Positions 1-21,647 of a DNA stretch of 21,647 bases are shown here, piece by piece (within the stretch, counting starts at the first letter, position 1; every line of letters begins with the position of its first letter). Source of the DNA: a virus; the IMG/VR virus record IMGVR_UViG_3300012849_000001, positions 1-21,647 of that record. The stretch is one strand, 5' to 3'. The notes under the pieces are model-generated. The model had not been told where the DNA came from and made no database searches. It saw nothing but the letters and a program-made list of their open reading frames with translations. Position numbers and translations under genes: made by a program.

Positions 1-123
1 CTCGTCGGGCTCATCGTCGGCGCGCCGGTGGCAGGCACACACGCATGATGCGTCGTTGCACCATGCGTGCGCGCCCACGTCGCAGGACGACGAGATCTCC
101 TCGCGGTCCCGCGGCCGCGTCCA
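1..123. repeat. Terminal direct repeat, copy 1 (identical to 21525..21647)
   Basis: Read directly: ctcgtcgggctcatcgtcgg...gcggccgcgtcca occurs at both ends. Confidence 0.95.
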
Positions 124-231
124 GTCGTGGCAGTGGCCGCAATAGCCTTCCCGGACGTCGCTCGGGTTGTACGACGTCCGCCCGCACGACGGACACGTGA
201 ACGACGGCTGCCCCCCAGGTGCCGCGCCCAC
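1..231 (-). CDS. N-terminal segment of the junction-spanning zinc-ribbon protein (same gene as 21021..21647; true 5' part is 124..231)
   Basis: The frame of ORF 21021..21602 stays open upstream across the circular junction to GTG at 231..229, 3 nt after the TGA of 235..414. The N-terminus is VGAAPGGQPSFTCPSCGRTSYNPSDVREGYCGHCHDW (CxxC-x14-CxxC). Confidence 0.65.
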   Translation of the reverse strand, partial: MGAAPGGQPSFTCPSCGRTSYNPSDVREGYCGHCHDWTRPRDREEISSSCDVGAHAWCNDASCVCACHRRADDEPDE

Positions 232-234
232 GCC

Positions 235-414
235 TCAGCCCTGCTCCCTGCGCGCCGCGATCCAGTCGCGCACTGCACGCTGCAGCGCCGACGTCTCCAG
301 CGCACGAACCCGCTCCTCGAGGTACGAGATCCGCCTGCCCTGCAGCAGGTTCGCGGCCACCAGGAACACGACCGTCAGCACGTAGAGGATGCTCTGCACG
401 ATGTCGACCGTCAT
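235..414 (-). CDS. Small membrane protein, 59 aa (below the ORF-track cutoff)
   Basis: ATG 414..412 preceded by GGAGG. Translation is MTVDIVQSILYVLTVVFLVAANLLQGRRISYLEERVRALETSALQRAVRDWIAARREQG: one hydrophobic helix plus a charged helical tail. Confidence 0.6.
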   Translation of the reverse strand: MTVDIVQSILYVLTVVFLVAANLLQGRRISYLEERVRALETSALQRAVRDWIAARREQG

Positions 415-434
415 CCCGCCGCCTCCATGGTGTC

Positions 435-465
435 GGCGGGCCCCGAGGGGGTTTCGGGGCCCGCC
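435..465 (-). terminator. Perfect 12-bp GC-rich stem-loop (GGCGGGCCCCGA-N7-TCGGGGCCCGCC), candidate factor-independent terminator or attenuator without U tract
   Basis: Inverted repeat read directly. It lies in the 85-nt gap between genes 500..766 and 235..414. Confidence 0.4.
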
Positions 466-499
466 GAGTCTGTGTCAGGCACCGACGGCCGCACGCCGG

Positions 500-766
500 T
501 CATCGCTTCGCCTCCGCGCCGTCGTAGAGCTCGACGATCCCGCGCGCCGTGACGTAGGCATCCTTCGCCGTCGCGAGACGCTGGCCAGCGACCAGCAGCG
601 GCATCACGATCGACTTGGCCTCGTCGGATTGCATCTTGTGGCCGGCCTCGAGGCGCGCCCTGAGCTCCTCGCCAGCTGCGCGGCAGCTCTCGTACTCGAA
701 AAGCGCGTCGAGCAGCTGGTTGCCCAGCTGGATCACCAGCTCCCGCGGATCCGTCGACGAGCTCAC
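500..766 (-). CDS. Hypothetical protein, 88 aa
   Basis: GTG 766..764 overlaps the TGA of the upstream gene (GTGA). The rest of track ORF 500..1009 overlaps the HTH gene and is Arg-rich. Confidence 0.6.
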   Translation of the reverse strand: MSSSTDPRELVIQLGNQLLDALFEYESCRAAGEELRARLEAGHKMQSDEAKSIVMPLLVAGQRLATAKDAYVTARGIVELYDGAEAKR

Positions 767-972
767 GACGCGATCCGCTCGCCGGCGACCGCCTCCAGAT
801 AGGAGCGGATCGATTCGCTGCTGTAGCGCCACATGCGCCCGCCGGGCTGCGCGCCGATGATGTCGCCTCGCTGGGCCATGCGTGCGAGAGTCTTGCGAGT
901 GATGCCGGATAGTGCCTCGGCCTGGCCGGCGGTGAGGTCGAGACGCGGCGCAATCGGGAGGTTGCTGGTCAT
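763..972 (-). CDS. Excisionase-family winged-HTH DNA-binding protein (Cro-like or Xis candidate), 69 aa
   Basis: LTAGQAEALSGITRKTLARMAQRGDIIGAQPGGRMWRY matches the excisionase/MerR-type HTH pattern. The gene diverges from the repressor-like gene. Trimmed to ATG 972. Confidence 0.7.
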   Translation of the reverse strand: MTSNLPIAPRLDLTAGQAEALSGITRKTLARMAQRGDIIGAQPGGRMWRYSSESIRSYLEAVAGERIAS

Positions 973-979
973 GAGGGCC

Positions 980-1009
980 ACGGTAGGCCTCAAAGGACAG
1001 ATCGGGCAA
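980..1009 (-). promoter_or_regulatory. Candidate leaderless promoter for the HTH gene: TTGCCC-N18-TACCGT, 7 nt before ATG 972
   Basis: The hexamers were read on the minus strand and the -10 fits TANNNT. No SD lies between it and the ATG. Confidence 0.3.
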
Positions 1010-1031
1010 GCGACACGCCCATACATGGCCT

Positions 1032-1044
1032 ATTCAGCCTGAAT
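1032..1044. promoter_or_regulatory. Palindrome ATTCAG-C-CTGAAT in the divergent rep/cro-like intergenic region (candidate operator)
   Basis: Perfect 6+1+6 palindrome read directly, just upstream of the TATCAT -10-like hexamer (1050..1055) that sits 6 nt before ATG 1062. Confidence 0.35.
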
Positions 1045-1061
1045 CGCCCTATCATGGCGAC

Positions 1062-1445
1062 ATGTCACTTCAGCAGAGCGTGCCGGCGCTTCGACCGGCG
1101 ATGGATGCCGAGATCGGGCGACGCGTGCACATGCGGATGTTCGATCGCCGAATCACCGGCGTGGCGCTCGCTCGGGCGCTCAACGTCGACCAGAGCGGCC
1201 TGAGCAAGCGTCTGCGCGGTGAGCGCGGATGGTCTGCGGAGAACCTGCGGGATGCCGCGGCGACCCTAGAAACGACGATCGCCTACCTCACTGGTGAGGT
1301 AGGCGATCCGTCCTGGTGCGCCCCCAGGGACTTGAACCCTGAACCCATTGATTCAGGACCGACCGACGAGGAGCTCGACGCCTGGCTCGCCGACGTGATC
1401 TCGATCGACTCGGCGCCCCGCTTCCGCGAGGCGGTGCCAGCATGA
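1062..1445 (+). CDS. HTH (XRE/Cro-CI-like) repressor candidate, 127 aa, containing the tRNA-like att core in codons 85-95
   Basis: HTH segment ITGVALARALNVDQSGLSKRLRG. Divergent arrangement with a second HTH gene, and int lies downstream on the same strand. Confidence 0.75.
   Translation: MSLQQSVPALRPAMDAEIGRRVHMRMFDRRITGVALARALNVDQSGLSKRLRGERGWSAENLRDAAATLETTIAYLTGEVGDPSWCAPRDLNPEPIDSGPTDEELDAWLADVISIDSAPRFREAVPA
1262..1273 (+). repeat. GACCCTAGAAAC motif, related to the inverted pair at 1642..1667
   Basis: Read directly; it lies 41 bp before the att core. Confidence 0.3.
1314..1357 (-). other. Putative attP core: tRNA 3' fragment (T arm + acceptor strand + CCA, 1314..1346) plus adjacent CCTGAA-N8-TTCAGG inverted repeat (1338..1357)
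   Basis: The minus strand reads GGGTT CAGGG TTCAAGT CCCTG GGGGCGC A CCA. No D arm or anticodon arm is present upstream, so it is not a complete tRNA gene. Confidence 0.65.
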
Positions 1446-1609
1446 AGTCCGTCGACGCGATGACGCTCGACGAGCTCATTGCAGCAGAGCGCGAGCTCGG
1501 TCGCCGCTGGGATGCCGCGTACGCCGCCCGAGACCTCGATCGCCTGGATGACGTCATGGCCGGCATCCGGATCATCTCGGCCGAGATCGCCCGTCGTGTG
1601 ACCGAGTGA
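1442..1609 (+). CDS. Hypothetical helical protein, 55 aa (below the ORF-track cutoff)
   Basis: ATG 1442 overlaps the repressor stop (ATGA). Translation is MKSVDAMTLDELIAAERELGRRWDAAYAARDLDRLDDVMAGIRIISAEIARRVTE. Confidence 0.5.
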   Translation: MKSVDAMTLDELIAAERELGRRWDAAYAARDLDRLDDVMAGIRIISAEIARRVTE

Positions 1610-1641
1610 TCCGGCCTATGTGCCGCTGCCGGAATGGGCTG

Positions 1642-1667
1642 GACCCTAAAACTGATGTTTCAGGGTC
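1642..1667. promoter_or_regulatory. Imperfect inverted repeat GACCCTAAAAC-TGAT-GTTTCAGGGTC, 13 nt upstream of the int start
   Basis: 10 of 11 arm positions are complementary. The arms match the motif at 1262..1273. Confidence 0.35.
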
Positions 1668-1679
1668 TACGTTCTCGTC

Positions 1680-2513
1680 ATGAGATCGCAGATCATTACT
1701 CCCCCGGAATGGCGCGCTCCCCTGGCGGGATATCTCGCCTGGCTGGCCGCAGTGCCGCGGCCGGCATCCACCCGCTATCAGCGCAGCTACCACCTCCGCC
1801 GCTTCGCGGCCGCGACCGGGCTCTCACCGCGCGCGGTGACGCATGACGACCTGATCACTTACCTCGGCTCGAACGGTTGGGGCGCGAGCACGGTCCACGT
1901 CGCCCGGTCCACGCTGCGCAACTTCTACACGTGGGCGCACCTGGTCGCGAAGATCGTCGATGAGGACCCGACGGTGCTGCTACCGTCGACGCGGCCGCGG
2001 GCGGGGGGCCCGCGGCCGGCTCCCGAGGCGGCGATCGCCGCCGGCATGAAGGGCAGCGACCCGCGCGTGCAGCTGATGATCCGCCTCGGCTCGCAGATGG
2101 GTCTGCGCTGCTGCGAGATCGCGCGAGCTCACACCGGAGATCTCCGACAGGATCTCCTCGGCGACTGGGTGATGAAGATCCGCGGCAAGGGCGATCGCAC
2201 GCGCGACGTGCCGGTGCCGGCGCGCCTGGCGCTCGAGCTGCTTACCCGGGATCCCGGGTTCCTGTTCCCCGGCAACGTCGACGGCCACCTCTCGGCCGCG
2301 TACGTGTCGAAGCTGCTCTCTCGCGCGCTGCCTGCCGGCGTCACTGCGCACATGCTGCGGCACCGGTTCGCGTCGCACGCATACGAGGGTGCAGAGCGGG
2401 ATATCCGCGCTGTTCAGGAACTTCTCGGGCACTCGAACGTCGCGACGACGCAGACGTACACGGCCGTGCCCGGCGGGGCGAAACGTCGCGCCGTCGAGTT
2501 CGCGGCGGCATGA
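1680..2513 (+). CDS. int: Tyrosine integrase (XerC/D-sized, 277 aa, no obvious arm-binding domain)
   Basis: Catalytic signature readable: GLRCCEI (Arg), KGDRTR (Lys), HMLRHRF (His-x-x-Arg), LLGHS (His), TQTY (Tyr). The C-terminus is ...RRAVEFAAA. Confidence 0.9.
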   Translation: MRSQIITPPEWRAPLAGYLAWLAAVPRPASTRYQRSYHLRRFAAATGLSPRAVTHDDLITYLGSNGWGASTVHVARSTLRNFYTWAHLVAKIVDEDPTVLLPSTRPRAGGPRPAPEAAIAAGMKGSDPRVQLMIRLGSQMGLRCCEIARAHTGDLRQDLLGDWVMKIRGKGDRTRDVPVPARLALELLTRDPGFLFPGNVDGHLSAAYVSKLLSRALPAGVTAHMLRHRFASHAYEGAERDIRAVQELLGHSNVATTQTYTAVPGGAKRRAVEFAAA

Positions 2514-2815
2514 TGTGTCCTATGAAACGTCATGTGACAGTGGTTACTGTCATTGCGCTCTCGACGATCGCGCTCTGCGGCTGCTCAGCTCCGGACCCCG
2601 AGCCGACCCAGGCGGAGAAGGCATGGCACAACTGCATCGAGGTACTGAGTGCGACGCCGAACGAGTTCACCGGCGACGACGTCACGCCCGAGTTGATCTG
2701 CAAGAACCAGCAGGAGACGTGGGACGACTTCGACGGTCAGTGGGTCGACGACGTCGCGCAGCGTCTGGCGTTCTACGACGTCAAGCTGTCCGACGTCGAC
2801 GTGTACACCGAGTGA
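2510..2815 (+). CDS. Putative secreted lipoprotein (moron; possible superinfection-exclusion factor), 101 aa; alternative start at 2522 (MKRHV...)
   Basis: Signal-peptide-like MKRHVTVVTVIALSTIALCGC with lipobox-like LCGC. The 5' end is less GC-rich. ATG overlaps the int stop (ATGA). Confidence 0.6.
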   Translation: MMCPMKRHVTVVTVIALSTIALCGCSAPDPEPTQAEKAWHNCIEVLSATPNEFTGDDVTPELICKNQQETWDDFDGQWVDDVAQRLAFYDVKLSDVDVYTE

Positions 2816-2818
2816 TCC

Positions 2819-3184
2819 TCAGCTCGCGTAGTCGGTGCCGATCCACACGCCAAAGTGCGGCTTGTCCTCCGTGCCGCCGAAGATCTGGGCTGGCACCTCG
2901 ATGACGTTCCCGGCCGCGTAAATCGTCCTGAACAGGTCGACGTACGTCGCGGCGTACTCGTCCGGCAGCCGACCGCACGGGAGGAGCTGCTCGCCCTGGA
3001 CGAACGAGACGGTGACTGTATCGTCTTCCGCGACGGCGACTCGTACGACGTGCCCAGTCATCCCCCGCTCGGCGACGACCTTCGCGATCGCATCCTGGTA
3101 CGGAAACTCTCCGACGATTTCAGTCCGATCGATCCACCCGGTCACCCGGGTTGGACCAACGCGGCGAGGGCGACCAAAAGCCAT
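2819..3184 (-). CDS. HIRAN-like domain protein, 121 aa
   Basis: Trimmed to ATG 3184. IVGEFPYQDAI...VRVAVAEDDTVTVSFVQGEQLLPCGRLPDEYAATY...AQIFGGTEDKPHFGVWI follows the bacterial HIRAN-like pattern (VGExxYQ ... GyLp ... GG....fGvwl). Confidence 0.5.
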   Translation of the reverse strand: MAFGRPRRVGPTRVTGWIDRTEIVGEFPYQDAIAKVVAERGMTGHVVRVAVAEDDTVTVSFVQGEQLLPCGRLPDEYAATYVDLFRTIYAAGNVIEVPAQIFGGTEDKPHFGVWIGTDYAS

Positions 3185-3191
3185 GCGGCAA

Positions 3192-3488
3192 CTATGACAT
3201 GTCGTGTGACGTGTCCTGTGACGCGCGGGCGTGGCTGGCTCCTGAGGTGTAGCCGAATACGGTGCCGAGGATGCCGATGATGCCGCCGCCCCAGCCGGTG
3301 AGGATCTGGGTGGCGTTCTCGCTGAGGCCGGGGCCGGCGCTGGAGATCGCGTCCCAGAGCACGGCGACGCAGAACAGGTTGAGCGCGGTTGCCATGCCGA
3401 CGGCCAGGACGAGGGCGACGAGGGTCGCTCCCGTCTTGGCCGCGCGCGCGAGGGGGCTGCGTTGCGGTGGCAGGGTGGGTTCACTCAC
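3192..3488 (-). CDS. Holin-like membrane protein, 98 aa, two predicted TM helices
   Basis: Hydrophobic segments GATLVALVLAVGMATALNLFCVAVLW and ILTGWGGGIIGILGTVFGY. It lies immediately downstream of the endolysin and overlaps it by 8 nt. Confidence 0.65.
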   Translation of the reverse strand: MSEPTLPPQRSPLARAAKTGATLVALVLAVGMATALNLFCVAVLWDAISSAGPGLSENATQILTGWGGGIIGILGTVFGYTSGASHARASQDTSHDMS

Positions 3489-4119
3489 CGGTGATGGTGA
3501 GGCCGTCGAGCACGCTGGCCGGCTGCGGGCCGGCGACCTGGTCGACGGTAGGGTCGCGGCGGATGAGGTCCAGCTGCAGCCCGTTGTGGATGCGCTGCGC
3601 GGTGCCGGCGCCGAAGTTGATGAGGAACCAGCGTCCGTCGACGTCGGGGTCGATCTGCAGCAGGTGGTTCATGGCGTTCTCCTCGATCGGGGTGGGTGTG
3701 GGTGTGGGGCCGGTGATCGGGCAGTCGAGAACGTGGTCGGACCAGCCGAGGTACTCGCGGCCGGTCAGCGCCATGCGGCCGGCGATCGAGGTGAGCCCGG
3801 TCTGTCCCCAGGAGGGCTGGTCGGTCGCGGCGTGGTCGCCGTCGTAGGCGCCGGCGATGAACACGTCGCCGTCGGTGTTGCCGTCGTAGCGGGTGCCGAG
3901 CCAGATCGCCGCGCCCGGGGGTGGGTTCATGTCGCCCGGGTGGCGCCCTTCGGTGGCCTCCCACGCCAGGAACGCGGTCGGAATGGCGCCGTGGGCCGTG
4001 CTGGCGCCCGCATCCGCGTATGCCTGCCACACGTAGTACCAGCAGGCGCCGTGGCGTGAGAGCGGCTCGTAGCCGAGCAGGAGGTCGTGGGCGAGCTGCC
4101 CGTCGGTCGCGGTGCCCAT
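3481..4119 (-). CDS. Endolysin: N-terminal cysteine-peptidase-like domain (CHAP/NlpC-P60-like), TPTPTP linker, C-terminal putative wall-binding domain; 212 aa
   Basis: GACWYYVWQAY (candidate catalytic Cys) and GDVFIAGAYDGDH. Position is between tail fiber and holin. Trimmed from ORF 3481..4563 to ATG 4119 (TGATG overlap with the upstream stop). Confidence 0.7.
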   Translation of the reverse strand: MGTATDGQLAHDLLLGYEPLSRHGACWYYVWQAYADAGASTAHGAIPTAFLAWEATEGRHPGDMNPPPGAAIWLGTRYDGNTDGDVFIAGAYDGDHAATDQPSWGQTGLTSIAGRMALTGREYLGWSDHVLDCPITGPTPTPTPIEENAMNHLLQIDPDVDGRWFLINFGAGTAQRIHNGLQLDLIRRDPTVDQVAGPQPASVLDGLTITGE

Positions 4120-4871
4120 CAGCGTGCCCCTTCGAGCTCGGCGACGCGATCGCGCAGCTGCTGCACCTCGGCGTGCAGCTGCACGGTCTGCGCGAGCAGC
4201 AGCTGAATGTGGTCGATGCCCTCGACGCGGCCCTTCGCGTCGTGGATCACGAACCGGGCCAGGTCGGGGATCTCGGCCATGTCGTCGGCGATGTACCCGA
4301 GGATGCGGGTGCCGTCGCCGCCGCGCAGCTCGAACTCGGACAGCGGGATGCCGAACGCGTTGACGAGCGGGCGGGCGGCGCGGATGTTTTTCTTGAATCG
4401 GCGGGCGGATGCGCCGCGGCAGAGCCGGCCGTCGTTGTTGATGTACGCGACGGTGTATCCGGCCGACGCGGGGGTGGAGTTGGGCACGTAGATGTGGCCG
4501 CCGACGTTCACGTCGCCGCCGAACACGGCCGCGGCCGCGGCGATGCTCTCGTTCGTGTTCCACCGGTTCAGGCCGCTGTTCCAGCCGAACGACACCGGCC
4601 CGGTGCTCAGCGAGTCGTGGGTGTGCGCGGACGGGGGGAACGACGACGGCTTGCCCGACAGGTTCGCCCAGGTGATGCCGAGGTTCGTGCGTGCCTGCGC
4701 TGCTGTCGTGGCGCCGGTGCCGCCCTTGTTGACGGGCAGGCCGGTCGCGGGGACACCGAACGCGAGGATGTAGTCGCGGGTCTTGTTGATCTCGTCGTAG
4801 CCGAGCTTCAGCTTTGCCGTCGACGGGACCACGTCCATGCCGGCTGCGCCTGCAGCGTCACCATTCGCCAT
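4119..4871 (-). CDS. Tail fiber with C-terminal intramolecular-chaperone (peptidase S74-like) domain, 250 aa
   Basis: GGTGATTAAQARTNLG fiber motif, ASARRFKKNI resembling the S74 autocleavage motif, and a C-terminal coiled coil (LLLAQTVQLHAEVQQLRDRVAELE). Confidence 0.7.
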   Translation of the reverse strand: MANGDAAGAAGMDVVPSTAKLKLGYDEINKTRDYILAFGVPATGLPVNKGGTGATTAAQARTNLGITWANLSGKPSSFPPSAHTHDSLSTGPVSFGWNSGLNRWNTNESIAAAAAVFGGDVNVGGHIYVPNSTPASAGYTVAYINNDGRLCRGASARRFKKNIRAARPLVNAFGIPLSEFELRGGDGTRILGYIADDMAEIPDLARFVIHDAKGRVEGIDHIQLLLAQTVQLHAEVQQLRDRVAELEGAR

Positions 4872-4884
4872 CGTCGGTCTCCTC

Positions 4885-7062
4885 TCAGGGGGTGTAGGTC
4901 GCCCAGGTGACCGAGTCAGCGACGTCGGCCCAGGTCGTGTCGGCTGCGCCGGCCCACGAGTCGGCGGGGATCTCCTGCTGCCCCTTGGACGCGACCTGCA
5001 TGAGCCCGGTCGCGGTGTCGAACTGGACGGATCGGACCGTGCCGACGACCTGGCCGGATCCGGGCATCGACGCCCGCGACTGCATGCCCGGGGTCGCCCG
5101 GTAGTCCGTGAGCGACGTCACGCCCTGCACGCGGCCGCGAGCGGTCATGGCCGCCAGGATCGCCGCGGCCGCGCCCGGACCCGGATACGGGGTATCGCGG
5201 TACTCGACGAGCAGCACCTTGCCGGCAGCGCCGGCAGTGTCGTCCTTGGTGCGCGAGATCCCGTCCGCGTCGGTCCACGTGTAGCGGACGACCACGCCCT
5301 GCGCCCACACCTGCGCATCCTCACGGCTGATCAGGTCGTCGCCGGCGGTAGCGTTGCCGGCGGTGAGCACGACGCTGCCGTCGACGGTGTAGTCGGGCTT
5401 CACGAGCCGCCAGACACGCAGCTCGTCGCAGAACAGCCGCAGCCCGGCCGCGGTGACCAGCGCTTCCAGGAAGTCCCACGCGGTGGTGCCGGCGGACCAG
5501 ATCAGCGAGTCAGGGTCGATGCCGGGCTGCTTCGGCTTGCGGGTCGTGGCCGACGCGTGCGCGGGACCGAGGACCTCGTAGGTGTACTTCGAGTCGGCCG
5601 GGGTCGCACCGTCGAACCAGGTGATCGTGGTCGGGTAGACGCCCTCGTGCGCCATCCACGCCGTCGTGCGCAGCGTGTTCCCGTTCGCCCACTGCACACC
5701 GTCATCCGCATACACGAACGGGCCCAGGCGGGCGCCCACGGCGGGGATCTCGATCGTCCCCTTGACGAGCGTCCACGTGTTCACGGGCAGGTCGACGGTG
5801 GCGAGCTTGACACCGGTCTGCAGCAACTGCCCGTCAGCGCCGAAGATCTGACAGGAGAGCTTGACCTGCTTCGCTACCTGGGCGGACAGCGCCCAGCAGT
5901 ACACCGTGTAGGTCTTGCCGGGCGTGACCGGGACGTAGGGCACGAGCGTCGCGGTCTGCCCGAACGCGCCGCCCTGACCGTTGCCGCTGTTGCCGCTGAA
6001 GGTGGTCAGCGTCGCAGTGGTGAGGTCCGCGGCCGCGGGGATCGACCCGGCCGCCCAGCCGGTCTCACGCGACAGGTTGCCGTTGGTTCCGCCGGCGATC
6101 CAGTTGCCGACGATCGAGCGCACCGCCGGGTTCGGGAACAGCTGCGTCAACTCCCACACCGGCGTCACGTCCGCGTCGGTGCTGGTGCCCAGTTCGAGAA
6201 TCTCGAAGTCGTCGAACCGGAGTCCCGCGCTCGTGCCTCCTGCCGTCGCGGTCCCGGCGACACCGATCTCGTGCGTCGTCGCGGTCGCGACGAAGTCGCG
6301 CGAGACGTACTGGTAGGTGCTCGTCGGAGTGATGCCGGTGATGGCGGTCATGCCGGTGATCACGATGCGCGCGTTCGTCGCGCTGATGTTCCGCGTCCAC
6401 GCGCCGACGCGGTAAGTCTTGCCGATCGTGAAACCGGCGAACGTCTTGCGCGCCACGACGTCGCCTGCACCCGCACTGCTCAGACGGACGATCGCAAGAC
6501 TGTGAGTGCCGGTGCGCGGGCTCGACGTCGACCAGATCGCGTTCGTCGAAGTGTCGGCGATCCATCCGTCGATGCCGGCCTCGTAGCCGTCGTAGACGAG
6601 ACGGTCGAGCGTCGCGTCGGGGATGACCTTGCTCAGCACGTAATTGCATACCGACCGGAGTGAGCTCGCGAGACTCCAGGGGCCGGTGTCGTCGACGAGG
6701 GGCGCGTAGTCCTGCAGCAGCGCCTCGTCGGATGCGAGCTCGAGCGTGACGGTGCGGTCCTCAAACTGGACGCGCCTCGATCTGACGCCGAGGTCGAATC
6801 GGCGGCCGGCGTCGGGGACCCAGACGGTGTCGCCGGCACCGTTGACGGCGAACGCGCCGGTGACGGTCGGTGCGAGCGTCGCACGCAACGGTGTGCGCGG
6901 GTCGATGTCGATCGCGGCCTCGAAGTCGTCGAGGTGCAGCACGACCGTCGACTGCGCGTACGGGGACCAGGACGAGTCGATCGTGACCGGACCCTCGATC
7001 GCCGCCGCGCTCTCGCTGCCGAGCGTGACAGCGCAGTACGGGCGCAGCAGCTGCGTGCTCAC
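4885..7062 (-). CDS. Large tail tip / receptor-binding protein with two CBM-like (galactose-binding-like) modules, 725 aa
   Basis: Two similar segments carry GKTYRVGAWTR and GKTYTVYCWAL motifs. Position follows the Dit-like gene. GTG 7062 overlaps the upstream stop (GTGA). Confidence 0.65.
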   Translation of the reverse strand: MSTQLLRPYCAVTLGSESAAAIEGPVTIDSSWSPYAQSTVVLHLDDFEAAIDIDPRTPLRATLAPTVTGAFAVNGAGDTVWVPDAGRRFDLGVRSRRVQFEDRTVTLELASDEALLQDYAPLVDDTGPWSLASSLRSVCNYVLSKVIPDATLDRLVYDGYEAGIDGWIADTSTNAIWSTSSPRTGTHSLAIVRLSSAGAGDVVARKTFAGFTIGKTYRVGAWTRNISATNARIVITGMTAITGITPTSTYQYVSRDFVATATTHEIGVAGTATAGGTSAGLRFDDFEILELGTSTDADVTPVWELTQLFPNPAVRSIVGNWIAGGTNGNLSRETGWAAGSIPAAADLTTATLTTFSGNSGNGQGGAFGQTATLVPYVPVTPGKTYTVYCWALSAQVAKQVKLSCQIFGADGQLLQTGVKLATVDLPVNTWTLVKGTIEIPAVGARLGPFVYADDGVQWANGNTLRTTAWMAHEGVYPTTITWFDGATPADSKYTYEVLGPAHASATTRKPKQPGIDPDSLIWSAGTTAWDFLEALVTAAGLRLFCDELRVWRLVKPDYTVDGSVVLTAGNATAGDDLISREDAQVWAQGVVVRYTWTDADGISRTKDDTAGAAGKVLLVEYRDTPYPGPGAAAAILAAMTARGRVQGVTSLTDYRATPGMQSRASMPGSGQVVGTVRSVQFDTATGLMQVASKGQQEIPADSWAGAADTTWADVADSVTWATYTP

Positions 7063-7430
7063 GGCACGATCTCCTGGAAGTCGACGTACACGAGCCACAG
7101 GTGCCGGGTCTCGGGGTCCAGCTGGTAGGTCGCACTGCCTCGGTCAGCGATGACGTAGGTCATCGACACGGTCGAGCTCTCGTCGGAGACGAGCGAGAAC
7201 GACGCCGGCGCGGCGTGCAGGTTCACACACGTCGCGGCGGATCCCTCGTCAACGAAATACAGCTGCAGGCGACCCTTGCGGGGTGCTGCGGCGACGAGCG
7301 CGGTCGCGATCGTGCCGTCGAGCAGCTCGTGCACGATGTTCCGCGACTGTCGGGCGGGCGCCCACGCCTGATGGATGAGCTCGGGGCTCATCTGCCGGCC
7401 GGAGCCGTCGAGAATCGTGATCGTGTTCAT
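7059..7430 (-). CDS. Distal tail protein candidate (position-based), 123 aa
   Basis: Lies directly after the tape measure, with ATGA overlaps on both sides. Confidence 0.5.
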   Translation of the reverse strand: MNTITILDGSGRQMSPELIHQAWAPARQSRNIVHELLDGTIATALVAAAPRKGRLQLYFVDEGSAATCVNLHAAPASFSLVSDESSTVSMTYVIADRGSATYQLDPETRHLWLVYVDFQEIVP

Positions 7431-8620
7431 CCTGTGAGCTGCGCCGTTCCTGGTCGCTTCTCGACGTAGTTGACCGGAATGGTCACGCCGGCGAACCTCC
7501 TGGTCGTGAGCGCGTACATGTCGCGGTAGAACGCGCTGGTGTCGGCGCTGACTGCGACCGTCTTGTTGTGCAGCTCGTAGTCCTGCACCGTTGTGATGTC
7601 GCTGATTGCCTGCCCGGTCTCGGCGTCGACGACGACGACCTTCCCGTCGGGCAGCTGGTAGACGGTGTTGCCGAATTCATCGACCGACTTCGTCGCCTCG
7701 CCCGCAGCCACGGATGCTTCGGCGCTGGCGATCGCGACACGCGACAGCGCTTCGGCCTGAGCGTCGGCGATCGCGGGTCCTTCCGCGAGCCCCTGGTTCA
7801 GGCCGTCCATCGTGGCCTTGAGCGCCTCCCAGTCATCGATCCGGACGTTGCCGGGTGCGTCAGCGATCGCCTTCGAGGCCTCGGACGCGCTGATTCCCGC
7901 GGTGTCGAAGTCGCCGGCAAGGACGAGTAGCGCGGTGGGTAGGTCCGTGCCCAGGAGGTCCTTGAGCAGCATCGCCTGTCGGCGGGTGTCCTCGCCGCCG
8001 AGGATCTCTTTCATGCGGCGGTCGACCGCGGCCTGGTCGAGCCCGTCGCCGAGCTCGACGAAGTCGTTGATGACGCCTTCCTTGACCTGTTTCGACATCT
8101 CGGCGAACTTCGTGAGTTCGTCGACCATTGCGCCGACCAGACCGCTCAGTGCGCTGACGATCGCGCTGCCGGCTGCCCCGCCGATGCCTGCTGCAGTCGC
8201 GATCGAGCCGAGCGCGTCGACGGCCCCGGTGGCAGCCGAGCCGATATCACCGGACAGGACGTCCTTCGCGATCGAGCCGAGCTCGGTGAGGCTGCCCCCG
8301 GCCTTGGTCGCTCCGCCCTCGATCCCGGACGCGATGTCGTCGCCGGCGGCTTCGGCGGACTTGCCGGCGTCGGCGAGATCCTCGGTGGAGCTGGTGACCT
8401 CGTCGACGGCGCGCTTCGCACGGTCGAGGGGAACCCCGAACGCCGTCGAGAAATCGGACGCGATCTCGTCGGCGGTCTTGCCGGCCTGGGTGCCGAGCTC
8501 GACCGCTTGCTTCATCAGGTCGGCGAGGGCGTCGGCGTTGTCGTCGACCGCGGCCTCGGACTTGTCGAGCCCTGAGAGCCAGTTGACGACGTCGGCGATG
8601 AAGCGGACGGTTACTGCCAT
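7427..8620 (-). CDS. Tape measure protein, 397 aa
   Basis: Ala/Gly-rich helical protein with GxxxG-type stretches (AAGIGGAAGSAIVSALSGLVGAMV). Position is between the tail and tip genes. Trimmed to ATG 8620 (MAVTVRF...). Confidence 0.75.
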   Translation of the reverse strand: MAVTVRFIADVVNWLSGLDKSEAAVDDNADALADLMKQAVELGTQAGKTADEIASDFSTAFGVPLDRAKRAVDEVTSSTEDLADAGKSAEAAGDDIASGIEGGATKAGGSLTELGSIAKDVLSGDIGSAATGAVDALGSIATAAGIGGAAGSAIVSALSGLVGAMVDELTKFAEMSKQVKEGVINDFVELGDGLDQAAVDRRMKEILGGEDTRRQAMLLKDLLGTDLPTALLVLAGDFDTAGISASEASKAIADAPGNVRIDDWEALKATMDGLNQGLAEGPAIADAQAEALSRVAIASAEASVAAGEATKSVDEFGNTVYQLPDGKVVVVDAETGQAISDITTVQDYELHNKTVAVSADTSAFYRDMYALTTRRFAGVTIPVNYVEKRPGTAQLTG

Positions 8621-9168
8621 GAGCCGGCCACCTGACTCTGCACGTCGCCGGCGTCGGCGTCGAACACGGGGTCGTCGAACTGTCCCATGAGACCGTCGAC
8701 CCACGCGGTGACGTAGTCCTGCGACTGGGTGCCGATCGTCGGGTAGATGACGCGGCCCTTCGCGTTGCGGGGCGGTAGGTTCCGGCCGACCCAGATCAGC
8801 GTCGCGGCCTGGAACTCGCGGCCGCCGCCGAGACGGATCGTGCGGCGCCGGTTCGGCGCGGCGATCCGCCGCGGATTCATGCCGTAGTCCACGGCGTACC
8901 AGTGCGAACTGTCGAGTCCGCCCGACAGTGCCGGGCCGACGCCGGCGGTGAGGGTGAACCCGAGGTCGTCGACGTCGGCGTGAGCACCTGAGGCGAGCAG
9001 CTTGGTCTGCTGCGCGCCGGATGCCGCGGCCTGCAGCGCCGGTACCCAGGACGACTCGATCGCGGAGTCGGCGGCATCCCGCATCTCGTCCTGGGTGTCG
9101 GTCTGCGCACGCTGCAGCGTCAGCAGGACATCGCCCATGCTGTCGTTGACGTCGACGATCTTCAGCAT
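8611..9168 (-). CDS. Tail-associated protein in the tail-assembly-chaperone position, 185 aa
   Basis: Trimmed to ATG 9168 (MLKIVDV...). Located between the major-tail candidate and the tape measure. No slippery heptamer or second overlapping frame was seen. Confidence 0.5.
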   Translation of the reverse strand: MLKIVDVNDSMGDVLLTLQRAQTDTQDEMRDAADSAIESSWVPALQAAASGAQQTKLLASGAHADVDDLGFTLTAGVGPALSGGLDSSHWYAVDYGMNPRRIAAPNRRRTIRLGGGREFQAATLIWVGRNLPPRNAKGRVIYPTIGTQSQDYVTAWVDGLMGQFDDPVFDADAGDVQSQVAGSWQ

Positions 9169-9626
9169 CAGCCGGCCGGTACCTCTTCGGCCTCGGCGAC
9201 GGGCGCGGCGAGCCCTTCGGGCGGCGTCGGCGCCGGGACGATCGTGGGGCGTGCGACGAGGGTCAGGGTGATGTCGAACGTGCCGTGCTGGTTCGCGGCG
9301 CCGCCGACGGACGGGTCGGGGATCGACGCGATCAGGCCGGAGAAGTAGACCTCTCCGTCGCCCATCGGCGACCAGGTGACGGGTACGTCGGTGTCGTTGA
9401 AGTTGTCCCACAGGTAGCGCCACAGGGTGCCGTCGTCGAGGGTCTCCTGCACGCCGGTGAGGGTGATGGTGTAGCCGCGGGTCGGGCTGTCCGAGTAGTC
9501 GCGGTTGATCGCGGGCAGCACGATCGGCTGCGGCGCGTTCTGGACGATGTTGGTGACGAAGTCGCCGTAGTTGATCGCGGTGGCGGCGTCACCCAGCAGC
9601 AGGACGCAGGGTCCAACAAGGGTCAT
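9168..9626 (-). CDS. Major tail protein candidate, 152 aa
   Basis: Position and size. The C-terminus is an Ala/Pro/Glu-rich tail. Confidence 0.5.
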   Translation of the reverse strand: MTLVGPCVLLLGDAATAINYGDFVTNIVQNAPQPIVLPAINRDYSDSPTRGYTITLTGVQETLDDGTLWRYLWDNFNDTDVPVTWSPMGDGEVYFSGLIASIPDPSVGGAANQHGTFDITLTLVARPTIVPAPTPPEGLAAPVAEAEEVPAG

Positions 9627-10045
9627 GACAGGTACTCCTCTGTGATGGTGATCGCCCAGCCGGGGATCTTCGGGGCCTTCGGGTCTTCGCTGGTCGCGAA
9701 GTCGGTGGGGTCGACGGTCGCGGCCGCGGCACGCCAGGAGACGATGCCGGCGGCGGTGATCACGTCGAGGAGGTCGGAGCAGCGTGCCGCGGCCTCTACA
9801 GCCGGGCCGCCGGCGACCAGGCCGATCGTCCAGGTGACGCGGCGGATGCCGCGCGGTGCGGGGATCTGCACCTTCGGGAACGGGTAGACGATCACGCCGC
9901 CGGCGGCGGGGCTGCGGGACTGCATGAAGTCCAGGCCGGTGTTGGAGACGGTCACGAGCTCGGCGTCTTCGAGATCCTCGGCAGCCCAGATCGCGTCTTT
10001 GATCTGGGCAGTGAGCTGCGCGAGCCGGGCGGTGAGCTGGCTCAT
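9623..10045 (-). CDS. Head-tail joining / tail terminator-like protein (position-based), 140 aa
   Basis: Trimmed to ATG 10045 (MSQLTARL...), with ATGA overlaps on both sides. Confidence 0.5.
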   Translation of the reverse strand: MSQLTARLAQLTAQIKDAIWAAEDLEDAELVTVSNTGLDFMQSRSPAAGGVIVYPFPKVQIPAPRGIRRVTWTIGLVAGGPAVEAAARCSDLLDVITAAGIVSWRAAAATVDPTDFATSEDPKAPKIPGWAITITEEYLS

Positions 10046-10434
10046 GCCATCACCGGCCCGATATACGGGGCGAGGATCGGATACGCCGCGGTGTACGGGT
10101 TCGACCGCACCGGTGGCACCGCGGGCGCCTCCATCGGGTCGATGTTCGACCAGGTGCGTCGCCGGCGGAACAGTTGCGCGCCGACCTCCAGGAACGCCCG
10201 CTGATACGCGGTGACCGGCACGTTCGTCGCGGTGCCGATCGTGTCGGTGAGCCACTGGATCGCCTCGTCGGTGCAGTCGCCGACGTACACGGCGTCCGCG
10301 GAGCTGGCGTCGAGGCGCACGTCGACGTACACGGCGAGTTTCTGCTCGAGCGTGTCCCGATCCGGGTAGACGGGCGCGGCCGCGCCGAACGCGCGGCTGT
10401 AGGCGGCGTCGAACGGCGACCCGGGGGTGCTCAT
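10042..10434 (-). CDS. Head-tail adaptor-like protein (position-based), 130 aa
   Basis: Trimmed to ATG 10434 (MSTPGSPF...), with ATGA overlaps. Confidence 0.5.
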   Translation of the reverse strand: MSTPGSPFDAAYSRAFGAAAPVYPDRDTLEQKLAVYVDVRLDASSADAVYVGDCTDEAIQWLTDTIGTATNVPVTAYQRAFLEVGAQLFRRRRTWSNIDPMEAPAVPPVRSNPYTAAYPILAPYIGPVMA

Positions 10435-10640
10435 TCGTTCTCCAGCGCGGTCACCCGCACGTCGAGCTCGTCGATCGCGGCCTGCACGGCGGGCACGCCG
10501 GTCACGACGACCTCGTTGAGGGTGCTCTGTACCGACGCGGTGTAGTCCCATAGGCCAGTGACGATCTGGCGCAGATCGTCGGCGGAGATCTGCCCGGTGG
10601 TGTTGTCGGGCAGCAGCGCGAGCATGTCGTCGAGGTTCAC
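10431..10640 (-). CDS. Hypothetical small protein downstream of the capsid gene, 69 aa
   Basis: GTG start and coherent acidic/helical translation (LLPDNTTGQISADDLRQIV...). Confidence 0.55.
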   Translation of the reverse strand: MNLDDMLALLPDNTTGQISADDLRQIVTGLWDYTASVQSTLNEVVVTGVPAVQAAIDELDVRVTALENE

Positions 10641-10666
10641 AGCATCCCCTCTCGTGGATGCCGGTT

Positions 10667-10700
10667 CCCCGCGCGCCGCGATCGGAGTCGGCGCGCGGGG
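10667..10700 (-). terminator. Perfect 12-bp GC stem-loop (CCCCGCGCGCCG-N10-CGGCGCGCGGGG) right after the major capsid gene
   Basis: Inverted repeat read directly in the 70-nt gap after the TAG at 10711. No U tract is present. Confidence 0.4.
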
Positions 10701-10710
10701 ATCCGGGGTC

Positions 10711-11949
10711 CTACTTCGAGCTCGTCTTCGCGAGGGCGGGGGCCTCGACGGGCGCGGTGAGGGTGAGCGGCGTGAACAGGTCGGGCTTCGTGTTCAGGAA
10801 CGCGCCGAAGCCGGCGTAGCCGACCAGCTGGCCGAGCACGTCGGGCTCGGCGACCTGCATGAGCCCGTCGACGTCCTCGTACCACTCCAGGAACCGGGCC
10901 GGACCGACCACAGCGGTGCCGGCCGTGAGCCAGGGATCCACGACCAGTCGCAGGCCGAGCAGGTTGCCGGCGGCCGACGTCGGCGTGACGGACGGGAACA
11001 CGAGCGTGCCGTTGTTGTTGACCAGGCCGCCGAGCTGTCCCCACACGTCCGGGGATGCCCAGATCGTGTCGGGCAGCGGTGCCCCGTCGGCGGTCGTCAT
11101 CGCCGCGGCCGCGGCCTCGAAGATCGCGCCGGTCACACCGGCCGCGGTGAGGTCGCCGGCGATCGGGTCGTTCTCGATCGACGCGAGGAACTGAGTGACG
11201 GCGTCCTTGTCGGTCTCGACCGCGTAGCGGTGCACGAAGTCCTCGGCGACGATCTGCATGATGCCGGGGCTCGACCACTTGATGTCTTGCCGGGAGATGT
11301 TCAGGTGCCCGGCATAGGTCGACGCCGACACCGGCAGCTTGCCGATGAGCAGCTTCTGCGACGCGGTGAGATCCTTCTCAGCCGCCTGGATGCCGACCGC
11401 GACGTGCTGCGTGATCGTCGGCCGGTCGAAACTGCCGGCCGGGAGTCGCTTGTTCGCGATGGACGTGATGAACGGCCGGTCGTTGCTGGTCGCGGTGATG
11501 ACGGGCGCGACGATCGGGCGAGGGATAATGCCGGGGTTGTCGGCGGTGGTCTGGTGCGCGGTGGCACGCTCGATCAGCTCGCCGGCCTCCTTGTCGCCAC
11601 GCAACGCCCGCCCGACGGTCACGATGTAGTCACCCATCGTGGGGAACGCGTCGAGCAGCTCCTTCTCGGGATCCCGGTCACGCTCGACGACGACGGTCGT
11701 CGAGGTGCGCTGCGGTCGCGAGGGGACCTTGCTGGAGAGGTCGGCGACCTTCGAGCGGCTCACCTCGATCTCGGTGTAGTGCTCGATCGCCTTCTTGAGC
11801 TCCTCCGCGCGCGACGCATCACGGTCGATCGCGGTCTGCTCGTCCTTAGTGACTTCGCGGTTCTCGTCCGCGGCACGGTCGAGGGTCTCCTCGATGCCGT
11901 CGCTGATCTCTTCGAACTGCTCCTTGAGCGAGTCCAGGTACTTACCCAT
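10711..11949 (-). CDS. Major capsid protein, HK97-fold, with N-terminal coiled-coil delta/scaffold-like region, 412 aa
   Basis: Charged helical N-terminus (about 100 aa) followed by a capsid-like body. It follows the prohead protease, and GGAGG lies 9 nt upstream of the ATG. Confidence 0.85.
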   Translation of the reverse strand: MGKYLDSLKEQFEEISDGIEETLDRAADENREVTKDEQTAIDRDASRAEELKKAIEHYTEIEVSRSKVADLSSKVPSRPQRTSTTVVVERDRDPEKELLDAFPTMGDYIVTVGRALRGDKEAGELIERATAHQTTADNPGIIPRPIVAPVITATSNDRPFITSIANKRLPAGSFDRPTITQHVAVGIQAAEKDLTASQKLLIGKLPVSASTYAGHLNISRQDIKWSSPGIMQIVAEDFVHRYAVETDKDAVTQFLASIENDPIAGDLTAAGVTGAIFEAAAAAMTTADGAPLPDTIWASPDVWGQLGGLVNNNGTLVFPSVTPTSAAGNLLGLRLVVDPWLTAGTAVVGPARFLEWYEDVDGLMQVAEPDVLGQLVGYAGFGAFLNTKPDLFTPLTLTAPVEAPALAKTSSK

Positions 11950-12074
11950 GCGGGATGCCTCCGGTCAGATGCTGATGATCTGGCCGGGAGGCCGGTCGTC
12001 ACGTCTCGGGAATGCCCGTCTCGCGGGGGGTGCCGATGACGATCGCCGGGTTTGCGGCTCTACTGCCGCACACG

Positions 12075-12635
12075 TTACCTGTCCGCGCGCAGCTGGTCGA
12101 GCTTCGCGCGCAGCGCGTCACGGATCGGGGTCGGCTCGGGGATCACGGACTCACGGGCATAGAGGACGCCGGCGCCCTCGTACTGCGGCACCGCGGTCGC
12201 GGCGACATGGTCGAGCACGCACCAGGTGCGCACCTGCACGCCGGCGTCGTCGTGGGTCCGTTTCACGAGCGCACCGACTGACCACTTCGTGAGCTCGCCG
12301 GAGCGGGCCTCCTCGGCGAGCGGGTGATCACGGAAGATCCGGAACGCGGTGTACAGGCCGTCGTCGAGCTCGCGGACTTCCACACAGCGGCCGATGAGCG
12401 ACATGTCGATGTCGCGGTTGTGACCGGCAAGGAACCGGACCCCGCGGCCGCGGTTCTTCGCCGAGTTCTGGAACGCGCCGCACTCGAACCGCTCCTTGTA
12501 GAACTTCTTGCCGTCATCCGACACGGTCTGCGTGACGCCATACGGGACCACGCGACCGTAGACCGTCCACCCGTCACCGATCGTGTCGAGCACGTCGACC
12601 GGCAGCGACCGGGCAATCACGAGCTCGCTCATCAT
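12075..12635 (-). CDS. HK97-family prohead protease, 186 aa
   Basis: Trimmed to ATG 12635 (ATGA overlap with the portal stop). VPYGV...ERFECGAF...FLAGHN pattern. Position is portal-protease-capsid. Confidence 0.75.
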   Translation of the reverse strand: MMSELVIARSLPVDVLDTIGDGWTVYGRVVPYGVTQTVSDDGKKFYKERFECGAFQNSAKNRGRGVRFLAGHNRDIDMSLIGRCVEVRELDDGLYTAFRIFRDHPLAEEARSGELTKWSVGALVKRTHDDAGVQVRTWCVLDHVAATAVPQYEGAGVLYARESVIPEPTPIRDALRAKLDQLRADR

Positions 12636-13882
12636 CCGACTCCAATCGTGTTGAGCTCCGCGGCCGCGGCAGCCGCGTCGTCGAGGTGAGTGGTGTTGTT
12701 CTCCGCAGCAGCCGGCGCGACGGGCGCCGCCGGCATCGGGCCGCGGCCGATTCGCGCGCGCGCCTCGTCGACGGTGAGGATTTCTGCATTGACGTAGGCG
12801 ACCAGGACGTCGGCGACGGATTTCTGGTCGGCGCGCATCCGGGAGTCGTAGTCCCAGACGACGTCGGTGCCGGCCGGCAGCATCCACTTGCTCATGCCCT
12901 CGGTGAGCGGCCGCGCGTACCGGTCGACCGAGTCGCGCACGAAGTCGATGTCTCCGGTCTCGACGTTCTGGTACGTCATCGTCGGCCCTTCCAGGCCGAG
13001 CTTCCACACCGGCACGCCGACGACGTTCGCCACGGCGGTCGCATTCCAGGTGCGGGCCTCGATGAGCTGCGACTGCTCCGCATTGCCGACGATCGGTTTC
13101 AGCTCGGTGCCGTTGGGCAGCACGATCGGCTCACGTGTGGACATGACCTCACGCCATTTCGCCTTGACCTTGTCGAGATCGGTCTGCCCGGCGGCGCTGT
13201 TGACCGTGATCACGGCGGGCGGCAGCGCGCCGGCCGCGAACACGTCACGCGACCACTGCTCTGCGGCTTCGACGCCGGCGAGCCAGTCATGATGCTGGGC
13301 GAGGACGCCGCGGCCGAGGATCTCGCCCGAGCGAGCGCCGGCCGAGACGTGGAAGATCTCGTCAGGGTCGAACGCTTCGCCGCCGATCACCCACTGGTAC
13401 CAGCCCGGGGATGCCGGGTCGGTCATGATCCAGACCTCGTCGGCCGGCAGCGGCACGATCCAGCCGGGCCGCCCGGTACGCCAGTCCAGGTCACCGTTCA
13501 GGCCGAAGTGGTTGCCGTAGAGGATGAGATCCTCGGTGGCTCCCCATCGGTAGTTCCACAGGGTCTGCAGCGGTGACGGGTCGGTGACGATGTTGGGCTG
13601 GTCGGGCAGCGGAGCCCGGATGCCGAGCTGCTGGTCGTAGCGGCGGGCGTACCAGTCGGTGCCGGCGGCCGCGTTGCAGATCAGGTCGACCGCGCGGCCG
13701 AAGAACGGGTTCCCCATCGCCGAGTTCTCGGTGACGACTGGGACGTCGGGCACGCCCGGCCCGTAGAGGATCTCAGCCCGCGTCCACCTCTGGTCGGCCC
13801 GCGGCGACGTGATGCGGTTCACGACCTGCTGATTGCGGAGTCGCCTGGCGGCGTATGACAGGGCGACTGCGCGGGATGCCAC
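12632..13882 (-). CDS. Portal protein, 416 aa
   Basis: Size and position immediately after TerL. AGGAG lies 8 nt upstream of the GTG. Confidence 0.8.
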   Translation of the reverse strand: MASRAVALSYAARRLRNQQVVNRITSPRADQRWTRAEILYGPGVPDVPVVTENSAMGNPFFGRAVDLICNAAAGTDWYARRYDQQLGIRAPLPDQPNIVTDPSPLQTLWNYRWGATEDLILYGNHFGLNGDLDWRTGRPGWIVPLPADEVWIMTDPASPGWYQWVIGGEAFDPDEIFHVSAGARSGEILGRGVLAQHHDWLAGVEAAEQWSRDVFAAGALPPAVITVNSAAGQTDLDKVKAKWREVMSTREPIVLPNGTELKPIVGNAEQSQLIEARTWNATAVANVVGVPVWKLGLEGPTMTYQNVETGDIDFVRDSVDRYARPLTEGMSKWMLPAGTDVVWDYDSRMRADQKSVADVLVAYVNAEILTVDEARARIGRGPMPAAPVAPAAAENNTTHLDDAAAAAAELNTIGVG

Positions 13883-13894
13883 GGCCTGAGCTCC

Positions 13895-15439
13895 TCAGTA
13901 CACGAAGAAAGTCTCTGGTTCTGGCGCGCGTCCCAACGCCCATGCGGCGAGGGTAGCACTCACGATCGGCGTCTGCGGGACAGGCAGTCGGCGTTCCCAC
14001 TGCCACGCCTTCCCGCTGGTGCGCTGCGCGGCGCCGGCGGCCTGGGTGGCCTTCGCGTAGGTGTCGGACTTGCGGATCCGCAGCCCGCCGGCGCGCAGCC
14101 TCGAGTCCCACGCGAAGCACGCCGCCACGATGTCCTGCGCGGTCGTCTTGACGAGCTTGCGGGCGATCGCCGGCTCGTCACGCTCGATGTCGAGGATCAG
14201 GTCATGGCCGGGCCCGTAGTCGTCGATGCCGATCGCGTTGACCGTGGGCTCGAGCTGGCGTAGCCGGTCGAGCACCCACGACGAGCCGGGCCGGTCGTCG
14301 ATGATCTCCTGCACCAGGCCGTCACGGTCGGGATCGACCGACGTCGCGGTGATCGACGCGGACCGGTCGAACGGGTCGATGTCCACGCCGAGCGCAGCCG
14401 GCACGTCATCGGGCATGTGCAGCTCGTCGGCGCCGACGCCGGCGTTCTCCCAGCTGCTGCGCGCGATCGTCTCCCACAGCTTCACGATCGCGCCGGCGCC
14501 CGGCCACAGTCCGAAGTACTCGGCGCCGAACGACTCGGGCCCGAGCCGCTTGAGGTCCTCGCGCAGCTCCTCGATGCGGATCAGACCGTCACGGATGCCC
14601 GGATACCACTCGGCCCAGAGGTGCTCGTCGGTGACGTCGGACCCCTCTGGGATCGTGAACTCGAAGTACGCCGTCCCGGAGGTGTGGCCGGCGTCGACCG
14701 CGGCGCGGCCGGCTTCCTTCGTCTCCCACACGGCCGTCTGCTCGTTGTTCAGCACCGAGATGTTCGTGCACCGCCAGATCTGGCCATGGCCGCGCGCGTC
14801 GCCGAGCGTCGGACCCGCCGCGGCGAGCAGCTCCTGCCCGAGCAGCCTGGTGAACACCAGCCACTCGTCGAACGTCAGGTGCATCAGCCCGTCGCCGCGG
14901 ACGCTCGAGCGGGTCGGGGCGAACACCTGGATCTGCGACGACCGCCGCAGCCGCCAGTCCTTCCCGGCCGTGGCCGGATCGATCGTCAGCGACGTGTCGC
15001 CGATCGCCTCGCGCAGCTTCACCCCGGACCGCCACACGTCCGAGCTCATCGACTCCCGGTACGGCTCGACGAGATCCTTGAGGAACCGCTGCCGCGCCTT
15101 GACGAGGTTCTGCGCGGTGTGCGCGCCGAGGAACGGCATCACCCGGCCGGTGTCGAGCACGACGGGGCCGGCGAGCGACCGGGCGAGCGGGACACCCATC
15201 GTCGTGACCGACTTCCCGCAACGCCGGCCGACGATCAAGTCGACGTTCGCGTAGGCGAACGGGGACCCGGGACCGTCGACGCGCTCCAGGCCGACGTCGA
15301 GGACGTACTGCTGCCATCTGGTCGGACGCCGGCCGAGCTTCGCGGCGATGATCGCGCCGACCAGACGCCCGTCGCTATAGCGGTGCGGAGATCTCGACGT
15401 CCTGATCGTCGGCAGCAGCGGCGGCGGTGTCGAGGCCAC
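13895..15439 (-). CDS. terL: Terminase large subunit, about 514 aa (start uncertain)
   Basis: RWQQYVLDVGLE and Walker A VGRRCGKS near the N-terminus. The only canonical start upstream of Walker A and near the preceding stop is GTG 15439, which has GGAGGAG 8 nt upstream and overlaps the preceding gene by 65 nt. Confidence 0.8.
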   Translation of the reverse strand: MASTPPPLLPTIRTSRSPHRYSDGRLVGAIIAAKLGRRPTRWQQYVLDVGLERVDGPGSPFAYANVDLIVGRRCGKSVTTMGVPLARSLAGPVVLDTGRVMPFLGAHTAQNLVKARQRFLKDLVEPYRESMSSDVWRSGVKLREAIGDTSLTIDPATAGKDWRLRRSSQIQVFAPTRSSVRGDGLMHLTFDEWLVFTRLLGQELLAAAGPTLGDARGHGQIWRCTNISVLNNEQTAVWETKEAGRAAVDAGHTSGTAYFEFTIPEGSDVTDEHLWAEWYPGIRDGLIRIEELREDLKRLGPESFGAEYFGLWPGAGAIVKLWETIARSSWENAGVGADELHMPDDVPAALGVDIDPFDRSASITATSVDPDRDGLVQEIIDDRPGSSWVLDRLRQLEPTVNAIGIDDYGPGHDLILDIERDEPAIARKLVKTTAQDIVAACFAWDSRLRAGGLRIRKSDTYAKATQAAGAAQRTSGKAWQWERRLPVPQTPIVSATLAAWALGRAPEPETFFVY

Positions 15440-15749
15440 GGTCGAACTCCTCCAGGTAGGCGCGGATCCGGTCGGCCTCGTACTCGAGCACTTCGCCCTT
15501 CTCCTCGACGACCGGCTCGGGCAGCCGCGACTCGGCCGCGAGCATCTGCGCGTACAGCTGCGCTTTCGCGATGCCCTTCGCGTGCTGCGCTTCCTCGGCG
15601 AGCTCCAGCACCGCGGCGGCGATGCCCTCATGCCACGGCTGGATCGCACCCGAGCTGCGCCGTGCCTCGATCGCGTCGCTCATCCGCTGCACAAGATCCG
15701 ACGGTGGGCGCACTCCTCCCCACGCCTCGGCGCCGGGAAGAGTGCTCAT
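15375..15749 (-). CDS. Small-terminase-position protein, 124 aa (function position-based only)
   Basis: Trimmed to ATG 15749 (MSTLPGAEAW...). Acidic C-terminus. Lies immediately upstream of terL. Confidence 0.45.
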   Translation of the reverse strand: MSTLPGAEAWGGVRPPSDLVQRMSDAIEARRSSGAIQPWHEGIAAAVLELAEEAQHAKGIAKAQLYAQMLAAESRLPEPVVEEKGEVLEYEADRIRAYLEEFDRGLDTAAAAADDQDVEISAPL

Positions 15750-15825
15750 GCCGCCATTATCCGCCCGGATCCACTCTCCCGGCTGGTGCGCGCGGGCGTG
15801 GCCGACTACAGTCGAGCTCACCCGG

Positions 15826-15864
15826 CCCGGCTCGCGCGATTATCCGCGCGATCCGGGTTTTTTT
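15826..15864 (+). terminator. Canonical intrinsic terminator on the + strand: 13-nt arms (12 of 13 paired), 6-nt loop, T7 tract
   Basis: CCCGGCTCGCGCG-ATTATC-CGCGCGATCCGGG-TTTTTTT read directly. All flanking genes are on the minus strand. Confidence 0.6.
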
Positions 15865-15905
15865 CTGAGCGTTCAGGGTAAATATCCACAGGTCGCGGGG
15901 TGTCC

Positions 15906-15942
15906 AAGCATCGAAAGCTCACTCAGAAACCGAAGCATCGAA
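15906..15942 (+). repeat. Two copies of AAGCATCGAA (15906..15915 and 15933..15942) in the AT-richer region upstream of the terminase genes
   Basis: Read directly, in non-coding DNA between the early and late gene blocks. Confidence 0.5.
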
Positions 15943-16001
15943 CTCGCGACGCTCCTCCTCGGTCGCGCAGACGTGAGGCTCGCATCGACTCGCCGCGCAC
16001 G

Positions 16002-16157
16002 TCATCGGTAGCGGGTGCGCTTTCGGAACGCGTCATCCAGCGCGTTCGCGAGCGTCGGCCACTCACGACGTAGCTTGTCGATGCCGCGCCCCCCCACAGC
16101 AGCTGCGCACTCGGCACAGATGTACGGCTCGGGCATGGCGCCCATGATGTCACTCAC
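16002..16157 (-). CDS. Hypothetical small protein, 51 aa (below the ORF-track cutoff)
   Basis: GTG 16157 overlaps the upstream TGA (GTGA). VSDIMGAMPEPYICAECAAAVGGRGIDKLRREWPTLANALDDAFRKRTRYR reads more protein-like than track ORF 15923..16153. Confidence 0.4.
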   Translation of the reverse strand: MSDIMGAMPEPYICAECAAAVGGRGIDKLRREWPTLANALDDAFRKRTRYR

Positions 16158-16480
16158 TCGCCCGGCAGCTCGTCGATGCGCTGCCTGATCAGCTGGTCGA
16201 GCTGCTCGACGTACTCCGGGCCCATGCGCTGCGCCAGGCCGAGCAGCTCGGACACGATGCCGGCTACACCGTCCATGCTCAGCAGGTACAGGGTGTCGCT
16301 GCGTTCGGTGCTCTTGTTCACGCGGCCGGTGATCTCCAGCCCGAGCATCCGCTCGACGCCCGAATCGCGCAGCCCACCGAGGGCGACGACCGTCGTCCCG
16401 TCGACGAGCACAGCACGGCGCACGTCGACGAGTGCGTCACCGATCCCGAACGCCGATCCCCCGATGATCTTGTCGCTCAT
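16154..16480 (-). CDS. Hypothetical protein, 108 aa
   Basis: Coherent translation, with ATGA overlap to the upstream gene. Confidence 0.6.
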   Translation of the reverse strand: MSDKIIGGSAFGIGDALVDVRRAVLVDGTTVVALGGLRDSGVERMLGLEITGRVNKSTERSDTLYLLSMDGVAGIVSELLGLAQRMGPEYVEQLDQLIRQRIDELPGE

Positions 16481-16731
16481 CGGTCGCTCCGGTCGACGAC
16501 TTCGATCGCTGCGACGATGAGAGCTGCGGCCTTCACGAGCTCGACACGATCTACGCCGTGCCCGTCGGCATCGTCGCCAGCGGCATCAAGGTGTCCGTAT
16601 GCGAGGGCGAGCAGGTGGCCGGCGCCGTGCTCATCGTCATGGTCTGGTGTCCAGCTGAGCTCGGCGAGTTGGCGATCGCGCTCGAGCGTGATCGCAGCGA
16701 GCACGGGCAAGGCTTCAGGTGTCAGTGTCAT
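16477..16731 (-). CDS. Hypothetical acidic/His-rich protein, 84 aa
   Basis: Coherent translation (LERDRQLAELSWTPDHDDEHGAGHLLALAYGHL). Confidence 0.6.
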   Translation of the reverse strand: MTLTPEALPVLAAITLERDRQLAELSWTPDHDDEHGAGHLLALAYGHLDAAGDDADGHGVDRVELVKAAALIVAAIEVVDRSDR

Positions 16732-16746
16732 GTGTCGTGTCCTATG

Positions 16747-17508
16747 TCATCGGTAGCGGGAGCTCACGGGTTCGCCGTTGCCGGCGACGGGTGGCAGGTT
16801 CCCGTACGGGTTGGTGGTGCGGTTGCTCTTCACCCGGTTGCAGCGCGGGCAGGCGGGGATCAGGTTGTCGAGGTCGTCGGTGCCGCCGCGCGATCTGGCG
16901 GTGAGGTGGTCGGCGGTGGTAGCGCGGATCTTGCATCCGGGCAGGCCGAGCTGACAGCGCCGGCCCTTGATGCGCAGCACGAGCTCGCGCTTGTCTTGCG
17001 CGTATCGGCCGGCCCAGCACGGCAGCGACACCAGGTGCCGGGACTTGCAGCGGTCGCACAGCGGCGCGAGCGGCGCGCCCCGCGCAGCACGGTCGACACG
17101 GGCGGCGTCGAGGTCGACCACGCCGGACCAGGCGGGAATGGTCGCGGCCGGCTCGTAGCTGCGCCACCAGGCTTCGATCGCGGGATGCTCGCGGCGCGGG
17201 TCGCGGCCGCGGTCGTCGACGCGCTGGTGACACACGTCGCGGGGGGTGAGCAGCATCCATGCGTGCGTCGCTCCGGTGAGCGACAGCGCCCGCTGCCGGG
17301 CTGTCTCGGTCGCGCCGGTGCGGACGACGATCGCGCGTGCGTCGGCGCGGCCGCCGAGCTGCTCCAGCGCTGCGGTGAACGCGGACTCGGTGCGGCCGGC
17401 CCACGGGTCGAGATCCCGGTCGAGCACGGGCACGTCGAACTCCCTGCGTGCGACGGTGGACTTGCCGGCGCCGGGCGGGCCGAACAGCACGCCGACGAAC
17501 CTGGTCAT
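16747..17508 (-). CDS. P-loop NTPase / kinase-like domain fused to an HNH endonuclease, 253 aa
   Basis: Walker A GPPGAGKST at residues 10-18. The C-terminal HNH is CQLGLPGC...ADHLTARSRGGTDDLDNLIPACPRCNRVKSN. Confidence 0.8.
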   Translation of the reverse strand: MTRFVGVLFGPPGAGKSTVARREFDVPVLDRDLDPWAGRTESAFTAALEQLGGRADARAIVVRTGATETARQRALSLTGATHAWMLLTPRDVCHQRVDDRGRDPRREHPAIEAWWRSYEPAATIPAWSGVVDLDAARVDRAARGAPLAPLCDRCKSRHLVSLPCWAGRYAQDKRELVLRIKGRRCQLGLPGCKIRATTADHLTARSRGGTDDLDNLIPACPRCNRVKSNRTTNPYGNLPPVAGNGEPVSSRYR

Positions 17509-17696
17509 GCGGGGGCCCGTCCGCCCTGGCCGTAGGGACGCGCCTGGGCGGACGGGGGTTCAGGGGTGGTGTGGCACGGGCATCCGCACTCCACCCAATC
17601 GTCTCGGTCGTCCGACCAGGTCGTGCCGGGACACGCGCGATGCTTCCCGACCTGGCAGTCGGGATCGACCGGCAGTGCTTCGTGATCACCAGCCAT
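17505..17696 (-). CDS. Cys/His-rich small protein (putative zinc-binding), 63 aa
   Basis: DCQVGKHRACPG...WVECGCPCH, with ATGA overlap to the HNH gene. Confidence 0.6.
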   Translation of the reverse strand: MAGDHEALPVDPDCQVGKHRACPGTTWSDDRDDWVECGCPCHTTPEPPSAQARPYGQGGRAPA

Positions 17697-17988
17697 CGCG
17701 CATCAACTCGTCGGGGTCGTCGGGCACGCGCTCCTCGTCGGGCCAGAGCGCGTGACGCACATTCTCGGGAAGCTGCGCCACTTCGGCCGCGCTGACGGAT
17801 GCACCGGTCAGCAGCGCGAGATGGTTGGCGGCTCGCAGTTGTTGGGCGACAGCGATGATCGCTTCAGCCGTCGCGATCTGGGCGATCGCCAGCGCATCCT
17901 CGGACGTGCGTCGCATATCGAGCGCGAGCTTGATCCGCTGTCGTGCGTTGTCCAGATAGTCCGTGTCATAGGTCATGTCGTGTGTCAC
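17686..17988 (-). CDS. Hypothetical protein, 100 aa (alternative start ATG 17976)
   Basis: Coherent helical translation. Overlaps the upstream gene by 23 nt. Confidence 0.55.
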   Translation of the reverse strand: MTHDMTYDTDYLDNARQRIKLALDMRRTSEDALAIAQIATAEAIIAVAQQLRAANHLALLTGASVSAAEVAQLPENVRHALWPDEERVPDDPDELMRDGW

Positions 17989-18271
17989 TTCCTGCTGAGA
18001 TTGGGGGGGTGAGGATGATCTTGAAGAATCGGCGGGTGCCCTCGATGTGTCCGGCGAGCAGCCGTGCGGCGTCGGCGTAGCCGGTGAGCGTCTCGATGTT
18101 CGACTGCGACCAGAGCGCGACGCGCGAGAGCTCCATCAGGTGCCGGGCGGTGCGCTCGCACTCCTCGCGCGCGCTCGGCTCGCGCCACAGGCTCGCCTCG
18201 ATCGTGAACCGCTCGGCGAGGTTCGCGAGCTCGCTGGACAGTGCGAGCCGGTCGACGTCGACCTCGGTCAT
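17966..18271 (-). CDS. Hypothetical protein, 101 aa; contains a C7 run near its 3' end
   Basis: Trimmed to ATG 18271 (ATGA overlap). Translation starts MTEVDVDRLALSSELANLAERF... Confidence 0.6.
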   Translation of the reverse strand: MTEVDVDRLALSSELANLAERFTIEASLWREPSAREECERTARHLMELSRVALWSQSNIETLTGYADAARLLAGHIEGTRRFFKIILTPPISAGSDTRHDL

Positions 18272-18453
18272 GAGTGGGCCCAATCCTCGGGTGCGGTGAG
18301 CTCACGGATGGTCCACGACCCGTACAGCGGCAGCTGGTCGTTCATGAACGCCTCCGCCTCGACCCGCGACACGAACGGGCCCGTGAACCTCGGCAGCAGC
18401 TGGTGCCCCTCCGGGTCGCGGGTGACCGTCGCGTTGATCACGAAGCCGGTCAT
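18268..18453 (-). CDS. Hypothetical protein, 61 aa
   Basis: Trimmed to ATG 18453 (ATGA overlap). Translation starts MTGFVINATVTRDPEGHQLL... Confidence 0.55.
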   Translation of the reverse strand: MTGFVINATVTRDPEGHQLLPRFTGPFVSRVEAEAFMNDQLPLYGSWTIRELTAPEDWAHS

Positions 18454-18617
18454 GACGGCCTCCGCTTGCAGAGTGCTTCGGCGCCGTGCGCGCGGCGCGC
18501 GTAGTCGACCGAGGCCTTCACCCGCGAGGGCATCGACTGCCACCCGCACGTACGACAGTCTGCGACCCACCGGCCGTCGATCAGCTGCGTCAGCTGCGGG
18601 AACGACAGCGGGCTCAC
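18450..18617 (-). CDS. Hypothetical small protein, 55 aa
   Basis: GTG 18617 overlaps the upstream TGA (GTGA). Contains CRTCGW. Confidence 0.45.
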   Translation of the reverse strand: MSPLSFPQLTQLIDGRWVADCRTCGWQSMPSRVKASVDYARRAHGAEALCKRRPS

Positions 18618-18844
18618 GATTCCGCTTCCACGCACGCCGAGCAGAGGTAGCCGTCGGCGTTCTCCTCGACCCACCAGCAGCCGCCGATGCACGCCTCGTC
18701 CTCGGTGCATCCGCACACACGGCACGTCGCGTCGACGTAAACCTCGACATTGTCGAGACCCGCGACTCGCTGCTCTAGATCCTCGATGAGCTCGGCCGGT
18801 GCCGTCGACGGGACGTGGATCGTGATCGCGAGCTCGACGGTCAT
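18614..18844 (-). CDS. Cys-rich small protein, 76 aa
   Basis: Trimmed to ATG 18844 (ATGA overlap). CRVCGCTEDEACIGGCWWVEENADGYLCSAC has 7 Cys in 31 residues. Confidence 0.6.
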   Translation of the reverse strand: MTVELAITIHVPSTAPAELIEDLEQRVAGLDNVEVYVDATCRVCGCTEDEACIGGCWWVEENADGYLCSACVEAES

Positions 18845-19263
18845 CCGCGGATCCTCTTGATCGTGGCGAGCGGGATCACGAGGGATCCGTTGGGGCCGAA
18901 CGGGACGACGCCGAAGTAGTCGCGGTGGGTGGCGATCGCGTGCCGGCTGATGCCGAGCACGCTGGCGGCGACGTCGAGCGGGAGGAACGACGGCAGCGTG
19001 TCGAGGGCCGCGTCGAGTGCCTGCGCGACGGAGACCGCGAGCTCGTCGACGGACTGCCGTCGTTGCTGCAGCTGCACGACGTCGCCGGTGCGGGGGGTGC
19101 GTTGCGCGTCGGTCGGGATCATCCAGCGGCCGCGTTCGTCCTGGTACGCGCCGGGCAGTTCGCCATCGTCGAGGTAGCGCTGCACGGTGCGGTCGGTCTT
19201 GCCGATGAGTGCGGCGTACTGCGTCTTCGTCACATACTGGGTGGTGTCGTAGGAAAGCGTCAT
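18841..19263 (-). CDS. DNA-binding protein with two excisionase-type HTH modules, 140 aa
   Basis: N-terminal YAALIGKTDRTVQRYLDDGELPGAYQDERGRWMIP and C-terminal VAASVLGISRHAIATHRDYFGVVPFGPNGSLVIP. Confidence 0.65.
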   Translation of the reverse strand: MTLSYDTTQYVTKTQYAALIGKTDRTVQRYLDDGELPGAYQDERGRWMIPTDAQRTPRTGDVVQLQQRRQSVDELAVSVAQALDAALDTLPSFLPLDVAASVLGISRHAIATHRDYFGVVPFGPNGSLVIPLATIKRIRG

Positions 19264-19266
19264 AGG

Positions 19267-19449
19267 TCACTTCTTTCTGTGTTGTGAGGAGAGGAGGGCT
19301 TGGTATCCGCAGCGGCCGTGGATCTCGAATCGGTGTCGGTGGATGCGTCGGGCTTTCTCGGCGGTGCCCTTGTCGCCCGCGGCCCGGTATCCGCAGCCGC
19401 GGCAGAGGTAGACCCATTGGCCGGCTGCAGGTGCGAGCTCGTCGTTCAT
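19267..19449 (-). CDS. Small Cys/His-containing protein, 60 aa
   Basis: YLCRGCGY...HRHRFEIHGRCGY, with ATGA overlap to the upstream gene. Confidence 0.55.
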   Translation of the reverse strand: MNDELAPAAGQWVYLCRGCGYRAAGDKGTAEKARRIHRHRFEIHGRCGYQALLSSQHRKK

Positions 19450-19586
19450 CGGATCGTGGGGTCGAGCGCGGTCGGTGCGCCCTCGTCGTGGCGGTTGGTG
19501 ATGTGCCAGCTGAGCATCCGGGCTGTGATCAGCGCCTTGCAGATCGGGCAGCGTGCTCGCCGGTTGCTGGATCGGTGTTTCGGCAT
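19446..19586 (-). CDS. C2H2-like zinc-finger micro-protein, 46 aa; first gene after the early intergenic region
   Basis: ATG 19586 with GGAGGAG 7 nt upstream. MPKHRSSNRRARCPICKALITARMLSWHITNRH gives CxxC-x11-H-x4-H. The upstream part of track ORF 19446..19778 is rejected. Confidence 0.55.
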   Translation of the reverse strand: MPKHRSSNRRARCPICKALITARMLSWHITNRHDEGAPTALDPTIR

Positions 19587-19617
19587 CTGGATGCTCCTCC
19601 TGGCATCGGGTGTCACT

Positions 19618-19652
19618 GGGAGGGCGGGAGCTGAGCGGGAGAGGGCAGGGGG
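19618..19652 (+). repeat. G-run tract GGGAGGGCGGGAGCTGAGCGGGAGAGGGCAGGGGG (six runs of 3 or more G), C-rich in the minus-strand 5' UTR
   Basis: Read directly. Confidence 0.6.
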
Positions 19653-19684
19653 ACCCCAGGACGTCCTGAAAGACGCCCCACGAT

Positions 19685-19697
19685 CTGCCTTCACCGG
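19685..19697 (+). repeat. 13-mer CTGCCTTCACCGG, copy 1 (downstream of the candidate early promoter)
   Basis: Identical to 19815..19827. Confidence 0.8.
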
Positions 19698-19745
19698 TCG
19701 GTTGGTCGCCTCGCAGGTGTCGGTATAGGTGAGACCACTCCGGGG

Positions 19746-19775
19746 ATTATTCGGAGCACAGGGCCGGGTTGTGAA
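19746..19775 (-). promoter_or_regulatory. Candidate sigma70-like early promoter TTCACA-N18-AATAAT
   Basis: The hexamers were read on the minus strand within a 363-bp non-coding gap, about 150 nt upstream of ATG 19586. Confidence 0.4.
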
Positions 19776-19814
19776 CACCAGGGGCTGCAGCGGCCACGCT
19801 GCTCCCGCCCAGGC

Positions 19815-19827
19815 CTGCCTTCACCGG
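19815..19827 (+). repeat. 13-mer CTGCCTTCACCGG, copy 2 (upstream of the candidate early promoter)
   Basis: Identical to 19685..19697, 130 bp apart. Confidence 0.8.
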
Positions 19828-19949
19828 GTGCCCTGGATGTTCTTGGGGTTGGTTGACTGATGCGGCTCTAACCCGCGACGGCACCGGGGGCTAGCCGGCC
19901 CACCCGAATATCAAGAGCGCTCGGGCGCACACGCAGAACTCGCGCGATG

Positions 19950-20219
19950 TCAGCTGGCGGGCCCTCCCTCCGCCGGTGACGTGGGATTGCGCCGGGCGTA
20001 GAGCACCCGGAAACCTGACTCCTGCCGGAAGAACGCCTCATAGCCGGCGCGGTCGAGGCCGCGGCCGATGACGCGCAGCAGATCGGCGGCGACGTCGAGC
20101 GGCAGACCGCCCAACGTGAGCGCTGCGACCGCCCACTCGGTGTCGGCCGGCGCCGGCCGTTCAACGGCCATGTTCCGCACTTCGAGCTCGTCGACGTCGA
20201 ACCTCATCGTGTGGGCCAC
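19950..20219 (-). CDS. Hypothetical protein, 89 aa (alternative start ATG 20207)
   Basis: GTG 20219 has GAGAGGAGG 5 nt upstream. Strong GC3 bias. Translation starts VAHTMRFDVDELEVRNMAVERP... Confidence 0.6.
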   Translation of the reverse strand: MAHTMRFDVDELEVRNMAVERPAPADTEWAVAALTLGGLPLDVAADLLRVIGRGLDRAGYEAFFRQESGFRVLYARRNPTSPAEGGPAS

Positions 20220-20431
20220 GACGGCCTCCTCTCGGTATGCCGGCAGCCACAGCAACGGCCACCACACGCACTGCAATCACGCAGCCGTGCATCACACCAG
20301 GCGCGGCCACCGATGAACGTGTTCGGCGACCACCAGTCGTCACGCAGCTGCACCAGGCGAAACTCACCCGCGGGGATCGGGTCACGATGCCCGAGACCGA
20401 ACGCGGCACGGAACCGTTCAGACCGCATCAT
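20204..20431 (-). CDS. Hypothetical protein with Cys-rich C-terminus, 75 aa
   Basis: ATGATG 20431 with GAGGAGGG upstream. The C-terminus is CDARLRDCSACGGRCCGC. GC3 bias is weaker in the last third. Confidence 0.45.
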   Translation of the reverse strand: MMRSERFRAAFGLGHRDPIPAGEFRLVQLRDDWWSPNTFIGGRAWCDARLRDCSACGGRCCGCRHTERRPSWPTR

Positions 20432-20606
20432 GCGGACCCTCCTCGTCGACCGGGTCGATCGCGGCGAGAACCTCGTCGCGCAGCGCTTCCAGCTCCGCGA
20501 CGAGCGGGCTGTGCTGCAGCTGCTCAGCACGCGCGATACGGCGCGCGAACACGACCGCGACACGGGCACGCGCCGTCAGATACGGGGGAACGATCGGCGC
20601 CGTCAC
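20418..20606 (-). CDS. Hypothetical protein, 62 aa
   Basis: GTG 20606 overlaps the upstream TGA (GTGA). Confidence 0.55.
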   Translation of the reverse strand: MTAPIVPPYLTARARVAVVFARRIARAEQLQHSPLVAELEALRDEVLAAIDPVDEEGPHDAV

Positions 20607-20896
20607 GATGCGACCACCTCGAGCGCGGGGTCGCCGCCAGCGCGTCGGCGACCGGACGAGGGGTGACGGTGCCAGCCGGTCGGCTCAGCCTCGGTCGCAG
20701 GGTCCCAGACCACGGCCGCGACGATCGCGAGCTCGCGCGTCGCGTAGCACCAGCGGTCGTCGTAGTAGCCGGCGCCCTGCTGGCCGATGATGATCGCGTG
20801 CGTGTACAGGAACGGCACGACCCAGATGCCGCGGCCGTCCGGCAGCTCGTCGATGAACCAGCCCTCGACGACGTCGTCCCAGTCGCCCGGCTTCAC
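20603..20896 (-). CDS. Hypothetical protein, 97 aa
   Basis: GTG 20896 overlaps the upstream TGA (GTGA). Translation starts MKPGDWDDVVEGWFIDELPDGRGIWVVPFLY... Confidence 0.6.
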   Translation of the reverse strand: MKPGDWDDVVEGWFIDELPDGRGIWVVPFLYTHAIIIGQQGAGYYDDRWCYATRELAIVAAVVWDPATEAEPTGWHRHPSSGRRRAGGDPALEVVAS

Positions 20897-21024
20897 AGCT
20901 CACCCCCTGCACCGAGGAAGATCGCCAACAGCAGCCCGCCAACAGCGATCGCGCCGACAAACGCCGTCGCGGCGATCGCGATCGCCGCCCGCGGATCCCG
21001 CCGCGCCCAGTCCGGCCGGCTCAC
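20893..21024 (-). CDS. Small single-pass membrane protein, 43 aa (below the ORF-track cutoff)
   Basis: GTG 21024 overlaps the upstream TGA, and its own TGA overlaps the next GTG. Translation is VSRPDWARRDPRAAIAIAATAFVGAIAVGGLLLAIFLGAGGEL. Confidence 0.5.
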   Translation of the reverse strand: MSRPDWARRDPRAAIAIAATAFVGAIAVGGLLLAIFLGAGGEL

Positions 21025-21647
21025 GACGTCGCCTCCGGGATGGATAGCTGCATCGCGTCGAGCAGCTCGCGCAGCGCGTCGACGAGGCGCCCGGTTGTGT
21101 CGGTGTTGGCGTAGGCCTCAGCGGCGTGCCGGCGATACACGCGGCCGTAGGCGCCGCCGGCGAGATCGACTGCGATCGCCGACACGTACTCGTAGCCGGC
21201 CGGGTCGTCCGCGATGCGGTGCGTCTCCCAGTACCCGGCTGGCCGAGCGTCGCCGTCGATGCCGTACCCCTCGCTCACGAGGACCAGGCCGAGCGGGGTG
21301 AGCTCCTCGGGGAACTGCATGATCCCGATCTGCCTGACCGCGCCCGCGAGTGTGCGCAGCACGGCGAACGGTGAGGCGAAGCTCCAGACGGAGTCCGGGA
21401 ACGCGAGAACGCCGCGCAGAGCGCCCTCGCGGTCCTGACACAGCACGGCCAGCGTCGGCGCCTCGTCCCACACGTTGGTGCGCCGGAAGTCGTCGATCAC
21501 GGCCGTCAGGAAGTCGTCGATGCTCTCGTCGGGCTCATCGTCGGCGCGCCGGTGGCAGGCACACACGCATGATGCGTCGTTGCACCATGCGTGCGCGCCC
21601 ACGTCGCAGGACGACGAGATCTCCTCGCGGTCCCGCGGCCGCGTCCA
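21021..21647 (-). CDS. Junction-spanning zinc-ribbon protein, C-terminal 208 aa of about 244 (continues upstream at 124..231)
   Basis: The ORF is open to the window end. A second Cys cluster is CDVGAHAWCNDASCVCACH. The C-terminal domain is unrecognised. Confidence 0.7.
   Translation of the reverse strand, partial: WTRPRDREEISSSCDVGAHAWCNDASCVCACHRRADDEPDESIDDFLTAVIDDFRRTNVWDEAPTLAVLCQDREGALRGVLAFPDSVWSFASPFAVLRTLAGAVRQIGIMQFPEELTPLGLVLVSEGYGIDGDARPAGYWETHRIADDPAGYEYVSAIAVDLAGGAYGRVYRRHAAEAYANTDTTGRLVDALRELLDAMQLSIPEATS
21525..21647. repeat. Terminal direct repeat, copy 2 (identical to 1..123)
   Basis: Read directly; it lies inside a minus-strand CDS. Confidence 0.95.

Follow-up and report, generated by a model that had tools for sequence, protein, structure and literature searches.

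The 21,647 nucleotides of DNA analyzed here, referred to as the window, probably represent a temperate tailed phage whose genome of about 21.5 kb is complete and was assembled as a circle. The phage would have a host in the Microbacteriaceae and use an integration-dependent immunity switch of the type known from phage BPs and the cluster CW phages. The genome is taken as complete because a terminal repeat of 123 bp is present at the window ends, together with head, portal, terminase, and tail genes. The host is likely a Leifsonia or a Microbacterium. Among 50,697 phage records, megablast found no match to the window. This kind of switch, with attP within rep, has been described for phages of Mycobacterium and Gordonia, and the window therefore provides a well-supported new example from a new host family but not a new mechanism. 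It would extend to phages of the Microbacteriaceae a compact three-gene lysis-lysogeny switch that has so far been studied experimentally only in mycobacteriophages, and the survey suggests that this design occurs much more widely than published examples would indicate (176 Int relatives and ~1,800 Rep cluster representatives). Putative elements found here are a terminator hairpin for the tRNA strand inside rep and three promoters of the leaderless type, one of them for int. The features of the region are compiled in Table 1.

Table 1. Features of the immunity and integration region of the window
Feature	Position	Strand	Remarks
Cro-like/Xis-like HTH gene	763..1026	-	Divergent from rep; likely true start ATG 972, 69 aa
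Putative -10 of P_R, TACCGT	980..985	-	7 nt upstream of cro ATG 972; predicted leaderless transcript
Putative -10 of P_rep, TATCAT	1050..1055	+	6 nt upstream of rep ATG; predicted leaderless transcript
rep, repressor-like HTH	1062..1445	+	Viral form 127 aa; predicted prophage form 97 aa
Intrinsic-terminator-like element, tRNA-sense strand	1267..1308	-	Within rep codons 69-83
attP common core	1314..1353	-	tRNA-Lys(CTT) nt 37-76 including CCA; + strand encodes Rep residues 85-97
Inverted repeat CCTGAA-N8-TTCAGG	1338..1357	.	Candidate integrase core-type site pair around 8-bp spacer
Codon 98, TCA (Ser)	1353..1355	+	Base 1354 is the first outside the core; C in phage, A in host, giving TAA at attL
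Rep tail codons 99-127	1356..1442	+	With codon 98, 30-residue tail lost on integration; candidate degron
55-aa ORF, ATGA-coupled to rep	1442..1609	+	Variable between relatives
Palindrome GACCCTAAAAC-TGAT-GTTTCAGGGTC (1642-1667) and TACGTT (1668-1673)	1642..1673	+	Putative operator and leaderless P_int
int, armless tyrosine integrase	1680..2513	+	277 aa, ending FAAA; Phage_integrase E 2.7e-16; weak SAM-like domain

The minus strand of the attP core reads AATCAATGGGTTCAGGGTTCAAGTCCCTGGGGGCGCACCA. It is identical in 40 of 40 nt to positions 37 to 76 of tRNA-Lys(CTT) and spans two bases of the anticodon loop, the 3' strand of the anticodon stem, the variable loop, the T arm, the acceptor strand, the discriminator, and the CCA. 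The original prediction had recognized a tRNA 3' fragment here, and the reverse complement of 1314..1346 can indeed be read directly as GGGTT CAGGG TTCAAGT CCCTG GGGGCGC A CCA. These positions belong to the fragment, but its extent had been placed too short, as the identity to the real tRNA continues for another 7 nt to position 1353. Since ARAGORN called no complete tRNA anywhere in the window, the sequence is a tRNA fragment. It is located near the 3' end of rep (codons 85 to 97 of 127) and in frame with it, as had been proposed, with the residues W85-C-A-P-R-D-L-N-P-E-P95.

A host tRNA sharing this sequence had been postulated and was found: it is tRNA-Lys(CTT), with 37 to 40 identical nucleotides. 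A 39-nt pattern holding 37 of the core bases occurred without mismatch in the genomes of 56 species, mostly of Leifsonia, Microbacterium, and Kocuria, and ARAGORN typed the matching genes as tRNA-Lys(ctt). The same program on the matching loci ruled out a type II tRNA, Leu or Ser with a long variable arm, as source of the core. In 100 shuffled versions of the window, the 40-mer had no match even with up to 3 mismatches allowed. The cores of relatives carry the matching host tRNA-Lys variants, with a compensatory change in the T stem in L003, and an independent short-read contig (L168) starts exactly at position 1314.

The inverted repeat overlapping the core was confirmed by reading the sequence. 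It is conserved in L002, L001 retains 5 of 6 bases, and L003 lacks it; its arms might perhaps function as core-type sites of the integrase. An explanation of the repeat as a remnant anticodon arm was ruled out: it overlaps the T stem, and the identity to tRNA-Lys simply stops in the anticodon loop. The hexamer CCTGAA was enriched, with 15 occurrences compared to 3.8 expected, and GACCCTRAAAC-like sites are located at 1262 and 1335. Both were considered as additional Int sites in a post hoc search, and they are not conserved in the relatives.

Integration of the phage into the tRNA-Lys gene of Leifsonia sp. McL0607 was performed in silico. It yielded an intact tRNA-Lys at attL, as judged by ARAGORN, and a Rep protein of 97 aa. 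The stop after residue 97 is due to the host base adjoining the core, which makes TAA out of TCA. The original prediction had assumed that integration truncates Rep and replaces its last residues by host-encoded ones. Its first part agrees with the in silico change from 127 to 97 aa; the second part had to be abandoned, because no residue is added when the Ser98 codon TCA becomes TAA.

Integrated relatives joined rep to tRNA-Lys at the predicted place, so that a real attL and a shortened prophage Rep with a stop codon at the junction were observed in L024, L009, L010, L013, and L017. Among them, L024 is a Leifsonia-like provirus with a 43% identical Rep, which continues in antisense direction into a complete tRNA-Lys, with ...CTPRDLNPEPTD as the last residues before the stop codon. 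The other four contain other HTH repressors with the same antisense run into tRNA-Lys. The rep stop codon of the integrated relatives is a TAA that comes from the anticodon loop. The opposite junction, attR, is represented by L007, with host terminator, core, rep tail, and int in this order. L011/L015 is a contig with the core at both ends and presumably a circular assembly of the viral form.

An integrated copy of the window phage itself or of a close relative (>60% Rep identity) was not found, which counts against the integration-dependent switch. Each of the 4 close Rep homologues represents the viral form, as does every one of the 11 contigs with an identical Int. No prophage and no HTH repressor was found at the 56 genome loci where this exact tRNA variant is present; the open frames there are of the kind that arises by chance in high-GC DNA. 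Junctions of the attL or rep-core type for this Rep lineage were also missing from two metagenome scans; they covered only L001- to L003-type sequences in JGI contigs, because the gaps used, N{3,6} and N{5,9}, are too short for the window variant with its one extra codon (W85). A pattern for the rep-core junction that accommodates the extra W codon is GCCTACCTCNNNGGNGAGNTAGNCGAN{5,12}TGCRCCCCCWGGGACTTGAACCCWGAACCCAYTGATTAAGAG. In L084, the int end of the integrated L009, no attR core was present in the stored provirus, and no full attL/attR pair came from one contig.

Int contains a SAM-like and a catalytic domain only, so it belongs to the armless integrases, and the catalytic residues R, K, HxxR, H, and Y are all conserved. 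It is 41% identical over the full length to BPs gp32 and 44 to 46% identical to the integrases of GMA5 and GRU3. The link to the known integration-dependent systems, which had been drawn from the arrangement of the genes, is borne out by the position of Int in their integrase clade (BPs, 41%; GMA5/GRU3, 45-46%). A search with the Int sequence alone found 1 relative, and an alignment-based search was needed for more; in IMG/VR, 176 relatives were obtained. A tRNA 3' fragment was present upstream of int in 34 of 80 loci of Int relatives, with 37 of the 80 having less than 200 nt of upstream sequence. The C terminus of Int, RRAVEFAAA, was confirmed. Among the Int relatives, 47 of 80 (59%) end with AA compared to 14 of 522 control ORFs (2.7%). 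By its sequence, the EFAAA end of Int would qualify as an ssrA-like tag.

Rep matched HTH_3 with an E value of 1.4e-4 and 22.3 bits compared to the Pfam cut-off of 23, and PHROG 2328 (“transcriptional repressor”) at 2.9e-9. The annotated immunity repressor of Gordonia phage Dogfish shares 41% identity with Rep over 76 aa comprising the HTH domain. A profile search in public protein data returned 1767 cluster representatives of the Rep family, with long and short forms both present. Tail lengths in the Rep family are bimodal, with 16 short forms of ~101 aa and 53 long forms of ~124 aa. Of these long, viral forms, 41 (77%) end with Ala, 20 of them with AA. None of the repressor homologues stops before the core, in agreement with the earlier expectation; all of them read through it and keep a conserved tail. 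The distal part of this tail, LADVISIDSAPRFREAVPA, is conserved in all 4 homologues with synonymous variation, and the same motif is present in P0011, whose tRNA core differs.

These data suggest that the Rep tail may be a degron. Its end, FREAVPA, shares only the final Ala with a classic LAA tag, which counts against a degron; the ssrA tag of Microbacterium ulmi, representing the tmRNA of the host family, ends with ALAA. As AVPA is not LAA-like, a degron role is only suggested by the family-wide terminal Ala. No operator for Rep was identified, which is another point against the integration-dependent switch. The palindrome TATTCAG-C-CTGAATC at P_rep (1031..1045) was considered as operator and rejected; it is unique in the genome and not conserved in L003 and L002.

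The ORF map agreed with the gene arrangement that had been described: rep, the 55-aa ORF, and int are co-oriented, the rep stop codon and the following start codon overlap as ATGA at 1442..1445, and the Cro-like gene, 763..972 or 763..1026 on the minus strand depending on its start codon, diverges from them across a short control region. The 55-aa ORF is an extra gene between rep and int and has no homologue in L001 to L003. The divergent gene codes for an HTH_17 protein (Pfam E 2.6e-8), as gene callers also indicated for sister contigs with a product of 72 aa. This protein is 31% identical to BPs gp34, “Cro,” and had PHROG matches to RDF/excisionase families. An RDF is atypical for integration-dependent immunity systems. 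The RDF matches of this protein, the only RDF candidate in the window, count against the integration-dependent switch.

Only 5 TANNNT-N6/7-ATG sites exist in the window; cro, rep, and int account for 3 of them, the one at int being a conserved TACGTT 6 nt before the ATG. Elements equivalent to P_R were read by eye from the alignment in L002 and L003. At P_rep, TATCAT or TATGAT plus ATGTCACT is present in L002 and L003, and TATCGT-GGCGAC-ATGTCACT in the integrated L009. The palindrome upstream of int is near-identical in L002 although it is non-coding. It appears that int possesses its own leaderless promoter, judging from these motifs. If so, the separation of int from P_rep upon integration may matter less than originally assumed. 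With a promoter of its own, int would deviate from the canonical rep-int operon, and this counts against the integration-dependent switch. Should this promoter be real, the phage would lend itself to a test of the Broussard-Hatfull model, which has lambda-like switches evolving from integration-dependent ones.

The terminator scan and the inverted-repeat search both led to a hairpin that immediately follows the tRNA end when the tRNA strand is read. It consists of a perfect 15-bp inverted repeat (1277-1291 and 1294-1308), after which the minus strand continues with GTCGTTTCTA; its dG is -29.8 kcal/mol with z = -6.6, and it ranks 34th of 4320 windows. A comparison of 4 homologues showed 2 compensatory pairs as well as 3 G.U pairs, which can form on the minus strand only. 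Unrelated rep families and GMA5/GRU3 contain comparable hairpins, also with a T-rich tail. BPs has no strong hairpin at the equivalent place, which counts against the integration-dependent switch. No description of a terminator inside rep or attP was found in the literature searched, with Broussard 2013 outside that search. A terminator at this position would be needed in a lysogen because the promoter of the host tRNA points through rep in antisense direction into cro and the lytic operon in sense direction. The hairpin would be a compact case of codes that overlap, and it illustrates a way of shielding a prophage from a strong host promoter. Three such codes may be carried by the 3' third of rep, those for Rep and, on the opposite strand, for the 3' half of tRNA-Lys and the terminator, with the terminator being general to integration-dependent modules and a possible palindrome-controlled leaderless int promoter marking the “P_I” intermediate of the Broussard-Hatfull model. 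This extended reading is tentative, and we consider it somewhat more likely to be wrong than right.

In the proposed mechanism, recombination with the host tRNA-Lys would rebuild the tRNA at attL and stop Rep at residue 97, and the 30-residue tail, the 55-aa ORF, and int would be shifted to attR, ~21 kb away. Full-length viral Rep may be unstable or inactive due to its conserved tail (...FREAVPA), and the 97-aa prophage Rep would be the stable immunity repressor that acts at P_R. Int, ending with FAAA, should likewise be protease-sensitive, and this would mean that the protease activity of the host sets the lysogeny frequency. The embedded hairpin would end transcription coming from the host tRNA promoter before it proceeds antisense through rep and then sense into cro and the lytic operon. 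The genes rep, cro, and int may each be transcribed into a leaderless mRNA from TANNNT -10 elements, with P_int being controlled through the conserved palindrome 1642..1667.

The original prediction had pointed to the same switch in a much smaller phage that looks non-mycobacterial. This aspect is not new, because cluster CW phages of Gordonia with ~17 kb and attB in tRNA-Lys were described with the system in 2017 (PMC5559632), which makes the window phage a new member of a known system. The cluster comprises Grutrevirus with GMA5 and GRU3 and the relatives Jeanie, McGonagall, SallySpecial, and Emperor, with genomes that are also small (16-18 kb). The gene order is shared, with the lytic genes on one side, followed by rep, int, and a small ORF. 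In cluster CW, attP inside rep is a 37-bp copy of the 3' part of tRNA-Lys (PMC5559632), and the Rep proteins of GMA5/GRU3 read it antisense in the same frame, as CAIRDSNPEPAD compared to CAPRDLNPEPID in the window phage. GMA5 also contains an extra ORF between rep and int (PMC5559632), and GMA5 and GRU3 have the same kind of T-tailed hairpin after the tRNA end inside rep.

No DNA similarity of cluster CW to the window phage was found by megablast; what they have in common is limited to Int (45%) and the architecture. The tRNA-Lys(CTT) variant of the window phage is that of Microbacteriaceae, whereas cluster CW has Gordonia hosts. The N-terminal domain of Rep is of a different HTH family, its tail has VPA at the end instead of AAA or TAA as in GMA5/GRU3, and the genome is ~4 kb larger. 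The putative separate P_int with its palindrome is listed for the window phage, the side on which this feature was compared. Judged from its sequence, the window phage should work like cluster CW/Grutrevirus but does not belong to the cluster.

Experimentally defined integration-dependent immunity systems are those of BPs (cluster G), Brujita, and Charlie (PMC3694055, PMC4557955, PMC9262239). The BPs cassette is likewise composed of rep, int, and a divergent cro, attP is also located inside rep over a tRNA 3' end, and the stop codon is made there, too, by a host base beside the common core. About 30 residues of Rep are lost, from 136 to 103 in BPs and, as predicted, from 127 to 97 in the window phage. 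Int of BPs is also armless and 41% identical, and the Cro-like HTH proteins are 31% identical. BPs uses tRNA-Arg instead of tRNA-Lys, with a different reading frame through the tRNA, has a genome of 42 kb, and is without a strong terminator hairpin by the core. Its int gene is described as cotranscribed from P_rep only, while that of the window phage has a putative promoter of its own. Rep has no detectable similarity to BPs gp33, which counts against the integration-dependent switch.

The closest annotated Rep is that of the Gordonia Dogfish/Nyceirae group (Nyceiraevirus), with rep followed by int and a divergent HTH gene. Dogfish Rep contains an antisense tRNA segment and ends with VAAA, and Dogfish Int ends with NLAA; the genome has 42 kb and another tRNA is targeted. 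This group was called only a “possible” integration-dependent system (PMC5559632). The small Bifidobacterium prophages Bb423phi2 and 689b-1, with int by one att site and the repressor by the other, were interpreted as CW-related integration-dependent immunity (PMC6109161). They come from a different branch of the host phylum and are likened to the window phage by description.

Evaluation of the integration-dependent switch needs to consider a conventional switch with an odd placement of attP. Rep would be truncated, but both forms would be stable and active and immunity would be independent of integration, with the tail serving oligomerization, sensing of a co-factor, or covering of the sites that flank attP. 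The VPA end of the Rep tail, which is not the LAA expected from a host-family ssrA tag with ALAA, would fit to this, as would the conservation of ~20 distal tail residues, exceeding the need of a minimal degron, and an int gene seemingly with its own promoter; moreover, both forms of BPs Rep bind DNA similarly (PMC4557955). Nevertheless, the explanation is unlikely. Int and the architecture are homologous to experimentally characterized systems, and the enrichment of terminal Ala or AA is family-wide on Int and long-form Rep. An LAA end is not required, because BPs Rep ends with KAS and is nevertheless stabilized by A135E (PMC4557955).

Alternatively, ORF 1062..1445 may encode another Xre-type regulator, for instance, of int or excision, with the true repressor elsewhere. 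Its canonical position divergent from the Cro-like gene, the matches to PHROG repressor families and annotated immunity repressors, and the existence of prophage-truncated family forms, as expected for a maintained lysogenic regulator, make this very unlikely, despite an HTH_3 match just under the Pfam cut-off (22.3 versus 23 bits), the missing Rep operator, and the lack of similarity to BPs gp33. A second HTH repressor candidate was not noticed among the ORFs examined; the one additional DNA-binding hit on the lytic strand, 18841..19263, had matches to families of DNA-binding proteins, small terminases, and MerR-like regulators. Hardly credible is that the tRNA fragment is a non-functional relic, a scar of imprecise excision or captured host DNA, with integration at this site lost. 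The phage has been seen in viral-form copies only, which would fit a relic, but a 40/40 match is without decay, the cores of relatives follow the differing tRNA-Lys variants of hosts and show compensatory changes, and the integrase is intact with all catalytic residues. Independent assemblies also have contig breaks at the boundary of the core, which would be expected where attP and host tRNA sequences occur together in a sample.

The predicted attP/Int pair and the tRNA-Lys(CTT) attB might be usable for integration vectors in Leifsonia and Microbacterium.

The reverse complement of positions 1314 to 1346 reads GGGTT-CAGGG-TTCAAGT-CCCTG-GGGGCGC-A-CCA, which is the tRNA 3' end described in the original prediction, and it is a fragment and not a whole tRNA because ARAGORN found no complete tRNA across the window. 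It is located in frame within the repressor-like gene rep (W85-CAPRDLNPEP-95), and the claimed inverted repeat CCTGAA-N8-TTCAGG is also present at 1338 to 1357. When IMG/VR was searched with a degenerate 30-mer derived from the fragment, 21 stretches were obtained, and those with a whole gene were assigned by ARAGORN to tRNA-Lys(CTT). The alignment extended the match beyond the limit proposed before and into the anticodon loop by two bases; the common core of attP at 1314 to 1353 thus corresponds to tRNA positions 37 to 76. Among the genomes scanned (one per species), the exact core variant was found at 56 loci, mostly in Leifsonia, followed by Microbacterium, Kocuria, and Rothia, and all loci that were checked were tRNA-Lys(ctt). 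Many of these genes encode the CCA, leading to an identity of 40 of 40 nt with the window, where a match of this kind has a chance expectation of zero. The host tRNA sought as the partner of this 3' part is tRNA-Lys(CTT).

Positions of features around rep and int in the window
Feature	Position	Strand	Remark
rep	1062..1445	+	weak HTH_3 match; PHROG repressor families also match
Inverted repeat within rep	1277..1308	tRNA strand = minus	perfect, 15 bp; 5 nt from tRNA end
Palindrome and TACGTT	1642..1673		non-coding; GACCCTAAAAC-TGAT-GTTTCAGGGTC (1642..1667), then TACGTT 6 nt before int ATG
int	1680..2513	+	Phage_integrase domain; C-terminal end RRAVEFAAA
101-aa ORF	2510..2815	+	overlaps int stop; signal peptide and lipobox (...ALCGC|S)

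Integrated relatives have the attL junction where it had been predicted. L024, a provirus in an isolate genome with a tRNA flank resembling Leifsonia loci, encodes a Rep that is 43% identical to that of the window, runs antisense into a complete tRNA-Lys, and ends with CTPRDLNPEPTD before a TAA stop codon, which is the complement of the anticodon-loop bases 35 to 37. The same fusion of rep and tRNA, with other HTH repressors, was present in L009, L010, L013, and L017, with the core of L010 being exactly the variant of the window. L007 represents attR, composed of host terminator, core, rep tail, and int, and the viral-form contig L011/L015 with a core at both ends was read as a circular assembly. 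Base 1354, the first one outside the core, is a C in the window but an A in the host, so that the TCA codon of Ser98 is converted to TAA. When integration was simulated in silico with Leifsonia sp. McL0607 as the host, the tRNA-Lys at attL was intact and Rep had 97 aa, in agreement with the shorter prophage form expected.

Only four close Rep homologues were found among 5.8 billion proteins, all of them full length. Their contigs L001 to L003 kept the core with variants known from other tRNA-Lys genes, among them a G/A variant in the acceptor and, in L003, a compensatory change of the T stem from CAGGG/CCCTG to CTGGG/CCCAG. The codons of the core contained 14 non-synonymous versus 3 synonymous differences, as expected if the core sequence is tied to the tRNA rather than to the encoded protein. 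In L001, the int homologue at 4135 to 4933 was broken across two frames, with rep and the core of attP both intact; the contig name suggests nanopore sequencing, and the split may reflect either a sequencing error in a homopolymer or decay of the integrase.

The window itself represents the non-integrated form. Positions 1 to 123 are identical to 21525 to 21647, so the genome is complete, circular (terminally redundant) as assembled, and about 21,524 bp long. The genes for the major head protein, portal, large terminase, tape measure, tail fibre, and HNH are on the minus strand. The G+C content of 68.9% fits Microbacteriaceae. An identical Int was encoded on 11 contigs from several samples, and every contig inspected was in the viral form. 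Two independent short-read contigs with an identical int began at the core, L168 exactly at its left edge at 1314 (TGGTGCGCC...) and L170 inside at 1322, which would be expected if attP of the phage and tRNA-Lys of the host were both present in the sample and the assembly graph branched at the sequence common to them.

The catalytic R, K, HxxR, H, and Y residues of Int are kept, the ORF following rep overlaps the rep stop by the ATGA coupling noted before, and the divergent ORF cro has an HTH_17 domain. Int is 41% identical to gp32 of mycobacteriophage BPs over the whole length and the cro product 31% identical to gp34 "Cro." Rep has no detectable relationship to gp33. In BPs, a Cys codon becomes TGA through the host base beside the core, with a loss of 33 residues (PMC9262239, PMC4557955), which is mirrored here by the change from TCA to TAA. 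Identity of Int is about 42% to additional integrases from mycobacteriophages, annotated as gene 32 like int of BPs. The integrases of the Gordonia cluster CW phages GRU3, GMA5, SallySpecial, and Emperor are 44 to 46% identical. GMA5 and GRU3 share the layout of the window, with an extra ORF between rep and int in GMA5, and their repressors read through the antisense strand of the tRNA-Lys in the frame used by Rep (CAIRDSNPEPAD) and end with AAA or TAA. A tRNA antisense segment and a VAAA end also occur in the immunity repressor annotated in Gordonia phage Dogfish, which is 41% identical to Rep. The cluster CW phages of about 17 kb were described as having integration-dependent immunity, with an attP of 37 bp and tRNA-Lys as the site of attB (Pope et al. 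2017, PMC5559632), and Bifidobacterium prophages were interpreted likewise (PMC6109161). There is no DNA similarity between the window and the cluster CW phages, which are nevertheless the closest analogues, and no published case from the Microbacteriaceae was found in the literature. Architecture, homology, and comparative evidence support a reading of the region as a system of integration-dependent immunity. As a separate observation, GRU3 contains two tRNA-Lys T-arm antisense copies upstream of int, at 3514 and 3591 and 77 nt apart, which may be a duplicated core.

A search with an Int alignment identified 176 relatives in IMG/VR. Eighty loci were kept, 37 of them with less than 200 nt of upstream sequence. 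An antisense tRNA 3' fragment was located just upstream of int in 34 of the 80, and many of these fragments were within HTH ORFs with tails ending in AA, VA, or LAA. Among the 80 integrases, 47 ended with AA, compared to 14 of 522 other ORFs of these loci taken as controls. A profile search for the Rep family gave 1767 cluster representatives; among the best 145 of these, 72 contained a recognizable T-arm-antisense peptide. Sixteen short forms (mean 101 aa) stopped at most 6 residues after this peptide and 53 long forms (mean 124 aa) continued for 10 to 54 residues, with a terminal Ala in 41 of the 53. The Rep tail motif ISIDSAPRFREAVPA recurs in the Rep-family protein P0011, the motif common to both being (I/V)ISID(S/Q)APRFRE(A/L)(V/M)PA (window 1389..1442), despite a core from another tRNA in P0011 (WAPWGSNPRPADYK), which indicates that the tail is a module of its own. 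Tail variation among the four close homologues is partly synonymous. Rep ends with VPA, a candidate degron, and the tag peptide of the Microbacterium ulmi tmRNA (L028, 7211 to 7579), ADAKRTDFALAA, with ALAA; the Rep of BPs, ending with KAS, is stabilised by A135E (PMC4557955). The tmRNA gene is 3.4 kb from the tRNA-Lys attB candidate of L028, in a candidate host genus.

The ORF downstream of int would encode a putative lipoprotein, judged from its signal peptide and lipobox, and its product is 62% identical in L002. In a lysogen, it would adjoin attR, and it may be an exclusion or moron gene expressed by the prophage.

A scan of the window for consensus sigma-70 promoters yielded nothing. The window contains only five matches to TANNNT and ATG with a gap of 6 to 7 nt, and three of these fall precisely in front of rep (position 1050), int (1668), and cro (985, minus strand), which suggests three leaderless transcripts, including one from a separate P_int. 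Counterparts of these elements occur in L002, L003, and L009. The remaining two, at 3258(+) and 13955(-), are possible additional leaderless starts. The palindrome upstream of int is almost identical in L002 while the flanks diverged, and it may be an operator overlapping the leaderless int promoter. A separate P_int would depart from the canonical rep-int operon and resemble the "P_I" step of an evolutionary model (PMC3694055). The hexamer CCTGAA/TTCAGG occurs 15 times in the whole window versus 3.8 expected, and four of the copies are located between 1038 and 1664, at P_rep, in the two arms at attP, and in the palindrome before int. Either codon usage or a common protein-binding half-site could account for the excess.

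The inverted repeat within rep is followed on the tRNA strand by GTCGTTTCTA and was flagged by a terminator scan. Its fold of -29.8 kcal/mol (z = -6.6) ranked 34 of 4320 windows of this GC-rich genome. Across the four homologues, the stem contains two compensatory pairs and three changes that lead to G.U on the minus but C.A on the plus strand, with 98.2% versus 92.9% of cells paired, which is modest evidence, from four sequences only, for conservation of a minus-strand hairpin. Comparable hairpins with T-rich tails (z of -4 to -7) are at the same place in unrelated repressor families of the same architecture and in GMA5/GRU3, and none was present beside the core in BPs, L104, L152, and L009. 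Host tRNA-Lys genes have their own terminators at the equivalent place, and replacement by a phage of the terminator of the tRNA gene into which it integrates is a general notion. In the lysogen, the host tRNA promoter would point antisense through rep and subsequently sense into cro and the lytic genes, so that the phage would need a terminator, for which rep would offer the only available space. No description of a terminator inside a repressor ORF was found in the literature. The tail of the native tRNA-Lys terminator of Microbacterium kyungheense (L064), TGTCGTTTCTGG, resembles that of the putative terminator encoded by the phage, GTCGTTTCTAGG (1267 to 1276), and this likeness may be the result of convergence or of a common origin.
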